Below are positions 1-64,000 of a DNA stretch of 64,000 nt, one piece after another. The first letter of the stretch is position 1, and every line of letters starts with the position of its first letter. A model generated the notes under the pieces. That model was given only the letters and a program-made list of their open reading frames with translations, had not been told where the DNA came from and searched no databases. This DNA is from Mobula hypostoma (taxonomy: Eukaryota), in contig NC_086097.1 in the NCBI RefSeq assembly GCF_963921235.1, forward strand, positions 111,230,001 to 111,294,000, read 5' to 3'. Both the position numbers and the translations under genes were made by a program.

Positions 1-650
1 ACTATCAATACTACTACAGCATTATAAAACGAGTATTAGTTACTCAAAGTTATTGTCAGAGGAACTCATCCAGTGTATGCACTGAACAAAATTAGTGCTG
101 CCACCTAGTGCAGATAATGACAACTGTCTTACAATGCTGTCGACGATTGCATCCTCCAAATCTTCATTTTCATTGTATCATTCAAGATGATTGTTGATAG
201 ATACCTTCAAATGTTTTGTAGTTCATGACTTGTTGAAGTAGTGAAATCGTGTCATTTTCACTCCCAGCCATTTTTGACATCTCCAAGCCTGAATGCTTGA
301 AACTGCAGAGAGCAAAGCTGTTCTGAATTGTCTTACTGCTTATTTCTTGCCAATCATCAGTGACAAAAATCACTGTTTTTTTTACATAAAACACATGCAC
401 CGGATGCTCTTTTAAAACAGTTTGCTTTAAGCACAGTGTAGTGTCTAACAGCCACACAAGTGCGCATGACTGACACTAGTTAGAACCTGTTCAGCAGATC
501 TCCTGCCCCAATCAAGTGCCATAGTGCTCCAAATAAATGAAAGGAATCCAGGCTATTTTCTCGATTTTTTTTTTAGTTCTTTCAGAGTTGTCCAAAATAA
601 GTGGCTGTCCCAATTAACTGATGGCCCAATTAACCAGAATGCACCATATA
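1..650 (-). mobile_element. Tigger/pogo-like non-autonomous DNA transposon, partial (runs off the window start)
   Basis: ORF 182..457 has the pogo/CENP-B-type C-terminal motif WQEISSKTIQNSF. It is the reverse complement of the element at 6887-7692, sharing GGGACAGCCACTTATTT and CCAGGATTCC segments. Confidence 0.7.
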
Positions 651-1022
651 TGGTAACATATACTGTATGTAATGTACTTTGATAATAAATTTTCTTTGAA
701 TCTTTTTACTGTCCTAGTTGATCTAGACCCTACTGTATCTTTGACAACCTTCACTGTCCAACCAACCAACAATTCTGGTGTCATCACTTTAGATAGCAAA
801 ACAAAACCAATACTCTTGGCAGAAAGTCTGATGATAATAGTGCTATTGATTCGTCATGAGCAGAGTACAAAGAGTTATTTATTTATCTGCTTATTTAGAG
901 ATACAGTCTGGAACAGGCTCTTCTGGTCCGATGAGCTGCACCACCCAGCAATCCACCTCACTAAAACTACGCTAAACATAGGACAATATACAAGGACCAG
1001 TTTGTCTTTTGACTGTGGGAGG

Positions 1023-1581
1023 TGTTGTAGCGTGGATGAAATCACTGGAGAGACAGAGTCACTGGTAGATACAAAGCAGCTTCTTTATTCGGCACAACAA
1101 GGTACAGCAGGCATCGTACGGACGGAGACGCTTTTGGTAGAAAGGTCTGCTAGCTCAATGTGGGCTCGATATTTATATGCTAAACACAAAGGCAATCACT
1201 ACTTAAAAAATTATAGACAATGTTTCCTTTTGAAGCTACATACAAACATCATACCTTCTGACTTCATCCTTTCCCTCTGATGCCAACATGTTTGGGTTTG
1301 TATCCACAGCCTTTAGGAATGCAAGTTAAATCCACAATACATTTATTTGGCATTTTACGTGCTAACATAGAAGACAATTAATATTTTTAAAGTATAGATA
1401 ATACTGTCTTCGAAACTACAGCATCTGGTCAAACTACGGCGCCAAAAGCATCTGGTATTCACACCTTTTTAGGAAGCGCATTGTTGTGGACTCAATCCAC
1501 AGTATTTTGTCAAATAGAAGTCTGGTGGCCAAAGTCATTTGTGTAAATGAATCATCTACCCCAAAAACACTCACTCTAACA
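1023..1581 (-). mobile_element. LTR (3' LTR of an ERV/LTR retrotransposon on the minus strand); probable internal sequence continues to about 2170
   Basis: TG...CA termini (TGTTGTAG...TCTAACA). The minus strand has a TATA-like box (about 1172-1178) and AATAAA (1084-1089). A polypurine tract AAGAGGAGGGAC (1582-1593) directly abuts the LTR. Confidence 0.7.
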
Positions 1582-2959
1582 GTCCCTCCTCTTAGCCCTC
1601 CTGGACAAAAATTAAATTTGTATCAGGAAAGGCCAACCTAGGAGGATTTGCTCAAATAGGGCAGCAAAAAATGCCCTGTCTCGAAAATCCCCCCCCCTCC
1701 CCCAATTTTGTATGCCTTGATATCTCTCCTAGCATTCCCTAATCGCTACCTACCAATGTTAAGCAGAGAGGCTGTTCCAAGTCTTTAGGAATGCAGCTCC
1801 TTTCGTGTGCCTGTCGACTCTTACCCTGCAGACTGACTGCAGCTTAATCACATTCCTTTGTCTTCAGCCCTTTATCCTCTGGTCTCTCAAACTCTCCTTC
1901 CAGGAGCACCTATAGGCTCTCTCATCAATGTACAGGAAGGGGTTGAGGTGGCCTCTATGTAAATGTCTGCAAGGACCTCTCCCCGGTGGCACCCCCTTCC
2001 AAACTGTCCGGTCGATCACTGGCCCAACTGCTGAAACAGCCCAGCTCCTCAGACTGGGGTGACTGCTTTCAGATGCCGTGTGCAGTCTGAAATGCCATCG
2101 AGGTGGTGGAAGTAGTCTCTGCTTTAACTCAAACATCCCTCCCCATCTATTTCCCAATAAATCTCTATACTATGCTATAAAATTCTACCTTCAGCAACCA
2201 GCCTTCTTTACAGAGTACCATCATCATGCTGGATTGAACAGAACTGATTACACCTGGAATCTTTTGATATCTTTGTGATTTGGTGTTTTGTAGTCTGTGT
2301 TTCTCACTCGTCTTTTTTGCCATTTGCCCAGTTTGTTCTTTTTGTTCGTGCATTGGGGGAGTTTGATATTTTCCTTTGAACCTGTTCCATGGTTTCCTTT
2401 GTTTCGGGACTGTCTGTGGGAAGACTAATCTCAGGGGTGTATACTGCATGCATACTTTGATAATAAACGTACTTTGAATCTTTGAATCATTCAATGTTCC
2501 AAATGTGAGAGGGAGGGAATGTGAATGCAGAAACACTTCAGGGCATGACTAAAGCGAAAGGGAAGAAAGCCCGAGAAACATACTTAAATTTAAGAGTGTC
2601 GAAGAACTTTGACATCTGAAAGAAACCTCTGTTAAAGACATATGACAGGTGGAACTAGGGACAATAATTATTTTGAGAAAAAGTCAGTGCTGCTGGAAGA
2701 AGCCAGGAGTATGGATCACAGGATGCGAATAGAACAGTAATGCTGGAAATGCTGAATGTGTAGGAGATATCCAAAATCATGACTAGATCCAAAATGTGAG
2801 GTGTGAAATTTCAGGTTTAAACCAGAAACATTTTCTAAGCAAAGATACTACGGCCCTTCATTAAGACTGACATAGCAAGAAACAAGTTAGTCTAGGTAGT
2901 AAGGAAAGTTGAGGAGGGTGATAGGTGGAACAAAGGGAATTTCTCGGATAGAGTGAAAT

Positions 2960-3470
2960 GATAGTCATAGAGCCAAACAGACCTTCGGCCCACTGAGTGC
3001 ATGCCGACCACATTGTCCACCTAGCTAGTCCCAATTTGCTGTGTTTTGCCTATATCCCTCCAGGCCCCTTCCCTCCATGTACCTAGCCAAGTACTTCTAA
3101 AATCTTACTCTGGTACCTTCCTCAACTATTTTCTCTGGCAGCCCATTAAATATACCCCACCCTCTGTGTGAAAATGTTGGACTCTGCTACTCTGGGGAAA
3201 AGATTACTGCCATCCACTTTACCTATACCTCTCATAGTTACAAACGTTTCCATAAGGTCAACATTCACTCTCCTACATGCAAAGAACAAGGACCAAGCCT
3301 GCCCTGTCTCCCCCTATAACTCATGCTCCCTAGCTCTGGCAACATTCTTGTAAATCCTTTCTGCATTTTTTCTGGTTTAGTCATGTCTTTCCTATAACAG
3401 GGTGACCAAAACTGTACACAGTACTGCAATGCAGACTCACCAATGACTTGTACAACTACATTATGTCCTG
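2960..3470 (-). mobile_element. CR1 LINE 3' fragment, decayed
   Basis: Similar to the CR1 3' region elsewhere in the window (GACCAAAACTGTACACAGTACT is the antisense of EYCVQFWS; CACCCTCTGTGTGAAAA). Confidence 0.6.
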
Positions 3471-4462
3471 ATTCAAATGTATAAAGTGACAGTTTGGATC
3501 AGCTTAAACTAATGTACTGATAATGTTGTCCAAAAAGAGACTATACAAGTGAAAGAGAAACTAGAAAAGTATGCCTTCCAAATGGCAGTTTTCATACAGA
3601 CTGAACTTATTTTAACAACTGCTACAAAGCAGGATTTTGAACCAAAACGTCAACAATCTTTTCTTCCCAGATGCTGCTCAACTTGATGAGTTCTTCCAGC
3701 AGATTGTCCGTTGCTCCAGATTTCAACATCTGCAGACCTGTATGTCTTGAGTGAGAGAGAGAGGAACAAGAAAAGATGGTGCCAGCAGATTCTGCAGACT
3801 TCTTTCAGTTCATCCATGAAGCAGCCTATTTCTTTTTTCTTATGTCATTCTTTTCTTTTCAAGGTGGATATGGTTGTGTCAGAGTCTGTGATCTACAGTT
3901 CAAACGATGGTTCTTTGCAAGTGCTGGGTTTTCCAACCAACTGTGTGGCCTAACACATCGCTATCTCCACGAATGTCCTGGAAGACATGGAAGGTGTGAT
4001 GGCTAATCGCCGACTGCTGCTGGAGGAAGGCCCCTGTACTCAAGTGATATCCCTCTCTTTGTTTCAATGAAGGGAGCAATCCTCTTGGTCCTTGAGATGG
4101 GGACTTGCAGAAGTCACACAGAAGAGTATAACATCGGAACAGCGAATTGCTGATCTCTGCTCTCATTGTGGGAGCAACCTCTCTCTCCTTTACTGGAGAG
4201 AGAGAGATCCTGTCTGAGATACCGAAGTGCTGGTTGGTGGACTGTAGCTTGATGAACTCTGGATCAATGGACTCTTTGGTATTCTGCTGCTGCTCGCATG
4301 GTGGGTGGGGAGGAGTTGGGGTTGGCGCTGCTGCTGACACGGGTGGGGGTCGATGCTTTTGCTACTGCTTGTGGGGAGGGGGCTTCGATGTTTCTAACAT
4401 AGTAGGGGGTTTGTTTCATGGATGCCTGTGAAGAGGAGGAATTTCAGGTTGCATACTGTATA

Positions 4463-4770
4463 TATTATGAGACACTCCCAACCACAGCAGCTTCTGAGAT
4501 TTAAACGCTCTCTCTGGAGTACGGATAGTTGGTATGGCCTCTTTAAGGGCTTAGGACATTTCCGTTCATTGATAATCATGTTTTGGGCACCAAGACTTGA
4601 GTATTTAAGGAACACCTGAACATAGGTTCAGTGCTCAATCATAAGCCTACTGGTGATATCGTCTAGTGTTTGTTTTGTACTCAGATCCAACTTGATACCG
4701 TGTCTCGAACCTTGCTTCGGATACGCCGGCATTTAGGTCCAAGCCATCCTTGTCAAGGACTGTCATCACA
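4463..4770. mobile_element. Solo-LTR-like insertion with 5-bp target-site duplication
   Basis: GTATA at 4458-4462 and 4771-4775; termini TATTATGA...TCATCACA form a degenerate TG..CA inverted repeat; it interrupts a common repeat tail (GCATACTGTATA|CATATTCTGATACTAAATG). Confidence 0.6.
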
Positions 4771-4816
4771 GTATACATATTCTGATACTAAATGTACCTT
4801 GAAACTTGAATAAAAA

Positions 4817-6260
4817 AGATGGGGGGAGGGGAAGGAGGACAAGCTGGAAGGTGACAAGTGAAGCCAGGTGGGTGTGAAAGATAGAGGGCTGGAGAAGAAG
4901 GAATCTTATAGGAGAGGAGTGTGGACAATGGGAGAAAGGGAAGAAGGAGAGACACCAGGAGAAGTGATAGGCAGGTGAGGAGAAAAGGTGAGAGGCGAAT
5001 AGAAGACAAAGGAAGGGAGAAGAGCAAAGAAAAAAAATACCAGAAGGAGAAATTGATTGTTATGCCAACAAGTTGGAGGCGACCTAGACGGCTCATAGTT
5101 AGTTACTAGTTAGTTCATATCTAGTTGTTCCTCCACACTGAGGGTGGCACCATCATGGCAAGAAAGGAGGCCATGGACCAACATGTCGGAACAGGAATTG
5201 GAACAGGAATTGAAATGGTTGACCACCAGGAAATTCCTCTTTTGCTGGATAGAGGGAAGGTGCTCGACAAAGTGGTCCCCCAATTTACGTTGTGTTTCAC
5301 AAATGTAGAGGAAGCTGCATTGGGAGCACTAGATACCATAGGTGACCCCAGCAGATTCATCAGTGAAGTGTTGCCTCACTTCAAAGGACTGTTTGGGGCC
5401 CAGAATGGAGGTGAGGGAGGAGGTGAATAGGCAGTTGTAGAATTTCTGTTGCTTGCTGAGGTAAGTGCCAGGAGGAAGATTAGTTGAAGGGACAAATGGA
5501 GAAGGGAATCATGGAAGGAGCATCCTCTGCATAAAGCGGAGAGTGGCAGAGGAGGTAAAGATGTAATTGGCAGTAGGATTCCGTTGAAGATGGTGGGGTT
5601 GCAGAGAATGATGTGTCGGACATGAAACTCATGGGGTGGTAGGTGAGGACAGGAGGAACACTATCTCTGTTAAGGCGACAGGAAAAATAGGGTGAATGCG
5701 GATGTCCAGGAAATGAAGGAGATGTGGGTGAGGGCAACATCAATGATGGAGGAGGGGAAATCCCATTCTTTGAAGAAGGAGGACATTTCTGATATCCTGG
5801 TAAGGAAAACCTCATCCTGGGAACAGATGTGGCAGAGACAAAGGAACTGAGAAAAGGGAATAATATTTTAACAGGAGACAGGGTGGGAAGAGGTCTGGTC
5901 AAGATAACCGTGGGAATTGGTAGGTTTATAAAAGAAGTTGGTAGACAGTTTGTGTCCGGAGATGGAGACAGAGAGGTTAAGAAAGAGAACAGAGGTGTCA
6001 GAAATGGGCCGTGAATTTGTTGAGGGTGAGGACCAGTTCTGCCAGTCAGAGGGGATGATGGAGAGCTTTAAGGTTTTCTTGATGGTGGGGGGGGGGGTGG
6101 AAGTAGCCGTCCATGGTGAGAATGAGGCAATCAGGGACGGGGAATGTTGTTGGGGTGATTGAGAACATGTGAAGTGTTGCAGATGTACGTGGGAAGGCAC
6201 TGAACCTAGAGGAATAGAATGGAATCGAGGCATGCAGACATGAGTTCAGTTGGGCAGGAG
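4817..6260 (-). mobile_element. Penelope-like retroelement fragment (RT C-terminus plus GIY-YIG endonuclease), decayed
   Basis: Minus-strand frames contain FYKPTNSHGYLDQTSSHPVSC, RDSVPPVLTYHP and a degenerate GIY-YIG segment (AGVTYGI*CSQCSFLYICETQRKLG, about 5280-5360). Confidence 0.8.
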
Positions 6261-6886
6261 CAGGCAGAGCTAGAGATTGTTTTATTGGCCTTCCAATTCC
6301 CCTGGCAGCCTCCAAAGTTAACTGAAACAACTGCAGAAGTGTCAAATTGCTGAGTAACCTTTAAATAGCTCGGCTGTGCTGGATAGCTGTGGAAGCATGG
6401 TTCTCTAATGTTTCTACAGAAGTAAAACATAGCTGAGCTTTATCTGCAAATAATCCATATAATCTTTACACTAGGAATAATTTCATTCCACATGCTTCCT
6501 ATACACCAATTGACAGTTCTGTTTGAGAAGTCACCAGACTGAATTTTGAAAATGGCATCTTTCTCACAAAATAACTTCTTTTCCCTGATTTATGTAATAA
6601 AACTATTCAAATTGAGCTTCGCAGGAGGAAGGACGGTTTGGCCGGAAACATCGACTGTACTCTTTTCCATAGATGCTGCCTGGCCTGCTGAGTTCCTCCA
6701 GCATTTTGTGTGTGTTGCTCAGATTTCCAGCATCTGCAGATTTTTCTCTTGTTTGAAATTAAGCTTTGCATAGTTTTTTGTAACAAATAGTGTTTTTATT
6801 ATTTTAACATCAATTCTAGGGGATATTTCTGCCAAATAGGTGAGTGGAATACAGCAAAGAAGTAAACAAGACTTAAAAAGAAAGTC

Positions 6887-7692
6887 CAGTAGTTCCAGTT
6901 AAATGGCCATCAGTAAATCGGGACAGCCACTTATTTGGGACAACTTGCAAAGAACAAAAACTAATTGAGAAAATAGCCAGGATTCCCTTCATTTATTTGG
7001 AACATTATGCCAATACTGGGGCAAAAAACTGTTGCCAAACAGTTTCTAACCAGTGTCAGTTATGTGCACTTGCTTGACCTTTAGACACAACTCCGTGCTT
7101 TGAGCGAACAGCTTTTAAATAGCGTCGGTGTTTTGTGTTCAAAAAGTGGTGATTTTTGTCACTGATGGTTAGCAATAAATAAGTAGTAAGGCAATTTCAA
7201 ACTGTTTCCCTCACTATGGTTTGCAGCATTCAGGCTTGAAGATTTTTGAAAGGCTGTGAGTGACAATGAAACAACTTCATTACTTCAACAAGTTAGAAAC
7301 TATGAAAAATTTGAAAGTATCGACAATCATCTTGAAATGTTACAATGAAAATGAAGGCTTGGAGGAGACATTCATCAACAGCATTCTATGAAGGCAGTCC
7401 ATTATCTGCACTGGATGTCTGCACTGATTTTGCTCATTTACACTGAACACGGATGAATTCCTCTGTTAGGAACTAATACAAAGCTTTGTACTATTTAGAG
7501 GTATTTGTAGTATTCTGATTTGTTCTGTACTTCATTTAAATATATAAATTGTTATTCAGTTAAAAGGTAGTTTGTCTTTTATTATACATTTTTAACTATT
7601 TCCATGAAACTTCAGCTAATTGGGGCAACTGCTTAATTGGGCCAAAATGTACTGGTCCCAATTAATGTGCCCTAATGAACTGGAGTCCATTG
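6887..7692 (+). mobile_element. Tigger/pogo-like non-autonomous DNA transposon
   Basis: Degenerate TIRs (CAGTAGTTCCAGTTAAATGG ... CCTAATGAACTGGAGTCCATTG, followed by TA); same family as 1-650 in the opposite orientation. Confidence 0.65.
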
Positions 7693-9170
7693 TATTTTCC
7701 CCAACAAGAACAAAGTAATTGCTAATCTTGCATTTTCATTTACAGATTATTATAAAGAAATAATAATTACCCTTTCAACAAGTTTTCAAAGGATTTGTAC
7801 ATTATTTAAGTGCCATCCAAAAAAAAACACTTTACGTTGATAATCTCACCAAACAGTGGAAGAATTGGCATCAATTCAGGAAATTTAAAACTGATAATTA
7901 TATTTTACACAGGGGACCTGAGAAATAAGAGCAAACGAGAACTGGAGAGCGGCACAAATTTTTTTGGAAATTAATTTGTGCTCTAAGAAATGATAAAAGT
8001 TATTTCCATCATACTTTCCTGGAACTGCTAAGCTGGAATAATAGTGTAAACTGCAGATAAACTACAACTGTGATGAAAGCTTTCAGGGAATTCTAGACCA
8101 CTATCTAGCCAGCTGGTGACATTGTTACAACCCTTTGCTAACTTGTTACTTTCCAATATACGAGTGTCTTTTGGAAATGATCAAATTCTGTAAAATAAAT
8201 GGTTAAAACATTCTGTGTGCTATAAGGAGAATACAGTGCAAATGGATTGCTTAAGGATGGGGATCTAGAATGGAAATTTGATGTGAATATATCAGAACAA
8301 AAAGCATGACTACATCTTCACATTCCCAACTATCTAACTTTAGGTTCTTCAGTCATCAAACCACATGTGCAGCTACCTAACGTGCCCAATCACATTCTTG
8401 ACGACCACGTCTCCTAAACTACCCTTCCAGTATGACCTTCATTGTCACCCCCTTGAATCCAAGAGGCAGAGACTTCCAAGACAAATTGGTATATTTAAAA
8501 TTAGCTTTTTTAAAGATTTAAAGTATATTTATAATCAAAGTATGTAGGGAGTATACGACCCTGAAATTCATCTTCCCTACAGACAGGCAGAAAACAAAAA
8601 AAAACTATGGAATCAAATCAAAAAAAAAATCAAACCCTTTTTGTCACAAATATGAACAGAGTGCCATGGTTGATGAATTTGAGCTAGAACAGAAATTTAG
8701 CTGGTAAAATTAGCTTTGTTGATCAGTCTGTATCATCATGTAATAATGTGTTGGTTAAATTACTTGCAGTTGGTTAGGCAGATTGTAAGTCAATGCCGCT
8801 AAGCCTTGATGCATTGATTTATGAAGAGTTGGCCTGACAAAGCATAGAGATTGTAGCTTTTAATATCAAACTCTGAGTGGAGATCTAGGAATTTGAAAAT
8901 AGCAGTGAATTTATCAACTGGGGAGAGGATAAAGAGATTTGGGATAGGTTACAAAGGTGGAGGATCAAAGTTTTCTTTGTTTTTGAGGAGGTTGTGATGA
9001 TAGTAACTAAGGCTTTAATCTTGGCCTTCTGCTTCTTCTTCTTGTATTTTAATTCATTGGTCCATTTAGTTACTTCACTTGTGATGTTGGGTGCACATTT
9101 GTCGGTTTTGTGCTCTTCACTTTTTAAAGGAGGCTGCAACATTTGCACTCCCATAGAATCACTTTCATAT

Positions 9171-12100
9171 AGAAACATAGAAACATAGAAAATAGGTGCA
9201 GGAGTAGGCCATTCGGCCCTTCGAGCCTGCACCGCCATTCAGTATGATCATGGCTGATCATCCAACTCAGAACCCTGTACCAGCCTTCCCTCCATACCCA
9301 CGATCCCTTTAGCCACAAGGGCCATATCTAACTCCCTCTTAAATATAGCCAATGAACTGGCCTCAACTGTTTCCTGTGGCAGAGAATTTCATAGATGCAC
9401 CACTCTCTGTGTGAAGAAGTTTTCCCTAATCTCGGTCCTAAAAGGCTTCCCCTTTATCCTCAAACTGTGACCCCTCGTTCTGGACTTCCCCAACATCGGG
9501 AACAAACTTCCTGCATCTAGCCTGTCCAATCACTTTAGGATTTTATACGTTTCAATAAGGTCCCCCCTCAATCTTCTAAATTCCAACGAGTATAAGCCTA
9601 GTCGATCCAGTCTTTCATCATATGAAAGTCCTGCCATCCCAGGAATCAATCTGGTGAACCTTCTTTGTACTCCCTCTATGGCAAGGATGTCTTTCCTCAG
9701 ATTAGGGGATCAAAACTGCACACAATACTCCAGGTGTGGTCTCACCAAGGCCTTGTACAACTGCAGTAGTACCTCCCTGCTCCTGTACTCGAATCCTCTT
9801 GCTATGAATGCCAGCATACCATTCGCCTTTTTCACCGCCTGCTGTACCTGCATGCCCACTTTCAATGACTGGTGTATAATGACACCCAGGTCTCGTTGCA
9901 CCTCCCCTTTTCCTAATCTGCCACCATTCAGATAATAATCTGTTTTCCTGTTTTTGCCACCAAAGTGGATAACTTCACATTTATCCACATTAAATTGCAT
10001 CTGCCATGAATTTGCCCACTCACCTAACCTATCCAAGTCACCCTGCATCCTTTTAGCATCCTCCTCACAGCTAACACTGCCGCCCAGCTTCATGTCATCC
10101 GCAAGCTTGAAGATGCTGCATTTAATTCCCTCATCCAAGTCATTAATATATATTGTAAACAACTGGGGTCCCAGCACTGAGCCATGCGGTACCCCACTAG
10201 TCACTGCCATTCTGAAAAGGTCCCGTTTATTCCCACTCTTTGCTTCCTGTCTGCCAACCAATTCTCTATCCACATCAATACCTTACCCCCAATACCATGT
10301 GCTTTAAGTTTGCACACTAATCTCCTGAGTAGGACCTTGTCAAAAGCCTTTTGAAAATCCAAATATGCCACATCCACTGGTTCTCCCCTATCCACTCTAC
10401 TAGTTACATCCTCAAAAAATTCTATGAGATTCGTCAGACATGATTTTCCTTTCACAAATCCATGCTGACTTTGTCCGATGATTTCACCGCTTTCCAAATG
10501 TGCTGTTATCACATCTTTGATAACTGACTCTAGCAGTTTCCCCACCACCGACGTTAGGCTAACCGGTCTATAATTCCCTGGTTTCTCTCTCCCTCCCTTT
10601 TTAAAAAATGGGGTTACATTAGCCACCCTCCAATCCTCAGGAACTAGTCCAGAATCTAAAGAGTTTTGAAAAATTATCTCTAATGCATCCACTATTTCTT
10701 GGGCTACTTCCTTAAGCATTCTGGGATGCAGACCATCTGGCCCTGGGGATTTATCTGCCTTTAATCCCTTCAATTTACCTAACACCACTTCCCTACTAAC
10801 ATGTATTTCCCTCAGTTCCTCCGTCTCACTGGACCCTCTGTCACCTACTATTTCCATAAGATTATTTATGTCCTCCTTAGTGAAGACAGAACCAAAGTAA
10901 TTATTCAATTGGTCTGCCATGTCCTTGCTCCCCATAATCAATTCACCTGTTTCTGTCTGTAGGGGACCTACATTTGTCTTAACCAATCTTTTTCTTTTCA
11001 CATATCTATAAAAGCTTTTACAGTCAGTTTTTATGTTCCCTGCCAGTTTTCTCTCATAATCTTTTTTCCCCTTCCTAATTAAGCCCTTTGTCCTCCTCTG
11101 CTGAACTCCGAATTTCTCCCAGTCCTCAGGTGAGCCACTTTTTCTGGCTAATTTGTATGCTTCTTCTTTGGAATTGATACTATCCCTAATTTCCCTTGTC
11201 AGCCACGGGTGCACTACCTTCCTTGATTTATTCTTTTGCCAAACTGGGATGAACAATTGTTGTAGTTCATCCATGTGATCTTTAAATGCTTGCTATTGCA
11301 TATCTACCGTCAACCCTTTAAGTGTCATTTGCCAGTCTATCTTAGCTAATTCACGTCTCATACCTTCAAAGTTACCCTTCTTTAAGTTCAGAACCTTTGT
11401 TTCTGAATTAACTATGTCACTCTCCATCTTAATGAAGAATTCCACCATATTATGGTCACTCTTACCCAAGGGGCCTCTCACGACAAGATTGCTAATTAAC
11501 CCTTCCTCATTGCTCAATACCCAGTCTAGAATAGCCTGCTCTCTAGTTGGTTCCTCGACATGTTGGTTCAAAAAACCATCCCGCATACATTCCAAGAAAT
11601 CCTCTTCCTCAGCACCCTTACCAATTTGGTTCACCCAATCTACATGTAGATTGAAGTCACCCATTATAACTGCTGTTCCTTTATTGCACACATTTCTAAT
11701 TTCCTGTTTAATACCATCCCCAACCTCACTACTACTGTTAGGTGGCCTGTACACAACTCCCACTAGCGTTTTCTTCCCCTTAGTGTTATGCAGCTCTACC
11801 CATATCGATTCCATATCCTCCCGGCTTATGTCCTTCCTTTCTATTGCGTTAATCTCCTCTCTAACCAGCAACGCCACCCCACCTCCTTTTCTTTCATGTC
11901 TATCCCTCCTGAATATTGAATATCCCTGAATGTTGAGCTCCCATCCTTGGTCACCCTGGAGCCATGTCTCTGTGATCCCAACTATATCATATTCATTAAT
12001 AACAATCTGCACTTTTAATTCATCCACCTTATTACGAATGCTCCTTGCATTGACACACAAAGCCTTCAGGCGCGCTTTTACAACTCTCTTAGCCCTTATA

Positions 12101-12287
12101 CAATTATGTTGAAAAGTGGCCCTTTTTGATTTTTGCTCTGGATTTGTCGGCCTGCCACTTTTACTTTTCACCTTACTACTTTTTGCTTCTACCCTCATTT
12201 TACACCCCTCTGTCTCTCTGCACTGGTTCCCATCCCCCTGTTGTGAACTAACCTCCTCTTGCCTAGCCTCTTTAATTTGATTCCCAC
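9171..12287 (-). mobile_element. Young CR1 LINE, 5'-truncated, carrying nearly all of ORF2 (APE endonuclease plus RT) with stops and frameshifts
   Basis: ORF 11293..12198 (NARSIRNK, GITETWL, MGDFN, SDHN = APE); ORF 10201..11274 (PGPDG, NYRPVSLTS, YLDFQKAFDKV); ORF 9710..10273 (GVPHGSVLGP, LADDMKL); (CTATGTTT)n tail on the minus strand; CATAT duplication at 9166-9170 and 12288-12292. Confidence 0.95.
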
Positions 12288-12435
12288 CATATGAAAGGAT
12301 GCTTTATGATTGTGACCAGAGTTTCACCAAATCCATCCTCCTCTCAGAGTTCCAGAATACAGTTGCTTATATGGTGGATGCAGATGCAGATAACTTGGGT
12401 ACCTCTGTCCTGCTCTCTATATTCACAGGATCTAA

Positions 12436-13397
12436 ACAAAATAAGAGCCCATGGTATTACAGAAAATATACTAGCATGGACAGAAGATGGCTGACTGGCA
12501 GAAAGCAGACTGGGAATAAAGGGACCCTTTTCTGGTTGGCTGCCTGTAACTAGTAGTGTTCTGCAGGGGTCAATGTTGGATCTGCTAAAGTACTTCATAT
12601 GTTAATGATCTGGATGACGGTATTAATGACTTTGTGACCAAGTTTGCAGATGATACAAATAGGGCAAATGGTGTTGAAGAAGCAGGTAATTTGACAAAGG
12701 CCTTTGACAGATTAGCAAAATGGGCAAAGAAGTGGCTGATGCGTTACTGTGCAGGGAAGTGTATGGTCATGCACTTTGGTAGGAGGAATAAAGGTGTAGA
12801 ATGTTTTCTAAATGTGGAGCAAATTTAGAAATTGGAGGTGCAAGGGGACTTGGGAGTCCTAATGCAGGATTCCCTACAATTTAACTTTCAGGTTGAGTCC
12901 GTTGTAAGGAAGGCAAATGTAATGTTAGACCTGCTGTACGCTCACTTCCAACAAGAAGAAACTAGAATGAAAAAGCAAGGATGTGATGCTGAGACTTTAT
13001 AAGGCATTGGTCAGACCATAATTGGAGTATTGTGAGCAGTTTTGAGCTCCATATCTAAGAAAGGACATGCTGGCTTTGGAGAGATTCCAGACGAGGTTTA
13101 CAAGAATGCTCCCAGGAAATGAAGGGTTAATGTATGAGAAGTATTTGATCCCTCTGAGCCTGTTTTTGAATATTGAAAGGCCTACATAGAATGGACATGG
13201 AGAGGATGCTTCATATGTTTCAAATAGTGGGAGAGTCTAGAGCAGTAGGGCACAGCCTCAGAATAGAGGAACATCCTTTTAGAATAGAGGTGAGGAGGAA
13301 TTTATTTAGCTAGAGGGTGCTGAATCTGTGGAATTCATTGCCTCTGTCATTGGGTATATTTACAGCAGTTTGATAGGTTTATGATTAGTAAGGGAAT
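12436..13397 (+). mobile_element. Older CR1 LINE 3' fragment
   Basis: KIRAHGI and KFADDT...KCMVMHFGRRN in ORFs 12291..12494 and 12634..12828. Confidence 0.8.
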
Positions 13398-13409
13398 CTA
13401 AGGTTGCAG

Positions 13410-13540
13410 GACGAAGGGTCTCGGCCCGAAACGTTGACTGTACCTCTTCCTAGAGATGCTGCCTGGCCTGCTGCGTTCACCAGCAACTTTGATGTGTGTG
13501 GCTTGAACTTCCAGCATCTGCAGATTTCCTCGTGTTTGCG
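13410..13540 (+). repeat. Penelope-like terminal repeat with 5'-clipped hammerhead motif
   Basis: GACGAAGGGTCTCGGCCCGAAACGTTGACTG followed by the common GATGCTGCCTGGCCTGCTG...CCAGCATCTGCAGA tail. Confidence 0.75.
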
Positions 13541-15519
13541 TGATGCTTCTTTGTATTATAGTTTTATGGTATAATTGCCATAACCATCCATTTAATTGGA
13601 CCAAAGGAAGAAGTATGTTCTGATCTCATTTACAATATCTATGAACCATATTTTATTCCAAAGAAAACCTATTTTCTCTTCATCAGTAATCTTAACTCAC
13701 CCTGCTGTGTACTCACCTCCAACAAGTACAGAAATATTATGCTTTTTATTCCCTCAAACAGAGAAATAATCTATTTATCTGCCACTTCCCTATTCCTAGT
13801 TCACTTGATCAAATTTTCCAAATATTTCTCCATCATCTTCATCCTAGTCAAATATCTCCCTGTAACTTCTGTCCCATTTCCCATGAAAATCTGTCATCAG
13901 ACTGTCATCTTCATGAGAGTTCCTTATTGTTGCCTCAGTCTTAAGTCTTATTGCTACCTCAATCTTATTTCTGATCATATTAGCCTATTTCCCTTCCTTG
14001 CTCCCTAGAGTTAAGGAGCAATTTAGCAAGGAAAAAGGCTCCTATTGGGCCCAAATCATCCAAGCCTGCCGCGATGCCCATCTCAGCTAGTTCCATTAGC
14101 CTGTGCTTGCCTCATATTCTTCTAAACCTTTCTTATTTATGTGCCTGTCCAAATTCCTTTTATTTTTTATTGTTGTACCTGTTACTCTACCTACCTCCAT
14201 ATTGAACTAACCCATCATATTGGCCACCATCAGCATATATTTAAAAATAAATGCATCCTTAACCAAGATCTTTGTAGTTTCCAAATGTTTTGAAAACAAC
14301 ACTCGGCAGGTCAGGCACCATCTGTATTTCAGTGCAGGACTGTTGGAGCTAAGCAGCATATCAGGTTTTTCTGATGGAAAGTGAAGAAAATGAACCAATA
14401 TCACAGAACCATAATACACACCTGTAAGTAGCCAGTTCTAAAAACAGAAAAAAATTGAGTTACCTAAAATTAGGTCATTCAGTGCTGAGGCCAGAAAGAT
14501 GCAACTTTCCCATACCAAATTTATATCCATATTGATAAAAGTTTATACGTTCGTCGTCACATAGCTTGTAAAGCAATATTCTACAGAATTAGAAGTTCAC
14601 TTAAATTTTGAACAACAAAAGTTGTGTTTACAGAGTTTCAGGTTTGAATTAGCCCCACACCATCAGTTTCAAGAACAGTTCCTACTCCTTAACCATTAGG
14701 CTCTTGACCCAAAGGGGATAACTGCACTCATCTTCACTCACCTCAACACTGAACTTATGGACCACAACCTATAGACTCACCTTTAAGGACTTGTGTTCTT
14801 GATATTTGTTGCTTATTTATCATTATTTTTCTTTTCATTTGCTATTTGTTGTCCTTTGCACATTGGTTGTTTGTCTGTGTTGTATGTAGTTTTTCATCAA
14901 TTCTGTTTTCCATTTACTGTGAATGCCCATAAGAAAACGAATCTCAGGTCAGTATATGGTGACATTAATGAAGTTTGATCAATTTGCTTTGAACACCTTA
15001 AGCCCTCTTCATTTAATTGTGATCGATATAGAGGCTTGGAATGGACCTAAATTGCTGAGAATCATCGGATTTCACCGACACAACATATACAAATTATGGA
15101 GTAACACACACAAGCTCGGCAGGCCAGACAGCATCAATGGAAAGAAATCGACATTTCAGGCTGAGACCCTTCAACAGGACTGTCCAAATTAAACATCAAC
15201 ATTTTATTCCTCTCCAGAGATGTCGCCTGACGTGCTGAGTTCCTCCAGCATTGTGTGTGTATGTTACACTGCATTTCCAGCATCTATAGAATCTCAAGGC
15301 TTGTGTGTGTGTGTTTGATAATAAACGTGCTTTGAATCTTGAATCTTTGACCTCAGCAGGTCAGGCAGCATCTATGGAAATGAATAAACTTCAGGGCGCG
15401 ACCCTTCATCAGGACTGGAAAGGAAGAGGGAGATGCCAGAATAAGAAAGTGGGAGGAGGAGAAGGACAACCTACAGATTTCTCTTCACGCAAGGAACTTC
15501 CCTCAGCTATTCAGGAGCA

Positions 15520-15880
15520 GAAAGTAAATAAGCATGCGCAGGGATGGGCACGAGCCGCGTTCTCGGCGCCGGAAGTCGAGTGCGCGCACATAGGGGTGTG
15601 AGGGAGGTGACGTTGACTTCGGACGGCCGACTGTCAAAGCAGCGAAGAAAAGAGCACTGGTTGTGGTTCGTGGGCAATGTCCGACCTGTGGGTGAGCAGT
15701 GGGTTCGGGGGAGGATTCACTGAGCTGCCTAGGGCTTGGCCGGCTGTCCTGAGCTGCTCGGCCGAGGGTGGCCCCTTGATTGTTCCGCCCAACGATCGGT
15801 GTAAAACTCATCTCCTCCCGGCTTGTCCCTGTGTGGAGCAGGGACAAACCGCACCTCCGCCCCAGGCTGAATCAACTTGC
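15520..15880 (+). promoter_or_regulatory. LRRFIP2: CpG-rich promoter region of LRRFIP2
   Basis: Clear local CpG/GC enrichment in non-repeat sequence. Contains ETS/GABP motif CCGGAAGT (15569-15576), NRF1-like GCATGCGCA (15532-15540) and TGCGCGCA (15581-15588), and CRE-like TGACGT (15608-15613). Lies 2.6 kb upstream of the ATG exon. Confidence 0.75.
15580..15691 (+). other. LRRFIP2: Putative non-coding first exon of LRRFIP2 (start approximate)
   Basis: Donor-like TGG|GTGAGC at 15692 inside the CpG-rich segment. The next exon (18278) begins at an acceptor upstream of the ATG, so an upstream UTR exon is required. Confidence 0.55.
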
Positions 15881-16379
15881 TGGGCCTGTAATTCTCACCC
15901 TGTATTTGGCTCTTGTCCAAGCTGTTTTTTTTTGCCAAGTGTTTAAATCTGCGGAGCAAGTTATGAGGTGGGGTTTCCTTGGAGGCAGATGGTGAGAGGG
16001 CGATCATAGAGAGTAGGGATACAGGCTCTTCAGCACAGTTTAACCATGCCCACAGTGTTGCCCTACCAGAGCGACACCCATTTTCCTGCGCTTGGCCCAC
16101 TTTTCCACTTTATATATCTACCCATATTTCTAAATGTCTTTTAAACCCTGTCATTGTAACTTGTCGCTAGCATTGCCTCCGACAGCTTGTTCCATATACC
16201 CACCACCCTGTGTGTGGAACAAACTGTCTCTCAGATTCCTTGTAAATCTTTCACCATCAATCTATGTTCTCTTGTCTTACCCTACCCTTGGGGAAAACAG
16301 TGAACATCCACCTTCGTTACACCCCTCATAATTTTATCAGTCTCTATAAGTCACCCTTCAGCTTTCTCCTCTGTACCTC

Positions 16380-16680
16380 CCTTTGCAACTGGATCCTTGA
16401 CTTCCTCATCGGGAGCACAGTCAGTGTGGATCGGATATAACGTCGCTGACAATCAACATTGGCACACCTCAAAGATGTGTGCTCTACTTCCTCTACACCC
16501 ACAAACTGTGTGGCTAGACTTAGCTCAAACCCCATCTATAAATTCGCCGATGACACAACCGCTGTTGGCAGAATTTCAGATGGTGACGAGGAGGTGTATG
16601 GGAGTGAGATAAATTAGCTGATTTGAGTGGTGTCACAGCAACAACCTTAACGTTGGTAAGACCAAGGAATTGATTGTGGA
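16380..16680 (+). mobile_element. Rex1/Babar LINE RT fragment
   Basis: Translates in shifting frames to LCNWILDFL...QSV.IG and IYKFADDTT.VGRISDGDE. Confidence 0.7.
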
Positions 16681-18321
16681 CAAACCCAACCTATTCGCTG
16701 CCCTAAGCAATCGGAGTACTGGATAGGTTAATATTTAATCTAGGTTATTCTAGATTCTGAATTATTTGTTGTCATACTTCATTTCAAGACCGTAGAGAGT
16801 CAGCAAGGGCAGGGCTGATGGAGCGGTGAGAAGATATTCTCTGTTACTACAGCAATTCCCTTTGACGCCTTGCTGACTGTCACATTACCACTGCATATAA
16901 AATTCTCATTCTTGAGTTTCAGATTTTTTTTTGCATCACAGTTTCTGTATCTCTGTAATCTGTTGTTTGTTTTGGCTTTTGTGCTCTGTCTGACCATGGG
17001 CAGCAGCGTTTCTCCAGCACTTGAACCCTTCTACTTTAATGATCCTTTCTAATTCCATCCCCAGTCTAAGTTAGGGGGTCTTCTTTCTTGATTTTTCTAT
17101 TTGATTTGGCTATTTTGCTTCCATTCTACTAATCCTTGTGCACTTTTTTGGTTTTTGTTTATGGTGTCAAGTCAAATGTATTGTCATTTAACTATGTACG
17201 TGTATAATGTCAAACAAGACATGGTTTTTCCAGACCAGGATGTAAAGTACACTTGTACACAACAACTGGACAATGAGAAATCCATTTTACTATGAGACAA
17301 TGAGATTGTGCTTGTCTTCATTCAAGTGACTTTATGGTCGGTTTATTTTTTTCTGGAATTCAATGAAAATGGAAGCTTCCCAAAGTTACCTGGTATAACA
17401 GAGTTGCATGACTTTGACACCCAAAGCAACTGAACTATCAACTTGGTTTTGCTTTCGGTTTGAGTATGAAAGTGGAGTCAAATCACCACTCTGATCATTG
17501 CAGCACTAGAATTGTAGAAGATCAATGGAAAAATGTTAGGGCATAAATACTTTAATATTGTACTTTGTTTAGAAGTGAAATATTAGTTTGTTTCATCTAG
17601 TATTCAGCTAGATCTTCTATGTACATAGTAACAGACTACAACAAACTCAGTGGATCAAAATATTAGCGTATTTATTACTTGTAATGGAAAGTCTACCTCC
17701 ATACATTAAGTCGTCGGTAGGAGCTTCAATCTTACAGCTGAAAACAGATAATTCTTATACATTTACAGAGTCCAGTAAGTCATCCTTTAATTGCAATCTT
17801 TTCTTATCTGCATCCATCTTGAATGAGTCACATTTGTCTTTGAGGCTTCCCTCCCTTCCCCCAACAGCTTTGTTCTGTTTTTCTGTGCTGTCAAAACACT
17901 CCCTGCCATAAAACACATACCCTGCTATAGATTACATGCTTTCAAACTTCCCATCCAAACATATCAACAAACGAGCAAAGCACTCTGGGATCACACAGGT
18001 TCTGTTTTGTCACATTACATTTTATAAAAATTTTAAGTTCATAAAGACTTCAGAATTACAGGTATATTTCCGCAGTTGACAAGTAAAATTATTATAGTAA
18101 TCCATAGGATGTGTATCTTAATTCATGAAATTGAACACATTTGTAAATTTTGCATTTTAAATTATAATTTGTATGCAAGTTCAGGATGTGCAAGAGAGAA
18201 AAAAATTATGGCTTATTTTGCCTTTACAGCACAACCATAGAAGGGAGCACCTGTTCAAATTATACTTGGTTCTGCAGTCCCGAATATTCTAGAAGACATT
18301 GGGTTTAATCATTTGGAGAAA

Positions 18322-18411
18322 ATGGGGACACCAGGCGCTGGAAGAAAACGGACACCTATCAAAGATAGATTCTCAGCCGAAGATGAAGCCCTGAGCCATA
18401 TTGCCAGAGAG
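18322..18411 (+). CDS. LRRFIP2: LRRFIP2 first coding exon ([30 protein letters not shown]); exon probably starts at 18278
   Basis: AAAATGG Kozak context at 18322, acceptor TTCTGCAG ending 18277, donor GAG|GTAGGT at 18412; near identity to the LRRFIP2 N-terminus. Confidence 0.95.
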
Positions 18412-20821
18412 GTAGGTTGAATGTTCAAAGTTCATTTTGTTACATTTCTAGTCTGGTTATGATGCTGGATGTGCATAGGTAATCTAGCATATTATTTTAC
18501 AAAACCCAGAGTAAAATTGAATCTTGACTTAAAAGAATTAAGATTTTCTTCATATCTGGTGTGTAACACATTTCTGTCATTGGAAGGCAATGCTGTGATC
18601 TTTAGACACTCCTGGGCAATCTGAGTAAATGTTTATCAAATTAGAAGCTTTCCTTATACATGTTCTTTCATAAATTTTAATGGTAGATGTATTTTATTTG
18701 AAAAGAGTTATACCTATTGTTTTCAAGTGTCCCAACCATGTGAAGATGACATGGGAAATTGGAGTAGGCCTTCTATGAGCATGTTGCACCATTTCAAACA
18801 ATTGTGACTGATCATCAAAATTTAGTATCTTGTTCTTACTTTGTCCCCACATCCCTTGAGGTTGTTACCCATAAGAATTTAATTCAGTTCATTGTGCATA
18901 GTTAATGGTTTGACATCAAATCCCTTCTGTGGTTTAAAAAAAAATTCATTTGTTTGAAGAAAGTTATCATCTGTTGTCCAGTCCATGCACTAGAAGGTGA
19001 ATCTGTTGAGCTGGAGTCCTTGGGGTGAGCCACATCTCTGTGAAGCAAAGTAGCAAAGTCATGTAATCTTGCTCTGAGGTCTTCATCTGTATTTTCCAGC
19101 AACTTTACATTAGCTAGGGGTTCATCTTGGAGTAGTGGGTAGGGCCCTGTGTTTCAATTTTATCTGGATCCAGACTGGCAGTCACATTTCCTGAGAAAGT
19201 TAATATGTTCCCTGAGCCTCCAGCTGCTACACTTACTTCCTGGGTGGCTTGCCAATTGTGAAGATCATAGTTTTTTAAAAATATGACTTGAAACAATGTT
19301 TGTTATTGGAGTGCCCACGGTTACAGATTTCAGTTGTAGCAGTTCTGAATGGGAATATTAGCTGATTCTCTTGGAGGCTGTACAAAAAAATACACTGCTC
19401 CCTGGCACAATATTTAGATTAGAGTACAGATAAGTGTGAGGTGATGTATATTGGAAAGTCAAGCCAGCTAAGGACTTGTACTATGAATTATCTGGCATGG
19501 GCTGAATGCATGAAATTGGGACAAGCTGGGTGGGCACCGTGGTCAGAGATTGGCCTGAAGAGCCAGTATCCATTGCTCTGTGATCTGCTGTGGGGCTGGT
19601 TCCAACTCCCAACAATTTGAGCTTTTGGTTGAGACGTTGTCCTGGATACTTCTAATGCCCACAAAATTGAGATTGGTCAGGTGTATCTTAATGTTATGAA
19701 TGCCATGCTCTTTATTTTCCAGTTTTGCAGAACTGGAGATTAGCCAATGTTGTTCCTTAATTGAAGAAGGGAAATGGGGATAGTCCAGGGAATTACTGGT
19801 CGGTAAGCTTAATGCAAGTTGTAGGGAGGTTATTGCAGAGTTCTTAGGGATAGGATTTATGTGTATTTGCGAAAATTTAGCCTGGTTAGGGACAGTTAGC
19901 ATGGCTTTGTGCAGCAAGTCTTGTCTTACAATCTTGATTGAGTTTTTTGTGGAGGCGACAAAGGTGATTGAGAGTAGGGTAGTGTATGTTGTCTGTGTGG
20001 ATTTTAGTAAGACTGTGACAAAGCCCCTCTTGGTAGACGGTGTGAGTGTTGCACCTTGGAACATGGTAAACTGTTAATGTTCATAGGGATCTTAGGGTCT
20101 GGGTCCGTAGCTCTCTGAAAGTGGCTATACGAGTTGATAAGATGGTAAAAAAAGGCATGTGGCATGCTTGCCTTTATTAGTTGAAGAACTGAGTTAAAGA
20201 GTCAGGAAGTTATGTTGTAGTCCTCATTGCTCCATTATGGAAAGTCAGGTGGTGGATACAGAATTCAAAGTTTTTGAATGCATGCGGCATACAAAATAAG
20301 GTAGGTTATCTTGTAGCCTGGTTAGAAATGAGCAGGTATGATATTGTGTCATCACCGAGTTGTAGTTGGAAGGAGGTCACAGTTGGGAGCTTAACATCTA
20401 AGGATACACATTGTATCAAAAAACCAGGCAGGAGGGCATTGTTGGTTTAAAAAAAAGTGAATCAAATCCTTAGAAGTGACATAGGACCAGAAGATAAGAC
20501 CAGAAGACAGAGAAGCACTTAGTGCAACAAGTGTGCACCACTATTCTATCATGGCTGATTTATTCTCCTTTACAACCCTATTCTCTCACCTTCTCCCTGT
20601 AACCTTTGACCCCTGACTAATCAATAATTGATCAACCTCCCCTTTAAGTATATTCACTGACTTGGCTTACCCAGCTGTCTGTGGCAATGAATTCCACAGA
20701 TTCGCCATCCTCTGGCTTAATTAAATTCCTCCTCATCTAAATGGGTATCCCTGTATTCTGAGGCTATACCCTCTGGTCCTAGACTATAGAAAATATTCTC
20801 TCCACGTCCACTCTATCTAGG

Positions 20822-21563
20822 TCATGCGTACCACTAAAAAATGGTCTTGTGGTTGGATGAGACTGCAGTGGAACTTTCTGGTCTCAACACTCAAACAGTA
20901 CATGTGGCTTAAACCTAATACTGCGCATCAGCCCGATAACACAGCCCTACTGTAAAATATGGTGGAGGTAGCATCGTGCTATGGGGATGTTTTTCAGCAG
21001 CAGGGACTGGAAATCTGTTCAGGATTGATGGGAAGATGAATGTTGCTAAATACAGAAAGATCCTGGATAAAAACCTGCTAGCCTCTGCCAGGAATCTTAA
21101 ACTGGGGAGGAAGTTCATCTTTCAGCAAGACAATGACCCAAAGCACAATGCCAGAGCAACTATGGAGTGTCTTCAAATAAAGAAAATTAATGTCCTTGAG
21201 TGGCCCAGTCAGTCTTGACCTTAACTCAATCAAACATCTCTGGCAAGACCTCAGGATTACTGTCCATTGCCGCTTCCCAACTAACCTGCCACAGCTTAAG
21301 CAACTTTGCAAGGAAGAATGGACAAATCTTGCTCTACCACGTTGTGCAAAGCTGATTGAGACTTATCCAAAAAGACTGCTGGCTGTCACAAACAAGTGAA
21401 AATCTGCAGATGCTGGAAATCTAAGCAACACACACAAAATGGCTGGAGGATCTTAGAAGGCCAGGCTGCATCTATGGAAAAGAGTAAACAGTCGATGTTT
21501 TGGTCCAAGATCCTTCATCAGGACTTAAGGTTGTAATAGCTGTGAGAAGTGGTTCAACTAAGT
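20822..21563 (+). mobile_element. Tc1 (DD34E) transposase remnant, interrupted by a Penelope-like terminus at about 21387-21530
   Basis: ORF 20976..21218: [10 protein letters not shown]...[11 protein letters not shown]...[16 protein letters not shown] just upstream; LCKEEW...CAKLIETYPKRL downstream. Confidence 0.88.
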
Positions 21564-21564
21564 G

Positions 21565-23030
21565 AAAGTTAGTCCGTAGGTTGTGGGAACATTTCAATGA
21601 TGGGCCAAGTGAAGTTGAGTGGTTATCTCCTCTGGTTCGAGAGCCTGATGGTTGAGGAGTAATAAGTGTTCCTGACCTGGTGGTGTGAGTCCTGAGGCTT
21701 TGGAGTGTGCATAGATACACTGTCATAAGTGTAAACTGAGTAGAGCAGGGGGTTAAGCACACAGCCTTGTGGAGTACCTGTGCTGATGGAGATTGTGGAG
21801 GTGATATTGTTGCCAATCCAAACTGACTGGGGTCTGCAAGTGAGGAAATCGAGGATCCAATTGCACAATGAAGTTTTGAGGCCAAGGTCTTGAAGCTTAT
21901 TGATTAGTTTTGAGGGGATGATAATATAGAATGCTGAGCTGTGGTTGATAAAAAGCATCCTAATGCATGTGTCTTTGCTGTCCAGATGTTCCAAGATTGA
22001 GTGAAGAGCCAAAGAAAAGGCATCTGCTGTGTACCTGTTGTGCCGGTTGGCAAATTAGAGCAGATCCAAGTCGTTTCTCAGGCCGGAGTTGATGTGCTTC
22101 ATCACCAACCTCTCAACATATTTCATCACTGAGGATGTAAATACTACTAGACAATAGTAATTGAGGCAGGTTATCACATCCTTCTTAGGCACCGGTATAA
22201 AAATAAAGTCTGCTTGGAGCAGGGGGTACCTCAGACTGCCAATGCCAGAGGTTGAAGATCTCAGTGAACACTCCATCCAGTTGATCAGCACTGCTTTTCG
22301 TACTCGCTCTAGTATCCCATCTGGGCTGGATGGTTTCTGTGGGTTCACCCTCTTGATGCTCTCACTTTGGCTTCAAAGATTGAAATCTTTGGGTCTTCAG
22401 GCACTGTGGGAGTTTGTGATAATCCCTCCATGTTTTGACGGTCAAAGTGAGTATAGAAGGCATTTAATTCATCTGGAAGTGAAGCTCTTTTGTCACCTAT
22501 GTCGCTTGATTTCACTTTGTAAGACATTATAGCTATAATTCATCTGGAAGTGAAGCTCTTTTGTCACCTATGTCACTTGATTTCACTTTGTAAGACATTA
22601 TAGCACTCTAGCCCTGTCAAAGCTGTTGAGAATCCTCGAATGATTCAGATTTCATCTGGAATTGCCACTTTGCCCATGAGATGGCTTTCCAGCGATTGTA
22701 CCTGGACCACTTGTAATTTTCTTACTTGGCAAACTTGAATGCCTCTGATCTGGCCTGCAGCAGATTGTAGATCTTATAGTTTCATCCAGGACTTCTGATT
22801 GGGGAAGACTGAATAATTTTGTGGGGACAATCTTGCTTGCAACTGTTTTTATAAAGACTGTGACAATCATGGTATATTCATTCAGATCTACAAATGAGTC
22901 CTTGAACACAGCTCAGTCGACCAATTTGAAGCAATCCTGTTGCTGCTTCCCTGCTTCCCATGACCACCTTTTTGTGGTCCTGATCTCTGGAGCCTTGCTG
23001 TTTAGCCTCTGCCTGTATGCAGGTAGAAGT
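21565..23030 (-). mobile_element. Rex1/Babar-clade LINE, decayed and internally deleted
   Basis: ORF 21623..22012 ([13 protein letters not shown]...SSAF...[31 protein letters not shown]); ORF 22055..22348 (SPDGI...IPVPKK...CLNYY); ORF 22345..22527 (SLPDELNAFY). Confidence 0.85.
22465..22604. repeat. Tandem duplication of 69 bp (22465-22533 and 22536-22604)
   Basis: TAATTCATCTGGAAGTG...GACATTATAGC repeated, with a 2-bp spacer and one mismatch. Confidence 0.9.
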
Positions 23031-23469
23031 AATCCAGAAACTACTACTTAGTTGATGTACTAATTAGTTTATTTAATACTTATTAATCTCTTTCCAAACT
23101 CTTTAAAATCTGCTGACAGGAATCCAGTCAGTTTTATACCTATACTGTGGGTACTTCTGTGGACTGTGACCTATTTCTTCTATTCCTTACACATAGATCA
23201 TTAAGCTCAGTAATCCGGAGGTGAACTCCAGCTGATGATACTTTCTTCAGATATGTGAGTTTTCAGTTTGTGGCTCTAAACCTATCTAAGTGGTGGTACT
23301 TTTATCCTACATATGGTCACTAAAAGCTTTTCACCATATTCATGCATATTCTAGGATTACCCCTTCCTTTCAGTCTGTGTTGCAATACCTCCATTTCTTC
23401 TGAGAATTGTAAACTCATCAAATTCAAAGGCAGCAGCTTGCTTTGCGGCCAGCAGAGCTGCTGCCTCCC

Positions 23470-23715
23470 AGGGTGAGTTTGGTTTGCACGTTCTTCTTGT
23501 GATTGTGGGTTTTCTCCGGCTGCTCCAGTTTCCTCCCACATCTCATGAGTCATTGTTAATAGACTCTAATTGTACTTGGTGTGTAGGTGAGTGGTAGAAT
23601 ATTGAGGGGAGTTGATGAGAATGTAGGGAGAATAAAAAAAAGGATTAATGTAGAATTAGTGTGAATGGGTGGTTGATAGAGCAGACGGTTGACAGTTGAA
23701 GGATCTGTTCCTGAG
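23470..23715 (+). mobile_element. V-SINE-like fragment
   Basis: V-domain-like GTGGGTTTTCTCCGGCTGCTCCAGTTTCCTCCCACAT. Confidence 0.6.
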
Positions 23716-23724
23716 CTATTTTAG

Positions 23725-24108
23725 TCAGATATGTTTATACTTTATTGTCACCAAACAATTGATACTAGAACGTACAATCATCATAGCGATATTTGATTCT
23801 GCGCTTCCTGCTCCCTGGATTACAAATCGATAGTAAATATTAAAAATTTAAATTATAAATCGTAAATAGAAAAATGGAAAGTAAGGTAGTGCAAAAAAAA
23901 CTGAGAGGCAGGTCTGGATATTTGGAGTCAGGATCTGTTCAGCAGTCTTATCACAGTTGGAAAGAAGCTGTTTCCAAATCTGGCCGTACGAGTCTTCAAG
24001 CTCCTGAGCCTTCTCCCGGAGGGAAGAGAGACGAAAAGTGTTGTGGCTGGGTGGGTAGTGTCCTTGATTATCCTGGCAGCACTGCTCCGACAGCATGCGG
24101 TGTAAGGT
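23725..24108 (-). mobile_element. Rex1/Babar LINE 3' end
   Basis: Minus strand encodes IIKDTTHPAT..F..LPSGRRLRSLKTRTARFGNSFFPTVIRLLN, a typical Rex1 C-terminus. Confidence 0.7.
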
Positions 24109-25339
24109 GATCTTGTATTTTGAAATATACCATGAAATGTGTCATTTGTGATGTTTTAGAGGCAGCCACACATTCCAGCACTAACATAGCATGCCTACAA
24201 TACCACAGAACAACACAAGCAGCAGCAACAAAACAAGAAAACAACAGCAAAACAAGCTCCTTTCCCATCCTTCCACATATACCTAGACAGGCCTCCAACC
24301 TCAATACAGTTAATCTCCCAGCCTCCAGTCCTTGTCCCCGAATTCTGTGACTCACAGTTACTGGATCTCCAGCTTTGGACTTCACCCCAGGATGCTGATC
24401 ATGGACCTCAATCTCTGGACTTGCATGAACCTTCCTTCTGGGGTGCATGGGCTCTCATGATTCCTTCCGTGCCTGGGACTTGCTGCTGACTTCCAACCAG
24501 AGATTGGTCTCTGACCTAAGATCGCTGGTCTCCTCAGTGCGTGTACTTCTTGGATCACTGACATTTGAACATGGAAAGCTTTGACCTGGACTTGAACTCC
24601 TGCCCAGACTCTTCATTTACTACCCTGACTACCCAGTTTATCCCTCTAAGCCCTAACTTGACTCGTAAATCCCCCCTCTGGGCCCAAATGGCCAAATATC
24701 TATAATGGACACCCTTAAATTCTCTTCCGAATTTGAGACGAGTGATATCCTGCCATTGTTGCTTTTTCAATTTTATTTTTACCAGCCTTCCAAATACATA
24801 TTCTCATGTACTTTAATCCCATCTAAATTACTAGTCTTGTTTATTGTTCTATAATTTGCTTATTTTGTTCAGACTAATGAAGAATATTTTTTCTATTTTG
24901 CACAAGGGATCAGATTTTTTGCTCGATAATTTACCTTGCCTTTCTGTTCTCCTAACATTTTATGTTTTACATGTTTACATAAGACTTTGGATTCTGTTTT
25001 GTGATAGCCACTAATGCACCTTGATCTTTTTTATGACATTCTCCTCTTTGGGATTCTACATGTAGATAGTTTTTGTGTTCCCAACTCATTCAACATTTTC
25101 TGTTTGTCTGTGAACTCAATGTAGTTTAAATTGGAATGATGCAATTGAAAATTGAAAAGAAAATTCAAATGGGTGGATTGCATAAGTTTGTCTATTTTAT
25201 TAAGTTCCTCATCTAATTCCTGTTCAGTCAATTTTGTACCACTGATGACAAAATCTGCCATGAAAATGTGTTGAAATAACAAATGTAGTTTACATTTTAA
25301 CTTAAAATATCTCATTCATATATTCTGCTGTTCCCCTCT

Positions 25340-28030
25340 CAAACAAATATACTGCTTTTGGGTACGATAGTGGAGGATGGCCTCTCAGAAAAAAATTGAA
25401 AGCATTAGCCAGATCATTGGCACCAGGTGTGGCTCTGATACAGAGCAGGAGATGGTGGAGATGAGAACTATAGTGGTTGGAAACTTGATAGTCAGGGGAA
25501 AATATGGAAATTCTTGGGTGCGAATGAGACTACATGATGGTATATTGCCTCCCAAGTACAAGGGCCAAGTTTGCAGTATGTTCTCAAGGCAGAGGGTGAG
25601 GAGATAGAGATCAGTGTCCACATTGGTAACGTTGGTATAGGTAGGAAAAGAAGGATTATAACCTTTGGTTTACTGATGTGTTTATGAGGGTAGGAATTAG
25701 AGGATTAGGCAGATGAATATGTATCTGAGGAGCTGGTGTAGGAGTAAGGGACATTTTGTACAGTTGGGATCTCTTCTGGGGCAGAGGTAAACTGTACAAG
25801 AGGAATGGGTTACACCTGAACTAAAGGGGTCTATTTTCCTGCTGGGAAGTCTTGCTGGTGCTAGTCTGTCAGGGGATGGAGCCCAAAGTTTAGTGCGGCA
25901 GATAAAAAAGTTGAAGCAGATAAAGCAAGCATGTTTAGTAGGCAGATCAGATAGGAGCAGGAAGGTGAGTCTGGAAGCTTGGAAAGGCTTAAGTGCATTT
26001 ATTTTAATGCATAATGCATGACAGGTAAGGCAGATGGCATAGGCATGTTATAGCTATCACACAAACATTGTTAAAGGCTGGGCAGGACTAACAATCCAGT
26101 GTTCCGGACTACAACTGCCTTGGGTATGATTATGGTGGGGGTAAGGGAAAGAGGGAATTGCTTCTTTAATTAGGGGGAATCCCAGTAACTAACAGAGGAT
26201 ATATCTTGGAAATTGTTAATTCAGGCTATAAGGGTGGAAAGTAGAAATAAGAAGGGAGTGATCTTTTTGATGGGATTATACAATAGTTAGCAGGAATTAG
26301 AGGGTTAACTGTATAGGGAGATTGCAAATAATTGTAAAAACAATTTATAATGGCAAATGATTTGAACTTCCCCAATATTAACTGGGACAGCCATAGTGCT
26401 AGGGCCTGGATCGATCCAGGAAACATTTCACAGGCAACATATAGATGACCCTACGAGAGACAGGGCAACACTAGATTTCTTCTTGGGAAATGAGACAGGA
26501 CTGAAGTGTCAGCCGGAGAGCATTTTTGGACCCATGTCTATATCATGAGAGATAGGACTGGTCCACAAGTTGAAGATGGAAAATGGTGTAAGGCCAATTT
26601 TGATGGAATTAAATGGGAGCTTGCAAAAATTGATTAGGAGAGGTGGTTTGCAGGTAAATGAATGCCTGACAAGTAGAAGGCTCTTAGCTGATAGGAAGAG
26701 TTCAGGAACAACATGTTCTTTGAGAGTGAAGAGCAAGGCTGGCAGAGTTATGGGATTCTGATTCAGGAAGGTCATTAAAGTTGAGAGGCATTGAAGTTGA
26801 GAGGTCTTGGCCTGCTGCGTTCACCAGCAACTTTGATGTGTGTTGCAGGACATTAAAGTTCTGGTCAGGGAAGGGGAGACATATGCCAAGTACAGAGAGC
26901 TGGGATCAGAAGAATTCCCTTGAGGAGTATAAAGGATGTCGGGGTATTGGGGGAGCAAAAAGTGACACGAGAGTACTTTGGTAGGTATATTAAGGGAGAG
27001 AATAGGGCCCCTTAAGGATCAATGTTTGTCTCTGTGGAACTACAGGAGATGAATTTTTGAATGTTTCTTGTCTGTATTTACCATGAAGAATATGATCATG
27101 GAAGCTGGGAATCCTGGGAAGAGCACGTATCCACATACAAAAGAATTGGTAGTCTTGAAGTATACAAAGTTAGATAAATCTCTGGGGGCTGACCAAGTGT
27201 ATCTGAGGATACTGTGTTAAGGTAGGGAAGAAATTGTTAGGCCCTTTTTCGAGATACTTGTCATTAGCCACGAATAAGATACCAAAGTGTGGCTAATGCT
27301 GTACCATTATTTAAAAATAGACTGCAAAGACTGGTCTGCCTAATATCAGAGGTGGGTAAGTTTCTGGAGGAGATCCTGAAGGACAGGATCCACCTGCATT
27401 TGGAAAGGCTTGGACTCATTATTGATGGTTAGCATGGCTTTATTTGTGGGGAAATTGTGAGTTTTTGGAAGAGGTGACCTAGAGGGCTGATAAGGGCAGG
27501 GCAGTTCATGCTCTCTCCATTTTAAGAAGGCATTTGACAAAGTCCTACATGGTAGGCTGATCTGGAAAGTTGAATTAAATGAGATCCACAATGGGCATGC
27601 CAGTTGGAGACAGAATTGACTTGGTGGAAAGAGTCAGAGATTGGTTGAAGAAAGTTGTTTTTCCAAACTGGAGGCCTGTGACCAGTGTGCTGCAGTGATG
27701 ATTGCTGTGTTCCCTGTTATGTGTCAGATATATCAATGATTTGGATGAGAATAGAGTTGGCATGGTTTGTAAATTTGCGGATGACAGCAAAATTAGTGGT
27801 AGAGTGGACTGTGAAGAAACTTGTCTAAGATTATATAAGGATCTTGAAATTAATTCTGGCAAGAGAATAGCGTTGCATTTTGGAAAGACAAACCAGGGCA
27901 GAAGTTGGGCAATAAATAGTAGTACCCTGAGGGGTGTTGTACAACAGAGATCTATAGGTACAAGGGCATAGTTGCTTAACAGTGTCGACATAAGTAGACA
28001 GAGTGATAAGTGATTCATGTCTTGCACCTT
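25340..28030 (+). mobile_element. Old, heavily decayed CR1 LINE (ORF1 esterase remnant through RT)
   Basis: RTIVVGNLIVRG (CR1 ORF1 SGNH-like) near 25460; DLNFPNINWD near 26360; YINDLDEN...KFADDSKISG in ORF 27702..27971. Confidence 0.7.
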
Positions 28031-28072
28031 TTGTATATTTGAAGCTTAAATTGAGAATCGTGTTGAAACTTA

Positions 28073-29560
28073 GGGTACGTCCACACTACGCCGGATAGAA
28101 ACATAGAAACATAGAAAATAGGTGCAGGAGTAGGCCATTCGGCCCTTTGAGCCTGCACCGCCATTTATTATGATCATGGCTGATCATCCAACTCAGAACC
28201 CCGCCCCAGTCTTCCCTCCATACCCCCTGATCCCCGTAGCCACAAGGGCCATATCTAACTCCCTCTTAAATATAGCCAATGAACTGGCCTCAACAGTTTC
28301 CTGTGGCAGAGAATTCCAGAGATTCACCACTCTCTGTGTGAAGAAGTTTTTCCTAATCTCGGTCCTAAAAGGCTTCCCCTCTATCCTCAAACTGTGACCC
28401 CTCGTTCTGGACTTCCCCAACATCGGGAACAATCTTCCTGCATCTAGCCTGTCCAATCCCTTTAGGATCTTATACGTTTCAATCAGATCCCCCCTCAATC
28501 TTCTAAATTCCAACGAGTACAAGCCCAGTTCATCCAGTCTTTCTTCATATGAAAGTCCTGCCATCCCAGGAATCAATCTGGTGAACCTTCTTTGTACTCC
28601 CTCTATGGCAAAGAAGCTTTTCCTCTTCGTTTTGCCCTCCTGTCCACGCTGAGCCGGCATTTTCAGCCCCCGAAAACGGAGATTTTCGAAAACACTCTCC
28701 AGAGTGAATAAATCTGAAAATGCTTAATATCCGGCGTAGTGTGTACGGGGTAACCGGAGAGATTTTAAAACGCTGTCATGACAACACCACAACAATGCTT
28801 TTTTCTGCTTCTGCTTGGTACTGCGCAAGCTGTTATGACGCACTGTCGGTGTGAATGGCGTGAGAGTTAAACTGTAAAGTGAGCTTTTTTGACTATTTAA
28901 AAACACTGTCATGATGTGCCAGAACAGATGTTCGTTGTTTTCTTGAACGCCACCACCTAACAATTTCAGAACAGACGGACGAGACTGAAGCCAGTTGACC
29001 CATAGCTTACTGAATTAATAAGTATACTCACTTCGCCCTGTTTTCTGTCCTTGCTTGTATGAAGGTGGTTTACCTATTTATGCAAGTACTTCTCTGACAA
29101 TAGATGTGTAACAGCCTAATGTAACATTGTATGGAAATACAAGATAACGCTGATGCAGACATTTTATACATTTAATAAGGTGCTTTATTAATGTAACAGA
29201 GTTAGTCAGTTTTTCAACGTTGGTCGTCAGCCGGGTCGTACTGTCCGTGAACTCCCTGTGGGTTGCCTCCATACGCTCCAGTATTTGTTTTTTTTAAGTT
29301 TTAAGTCCTCCTTTGCGAGAGCCAAGAGCAATTCCTTTAAAGTTTTCCTACTCTGTAACTGGACAAACGCGCACAAAGTATACCGTTTCCTCTTCGCTTG
29401 TTTGCTGTGTGTGTCCTGCGCATGCCCAGTAGGAGGAGATTCGCCCAAATATCCATCTAATGTGGACGGAGATATTTTGAAAAAGGCTTAGTGTGGACGC
29501 CTGTCCTTTTTACTCGAAACCGGCGTTTTCAAAATTATCCGGCGTAGTGTGGACATAGCC
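28073..29560. mobile_element. PIF/Harbinger non-autonomous DNA transposon, with a nested CR1 fragment
   Basis: TIRs GGGTACGTCCACACTACGCCGGATA ... TATCCGGCGTAGTGTGGACATAGCC; TTA duplication at 28070-28072 and 29561-29563; minus-strand coiled-coil remnant (LLLALAKEDLKLKK...MEATHREFTDSTTRLTTNVEKLTNSV) resembling a Harbinger Myb/SANT ORF C-terminus. Confidence 0.85.
28096..28612 (-). mobile_element. Young CR1 3' fragment nested in the Harbinger element
   Basis: ORF 28193..28660 (AIEGVQRRFTRLIPGMAGLSYEERL...); (CATAGAAA)n tail; very similar to 9171-9685. Confidence 0.93.
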
Positions 29561-30227
29561 TTAGAATTGAAGAACTGTTTTCCTTGTGACTATGTTGTGA
29601 TGATAATGGTAGTTAAACTGTGGAAAATCTATTCCTTGGAAAGCCATTTTATTTTTGCAAAGTTACATTTGTGTGAAGAATTGTTTAATCTTAGATCAAT
29701 TTTAAGTATTTTTGAATTACTCGTGTTAAAATTGTTTACAAATCTTGGATTAGGTAAACTAAGGCCATGGTAGCTTTCAGGGGCATTCTTAATCAACAAC
29801 ATGGTAAAGAATATTTTTATATAGATATTGAACTTAACTGTTTCTTCATACTTTGAATCTTTTAAAAATTCATTTGTGTTAAGGGAAAATTGCCTTTAAT
29901 TTTCAATGACCTGTATTTCTTTGCGTGGTTGAAAGAGCTAAATATAATTTATATTTTGAAATGCTATTTTGGCTGATGCCTCAGCTGCTGGAAGCTTTGG
30001 AATTGATGCTGGACAGGAATCATTGAAAGAGGACCGCAAGGTTTTTGTGGTTTTCTTTGTTCATTTCCCTTTTACTACAAACGTTTGGCTTTTGTTACAC
30101 TAGTAACCTATTGCTTTTATACCTTCATGGAGCTACCTTATTCTAACTATGCATTTTACTGTATATTTTAATGTACATGTGACAAATAATGGAACTCAAC
30201 CAATCAATTTTCTTTGCTTTTTTGTAG

Positions 30228-30314
30228 GCAGAGGCCAGGCTTGCAGCCAAACGTGCAGCCCGAGCAGAGGCAAGAGATATTCGTATGAAAGAACTGGAGC
30301 GGCAGCAGAAGGAG
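30228..30314 (+). CDS. LRRFIP2: LRRFIP2 coding exon ([29 protein letters not shown]), N-terminal coiled coil
   Basis: Polypyrimidine tract plus TAG acceptor, GAG|GTATGG donor, 87 nt, phase 0-0; LRRFIP-family signature sequence. Confidence 0.96.
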
Positions 30315-32207
30315 GTATGGGAAGGCATGCTTTCTGAGTGCCTGAAGAAAGTAAGGTGCAGTGAGTAATGAAAATTGGCATGGTCATCTGCCAGGCACTT
30401 CAGTAGAATTAACGCAACAGTGTTGTGAAATTGAGAAGATTGTAAGATATTGTTTAAATCATATTTGCAAGTTGGGACACATGATTTAGCTTGGTTCTGA
30501 ATGAGATGCAGGAAGAAATACCATCTTTCATGCCTGCACCACATTTTCTAACTATCTTGAATGTTGTGGCAGTGTTTATTGCCACTCAAGGAACCCCTAG
30601 ACAATGTTGGTACGTTCTTTTTTGATCTGCTGTAAACTGTATTGCATGAAAGCTTGTATACAGAAGACATTGCATGTGGGTAGCCCTAGCCTCAGCCAAA
30701 AAAAGATATATTTTTGATGGTACATTGTCTGTGAATCATTCATCCCAAGTGTTTTTGTGGAGAACTGCAATACATCGTGTATGGGTCTTTGAGTGACATG
30801 CTGACCTAATTTTCCATTTGCACCATATAAGTATTAAGTGTTTTGAACAGTTCATTCGAACTGGTTCTTCATTTCTTGTTTCATTCAGTTAGATACTTAT
30901 CTTTCATTTGTGTTCCTTTTTTTCATGGTATGCTTTTTGGCTGACTTGCAAGCATCAAATTAAATGCTTTTTAAATGTAATTATGTTTATGGATGCACTG
31001 AAGTAAACAAATTATTTAGCAATATTCCTATATTTTGTAATTATTTAGAATCTATTATTATGCCAGTCCTTGAATGAGGTGTTGGGTTTTTAAAGGAAAA
31101 GTTGTTGGAATGTTTTTCAAAATTGTGGGTTTTGCTGTGTCTAGATGTATTGGTTGTAAAAGTACGTGCAGAATCATTCAGAAGACAAATGTTGCATTGG
31201 CAAATTTCAAGGGTTAAGGAGTACATAGGAGAGGATATTTTATGTAAGTTGTATAGAGCCTTAGCTAGATCTGCTGAATTTCAATGGGTACTGCATTTCA
31301 GGAAGGTTATCTGAGTCTTGGTAGGAGGGTGTACAGCATGCATTCACCAGAATCGTATCAGGCTCTGAAAGGACAATAGTATTTCTTGTATAAATTGTGA
31401 TAGACACTGACACAGCTTTGGAGGGAAGTCAAGCATATTTTGGTCAGACAAACTGTAATGTGTACTCCTCCACATTACTCTTTTTAAACTGTTGTGATCG
31501 TTTTTCATTGTTTATGGAAGATTATCAGAATATGGAGCATATGTATCAAAGGTTTAATAGTCTAATAAGTAATTAAATGGTCAAATTGACTTGAATTAAA
31601 TGATGTTTTCCTTATTTGTCTTGTAAATGAACAAAAGTGACTCAATTAATCTGAGTTTAGTATTATAGCTGAGCCTCAGAAAACTGTAGCAATAAGAATG
31701 GCAAACATTTGAATTTTTTGACAAACCATTCTGTTCAGCCAACCAATCTTCTGGGCATGTGCTAAATATAATTATGTAACTGTGCACACATCATGTTTTG
31801 ACAGAGTCATGGCACTTATTCACCTGGACTATGTGAGGTACTTGGTACATTTATTTGAAATATTGGAAAACAGGGTGGAGTGGTGGACATGCCCTCTTGT
31901 CAGTACGCAAGTCTTTAACAATTCCATAATAAAGTAATAGCTCACTAAGTGACTTGTATAGCTTCTGAAACTGCTTGTGATGATTTGATCTTCAATATCT
32001 TAAAGCAAAATTGTGTAGGAAAAACATGAAAATCTGAGCTCTCAGGATGTTGTAGCACTGCTTACTAAACACAAATTAAAGTTGGAACATGTGCCCAAAC
32101 AGAACTGAAGCTTGCTTTTCCATCGTGTATCAGTAGTGCTCTGATCTGTCAGTGTTTCCTTTTCCTCTCTCAAGTAATTTTCTTTTTCTTTTAACTTCTT
32201 TGTGTAG

Positions 32208-32255
32208 ATTTATCATTCATCTGACAGAAAATGGGGAGAAATTCACCAGTGGATG
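32208..32255 (+). CDS. LRRFIP2: LRRFIP2 short coding exon (IYHSSDRKWGEIHQWM)
   Basis: Long pyrimidine tract plus TAG, ATG|GTATAA donor, 48 nt; matches the recalled DRKWGQIQKWL exon. Confidence 0.9.
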
Positions 32256-33359
32256 GTATAAAGCCTGGTGTTGGTTGTTACTGTGCAGTGGTGGCTGATG
32301 TTTAACTTACTAACAAGTACAATTTGAGTGCATTTGTTTACTTGGAATTATCTGAATTAACAGCTTTATTTTAGGTTTTCAGTCTAATAAATGCTAATGC
32401 ATGCAGGGTATAGAATTTATATATTACAATTTGAGTGTCACAAATAAATGAAAATAAATTCAAAATTTGAATGTACTCTTCTGATTGAGCCCTGCCTCAT
32501 TTATTTTAAATACTTGTTCAGGAGACATCTTCCTCAACAATTAGTTTCAATTTCTTGAGAAGATAATTTGTTGTTATAGCCTATTCACTTATGTACCCCT
32601 GCAGGATGAATAACATGCTAGTTTTCACATGTCTTGAAACATTCAAATCCACTGTGGATGTCACTGAAAATATCAACATTTTCAAGATGGTTCCAAACAG
32701 TTTTAAGGATCAACCCTCCTCTGAGGATTGATACTGCATTGGATTCTTTCAATAGGCTAAAAATGACCTAGCACCCTCCTGGATCAAAAATTAACTCAGG
32801 GACTTGAACTTTTAATTCTGGTCCTTTAACAACATGCTTACCTCTGGTTCTGTTATCTTCATTATAACTTTTCCACCCTTAGTAACACAATGTAGTTCTG
32901 GGGTTAATGCTTACAGCACTACCCTTTAATTTGCTACGTTTTTAAGATTTTTTTACATTGTTGTTGCTATGAGATTTAATGAATGGCTGATGACCATCAA
33001 ATGAACAAATTTTCATTTGTATTAACAAAATCTAACTTAATTTTAGCGCCAAGAGCTGGCCATTATTTCTTGGAGGAGGAGCAATCTTAGGGACTACTTG
33101 GGTATTTTGAATCTTAATAACAAGCAGAACTCTGTAACCTTGACAAATTATGGTTGGATAGGTTGGCATATTTTTGCTGGAGTAAGGTAAGGCTTACAAT
33201 GTGTACCCCAAAGACTCAGTGGTATTAAAATGAAATCTCATGACTCAAACTCCTGCACATTATACACCTATGGCAAGTTTGGGAAGGGATTGGAAGTCTG
33301 ATGCTCTGCTGTGAATGTCATTAATATTTTTTAGTACTTGAGCATGTATCACTGAAATA

Positions 33360-33619
33360 CACTCAGTGGCCACTTTAGTAGATACCACTTGTACCTAATT
33401 AAAGTGGTCACCGGTCCTGCTTGGTGGCGCAATAATATCAGCACCAGACTTTGGAGCGAAGGTTCCCGAGTTCGAATCCAAGTCGGGTTGAGTGTCGAGC
33501 TAGCAACTCGGCCTCGTAAAAACAAGAATAGCTTGCTACAGAAGCACCGTCATGACGATGCTCCGATAACTCCACTGCCGAGTTAAGGGCTTAAAGAAGA
33601 AGAAAGTGGTCACTGAGTT
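33360..33619. mobile_element. Tc1-derived miniature inverted-repeat element, split by a SINE
   Basis: TA|CACTCAGTGGCCACTTTA ... TAAAGTGGTCAC[SINE]TGAGT inverted repeat resembling fish Tc1 TIRs. Confidence 0.65.
33412..33602 (+). mobile_element. tRNA-derived SINE, probably RTE-mobilised
   Basis: A-box-like TGGCGCAATAA, B-box GAGTTCGAATCC, (GAA)n tail, 11-bp duplication AAAGTGGTCAC (33401-33411 and 33603-33613). Confidence 0.8.
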
Positions 33620-33689
33620 TATGTTCGTGGTCTTCAGCTGCTGTAGTTTATTCACTTCCAGGTTTGACGTGTTGTGCGGACTAGAATAT

Positions 33690-34200
33690 AGAAAGAAGTA
33701 AGGAAACTTCACAAAGCATTGGTCAGACCACATTTGGAGTATTGTGAGCAGTTTGTGGCTCCATATCTAAGAAAGGATGCCCTGGGATTGGAGAGGTTCC
33801 AGAGGAGGTTTATGCGAATGATTCCGGGAATAAAAGGGTTAATGTTTAATGTCTCTGGGCCTGTTTAGATAGAGTAGTCATGGAGAATACGTTTCCAACA
33901 TTGGGGGAGTCTAGAATCAGAGGGTACTGCTTCAAAATAGAGGGAGCTCCATTTAGAACAGGGATGAAGAGAGACTTCTTTAGCCAGAAGGTGCTGAATC
34001 AGTAAAATTCTTTCCCACAGGAGGCCAATTCATTAACTATATTTAAAGTGGTAGTTGCTAGTTTCGTAATTTGTAAGGGCATTAGTGGTTATGGGGAGAA
34101 GGCAGGAAAATACAATTGGGAGGCAAAATAAATCAGCTTTGGTTGAATGGTGGATGGACGTGATGGACAGAGTCTTAACTCTGCTTTTATAACTTAAAGA
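33690..34200 (+). mobile_element. CR1 3' fragment, decayed
   Basis: KALVRPHLEYCEQF.APYLRKD...LERFQRRF on the + strand. Confidence 0.7.
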
Positions 34201-34918
34201 CCTTTTGGTCTAAATTAACTCAGTTCCATTTAGTCTCTTGCAGCTTTATGCACGTTTATGTTTTACTTCAGCTACTAATCATATATCCTTTATCTTTCTC
34301 TACCTATTTTTTAAAATTACATTTCTATTTTCTATTTTATTTTGCACAATTCTCATCTGCATTAATTTGATCGCATGTATCTTAAACCACATTTTTTTGA
34401 TCAGTTTTAATTTCATTTGAAAGAATTCAAACTTTGTTTCATTTTCTTTCCTTCTTGAGGTATTGTTCAAAGTTCAAAGGAAATTTATTGAGTATATGTC
34501 ACTATACATGAGATTCATTTTCTTTCAGGCATTCACAGTCGAACAAATAAATGCAATAGAGTTTAAAAAAAAGCTACAGACAAAGACTGACAAACAACCA
34601 ATGGGTAAAAGAAGACAAACTGTGCAAATTAAAAACATAATAATTATTTATAAATAAATAGATAGATAGATAAATAGATAGGTAGGGTAAATAAATAATA
34701 CTGAAAATCTGAGCTGTAGAGTCCTTGAAAGTTAGTCCATAGGGTGTGGAATCAGTTCAGAGTTGAGATGAGTGAAATTATCCATACTGGTTTGGGATTG
34801 GAGGGTAATAACCGTTACCCTTCAGAGCAGAGCTGAGGAGGAATTTATTTAGCCAGAGTGTGTTGAATCTGCATAATTCTTTGCCATTGGAGGCTAATTA
34901 ATTAGGTATATTTAAAGT

Positions 34919-34991
34919 CAGCAGTTCCCAATCTGGGGTCCATGGACCTCTCAATAAAGCTCCATGGCATGAAAAAGGTTGGGAACCCCTG
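34919..34991. mobile_element. Tiny hAT-like MITE
   Basis: CAGCAGTTCCCAATCT ... AGGTTGGGAACCCCTG inverted termini resembling Charlie/hAT CAGGGGTTCCCAACCT; no clear 8-bp duplication. Confidence 0.45.
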
Positions 34992-35426
34992 ATTGAACTG
35001 GTGGTTGTTAGCTTCATGATTAGTAAGATCTAATTACCAATTAGCCCTTACAAATGGTGGTGTGGGACCTCAAGCTCCTTTACCTCCTGTCTGACAATGG
35101 TAGCAAGAAGGCAGCATAGCTTGGATATTGGGGGTCCTTGATAATGGATGCTGCTTTCCTTGTAGATGTATTTATTGGTAGGTTTAGACTTTACCTACAC
35201 TTTCTTCTGGTAAAACGTTCCCTCTTTCCAATTAGTTTTTGACACTGAATCCACATGTATCAGATTGAACTTATTTCCTCATGTTGGAGCACACTTCACT
35301 TTGCTGTGCATTATTCCAATAATTGATCCATTACTCCATTACTGCTTCCTTCCTGGTTGTCTCTGGACAGATGCTACTGATCTGCTGAGTATCCCCATTA
35401 TCTTGTGTTTTATTTCTGCTTCATTG

Positions 35427-35920
35427 TTTAAAGTTCAAAGTAAATTTATTATCAAAGTGTATATATATATGTCACCATAAACAACCCTGAGATTCATTTA
35501 CTTATAGGTACATTCAATAAATCCAATAACCACAGTAGAATCAACAGGGCAGACAACCAGTGCACAAAGTACAAATTGTGCAAACACGAAGAGAAAGAAA
35601 AAAAGAGTAATAAATAACTAAGTAATAAATATTGAGAACATGGGATAAAGAGTCCTTGAAAGTGAGTCCGTGGATTGTGGGATTGTCCATGGAGTCCAGT
35701 GATGGGGCAAGTGAACTTATTCCCTCTGGTTCAAGAGCCTGGTGGTTGAGGGGTAATGACTGTTTCTGAACCTGGTGGTGTGAATCCTGAGGCTCCTGTG
35801 CCTTTTTCCTGATGGCAACATAAATGAAAAAGCATGGGCTGAATGGTTGGGGTCCCTGATGATGGATGCTGCTTTCCTGCGACGATGCTCCCTGTAGATG
35901 TTTTCAGTAGTGGAAAGAGC
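35427..35920 (-). mobile_element. Rex1/Babar 3' end (a related copy lies at about 34465-35170)
   Basis: ORF 35717..35953: RKAASIIRDPNHSAHAFSFMLPSGKRHRSLRIHTTRFRNSHYPSTTRLLN. Confidence 0.75.
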
Positions 35921-36595
35921 ATAATCTAAGATCTTGTATTTAGGGAATTGCACCTCCTCTTTACCATTTTATGTGGTCGCATTACTGTTAAGTATTGTGT
36001 TCATTAAGTCACTGATACTACCACTCATACTTAATTACTCCTGCATCTTTCATTGCTAACAGTTAACTTGGGTGCACTCCCCTAAAGCTTACATTATGGC
36101 AATCAGACACACCCTCAAACTGAAAAGGAGGCAAGGTGAAAACAGATTCTCCGCTTATTTGGTTAATGTTTTATGAAATTTGACAGGTGTAATCAAGCTT
36201 AACAGGTGATGACTCAGTTTAATTTGTGCAATTTGTGCTGCACTTAACCATTTAATTGATCCAGTCTCAAAGTAGTTTTAATCTTTTGCTGTAAAGTAGA
36301 CAATTCATTGTAAGTTGTTGGTGGTTTTCTAGTGTCTTCTATTTAACAGTGTGTATCAGTTGATCAGAAAAAGCGATTTTTGACAAATGGTTGGAGTGCT
36401 GTGCTTTAATAATCACATAAATCAAATTCTGTGGACTGTTCTTTGCTGATCTTCTCTACTTCCAAGATAACCTCTCTCTCTTTGTGCATGATTATTATTG
36501 AAATATATTTAGCTTAATTTGTTCATCTTAATGAACTTGTACATCATTTGGTTGTTTGATATCTGTTCATTTGATGTTTGCTGTCTCCTTACCAG

Positions 36596-36646
36596 GAGAA
36601 TGCAGAACGTGCTAAGCATTCTATTAGGCCTCACCGACATCACCTG
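36596..36646 (+). CDS. LRRFIP2: LRRFIP2 short coding exon (ENAERAKHSIRPHRHHL)
   Basis: CTCCTTACCAG acceptor, CTG|GTTTGT donor, 51 nt; matches recalled EDSERARYSHRSSHHRPYL. Confidence 0.85.
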
Positions 36647-36729
36647 GTTTGTACACCTTTTAAAAATCACTTTTTGGAGTTAATACCAGCTCTATCTGTT
36701 CTCATTTATTTTCTTTTTATACTTATCAG

Positions 36730-36774
36730 GGAGCCAATGATGCCCTGTCTGTTCGAAGTTATAGCAGCCCAAGG
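36730..36774 (+). CDS. LRRFIP2: LRRFIP2 short coding exon (GANDALSVRSYSSPR)
   Basis: Pyrimidine tract plus CAG, AGG|GTTAGT donor, 45 nt; matches recalled GVEDALSIRSVGSHR. Confidence 0.88.
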
Positions 36775-38123
36775 GTTAGTACTTCAATTCTATCAATGAT
36801 TCTGGTCAGACTTCTCAAGTACATCTTATATTTAACTGAATAAGACATTTATGGTACACTGGCTATAATTTGTCTCCAAAGTTGGTCTACGAATGAACAG
36901 TAATTCTGACAAAAGATTGAGGCTGAGGAGATGGTGGTGGCGTCATTGTCCAAACACTGAAGTAGGGATCTTCAGTCTATGCTGGTGGACAAAACTATTT
37001 CTTTTAGCAAAAAGCAAGGAATGAAAGCGGATGAAAAACTATTTGTTGGGTTGTCAATATCTGCAGTGTAATAACTTATGGCTGTGTTAAATTGCTGTCC
37101 TGCTTAAATGCTATCAAAAAGCCAGAATGAGAGCAGATGAGGAGCTATTTTCAGTAAAGTTTCAGCAGTGATAGTTGCTGTCTAGGTTATGGATTAGAAT
37201 GTCATCTAGTCATAAGGACTAGAAAGAAGCCCTTTGGTCCACCGTGTCTGTGCCCAACCTAAGTAAATTCCATTCCCTATATTTTTCCTGTATCCCTTTA
37301 AATCTTTCCTATCCCAATATCTATCCAAGTGCTTTTTAAACTTTGTAATTTTACCCCCCTCTACTACTACCTCACCCACCATCCAGTATCGTTGGGAGTA
37401 AAGGTCTTTCTTTAAACCTGTTCTCTGTAGTATCCTATGAACAGGACAGTGACCATTCTTATTATTTACACCCCTCGTAAAGCTCTTTAAGGTCACACCT
37501 TGATCTTCTTTGCTCCAGTCTTTCCAGTCTCCCCTTACAATCTCAGTCCCTGAAGTATTAGCAACATTCAAGTGAATCATTTTTACATCCTCTCACTTAA
37601 TCATGTTATTCCTATAGTATGGCAACTGGAACTGCACGTAGTTTTCCAGATGGAGTTTCATCAATGTTCTTTGCATGTTTAGTCAACCAAATGAGTAACA
37701 ATCCAATGATTTTGTGATTACATTACAATTGTTTTTGGTTTTATTTTAATTGTAAATTTGTAAATAAGATCTAAAATCAAGCACATACTAGCTCATTCTG
37801 AACATAAATGTGATTATATTTTTAGCTGCTACGTGAAATTATGGAAGGGCATAAATACTGCCCTTGAGAGCAATATCTTCTTCCTATAAATTATTTTTCA
37901 AGAAACATTGCATGAATTAGCTCTCACCCATTGTCTCCTGAATGGGAAATAACTTCATTTTAAAATTGTCATCTGTGTAATGAGCTCCGTACTTGGACTT
38001 TTACCTTTTCTTCGTCTGTAATCTTATCTGGATCTAGAATCATTTGTGTACCTTGAATTTTGGAGTGCTACATGTCTCCACATACAATATGGGAACAGTG
38101 AATCTAAATTCTGAAATTCTATA

Positions 38124-39717
38124 CAGGTTTTCCCCGCCATCCAAAGGTAGAGCGTTTCTATGAAACGGTTCGTAAGCCGAAATGTCGTAAAGCGAAGAAG
38201 CAATTACCATTTATTTATATGGGAAAATTTTGTGAGCGTTCGCAGACCCAAAAATAACCTACCAAATCATGCCAAATAACACATAAAACCTAAAATAACA
38301 GTAACATATAGTAAAAGCAGGAATGATATGATAAATACACAGCCTATATAAAGTAGAAATACTTCTCCACAATCATCGCCGGCACTGTTCTCCGAAGCAA
38401 AAATCTCACGCAAGCGCTCTTGGCAAAAACATGGCGCAAGCGCTCTCCAGTAACCATTAAGCTATGAAGCTGCCAAATCATACCAAATCATACGTAAAAA
38501 TACACAGCCTATATAAAGTAGAAATAATGTATGTGCAGTGTAGTATCACTTACTGGAATTGGGAAGACAGGGCCGAGCACACTGATGATGGAGTGTTAGA
38601 CTGAGTTGTCGCAGGTTAGGGTGGTGCAATGGCCCCCACTCTCCAGGCTGCCGACTGATATATTGCCACGAAGCATGCAGCGGTAGCTGGAAGGCACACA
38701 GCACATCTTTAAGAAAAAAGCCGAAATAAACATGCTAATTAATTAGGTGCCGCCCAACACGTAATTGTCGGCCCAGATCATTGCCGATTGCATCGCCTCT
38801 GATCTGGGCCTACATTTACGTGTCGGGCAGCACCTAATTAATTAGCTTGTTTATTTAGGCTTTTTTCTTAAAGATGTGCTGGGTGCATCCTGGCTACCGC
38901 TGCATTCTCTGCGAATCGGTATCTGTCCAGGGCCTGGGTGTTGGGGTGGTGGGACACTGGGGTGTCATCTCATCATCGTCTGTTTCCATTAGAGCAGGCG
39001 ACTCATCTTCTCCTATGACTGCCCGCCTCGATGTCGAAGGTCGAGGTTCGTCATCTGCTGTGGCTGATGTGGAAGGCTTGCTTGACTGCTGAGCCTCGCG
39101 CATTTTTCTATCATACAGTTCTTTGTAAGCACTCAAACCATCATGCAAATATCCCCTAAACCTACGTACCCTTTCAAAATTAAAGTCGTATTTTATCATT
39201 GCAGCGAAAATCTCACACGGTTGCTTCACATTCATTTCGCTACTGAATTTGGTTTCGATTGTTATCCTTTCCTCTTCCAATTGCATCAGCTCTTCATCTA
39301 TCAGTTCTTGGTCATGGGATGCCAAAACCTCTTCAATATCGTCTTCGTCAGCTTCCACAAATCAAACTCACGTTGTCCTTACTTCGTTCACCATGATCGA
39401 AACACTTAATTATGTCTAGTTTTACGCTAAGTGTAACACCCTTACGAGCTCTTTCAGGCTTTTCCAATACCTCAGAACTCATCTCGCAAACGGCTGCTCA
39501 CAGGCACGTATTAAAGCAAAGCCGTTCCGAATCCAGGGAAGAGTGGCTGCTCGGGGTGCGCGCTGCCTTTTATTGCGCGGCGCTGGTTTTTTATCACACG
39601 CTAATTTTTTTCGTAACAGTGAAAACACCTTCTGAAAGCGAAAACAGGGTACTAATGTAGGTCTTTCGTAACAGTGAGGTTTCGTAAAGCGAACGTTCGA
39701 AAAGCGGGGGACACCTG
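38124..39717 (-). mobile_element. Tigger/pogo-family non-autonomous DNA transposon, copy 1
   Basis: TA|CAGGTTTTCCCCGC ... GCGGGGGACACCTG|TA; acidic pogo C-terminal remnant (EADEDDIEEVLASHDQELIDEELMQLEEER, ORF 38894..39358) and N-terminal HTH remnant (KRARKGVTLSVKLDIIK.FDHGERSKD). Confidence 0.88.
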
Positions 39718-39825
39718 TATTAGAGAATATTTATGTTCTCTTTCCTCCTTTTAGAAAGTTATTTCCAATCCTAAGTATTTTGATCAGTGGAAAGGTTTCA
39801 ATGTTCAAACTAAATATATATTATC

Positions 39826-41318
39826 TTGAGCAAGATCTGCTCCCAGAAAGCCAGTGCGGCTTCTGTGCTGAACGTGGGACCACGGACATGATTTTTGCTG
39901 CACGCCAACTCCAGGAAAAATGCCAGGAGCAACACAGCGACCTCTTCGTGACCTTTGTCGATCTAACCAAGGCTTTCAATACGGTCTGCAGAGAAGGCTT
40001 GTGGAAGATCATGGAGAAGTTTGGCTGCCCCAGCAAGTTCATCACAATCGTCCGGCAGTTCCACGACAGTATGATGGTGAAAGTTCTGGATGATGGTGAC
40101 GAGTCAGAGGCCTTCCCAGTGACAAATGGCGTCAAACAAGGCTGTGTTCTTGCCCTGACTCTGTTCAGTATGGTATTCTCTGCCATGCTGACAGATGCCT
40201 TCCGTAACTACGAAGAAGGAATCCACGTCAGGTACAGGACTGACTGCAGGTTGTTCAACCTTAGGCGCCTGCAGGCAGTTACAAAGGTGCAAAAGACTGT
40301 CATCAGAGACTTCTTGTTTGCTGATGACTGTGCACTCAACGCCAGCACAGAGCAGGAGATGCAGCATGAAATGGACTGCTTCTCACAAGCTTGCGACAAC
40401 TTCGGACTCACTATCAGCACCAAAAAGACCGAAGTTATGTACCAGCCTGCCCCAGGAAAGCCATACCAGGAGCCGTGCATCACGGTGAAGGGTCAGAACC
40501 TCCAGGCAGTCGACAACTTCACCTACCTGGGCAGCATACTCTCTCGCGCAGTGAATATAGACGCTGAGGTCAAGCAGCGTCGCCTTTGGGAGACTCCGTG
40601 AGAACGTCTGGGAGCGGAGGGGACTCAGCCTTACCACCAAGCTGAAGGTCTACTGTGCAGTGGTCCTTACCACCCTCCTTTACGCCAGCGAGACCTGGAC
40701 TGTCTACAGCAGACACGCCAAACAGCTCAACCACTTTCAGCTGAGCTGTCTCCGCAGACTCTTCTACATCAGGTGGCAGGACAAAGTCCTCGACACGGAA
40801 ATCCTGGAACGAGCTGGGCTCTGCAGCGTCTACACCCTCCTGCTGAAAGCCCAAGCCAGGTGGGCTGGACATGTGGTCAGAATGCCAGACAGCCGATTGC
40901 CTAAGCAGCTGCTGTACGGAGAACTGTGTCAGGGCAAGCGCTCAGTCGGGGGGCAGAAGAAACGTTACAAAGACTGCCTCAAAGCGTCCCTCAAAGGCCT
41001 GGATGTGGACATCAACACATGGGAGACGCTTGCCCTCGACCGTCCAGCTTGGCGCAGCAAGATCACCACAGGAGCCCCTGCAGCTGAAGTCAGACGCATC
41101 ATCGAGGCGCAACGAAAGCGTGCTGTGCGCAAGGCCCGAGCAGCATCCACTGCCACAACAGCACCCACCCACTTGTGTCCCACATGTGGGCGAGCCTTCA
41201 GGGCCCGGATTGGCCTCATCAGTCACCTCTGGACCCACAGCCGCCAATCTCCCATTTGACTTTGAAGCCATGGTCATCTTCGACTACGAAGGACGAACAA
41301 CAAACAACAACAACAACA
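39826..41318 (+). mobile_element. RTE-clade LINE, 5'-truncated, with one internal deletion/frameshift near 40575
   Basis: ORF 39780..40601 (LLPESQCGF...TTDMIFAARQLQEKC, DLTKAF, GVKQGCVLA, LFADD); ORF 40660..41259 (RWAGHVVRM, C-terminal CPTCGRAFRARIGLISHLWTH zinc finger); (CAA)n tail; ATATTATC duplication at 39818-39825 and 41319-41326. Confidence 0.93.
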
Positions 41319-41629
41319 ATATTATCAAAGTACATATATATCACTATATACACCCCTGAAATTTATTTTCTTGCAGGCATTTACAGTAAACACAAAGAAA
41401 CACAATAGAGTCAATAAAAGACTGCACCCAACAGGATGGACTGAAAAACAATGTGCAAAAGACAACAAACTGTTTGGCATAATTGCATATATTTACACAA
41501 AACAACAGAATTTTGCAGAATATTTGTCTTTCAGACAAGCACATTCATCCCATCCCTGCTGGGATTTTGGCTAAATGTTTGCTTTTTTTTGAGGACTAAT
41601 GATAAATAACAGGACAAGTATGATATGTC

Positions 41630-42607
41630 AGAGCAACACATACGAAATGTTGGAGGAACCAGCAGGTCAGGCAGCATCTATGGAAAAAAGCTTGGTCGAC
41701 ATCTCAGGCCAAAAGCCTTTGGCAGGACTGGAAGAAAAAAGCTAAGGAGTAGATTTGAAAGTGGGGGAAGAGAGAGAGAAACACCAGGCGATAGTTGAAA
41801 TTTGGAGAGGGCGGGATGCAGCAAAGAGCTGGGAAGTTGATTGGTGAAAGAGAAAGAAGGCCATGGAAGAAAGAAAAAAGCTGCGGGGGGGGGAGGAGGA
41901 GCACCAGAGGGAGGCGATGGGTGGGCAAGGAGATAACATGAGGGAGGGCAAAGGGGATGGGAAATGGTGAGGGGTAGGGGGCAGAGGCATTACGGGAAGT
42001 CTGAGAAATCGATATTCATGCTATCATGTTGGAGGTTACCCAAACGGAATATAAGGTGTTGTTCCTCCAAACTAAGTGTGACCTTATCACGATAGTGGAG
42101 GAGGCCGTGGGTGGACATATCGGAATGGGATTGAGAAGTGGAACTGTCGTGATAAGGCCACGCTTAGGTTGGAGGAACAACACCTTATATTCCATTTGGG
42201 TAGCCTCCAGCTTGATGGCATGAAATTGATTTCTCAAACTTCTAGTAATGCCTCCCACCCCTCCCTTCACTATTTCCCTCTCTCATGTTATCTCCTTTCC
42301 CACCGAAAAAGAGGAGCCTCCCTCTGGTGCTCCTCCCTCCCCCCCCATCCCCCTTTTTCTTTATTCTGTGGCCTTCTGTCTCTTTCACCAATAAACTTCC
42401 CAGCTCTTTGCTTCATCCCTCCCCCTCCAAGCTTCACCTATCGCCTAGTGTTTTCTCCCTTCCCTTCCACCTTTCAAAGTCCTGCTGAAGAATTTTGGCC
42501 CAAAACATCAACTGTGCTTTTTTCCATAGATGCTGCTTGGCCTGCTGAGTTCCTCCAGCATTTTGTGTGTGTTGCTCGGATTTCAGCATCTGCAGATTTT
42601 CTCGTTT
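41630..42607. mobile_element. Penelope-like 3' termini in inverted arrangement (minus copy about 41630-42140, plus copy about 42144-42607)
   Basis: Both arms carry RLEEQHLIFHLGSLQ.DGM..DFS, the GIY-YIG ORF C-terminus, followed by the pyrimidine-rich UTR and the hammerhead-like/GATGCTGC tail. Confidence 0.8.
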
Positions 42608-42627
42608 GTAATTTGAAGTACAATATA

Positions 42628-44198
42628 CAGGTGTCCCCCGCTTTACGAAACCTCACTGTTACGAAAAACCTACATTAGTACCCTGTTTTCGCTTTCAGAA
42701 GGTGTTTTCACTGTTACGAAAAAAAAGCAGCGCGCGATAAAAAATTCAGCGTGGGAAAAAAAATCAGCGCGCGATAAAAGGCAGTGTGTGTCCCGAGCAG
42801 CCGTTTGCAAGATGATTTCTATGGTGTCGGAAAAGCCTAAAAGAGCTCGTAAGGGTGTTACACTTAGCATAAAACGAGACATAATTAAGCGTTTCAATCA
42901 TGGTGAACGAAGCAAGGACAAAGTGAGTTTGGCTTGTGGAAGCTGACGAACTTGATGTTAAAAAGGTTTTGACATCACACGACCAAGAACTGATAGATGA
43001 AGAGCTGATGCAATTGGAAGAGGAAAGGATAACAATCGAAACCGAATGCAGTAGCGAAATGAACGTGAAGCAACTGCGTGAGATTTTGGCTGCAATGATA
43101 AGTACGACTTTAATTTTGAAAGGGTACATAGGTTTAGGAGATATTTGCAGCATGGTTTGAGTCCTTACAAAGAACTGTGTGATAGAAAAATGCGCGAGGT
43201 TCAGCAGTCAAGCAAGCCTTCCACATCAGCCACAGCAGACAACGAACCCCGACCTTCGACATCGAGGTGGGCAGTTATAGGAGAAGGTGAGCTGCCTGCT
43301 CTAATGGAAATAGATGACGAGATGACAACCCAGTGTCCCACCACCCCAACACCCAGGCCCCGGACAGATACCGATAAGCGGAGAATGCAGCAGTAGCCAG
43401 GAGGCACACAGCACATCTTTAAGAAAAAAGCTGAAATATACATGCTAATTAATTAGGTGCCGCCCCACACTTAAATGTCGGCCCAGATCAAAGGCGATGC
43501 AATTGGCAGTTGGCACTGATCTGGGCCGACAATTACGTGCCGGGCAGCACCTAATTAATTAGCATGTTTATTTTGGCTTTTTTCTTAATGATGTGCTGGA
43601 TGCCTCCCAGCTACCGCTGGACCCCTGCATGCTTCGCGGTTTGCTATCGGCGGCCTGGAGGGTGGGGGCCACTGCACCAGCCAACCTGTGACGACTCAGT
43701 CTAACACACCATCATCAGTGTGCTCGGTGCTGTCCCGATTCCAGTAAGTGTTACTACACCGTACATACATTATTTCTACTTTATATCGGCTATGTATTTT
43801 TATGTGTTGTTTGGTATGATTTGGCAGCTCCATAGCTTAAAGGTTACTGGACAGCGCTTGCGCCGGGTTTTTGCCAACAGTGCTTGCGTGAGATTTTCTG
43901 CCAACGGCGCTCGCGTGAGATTTTCGCTACGGAGAACAGTTCAGTAATGATTGTGGAAAAGTATTTCTACTTTATATAGGCTGTGTATTTATCATATCAT
44001 TCCTGCTTTTACTATATTTACTGTTATTTTAGGTTTTATGTGTTATTTGGCATGATTTGGTAGGTTATTTTTGGGTCTGTGAACGCTCACAAAATTTTCC
44101 CATATAAATAAATGGTAATTTCTTCTTCACTTTACGACATTTCGGCTTACGAACCGTTTCATAGGAACACTGTACCTTCGGATGGCGGGGGAAACCTG
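42628..44198 (+). mobile_element. Tigger/pogo-family non-autonomous DNA transposon, copy 2 (inverted relative to copy 1)
   Basis: TA|CAGGTGTCCCCCGC ... GCGGGGGAAACCTG|TA; ORFs 42936..43160 and 43145..43396 are homologous to ORF 38894..39358. Confidence 0.88.
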
Positions 44199-44714
44199 TA
44201 TCCCTGATTTTGATGCCAGAAAGGCTTTCGTGTGAGGACCATGATCTTTTTAATGCTTGCTGATGGGCGTTGCAATCTAAAGTGTGCAGCAATAGATCAC
44301 TTAGTACAAAATTGCTGTCCGTGGTAAAGTGACATGAATGAACTTCTGCAGGTAGAACTGAATGCCAGTATCAAATTGCTATTGTGCATTTTATTTAGCT
44401 ATCTCTGTGTCCTCAATTATTAAGTTACCATATTCAAAACATGATTTCAGGAGTGGATAAAATAATTGTGATTAGTCGCTTAAGATACTGTCCTTTATAT
44501 TTAAACATGGAAAAAGAACTGCTTTTTTGAAAGATAGCAAATCATTCCCATGATTTGTCAGGAATCAGTTGACAAGCAACCAAAATTCTGTGTTTTCTCT
44601 GCACTTTTTGTCAGTCATTTACAACCCATGTAAAGTTCTTGTTTTGGAGCAGAATAGTCAAATAGTAAAGCATTCTTAAAATGTGTTTGTGTTCTTATTT
44701 TGTTCTTTTCAAAG

Positions 44715-44774
44715 CACTCTTACTTTGATGTACCTGTGCCTCACAGAAGCACCTCAAGGAGAAAGGATCTTGTG
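44715..44774 (+). CDS. LRRFIP2: LRRFIP2 short coding exon (HSYFDVPVPHRSTSRRKDLV)
   Basis: TTTTGTTCTTTTCAAAG acceptor, GTG|GTTTGT donor, 60 nt; HSY...RS...KDL matches recalled HSYSHSHGMKKRSSDSHKDLL. Confidence 0.75.
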
Positions 44775-45039
44775 GTTTGTAAAGTAAAAATCTTCGTTGC
44801 TTGTTGAGTATTTTCATCCAGTCTTTTATATTCTGCAAGGAAAAGATATTAGGTGCATGGAAATTAAGAATTTCTAAGTAAATGCCCTTTACTAATTAAC
44901 AAGTGTTCTTGGAGTGAAATATTCTGCGTCCTTTACAAAATGATTGCACGCATACTTGGAATGCTCTTTTGCTTGTAACAGTGTGCATTATTACTACATT
45001 TTCTGTTTATAGATTTCTAGCATCTGCAATTTTGAAGAG

Positions 45040-47090
45040 TAGAAAGGGTAAGCCAGGGAACTACAGACCAGTCAGCCTAACATCAGTGGTGGGAAGTTAC
45101 TGGAGAGAATTCTGTGGGACAGGATCCACCAGTGTTTGAATGGCCAATGTCTGATTGGAGGAGTTAGTAATGCTTTATGTCTGGAAAGTTGTGTTTGATG
45201 AAACATTTAGAGTGTTTTGAACAGGTAAATAAAAGAGTAGATGATGTTAGGATAGTGGATGTTGGCAAGGCATTGAACAAGGTCCTATATCATAAGCTTG
45301 CCATTAAGGTTAGGTCTCATGGTATCCAGGGAGATTTGATTAGGTGGATTCATAATTGGCTCAGAGGTAAGAAGCTGAGAATGGTGGTTAAAGGTTGTTC
45401 TCAAAATGGAAACGTGACCAGTAGTGTTGGGGCCCTTGTTATTTGGTATTTATACAAAGTGATTTGGATGTGAATGCAAAAGGCTTGATCAGTAAGTTTG
45501 TGGATGTCACAAAAATTGTAGGTGTTTTTACAAAGAAAGTTATCATAGAATATTAGGCAATTTGGGAAGTGAGCTGAGGAGTGGCTCATGGATTTCAACA
45601 CAGATAAGTGTGAGGTGATGCATATTAGAAATTCAAACCAGTGTAAGACTGTGAATGGTAGGGTATTAGGGTGTGTAATATTACAGAGGAACCTAGGAAT
45701 ATTAGTGCACAGTTCATTGAAAGCAGTGTCATTGGGAGACAGGGTGGTGAAAAATGCTAGCCTTGATCCTTTAGTGCTTTAGAGCTGCAGGAGATGAGTG
45801 GGATTTTTAAACAATATTTCTCCTCTGTATTTACTGCATTTACTGAAGAGAAAATCATGGTTGACCTGTTACTTAATAAAGGCAGCAAAAGTAAACCAGC
45901 ATGCTGAACCAGACATCAGTGTTCAGTAATTTACTGGAGGAGATTCTAGAGGGACAGGATCTATCAGAATTTCTATAGACAAGGTCTGATGAGAGATAGT
46001 CAGCAAGGCTTTGTGAATGGGAAATACTGCCTGACAAATGTCCAAGTTTTTTGTACAGGCAGCCAAGTGCATAGATGAGGTCAGGGTTTTGGATGTTCGG
46101 CCAAGACACATGGTGCTCTCTAGGGATTGGTGTTTGTCATCATCTGTATCAGTGATTTGAATGAGAATGTTGAAGGTATGGTTAGTAAGTATTTACCTAC
46201 TAATAAATGGTACTTTAATATCAACTGCATACTTACTAACCATGTGAAGAAAGCTATCAAAAATTATTAGTAATGGGACAAGGACTAGTAATGGCTGCTA
46301 ATTCAGACAAACACTGGACATTGCATTTTGGGAACTCGTGGTAGCGTAGCAGTTAGCACGACGCTGTTACAGTTTGGGGTGTTGGAGTTCACAGTTCCCG
46401 GTGTCCTCTGTAAGGAGTCTACATCCTCTCCATGGAATACATGGGTTTTCTCCAGGTCCTCCAGTTTTCTCCCACAGTCCAAAGACGTACCGGGTAGGTT
46501 AATTGTAAATTGTCCTGTGGTTAGTTTAGAGTTAAATCCTGGTTGTCAGGGGTCGATGGGGTGGTGCTGCTCAAAGAGCAGGAAGGGCCTACTCCACACT
46601 GTATTGCAAGATAAATAAATTTTTCGCTAAATAAAAAAAATCAAACATGGGTAGGATTTATCCTATAAATGAGTGGGCCCTGGGGAGTATGTGGAATAGA
46701 GGGACTTTGGAGCACAAATATATAGTTTGCTGAAAGTGACGCCATAGGTAGATGTGGTGGTGAAGGAGGAATTTGGCATGCCAGCCCTCATCACTCAGAC
46801 CACTGAGCAGGCATCACATTGAAGGGACATCATGTTGCGGTTGTCTAAGATTATGGTGAGGCTGCATTTGGAGTATTGTGTACAGTTTTAGTCACCTTCC
46901 TGAAGGAAAAATGTCAATCACGTGGAAAGAGTGCAAAGAAGATACACGAGAATGTTGCTGGAAATCAACCCTGAGTTGTAGGGAGGGCTCAGTCAGGCAG
47001 TGACTTCATTCCTGAAACTTTGGAGATTGATGAATAATCTTAAAGTGCTGTATAAAAGCATGAAAGGTATAAACAGGGTGAATTGTAAAA
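45040..47090 (+). mobile_element. Cluster of decayed CR1 RT fragments
   Basis: KPGNYRPVSLTSVVGKLLERIL near 45050; KVRSHGIQGDL..WIHNWL (ORF 45177..45473); DFNTDKCEVMH; RLHLEYCVQF near 46860. Confidence 0.75.
46330..46620 (+). mobile_element. V-SINE (tRNA-derived head plus V-domain)
   Basis: GGTAGCGTAGCAGTTAGC head; TGGGTTTTCTCCAGGTCCTCCAGTTTTCTCCCACAGTCCAAAGACGTAC V-domain; AT-rich tail. Confidence 0.7.
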
Positions 47091-47405
47091 TTAAAGATTA
47101 GCTTTATTTGTCACATGTACATTGAATCATACAGTGAAATAGGTTGTTTGAGTCAACGACAAACACAGTCTGAGGAAGTGCTGGAGACAGGCCACAAGTG
47201 TTACCATGCTTCCAGCATCAGCATAGCATGCCCACAACTTAATAACCCTAACCTGTATATCTTTAGGATGTGAGAAAAACTGGAGCACCTGGAGAAAGCC
47301 CATGCAGTCACGGGAAGAGTGTACAAATTCTTACAGACAGCAGTGGGAATTGAACCCTAATTGCTGGCACTGTAAAGTATTCGCTGACCGTTACACTACC
47401 ATGTC
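47090..47405 (-). mobile_element. V-SINE
   Basis: Minus strand has GGTAGTGTAACGGTCAGC A-box, GGTTCAATTCCC B-box and a V-domain. Confidence 0.7.
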
Positions 47406-48189
47406 GTTGTAGCGTGTACTGTCTTTTTCTCAGGAAAAGCAAGTCTAAAACGAGAAGGAAAGGAATTAAAAGGCACCAGAGGGGAACCAATTTACCTGGA
47501 GAGGGGTGTTTATTTGCAATAATCTGCTAGCAGATGTAGTTGAGGTAGGTATAGTGGAAAGTTGTTGTGCTGAAGGGCCAGTTTCCATGCTATATGACTA
47601 ACAAGCTTTAAAAGGCATTTGAATAAGTACGTCGTTAGGAAAGCCTTGAGAGATATAGACCAAATATGGGCATATGGGACTAGCTCCGGTAGGCACCTTG
47701 GCTGGCATAGCTGAGACTAGGGGTTTGTTTCCATTCCTTGTTACTCTAAGTAAATGTCCATGCTAACCAATCCCATTTAATAGCACCTTGGCTATTGCTT
47801 TCTCATATTTTGATGATTAAAATGCTCATCCCTATACAGTTTAATTCAGGTCAGGCAGTGAAATCTGAAGTGTCACCACCTTATTGGTGAAAGTTTTTTT
47901 CCTCTGACTCTTTTATGCCTCACCTTAAACCTAACCCATCTACTTTGCACTTTGGAATAAAATTTTTCCCTGTCTGCCTACCCAAGCCCCTCATAATTTT
48001 GTATACTTCCATCAGGTTACCCTCAGCAGCCTCTACTCCAAGGTAAATGAAGTGGTTAAGGGCAGGTACTCCCATATTTAAAAAGTGTCTGCACAAGCAT
48101 TCCTGGAAAATAGGTGGTGGCATGGACATGATGGGTTGAAGGGCCTGTTTTCATGGTGTATGACCTTGACTATAAACCTAGAAGGATGC

Positions 48190-49001
48190 TGAAAAGGATC
48201 TGGTGCTTTCCCGGCGTATTTTCCCTGTGACTTGATACGTTGAATAGCGCTCTTCTTGGGCTTCCAGCTGGATACATGTATTGATTTTAACTGACGTTTC
48301 GATGACGTACCCTGTCATCTTCATCAGGGATGATGCCTGGACATGTCTAGCCTACTGGTATTTATACCCCCGTTGTCTGTCCCTACTGGTTGTTAGTCCT
48401 CATCCAATCAGAATTCCACTGGCCCACCTTTTTTATAATTGAATTCCAGTTCTTACTTAGAGCCGAGACTTTTGTCTTTGTTAAGATTCTTTTGTTCTAG
48501 TTTTATTTTAATGGCTTTCTTCACCAGGCGGTCCCAAAACCCATTGGCGTGTCACAGTAGTTTAGTGCTGTCAAAATCAATCCTATGGGCATTGCGAATG
48601 CAATGTTCTGCTACCACCAATTTCTCTGGGTAATCCAAACAGATACACCTCCTGTACTCCATGATGCAATTTTCCACAGTGCATCCTGTCTGGTCGATAT
48701 ATGCTGTTCTGCATTCACAGGGAATCTTGTAAATGCCAACTGTCTTGCGTCCCAGGTCATCTTTGACCTGCGTAAACTGTGATGCGTTTGCCATTGCTAC
48801 CGTCTGTCTTCCCTATATTTCCACAGTTTCTGGAAGGATCTCCAGGATTCTGAAGAAATACCGGATTAATACCATCCATAAACCCATAAGAAAGCTCAAA
48901 TCGCAGTTTATGCGGGTTAAAATCGATATATGTACCCAGTTGAACGCCCAAGAAGAGATTATTCTAAAAGGGTGCAATCCAACATATCAAGTCACAGGGA
49001 A
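48190..49001 (-). mobile_element. Penelope-like element, second family: GIY-YIG 3' end on the minus strand plus an inverted fragment (about 48790-49001, +)
   Basis: ORF 48552..48794 (GIYKIPCECRTAYIDQTG...VAEHCIRNAHRIDFDSTKLL); the + strand piece CLPYISTVSGRISRILKKYRINTIHKP is the segment normally upstream of the nuclease. Confidence 0.88.
48288..48331 (-). ncRNA. Minimal type-I hammerhead ribozyme motif (Penelope-associated), complete catalytic core
   Basis: Minus strand reads CC-CUGAUGA-A-GAUGAC-AGGGUAC-GUCAUC-GAAA-C-GUC^AG: conserved CUGANGA and GAAA boxes, perfect 6-bp helix II, GUC triplet, palindromic ACGU in place of helix III. Helix I is weak. Confidence 0.7.
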
Positions 49002-49181
49002 GGTGTACAAACACCACAAAGAACAGCATCTAGGGTCATGAAAGAGGAGAGAATCTGTCAATATTCCCTTGGGTGTTATTTACCAGAGAAACCTCTTTGC
49101 ATTTAATGGCTAGTGAGGTTTTATGATAAAATGGTTTAACTTCTTGTGATATCAATCACCTCCAGTAACAATGATTCCAGA

Positions 49182-49845
49182 CATAGTCATAGTCATACTT
49201 TATTGATCCCGGGGGAAATTGGTTTTCATTACAGTTGCACCATAAATAATAAATAGTAATAAAACCATAAATAGTTAAATAGTAATATGTAAATTATGCC
49301 AGGAAATAAGTCCAGGACCAGCCTGTTGGCTAAGAGTGTCTGACCCTCCAAGGGAGGAGTTGTAAAGTTTGATGGCCACAGACAGGAATGACTTCCTATG
49401 ACGCTCTGTGTTGCATCTCGGTGGAATGAGTCTCTGGCTGAATGTATTCCTGTGCCCACCCAGTACATTATGTAGTGGATGGGAGACATTGTCCAAGATG
49501 GCATGCAACTTGGACAGCATCCTCTTTTCAGACACCACCATCAGAGAGTCCAGTTCTATCCCCACAACATCACTGGCCTTACGAATGAGTTTATTGATTC
49601 TGTTGGTGTCTGCCACCCTCAGCCTGCTGCCCCAGCACACAACAGCAAACATGATAGCACTGGCCACCACAGACTCGTAGAACATCCTCAGCATCGTCCA
49701 GCAGATGTTAAAGGACCTCAGTCTCCTCAGGAAATAGGGACGGCTCTGACCCTTCTTGTAGATAGCCTCAGTGTTCTTTGACCAGTCCAGTTTATTGTCA
49801 ATTCGTATCCCCAGGTATTTGTAATCCTCCATCATGTCCACATGC
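49182..49845 (-). mobile_element. Young Rex1/Babar LINE 3' fragment
   Basis: ORF 49275..49967 (YKYLGIRIDNKLDWSKNTEAIYKKGQSR.YFLRRLRSF...VCWG...SFLSVAIKLYN); (ACTATG)n tail. Confidence 0.9.
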
Positions 49846-50038
49846 TCATTTATTGAGGGACAGCTATCATGAAATGCCACCCTATTTTTCTCAACAATGT
49901 TTTCAACTGCTGGCCTGCCACACATCTTAGGAATGAATTGTGTGCACTCACCTTTTGCTTTTTTCATGCTTTATCTGTCTGCTTTGTGTTGGATATTTAT
50001 TATTCTTGCACCTTATTTTCCTTTCTGTGGATTTGTAG

Positions 50039-50092
50039 TCATTGCCTCAGGAAAAGAACAAGTCAGCTCAACTCAAGAAAACCTCTCGATCT
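50039..50092 (+). CDS. LRRFIP2: Candidate LRRFIP2 cassette exon (SLPQEKNKSAQLKKTSRS), no counterpart recalled in the human isoform
   Basis: Pyrimidine-rich acceptor ending TTTGTAG (50038), TCT|GTATGT donor, 54 nt, open in phase 0-0, unique non-repeat sequence. Support is from splice signals only. Confidence 0.55.
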
Positions 50093-50541
50093 GTATGTAA
50101 ACTGATTGTTGTATTGTTTTAAAATCTAATTCATAGACAATATTGTTTATTTTTGTGTGAGACGAAAAGAGAATCCTTAAAATTGCCTTTGCAGGATTTG
50201 GTTTGGAAAGTGAAGTATTTTCTACGTGATCTCAAAATATTTTGTGGTACAGGAATATGTGCAGCCGCTGTCTATGTATGTTTTATGTGTATACCAAGAG
50301 ACTGCAGTTTCTTTTAATTAGCTGGGATCGCTTCAGGTTTTCTTATTGAACACAAAAAGTATACCATGCTAGAAATGGTAACTATATTAACAAGATTATA
50401 TAAGTGCTCGGCTACAGCAAAGAGCTGAAGCTGTAAAAATATTTTTGAAGTATATGAATGAAAATGTTCTCCATTACATTGCAATTCTTGCACAATTTAG
50501 ATAAGGTAGTTGAAAAATCTTCAGTTACTTAAAACTACATG

Positions 50542-50633
50542 CGAACTACACACTGATGAGGGAGAGGGAGAGGTGGAGAGTCCGTCATCGTGCCCGACGC
50601 CGGCCCCCTAGGCCTGAATCGACGTAGTAGTAG
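50542..50633 (+). mobile_element. Extremely 5'-truncated RTE/RTEX-like LINE 3' end
   Basis: LMRERERWRVRHRARRRPPRPEST* followed directly by a (GTA)n tail; TACATG duplication at 50536-50541 and 50634-50639; CpG-rich. Confidence 0.65.
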
Positions 50634-50962
50634 TACATGTGAATCACATAATCTGGCCCATTGTATGGAATACAGGTTAAGACAATACTTGAGACAAGTC
50701 TTCATGCAATCTCAGACCAAGGGGTTCAGGCTGTCTATCAAATTGATAGAAACAAAGAGACAATATAGTAATTAAGTTATCAAGTATGCAGATGGCCCTT
50801 GCAATTTGAATAATAAGGACAAGAAATTCCTTCCTCCCTCCTGCATGCTATGCCTTTTTTCAGCTTCCCAAAAATGTGGCTGATGAGAGGGAGAAAACTC
50901 TTTCCCTTGGAGAAGGTAAGAAAAGTCCAGGAGATCAGTTCAAGTAAATACACAGTGGCTCT

Positions 50963-51037
50963 AAATCCACTCAGAAGTTCACTTAGAAATCCATTTAGAT
51001 GGAATCCACTTAGAAATTCACTTAGAAATCTATTTAG
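50963..51037. repeat. Degenerate 12-bp minisatellite, about 6 units (consensus AAATCCACTTAG)
   Basis: AAATCCACTCAG AAGTTCACTTAG AAATCCATTTAG atg GAATCCACTTAG AAATTCACTTAG AAATCTATTTAG. Confidence 0.8.
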
Positions 51038-51778
51038 TAGATACCAAAATGATATGATTTCTGTTATAGCCAAGAACAAGCCTGGCTCTGTTCTGAAGAT
51101 CTGAAAGGTCTTGATGGGCACTATATAACCTGGATGTGTAAATTGATAGCAGTTAAAACTACTTGTAGGAATCTAACATTGAAAATATTATTTTGGATTG
51201 AAAGGACCAAATAATTGGTGGTTACATTAAACTTTTGCACCTTGTGTAATCTAAAAATCAATGGGTTTTAATAATGACACAATTAAATTCTAATACTCAT
51301 ATTGAAATCTGATAAGGATATTCTGTCGTTTTAAATTTACTTGATTAATCAATAATTGTTGATTTAAAATATTAATGTTTAGATGGTAATTTTGAGACAG
51401 GAATACATTTGTTTTTATTTATGTTTCAGTGCTAGAGCTCAGTGAACAGTGATGCTCAGGTAGCCAGGGAGAAGCTCTCCACAGGTCCACCCCAGGTTAC
51501 AGCAGATTCTGTTCCTTTTTATAGCCTGGTCTCCCACATGCTCTTAGTATGTAATGCACAGTACACAAGTTGAGAAGTCATAAACTTGGGAGGACTTGTA
51601 TTTGCTGATTTCTTGGGTAGTTAACCCTTTGCCATGATTCATTGTAAATCTGCCATATATGTTTTATTATTTATTCTATTTTCTCCATTTTATGATATTT
51701 GTTGAATTGATGTCCATAAGTCTTATGATTTATTATTTTGAAAATATTAAAGTTTTTTCTCTTTAATTTGCTTTTCAG

Positions 51779-51853
51779 AGTGGAATATCTCATGACAAAA
51801 TGAAGTACAGCATCTTACCTAGCTCTAACTCCTTCTCTTCCTTTTATACTCGG
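51779..51853 (+). CDS. LRRFIP2: LRRFIP2 coding exon (SGISHDKMKYSILPSSNSFSSFYTR)
   Basis: TTTGCTTTTCAG acceptor, CGG|GTCTGT donor, 75 nt; same length and anchor residues as recalled SGLYFDQRNYSSLRHSKPTSAYYTR. Confidence 0.85.
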
Positions 51854-53754
51854 GTCTGTCCTTCTATTTTTGCCTTGTTACTTAATGTAAAGTTTGTTTT
51901 CTTTCTGACTCTATTTTGGGAGACTTTGCTTTGACTACCATTGCAATGGCTCTTTTCCATTTGGAGGTCTGTTTACAAATTAGCTGAAACTTGCAATTTT
52001 AAATTCTGGTTCTGAGTTCTATAAATGGGTAGAGACCAAGAAAAGCTGTGAATATCCATAAGGCATATTTTTGAGAAAGGCTAGATATTTCTGTAATAAT
52101 ATATATGCTTTTGCTTCTTCATGTGGAAAGATTTTAGACAGCTTTGAACATAATTTCAAACATGATGGCTATAAATGGTGTTATTCAGCTGCATATTGCT
52201 TTTGTTGATGTTTTCTTGGGCTAAAATCATATCCAATATGATGTGTGTTAGTGTCATACAGCTTGGGAAGGGGCACTTTGACCTACTGTATCCATGCCAA
52301 CTTTCAAGCACTCATCTACACTAATTCCACCATTCCTCTTGCATCTCTTCCTCAACCTGATTCTCCTACCACCCACCCTCACCAGGGACTGTTTACAAAT
52401 GTTAATTAGTCTACAAATCAGAACTTCTTTGACGTGAGCGGGAAACTGAAGCCCCTTGGGAAACCCACTCAATCATGTCGAATAGTGAGACTCTGTACAA
52501 ACAGCAGCTAAGATAAAGTTCATAACCTGAGTGTCTAGAGCTGTACAGCATCAGCTGTGCCTCTTTCCTGCCCTACCACTGGAGTATATTTGAAATAATT
52601 CGAGTCACTATGAATTTCTTTGTCCATAAGAACTTAAGTCCATAAATTAGACTTAAGTTTGCAATTGAGGGACAACTGTTAGTGATACAGTGAAGCACCA
52701 GGGATTGGAAACTGTTGCATTTTGAGCTTCCAGTTATTGTCTAAGTGCTGTTAGTTTACTTTTACAAATCCTTGAGTATATGCCCATTTGCCCTCTCACT
52801 TGTGATCGGGGTCTCGGCCTGAGGCGTCGACTGCGCCTCTTCCTGTGGATGCTGCTTGGCCTGCTGCGTTTACCAGCAACTTTGATGTATGATCCTATTT
52901 CATTGTCTTTTTTCTAATTAGGAATTCATTAGCAGAACTATCAGCTCATCAACCACTATAATTTCTTCCTCAGGCTTTTTATAATGCTAAGCCCATGAAT
53001 GCAGTTGTAAACGTAACTTTGCTGGATCAAATAACGACAGCACAAAAAGATGGTTACTTATCTTTTCACCCGTTTATTTCTTCGAGCTCAGCCGGCGAGT
53101 GAACTTAGACCCGACGTCAGGGAGAGACCCTTTCTCATCTCCCCGGCGGTTCTGCAAGTTCACTGCCCGATGTTAGAATTGTCAGAAGTTATAAGGCCAC
53201 CGATACAAAAGAACAATCAGTTTGATAACTATTCCGGTCAAGTCAATGGACTATTGATACAAAAGTACAATCAATTTGTTAGACACTCCAGCCACCTTAA
53301 TTAAAGAAAAGAATGTCCTACCTGGTTTGCTGGAGCCACAACTTAATTACAAAGATAAGAACATCTGTCAAGTATATGCTTCAATTAAGAAAGGAATGTT
53401 CTGTCTAATTTCCATCAGGTACTGCTTTTTGTCAAAATCAAAAGGCATGAAATCATATCTGTGAAAAGCTCAGAGACATCTATGTGGATCTGGGCAAACT
53501 TTAATCATCTTGCTCCAAAGAAGGCAGCTGTGAGACATTATTCAAACACACTGCAGTTACAGACATAGTCAGTACTGAATCCATTGTTTACAGGAATCTT
53601 GAGAATCCCCCATTCCCTTAAACTGATAGGATAGATGTGAATAATTGGCTACTTGAAATGATTCAATCCGCTGGTTTGAAAAATATTTCAGTTATGAGAT
53701 GCCCACATCTCCACAAATGCCTTGCTTTAATACAGATTCATGGTACAGCACAAG

Positions 53755-55319
53755 AACACCGGGACTGGACGGGATGTACCCCAGGCTACTGTGGGAAATG
53801 AGGGAAGAAATTGCTGAGCCTCTGGCAATGATCTTTGCATCATCAATGAGGACAAGAGAGGTTCCGGAGGATTGGAAGGTTGCGAGTGTTGTTCCCTTCT
53901 TCAAGAAAGGGGGTAGAGATTGTCCAGGAAATTATAGACCAGTGTGACTTACTTCAGTGGTTTGTAAGTTGATGGAGAGGATCCTGAGAGTCAGGATTTA
54001 TGAACATTTGGAGAGGCATAATATGATGAGGAATAGTCAGCATGGCACTGTGAAAGGTAGGTCGTGCCTTACAAGCCTGATTGCATTTTTTGAGGATGTG
54101 ACTAAACATATTGATGAGGGTAGAGACGTGGGTGTAGTGTATATGGATTTCAGCAAGGCATTTGATAAGGTACCCCATGCCAGGCTTATTAAGAAAGTAA
54201 GGAGGCATGGGATCCAGGGGGATATTGCTTTGTGGATCCAGAACTGGCTTGTCCACAGAAGGCAAAGGGTGGTTGTAGATGGGTCATATTCTGCATGGAA
54301 GTCGGTCACCAGTGGTGTGTCTCAGGGAGTGCCTCAGGGATCTGTTCTGGGACCCCTACTCTTCATGATTTTTATAAATGACCTGGATGAGGAAGTGGAG
54401 GGATGGGTTAGTAAATTTGCTGATGACATAAAGGTTAGGGGTGTTGTGGATAGTGTGGAGGGCTGTCAGAGATTACAGCGGGACATTGATAGGATGCAAA
54501 ACTGGGCTGAGAAATGGCAGATGGAGTTCAACCCAGATAAGTGTGAGGTGGTTAATTTTGGTAGGTCAAATATGATGACAGAATATAGCATTAATGGTAA
54601 GATTTTTGGCGGTGTGGAGGATCAAAGGGACCTTGGGGTCCGAGTCCATAGGGTACTTAAAGCTGCTATGCAGGTTGACTCTGTGGTTAAGAAGGCATAC
54701 AGTGCATTGGCCTTCATCAACCGTGGATTGAGTTTAAGAGCTGAAGAGGTAATGTTGCAGCTCTATAAGATCCTGCTCAGACCCCACTTGGAGTACTGTG
54801 CTCAATTCTGGTCGCTTCACTGTAGGAAGGATGTGGAAACTATAGAAAGGGTGAGAGGAGATTTACAAGGATGTTGCCTGGATTGGGGAGCATGCCTTAA
54901 GAGAATAGGTTGAGTGAACTCGGCCTTTTCTCCTTGGAGCAACGGAGGATGAGAGCTTGCCTGATAGTGGTGTACAAGATAATGAGAGGCATTGATCGTG
55001 TGGATAGTCAGAGGCTTTTCCCCAGGGCTGAAATGGCTAGCATGAGAGGGCATAGTTTTAAGATGCTTGGAAGTAGGTACAGAGGAGATGTCAGCGGTAG
55101 GTTTCTTACGCAGAAGGTGGTGAGTGCGTGGAATGGGCTGCCAGCAGCGGTGGTGGAGGCGGAACCGATAGGGTCTTTTAAGAGACTCCTGGATAGGTAC
55201 ATGGAGCTTAGAAAAATAGAGGGCTATGGGAAAGCCTAGGTAGTTCTAAGGTAAGGACATATTCGGCACAGCTTTGGGCCGAAGGGCCTGTACTGTGCTG
55301 TAGGTTTTCCATGTTTCTA
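53755..55319 (+). mobile_element. CR1 LINE, 5'-truncated RT region
   Basis: ORFs 53699..53947 (PGLDGMYPRLL...NYRPV), 53957..54913 (YMDFSKAFDKVPH, GVPQGSVLGP, KFADD) and 54910..55239; ends with a CCATGTTTCTA tail. Confidence 0.93.
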
Positions 55320-56338
55320 ACAAACATCTCAGCTCAGGATCTCTGTGCTGACCATGATGACAAATTAATGAAACCTATCATCTATATTCCGCCATTTCTT
55401 ATCCCCTTACATTCGTCCTCCCAAAGTGCAACACTTCACGTTGCCCGGATTAAACTCCATCTGACTTCTTCAGTCAGGTTCAGCAGCTGGTTTATATCCT
55501 GCAGTATCCTTTGACAGTCTTTTTTACTCTCACGACTCTGCTCATTTTTGTGTCATTTACAAACTGTAATCAGCCCATTACACTTCCTCCCAAGTCATAT
55601 ATCACAAATAATAGAGGTCCCAGCACTGATTCCCAGAGAACACTACTGGTCACAGAATAACACTTCACTACTACCCCTTGTTTTCTAGGACCAAGCCAAT
55701 TTTGAATGTGATGTACCAATGGAGCATGGATCTCATGCAACTTAATCCAATGCACCTACTTTTGTTAGCATAGGACAGTACGATGCAGAATAAGGCTCTT
55801 TAACCATAGTATCGATGCCAACCTTGGTGCCATTTTATCAAATCCCATTTTCTGTCTGTATCCCTCAACTCCATGTCTATTCAGGCATCTACCACCTCCC
55901 CGGCAGCATGTTGTGGGCACCTACCACTCTTAATGTAAAACGAAAAAAAAATTGCCTCACATATCTCCTTTAAATTTTTCCCTGAACACTTTAAAGCTAT
56001 ACTCACTAGTATTTCTCATTTCCACTCGGGGGGGGGGGGGATTCTAACCATCTACCCATCTGTGCCTCTCATAAATGTATATACTTCTATCAGGTCACCA
56101 CTCAACCTTTGATGCTTCTGAGAAAACAGACCAGTTTTTTCCAACCTCACCTTGTAATTAATGCTTTGTAATCTGAGCAACATCGTGGTGAGCCACTTCT
56201 ACACCACTTTAACAAATACTATTTTAAGACATGAAAAAAATATTGCTTTTCATGTGATATAACAGGGTTGCTGGTCTTTTGCATAATTGAGAATGTGTTC
56301 ATTCATTTTGATTCACCATTCTTTAATTTCCAATTTAG

Positions 56339-56386
56339 CCTTCCTCTCCTTATAGTGCTTTAACTACAATAGCCAAGAGTTACAGG
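56339..56386 (+). CDS. LRRFIP2: LRRFIP2 short coding exon (PSSPYSALTTIAKSYR)
   Basis: TTTAG acceptor, AGG|GTTGGT donor, 48 nt; matches recalled QSSSLYSDPLATYKSDR. Confidence 0.8.
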
Positions 56387-56469
56387 GTTGGTAGAATTCA
56401 TTGATCATATTTTTACAGTGAAATTAATAATAATGCTTAACTTGTATAAACACATCTTTCCTTATTTAG

Positions 56470-56508
56470 GCATCTTCTAACATTGGTCTAATTCGAAGTC
56501 AGAGTTTG
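56470..56508 (+). CDS. LRRFIP2: LRRFIP2 short coding exon (ASSNIGLIRSQSL)
   Basis: CTTTCCTTATTTAG acceptor, TTG|GTTGGT donor, 39 nt; matches recalled ASPTANSGLLRSASL. Confidence 0.83.
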
Positions 56509-57029
56509 GTTGGTATACTTCTGTTCTGCATGGGCTGCAGATGAAATCTTGAGGAATGTTGATTGTTTATAACAATAATAGTGCTTCTAAAGCAGAGTTT
56601 TTTTTAATGCCTGCAAAGACCAATGAAGCACTTGGCATTAAGGCAACAATAGTAAAGAATGGTTGTTTGTGATCACCAGCACGAGCTTGTGGTGTGCTTA
56701 TTGCAGTATTTGAGGTGTTCTCTTATTTTTTAGAGCACAAATGTCTATTCTCGTGTCAGATTTTGTAGTCATACAGCACAGAAACAGGCCCTTTGTCCGT
56801 GCAGATCAAGATGTCTACCTGCTTGTGTCTCATTTGGTTGCATTTGACTTGTATCTCTCCATATCTTTCCTGTCAGTGTACATATTCAAATGACTATTAA
56901 ATGTCATAATTGCATCTGTCTCTGTGCTTTCTCTGGCAGCTCATTCCATATACCCATCAACCTCTGTTTGAAGCTTTCCCTCCAAACCCTATGTCTGTTT
57001 TAAATCTTTCCACTCTCCTTAAACCATGA

Positions 57030-58400
57030 TATCGCTATTGGTTTATTACTGTCACATGTACTACGATACAGTGAAAAGCTTGTCTTGCATATTATTCATA
57101 CAGACCAAATTGTTACACAGTGCATTGAACTAGAATAAGATAAACAAAAACAATGCAGTGTAAAACATACTGGAAAAAGTGCAGTGCAGGTAAATGTTAA
57201 AGTGCAAGATTATAATGAAGTAGATTGTGAGGCCAAAAGTCCTCCTTATGATACTAGAGATCTGTTCAGGAGTCTGATAACAGTGGGATACAAACTGCCC
57301 TTGAACTTGGTTCTGTATCCTTTCAGACTTTTGTGTTTTCTGCTCAATAGGAGAGAGGAGAAGAGAGAATACCCAGGGTGGCTGTGGCCTTTGAATATCC
57401 TGGTTGATTTATTGAGGCAGGTTGAAGTATGTACAGAATCCATAGAGGATGGTTCCTGTGATGAGCTGAACTGCGTTCACAACTCTGCGGTTTCTAATGG
57501 TTGCATGCAGAGCAGTTGCCATAGTAAGCCAGTGAGCCAGTGAGCATCCATGCATTCTATTTTCTATAGTGCGTTGATAAAAAATGGTTAGATTCGATGA
57601 GGACCTGCCAGATTTCTTTAGCCTCCCAAGGAAGTAGAGCTTTTGATGAGCGTTGATGAGCTTTTTTGTCCGTGACATCAACATATGGATCAGGACAGTC
57701 TATTGCTGTTGTTCATAGCTAGGAATTTGAAGCTCTCAGCCCTCTCAACTTCAACACAGGAACATATGCACTGCCTTCCTTTCTGAATCTGAAGCGAATG
57801 ACCAGCTGTATTGTTAACATTGAGGAAAAAGTTGTTGCCATGACCACCATGTTACCAAGCTCTCTTTCTCTTTCTTGTACTCCAACATCATTATTTCTGA
57901 AGCAGGCCAGTACAGCAGTATCATCTGCAAACTTCTAGGTGAGAGTTAGAACAGAATTTGACCATGCAGTTATGTGTGTACAAGGAATAGAGTGGGGGCT
58001 GAGGACACATCTTGTGGAGCAGTGTTTAGAATAATCATGGAGGAGGTGTTTATTTCTATCCTTCCTGATTCCAGTCTGGTCAGAAAGTCAAGGATCCAGT
58101 TGTAGAGGGAGCCATTAACCCCCATGCAAAAGTTTGATGAGTTTCCTTGGAATAGTAGTATCGAAGACAAAACTGTAGTCAATAAGCAGAAGGCTTATTA
58201 TATAGGTGTCTTTATTGTCCAGATGTTTCAAAGATGAGTGTAGGGCCAGGGAGATGACATCTGCCATAGACGTGTTTCCGTGGGAGGCATATTACAATGG
58301 GTTGAGGATGGAAAGTTGGAGTCGATGCATGCCATGACCAGCCTCCTGAAGTACTTCATGGTGGTAGATGTTAAAGCCATAGATGTTAAAGTAGTAGTCA
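57030..58400 (-). mobile_element. Rex1/Babar LINE, decayed
   Basis: ORFs 57246..57443 (SHPGYSLFSSLLLSRKHKSLK...YPTVIRLLN), 57409..57684 (AHQKLYFLGRLKK) and 57970..58182 ([11 protein letters not shown]). Confidence 0.75.
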
Positions 58401-58439
58401 TTAAGGCACTTTATTTTGTTGATAAGGTGCCTTAATGAC

Positions 58440-59760
58440 CAGGTTGATACTATCCCTCTAGTTTTGAATCCACCTACCCTGGGTAAAACTATGCCTCTCT
58501 TCTTTTTATTTCTGCCTCTCATGATTTTATGTAACTCTATAGGGTCATTCCTCAGCTGTCTATGCTTCAGCAGGGAAAATTCCCAGTCTATCTAGCCTCT
58601 TCTTGTAATTCAAACTCTCCGATCCTGGTAACAATCTTGTAAATAATTTTTGGACCCTTTCTGGTTTAACATTATCTTGTCAGTGTCTTAGACAACTGTA
58701 ACATGAGGCCCCAACTCCTATATTCAATATCCTGAGTGATGAAAGGAATCATACCACATACCCATATATAATCTTTGTCACCCTGTCTACCTGTGTCACC
58801 ACTTTCAAGGAACTATATACCTGAACCCTAAGGTCTCTGTTCTATAATGCTCCCCAGGGCCCTACTGGTACTAGATAATCCATGCCCTGGTTTGCCATCC
58901 CAAGATATAATACTGCACACTTTCCAGAGTTAGCTTCTAGATCCTGTTGTAATCTTAGATAACATTCTTCACTGTTCACTATACCACTAATTTTGGTGAC
59001 ATCCACGAACTAGCTAACCATGTTATCTACCCTCTCCTCAAGTTCATTATTATAGATGAAAAATAAAAAGCACCATTGCATTGGTCAGTCTCCAATCTGG
59101 AAAAAAACTACTGTCCACTACCACCCCTTGACCCTACCACCAAACAAATTTGGTATCCAATTGGATTGGTCACCCTGGATCCTATGTGATATATCTTACT
59201 AGACCAACCTACCATGAATGACTTTGTCAAAGCTTGCTCAAGTCCACAGCAATCGTCTTTATCATGCCTGCAAAAAATCTTTTAATCAAATTTGTGAGAC
59301 ACCATTTCCCATGCCCAAAGCCATGCTATCACGAAGCGGTCCTTGCCTTTCCAAATGCAGACGTATTCTGTCTCCCATAATCCCCTCCAGTAACTTTCTC
59401 ACCACGATGTCCTAGGATACAGTTGGTCATGGTCTGGAGATAAATAATTATTTAACTTTCTGTCCTTAAAGAATGTCAGCACCTGCTGTTTTGTAATGTA
59501 GATCTATTTCAAGATATCATTATCTTCTCTGTATTCCCGGGTCTCCTTGTCTTTCTTTCTGGTAAATACAGACAAGTGATATTTATTCACAGCCTTGCCC
59601 TTCGCCTGTGGCTTTATATCATAGGTGACTATGTTTACTCTTTAAGGGATCTCTTCGGATTCTTTACTTACCTATCAAGCTATGCCATGTCCTCTTTTTG
59701 CCCTTCTGATTGCCCGTTGATGTGTGCTCCTCCTACATCCCTTGCAGTTAATCCCAAATG
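58440..59760 (-). mobile_element. CR1 LINE, decayed
   Basis: Antisense CR1 hallmarks (CCCTGGATCCTATG = HRIQG; CCAAAGCCATGCT = QHGF; ATCCCCTCCAGTAACTT = KLLEGI). Confidence 0.65.
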
Positions 59761-60859
59761 ACATATGCCTCCTTTTTCCTGACCAGAGCTTGATTATCCT
59801 TCAGCAACCAGGATTCCCTAAACATGCCAGAGGACTAACTAACCAAGGGCTGAAAAGAATGTTTAATAGACGTTATTGTCATTCACAACATAACGGTGGA
59901 CAACTGTTTTAGTCCACAAACAAAATGTGCTATAGTAGGCTTAAGGGCAAGTGGATATTCATAGGCTTGGGGCCTCTATTCAATGGTGTCTGTTAACTAA
60001 TCATTTCCTAGCAATATGCCCCATAATCAAGAAAAACTGCAACAACTAAGTTGTTTCAGAATGTATAATAGAAGGGAACAGGAAAGCGCAGGTGCTTAAA
60101 TTAGGAAGAGAGAGGACTAGATATGTAGAAGAATAAATAATTTTTCAAATTAAAGAGTATCAAGAATTCTTGAACTCATTCTGAGCATAATTGAATTCTG
60201 ATTTTATAACGAAATATGTTTTATTAAATTGTCTTCATTGTACTTACTGTTGGAGTATTATTTGACAATTGAGGCCCAGAATTTTTTGCAGAGTTGGTGC
60301 TTGTCAATTTTACCTTGACTACATCCCCCGATGAAGGTTATGAAAGCATCTAAATATGTAGTGCATTCCAGTTATTAATACCACAGAGGTGTGTCTGTTC
60401 TGGTAGAACTACATCACCATTCTGAACCATTCATCTGACTGCCCTTCTATTTGATTTCCATAATTATTCAGCAACTACTTGGAGATGTTAACATACTATG
60501 ATTATTAGAATGAAAAGTTATAAACATTCAATAATTACATTTAAATGCATGTGAAACTAATTGAAACAGGTCACTCACTCCCTTGTCTTTTCCCCTCTAT
60601 TCAAATGAATATAATTGCTGGACCTGTGAAAGACCTAATGATAAAGCAGAGAAAATATAATACAGATTCATACAAGTTATAGAGTTATACAGCACAGAAA
60701 TATGCCCTTCAGCCCAAATATTCTGTGCTGACGTAAGATGCCACATCGAAACTATTTAAATTTCTCAGTGTTTGGCCCATAATCTTCTAAACCTTTCTAA
60801 TCTATGTACCTGTCTAACTTCTACATATCTACATTTCTCGTAATTGCACCTGCCTCAGA

Positions 60860-61552
60860 GCCCATGTCAGTCCATGGCCTCCTATTGTGACAAAATGAAG
60901 CCACCCTCAGGGTGGAGGAGCAACACCTTAGCCTCCAACCTGATGGCATGAATATCGATTTCTCCTTCTGGTAAAATAGATTTTCCCTACACCTCCCCTC
61001 TTCTTCTATTCCCTACTCTGGCCTCTTACCTCTTCTCACCTGCCTATCTGGTTCCCTCCTCCTTCCCTTTCTCCTATGGTCTATTCTCCTCTCCTATCAG
61101 ATTCCTTCCTCTCCAGCCCTTTACCTTTCCCACTGCCTCACTTCACCCTCTAGCTATCCTTTTTCCCTTTCCAGCACTCACAACACGCTGGAGGAACTCA
61201 GCAGGTCGGGCAGCATCCGTGGAAACAATCAGTCAACACTCAGTCCTGACGAAAGGTTCCGGCCCAAAATGTTGACTGATCGTTTCCACGGATGCTGCCC
61301 GACCTGCTGAGTTCCTCCAGCGTGTTGTGAGTGTTGCTTTGACCCCAGCATCTGCAGAGTATTTTGTGTTTACTTTTTCCCTTTCCTCCCACCTTATTGT
61401 CTTCACCTTTCCTTTCCAGTCCTGATGAAGGGTCTCGGCCTGAAATGTCAGCTGTTGATTCGTTTCCATAGATACTGCCTGACCTGCTGTGTTCCTTCAG
61501 CATTTTGTGTGTGTTGCTTTTGTTTTCTAGCATCTGCTGAATTTCTTGTGTT
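60860..61552 (+). mobile_element. Penelope-like 3' terminus containing a nested second terminus (61172-61372) with an inverted tail
   Basis: RVEEQHL.SLQPDGMNIDFS end of the GIY-YIG ORF; pyrimidine-rich UTR; two hammerhead-like motifs; 13-bp duplication CTTTTTCCCTTTC at 61159-61171 and 61373-61385. Confidence 0.8.
61417..61454 (+). ncRNA. Minimal hammerhead ribozyme-like motif (major Penelope family), partly decayed
   Basis: CAGUC-CUGAUGA-A-GGGUCUCGGCCU-GAAA-U-GUC-AGCUG. Core boxes are intact; helix I 3' strand and the ACGU palindrome are mutated relative to the consensus from other copies. Confidence 0.55.
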
Positions 61553-61687
61553 TCTAATGATGAACCTATCGACCTCCGCTTTAAATATGCCCAATGACTT
61601 GGCCTCCACAGCCATCTTTGGTAATGAATTGCACAGATTCACTAGACTCTGGGTAAATAAATTCCTCCTCATCTCCGTTCTAAGGTA

Positions 61688-62640
61688 GATGGTTGAAGGT
61701 TGTTTCTCAAATGGAGACCAGTTATTAGTTGTGTACCATAGGAGTTGCTTTTTGGACCCTTGTTAATCATTATTTATACAAGTGATTGCGATATGAATGC
61801 TCAAGGCTTGATCAGTAAGTTAGTAGGTTATGCCAAAATTTGCAAGTGTTGTTAGTGAAGGAAGTTAGCGTAGATTACAAGGGATCTTGACTGGTTAGGG
61901 AAGTGGACCAAGGATTGGCAAACTAATTTTTATACAGGCAAGGAGGTGATGCATTTTGAAAAGTCAAACCAGTCTAGATATTTGTACTATGAATGGTAGG
62001 TCACGAGGGAGTGAATAGAGGGATTCGGAGTACATGTGCATGATTCATTGAAGGTGGTGTCACGGGTAGACAGGGTGCTGAAAAAGGCATCAGTCAGGTA
62101 GCCATGCATTGGAGGTAGTGCATTATGTTGCAGTTGAATAAGTCTTTGGTGAGGTTACACTTGGAGTACTGTGTAGTTTTTTTGATCCTCCTATTATATA
62201 AAGGGTGAGATTAAGCCAGAATGATTTACAAGGATGTTGCCAGGACTAGAGGGCCTGTGTTATAAGAAGAGGTTGTGCAGACTAGGCTTTTATTTCTTCA
62301 AATGTAGGAGAATAAGGACGCAACATTATCAAAATGTTTAAAACTATGAGTGAGGTGGCTTTTTCCTAGGGTAGGAGAATCTAAAACTGGGAGCATTGAT
62401 TCAGAATGAGAGGGGAAAGATTTAAAAGGAACTTGAGGGACAACTTTTCATGCAGTGGGTGGTGATTCTGTGGAAAGAGCTACCAGAGAAAGTTGTTGAG
62501 GTAGATACAATACTATCATTTAAGAAGTACTTGGATAGAATATGTGGACAGATATAGGCTGAATGCAGGAAATTAGGGCAATTTGGATGGGCACTGCATT
62601 GACTGTTAAGTCCGAGGGGTCGGTATCCATGCTGTATTAT
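61688..62640 (+). mobile_element. CR1 3' region, decayed
   Basis: KSLVRLHLEYCV, FTRMLPGLEGLCYKKRL and related CR1 C-terminal motifs. Confidence 0.7.
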
Positions 62641-63183
62641 TTCAGAATCTATCTGCTGCTGTTCTTGGATTGGAAGTTGAACCTATAACCTTCTAACCAG
62701 GATGGAAGGCAAATGCTCACATCATTTGATGTCTTTGGGAACCTAGAAGCAACTTCAGTTTGATTAACTTCAATTAACTCAGTTTTTCAAGATCTTAGAT
62801 TATATACAGTAAGTTTAATTAATGCATGTCAGTTTACACAAGGCAAAATGAATCTGATAAGAAGCTGACTTGAACAATGTTGAAACAGTAACTTTGTTAT
62901 TCCTGTTTAGCTAACTTAACTCACAAAAATTAAAATATTGCTTGTATTAAGCTTGGCAGAACTATAAGAACAATGCTCTACTCTCTGGTTGTCATATTTT
63001 ATCAAAATATGAACCAATTTGAAGCCTGAAGTTGCTGGAGTGTTTGGCTAGACATTTGTCTAATTTTAAAATTTGTAATATGTAGAGAGAATCAGTGGCT
63101 AAGGTGCTATCAATATGGTTGCCTGCCAAATTAGAACACATTACTCTAACAGTTAAACATCTGCCCATGATTTATACTTGTAG

Positions 63184-63240
63184 GCATCACTATGTGATGA
63201 CAGGCTTCATAGTCGTCATTGGAGATATAACTCAAGAACT
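63184..63240 (+). CDS. LRRFIP2: LRRFIP2 short coding exon (ASLCDDRLHSRHWRYNSRT)
   Basis: TTGTAG acceptor, perfect ACT|GTAAGT donor, 57 nt; ASL...RT anchors match recalled ASLYNGGLYNPYGPRT. Confidence 0.82.
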
Positions 63241-64000
63241 GTAAGTTTCCTTTGTTGAGTGCATGGCACATTTCAAAGAAATGCATTATTGAGATAGTGG
63301 ACAGCTTTTAAAATCATGGCTTTTTTCACAGCCAACTGGAAGCAGCGTTTCTTCCCAAACAAGCTCATTACACAACAGCCCATGGGTAAGGAAAGTGTCT
63401 GAGCATGTGAATAGTTCCCAGTTAATTCATTAAGTTGTTGATTAAAGCAGCAGTGTATTCTGAAAAGAATAAGGCACTGCAGCAGAAATTTATTCCACTG
63501 TAGATATAAATACAGTGAATGATAGAAATTGCACTGCAGTAAGTAACTTGAATGAGTTGACCTGTATAATGATTTCAGAACATATGATAGGCAGTAGGAG
63601 CAGGAAGAGCCCTTACAGGACCTTATGCAAGTTCTGCCATTCAGTTGGATAATGCTCATTCACTATTCTGTGCACTTTCATATTCAATTTTTATACTGCT
63701 TAATACCTTTCAGAATCTAGTATTTAAATCCCAGCTGAAGGCCTTCTGAAAATCCAAATATGAACTTTAAACGCTATTTCTCTTTCAGAAATCTCTATAA
63801 TTTTATTTTCCTGAGATTGTATCTTTTGTTATATATAGCATTCTTTTACTCAATTATAAATGCTGATCCATTCCTTTTTTCTTAAATAATACCATAAGAC
63901 ATGAGCAGAATTAGGCCATGCAGCCCCATTGAGTTTGCTCCACCATTCTATCATGGCAGATTTACTATCCCGCTCAATCCCATTCTCCTGCCTTTTCTCT

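Follow-up and report, generated by a model that had tools for sequence, protein, structure and literature searches.

Our analysis indicates that the minus strand of the window, by which we mean the whole 64,000-nucleotide stretch of Mobula hypostoma DNA analysed here, very probably encodes a minimal type-I hammerhead ribozyme located in the pseudo-LTR (pLTR) of a decayed and rearranged Penelope/Poseidon-type element (Table 1). The letters reported in the first-pass annotation, comprising CUGAUGA, one extra A, a 6-bp hairpin with a 7-nt loop, GAAA and C-GUC, were all recovered when the minus strand was reread letter for letter: GAAA (48300-48297) is followed by C-GUC (48296-48293) and then AG, and cleavage is predicted between positions 48293 and 48292, based on established knowledge and the hammerhead numbering in PMC4209133. 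Several features of the minimal hammerheads (min-HHRs) of metazoan Penelope-like elements (PLEs), as described by Cervera and de la Pena in 2014 (PMC4209133), are present at the locus, namely intact CUGANGA, GAAA and UH in type-I order, an unpaired A (A48320) between positions 9 and 10.1, a G10.1-C11.1 pair formed by G48319 and C48301, and a palindromic ACGU at positions 15.2-16.2. Within the 64-kb window, a perfect CUGANGA combined with GAAACGUH occurs at this single site. Scanning with a full descriptor (core, stem of at least 6, GAAA, palindrome and UH), as the annotation had suggested, likewise retrieved the motif once, and 4 of 300 dinucleotide shuffles contain such a match. The window shows no enrichment of the bare pattern CUGANGA-N10-40-GAAA (11 matches at a shuffle mean of 7.66, with at least 11 in 13 of 100 shuffles), and an Rfam scan of the window returned no match at E values up to 1.

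Table 1. Positions of the hammerhead, the surrounding element and the host intron in the window.
Feature	Positions	Strand	Remarks
Whole insertion	48196..48964		head-to-head pair of 5'-truncated pieces, both from one Penelope/Poseidon-type family, 3' ends outwards; ends approximate
Broken GIY-YIG endonuclease remnant	48386..48788	-	CxC and two His (CCHH); in-frame stop, later frameshift
Inverted RT-EN linker piece (LPYISTVSGRISRILKKY...MRV)	48796..48917	+	matches P0002 21-65, E 3.6e-6
Second 3' end of the element, tail-less	48915..48964	+	starts 0-3 nt from predicted cut; joined to linker via GGT microhomology
Locus-specific 22-nt piece in left tail	48221..48242	-	inverted copy of right flank 48980-49001 (21/22 identical); single-copy depth at 48238
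Hammerhead core C3-A9, CUGAUGA	48321..48327	-	read from sequence
Unpaired A (48320) and helix II GAUGAC/GUCAUC with 7-nt loop	48301..48320	-
Helix II arms	GAUGAC 48319-48314, GUCAUC 48306-48301	-
G12-A15.1, ACGU palindrome (dimer helix III) and GUC cleavage triplet	48293..48300	-
Helix I arms, CC (48329-48328) against AG (48292-48291)	48291..48329	-	GG in other copies; 2 bp only
Presumed ORF N-terminus through the ribozyme (MKMTGYVIETSV...AQEE...RRES)	48178..48324	-	in-frame ATG at 48324 and 48318; by analogy with PAc (PMC11167929)
Conserved 3' RNA element	48205..48271	-	GCCCRAGAAGA (48261-48251) and helix closed by CGCCGGGAAAGC (48216-48205)
TATA-like box TATAAATA	48359..48366	-	39 nt before core; kept in the family's loose-end consensus
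LRRFIP2 intron holding the insertion	44784..50038	+	exons matched at 44715-44783 and 50039-50092

The hammerhead is located about 60 nt behind the last coding piece of the element and is followed by the 3' region, which ends near 48196. Its reported position downstream of a GIY-YIG remnant is real, as the translated minus strand from 48788 to 48474 shares 49% identity with the protein P0001 (E 1.7e-31) and also 49% with P0002. The remnant reads GIYKIPCEC...YID...EH...H and thus displays two cysteines between GIY and YIG and a CCHH arrangement at the 3' end of the ORF, and the CCHH motif has been described as a feature of PLE endonucleases (PMC8557442). Atlas matches of the remnant (0.94-0.95) are to eukaryotic clusters in which 13-18% of the members carry GIY-YIG; Pfam gave no match on the remnant or the linker, and on P0002 GIY-YIG was matched merely at E 0.12. 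P0001 and P0002, both metagenome proteins with 51-55% identity, are the only two longer protein matches to the ray endonuclease, and this taxon sampling is too thin for any statement on horizontal transfer. The linker piece on the plus strand represents the segment that normally precedes the endonuclease. Opposite-strand joints of 48783 to 48899 occur in contigs of other copies in three runs, which is consistent with the two pieces being contiguous in intact members. The approximately 40 linker residues before GIY are devoid of the CX2-5CxxC finger, and more of the upstream linker is missing from this copy. As Neptune and Nematis carry such a finger in the RT-EN linker (PMC8557442) and the part of the linker that is present does not, the element more likely belongs to Penelope/Poseidon than to Neptune or Nematis. 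No RT domain is present in the element at this locus, so that its clade was judged from the endonuclease, a portion of the linker and the RNA.

The arrangement at this locus, in which a 5'-truncated copy is inverted and a single end bears a tail, is known from PLE insertions (PMC8557442). The duplicate at 48915 indeed starts GGTTAAAATC, as the annotation had claimed. At the left end, the 22-nt piece sits between the tail-less end of the element and its tail and is common to organism B; it could record a switch of the reverse transcriptase from RNA to target DNA between two initiation sites, or a later templated repair. The insertion is represented in organism B by a single contig at 48238 and in organism C by record 16 of run X13 (48863-49085, 10 differences). 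LRRFIP2 proteins of Mobula birostris match plus-strand exons at 85-100% identity, and since the exons flanking the insertion (44715-44783 and 50039-50092) are both on the plus strand, the motif is intronic and antisense to LRRFIP2, as had been proposed. Two further features were noted. About 300 nt away from the insertion, the minus strand carries a separate C-terminal fragment of a LINE-like reverse transcriptase (49275-49970, 231 aa, matching Pfam PF09004 at E 4e-10), and LRRFIP2 introns contain a 1.6-kb inverted duplicate (38121-39691 and 44201-42639, 85% identity).

The annotation had placed the hammerhead at the 3' end of the element. This holds with respect to the GIY-YIG remnant, behind which it is located, but the motif resides in the pseudo-LTR, where it overlaps in-frame ATGs at which the ORF presumably starts. 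A similar organization has been described for the Anolis carolinensis Poseidon element PAc (Frangieh et al. 2024, PMC11167929), in which the ORF begins at stem II and reverse transcription initiates in a stem-loop just downstream. The reading frame that passes through the ribozyme is open, and its peptide MKMTGYVIETSV...AQEE...RRES is homologous to MGKESVPETM...AREDF...RRES in distant loci. When full-length proteins with this peptide at their start were sought, 13 candidates were obtained, 10 of them with a length of 96-197 aa; the four that were inspected resemble read-through ORFs and none is an RT. By analogy, the region 48205..48271 is presumed to be the RT-initiation region and 'tail'. 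Its RNA element, GCCCGA(G)AAGA and a helix followed by GAAAGC, seems to be common to the ray, to insect-type loci (e.g. L037:1483-1550) and to the lizard element, while the letters of the helix differ: the window copy has UCCAGC/GCCGGG (5 of 6 pairs) and L037 has CGCGGC/GCCGCG. This element is a candidate for a conserved RT-recognition structure. A CCAAT-like box (48404-48408, minus strand) is, as the TATA-like box, located ahead of the ribozyme, and use of these boxes would place the transcription start a few bases upstream of the core. Since none of the 21 distant loci has a TATA-like box at the corresponding position, we do not claim a conserved promoter; Penelope of D. virilis has a TATA-less internal promoter (PMC2377424).

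The family represented by 48196-48964 is rare in the window and abundant genome-wide. When contigs from three DNA runs (X3, X9 and X13, from three organisms) were aligned at 80% likeness, 8,032, 7,801 and 7,349 contigs were related to the family, numbers that reflect depth and not copy number; a further run, which we guess to be RNA, contained 698. Loose-end consensuses of 94, 70 and 60 contigs (X3, X9 and X13) show the intact core preceded by CCC, and a consensus of 59 contigs has GG after GUC at an agreement of 0.69. Thus, other copies possess G1.1, and the window copy has lost it, as CpG decay predicts. The annotation had proposed such a decay of GG, and the 59-contig consensus supports this part of the proposal; the duplicate at 48915, however, does not provide independent evidence, as its GG overlaps the GGT microhomology with the joined ORF piece. 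Four of the 40 variant rows listed, out of 199, fall within the ribozyme. Of these, the loop II positions 48307, 48308 and 48311 differ in 84-97% of the depth, and the variant at 48315 converts pair 5 of helix II from A-U to G.U in other copies. With regard to the question whether the core and helix II are preferentially kept, the core is intact in the consensuses, and the rows listed show differences in loop II and at one position of helix II.

Support from outside the rays came from scanning metagenome contigs with a pattern restricted to the 3' region, in which the ribozyme was left free. At least 117 loci were retrieved, and a scan of viral contigs added three, all GC-rich and with the core absent; from these 120, 20 duplicates and one further short locus were removed. 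Among the matches listed, a core with at most two mismatches is located upstream in 8 of 20 distinct low-GC loci and in 2 of 79 high-GC loci, compared to a mean of 0.24 and a maximum of 2 in shuffles. The spacing between core and pattern is 30-32 nt in seven of the eight low-GC loci and 32 nt in the window. The low-GC loci presumably represent insect host DNA. In many of them, two Penelope 3' ends form a short head-to-head pair reminiscent of MITEs, with junctions in or near the hammerhead (L023, L036, L052, L062, L064, L083, L088, L090 and L118). A covariance model built from nine hand-picked loci, with the window copy excluded, gave its best score in the window, 21.9 bits at a rough E of 5e-4, to 48282-48334. 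The distant loci in the alignments were picked by hand (13, 9 and 9 rows); they are decayed, related to one another and few in number. In an alignment of 10 rows chosen in this way, 86.7% of helix II is paired, two of the six pairs show two-sided change, and pair 3 is variously G-C, A-U and U-A; the number of two-sided cells over eight pairs was reached by 0 of 500 shuffles, a count that is not to be read as a probability because the aligned rows are related. In a looser alignment of 14 rows, the two-sided changes were reached by 46 and 51 of 500 shuffles and hence showed no clear excess. Covariation of helix II, for which the annotation had suggested a test, thus shows as compensating pairs in the smaller set, but it does not clearly exceed shuffles in the larger one. 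A coding role (Glu-Thr) may also contribute to the conservation of GAAACG.

It might be argued that the motif merely resembles a hammerhead by chance, as a product of coding sequence and a small hairpin. The lack of enrichment of the bare core pattern, the empty Rfam scan and a fold z-score of only -1.3 for the 63-nt segment would be in line with this. However, the full descriptor is rare in shuffles, the position behind a Penelope endonuclease is fixed, identical core and spacing recur at loci that were retrieved without the core in the pattern, and helix II pairs are compensatory in distant loci. Taken together, the distant loci, the family contigs, the covariance model and the pairing of helix II largely refute a chance origin, which we regard as scarcely credible. 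A different question is whether the motif is kept for a role other than cleavage, as an ORF start and protein-bound RNA, in which case the hammerhead would be vestigial or would only modulate translation. In-frame ATGs occur in and beside the core, which is sequestered in the predictions, and helix I extends over 2 bp. In addition, PAc does not cleave without its protein, its ribozyme mutants left insertion in vitro unaffected, and no RNA-seq reads were found to begin or end at the cut (PMC11167929). On the other hand, C3-U4-G5-A6 precede the ATG in insect-type loci and are yet invariant in the hand-picked alignment of 10 rows, and in PAc the substitutions C3G and G8C abolish cleavage while the double mutant is partly rescued (PMC11167929). 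We consider such a role possible, albeit unlikely to be the reason for conservation, and it is compatible with the motif being a hammerhead.

That this particular copy is active and matters to its host, e.g. by cutting an antisense transcript of LRRFIP2, is highly improbable in our view. All core letters are intact although 4,554 of the 8,032 matched X3 contigs are less than 90% alike, and the insertion is common to organisms A, B and C; however, some intact cores are to be expected among thousands of copies, the motif is antisense to the LRRFIP2 pre-mRNA, and this copy combines a broken helix I with a perfected inhibitory pairing. As the duplicate is devoid of a core, no partner hammerhead exists in cis. 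With helix I broken and a cis partner lacking, the window copy is most likely passive and inert.

Structure predictions for the minimal hammerhead are in keeping with an RNA that does not readily adopt its active fold. Helix II is predicted with a probability of 0.98-1.0, while the core is predicted to pair with the cleavage-site strand at 0.94-0.96 in this copy and at 0.76-0.84 with G1.1 restored. Helix I has one of two pairs in this copy and 2 bp with G1.1, at a predicted probability below 0.01. A longer-range helix I, ACAUGU/ACAUGU, appeared in one fold but was rejected, as it was not evident among relatives. A dimer fold comprising both helices II and the ACGU duplex reached -17.3 kcal/mol compared to -32.0 kcal/mol for the best dimer, with no tertiary energy counted. 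These predictions fit the low, dimer-dependent activity of min-HHRs (PMC4209133) and the protein-assisted cleavage of PAc (PMC11167929). Based on these studies, we infer that pLTR RNA alone would be unable to fold the ribozyme, having no helix III, a 2-bp helix I and a trapped core. Two copies might then pair via ACGU, probably with the help of the element protein, which would be bound to the neighbouring 3' stem-loop. Active members would be cut after GUC only when paired and chaperoned. Through such a cut, tandem transcripts would be shortened to unit length and would lose the start codon. For the window hammerhead itself, the misfolding is a prediction of the folding model; dimer formation, protein assistance, cleavage and role would follow by analogy with the related systems.

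The ray family is one more family of the class described in 2014. Like the min-HHRs reported there (PMC4209133), the ribozyme is of type I without helix III, has a palindromic 15.2-16.2, an unpaired base between 9 and 10.1, a G10.1-C11.1 pair and a long helix II, occurs mostly as solitary copies and is situated in the pLTR of an element with a GIY-YIG domain. Helix I comprises 2 bp here, as in D. virilis, compared to 4-5 bp in Schistosoma, and the window copy has lost one of these pairs; in addition, the host is a cartilaginous fish, a group that goes unnamed in the excerpted text of PMC4209133. With PAc, the element shares a presumed ORF start overlapping stem II, a C-terminal GIY-YIG, two 3' ends with and without tail, and a downstream RNA in which the motif GCCCGA(G)AAGA is accompanied by a helix with GAAAGC behind it. 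In the PAc initiation RNA (supplement 1 of PMC11167929), a GCCCGAAAGA motif can be made out by eye, as can a helix CAUGGCC/GGCCAUG with AAAGC behind it, in the same layout as in L037 and the window. The helix sequences differ, and the reading frame of the GAAAGC motif is, again as judged by eye, shifted in PAc. The two also differ in that PAc is biochemically active, whereas the window copy consists of broken coding pieces without an RT. An exact match to the 26-nt distance between ATG and cut in PAc holds under one way of counting only, and the ATG of the insect-type loci is one codon earlier; what we claim is a common frame, not an exact distance. Non-LTR retrozymes (Li, Clavereau and Pollet 2026, preprint 10.64898/2026.07.22.740005) also carry a type I hammerhead derived from a PLE pLTR and have been reported in one chondrichthyan, but these are non-coding tandem repeats, whereas the locus holds a single hammerhead and coding remnants and is devoid of a tandem unit; self-BLAST at the locus showed only the short inverted duplicate, itself without a core. 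The hammerhead-like repeat that dominates the window (61417, 21526 and 42477) has CUGAUGA, the extra A and a GAAACGUC-like layout as well. However, its helix II is short, its helix I has 5 bp (CAGUC/GACUG), its tail is unrelated and no endonuclease match occurs nearby, so that the two families are distinct, as the annotation had stated. Six copies of the dominant repeat were matched, at 61417, 61241 and 42477 on the plus strand and at 41730, 21526 and 15182 on the minus strand, and all are decayed. Among the papers retrieved by literature searches, titles and abstract beginnings contained nothing on this ray Penelope family or on junctions at the cut site.

The junction at 48915 might be a genomic fossil of hammerhead cleavage in vivo, although we regard this as rather doubtful. 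In such a scenario, reverse transcription would have started at the internal initiation site and run off a ribozyme-made 5' end, followed by re-priming on ORF RNA through the GGT microhomology; this would leave a second 3' end that starts close to the predicted cut, as the one in the window does (0-3 nt after it). The microhomology alone can account for the joint in the window. Among 30 tail copies examined, 11 were classed as being without the 3' half-core. As judged by eye, the joint in the window is one of these; of the others, the tail of L062 and L088, one shared event, starts about at the cut, that of L074 at +2 to +4, one family at -5, and L025 and L042 near +15; two cores are decayed, and several further junctions fall in helix II. 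As a trace of cleavage, the positions of these junctions are suggestive at most.

While the hammerhead at this locus says nothing about LRRFIP2, the layout of a hammerhead and a 3' stem-loop is common to distant insect-type elements and, apparently, to lizard PAc. If junctions were enriched at position 1.1 across copies, Penelope hammerheads would demonstrably cut template RNA, which the PAc study saw neither in vitro nor in RNA-seq (PMC11167929). A ray family with thousands of copies permits a computational test of whether cleavage by Penelope hammerheads acts on the RNA that serves in retrotransposition: a pile-up of junctions at the cut would constitute in-vivo evidence, and otherwise the result would support the notion that the ribozyme is dispensable for insertion.
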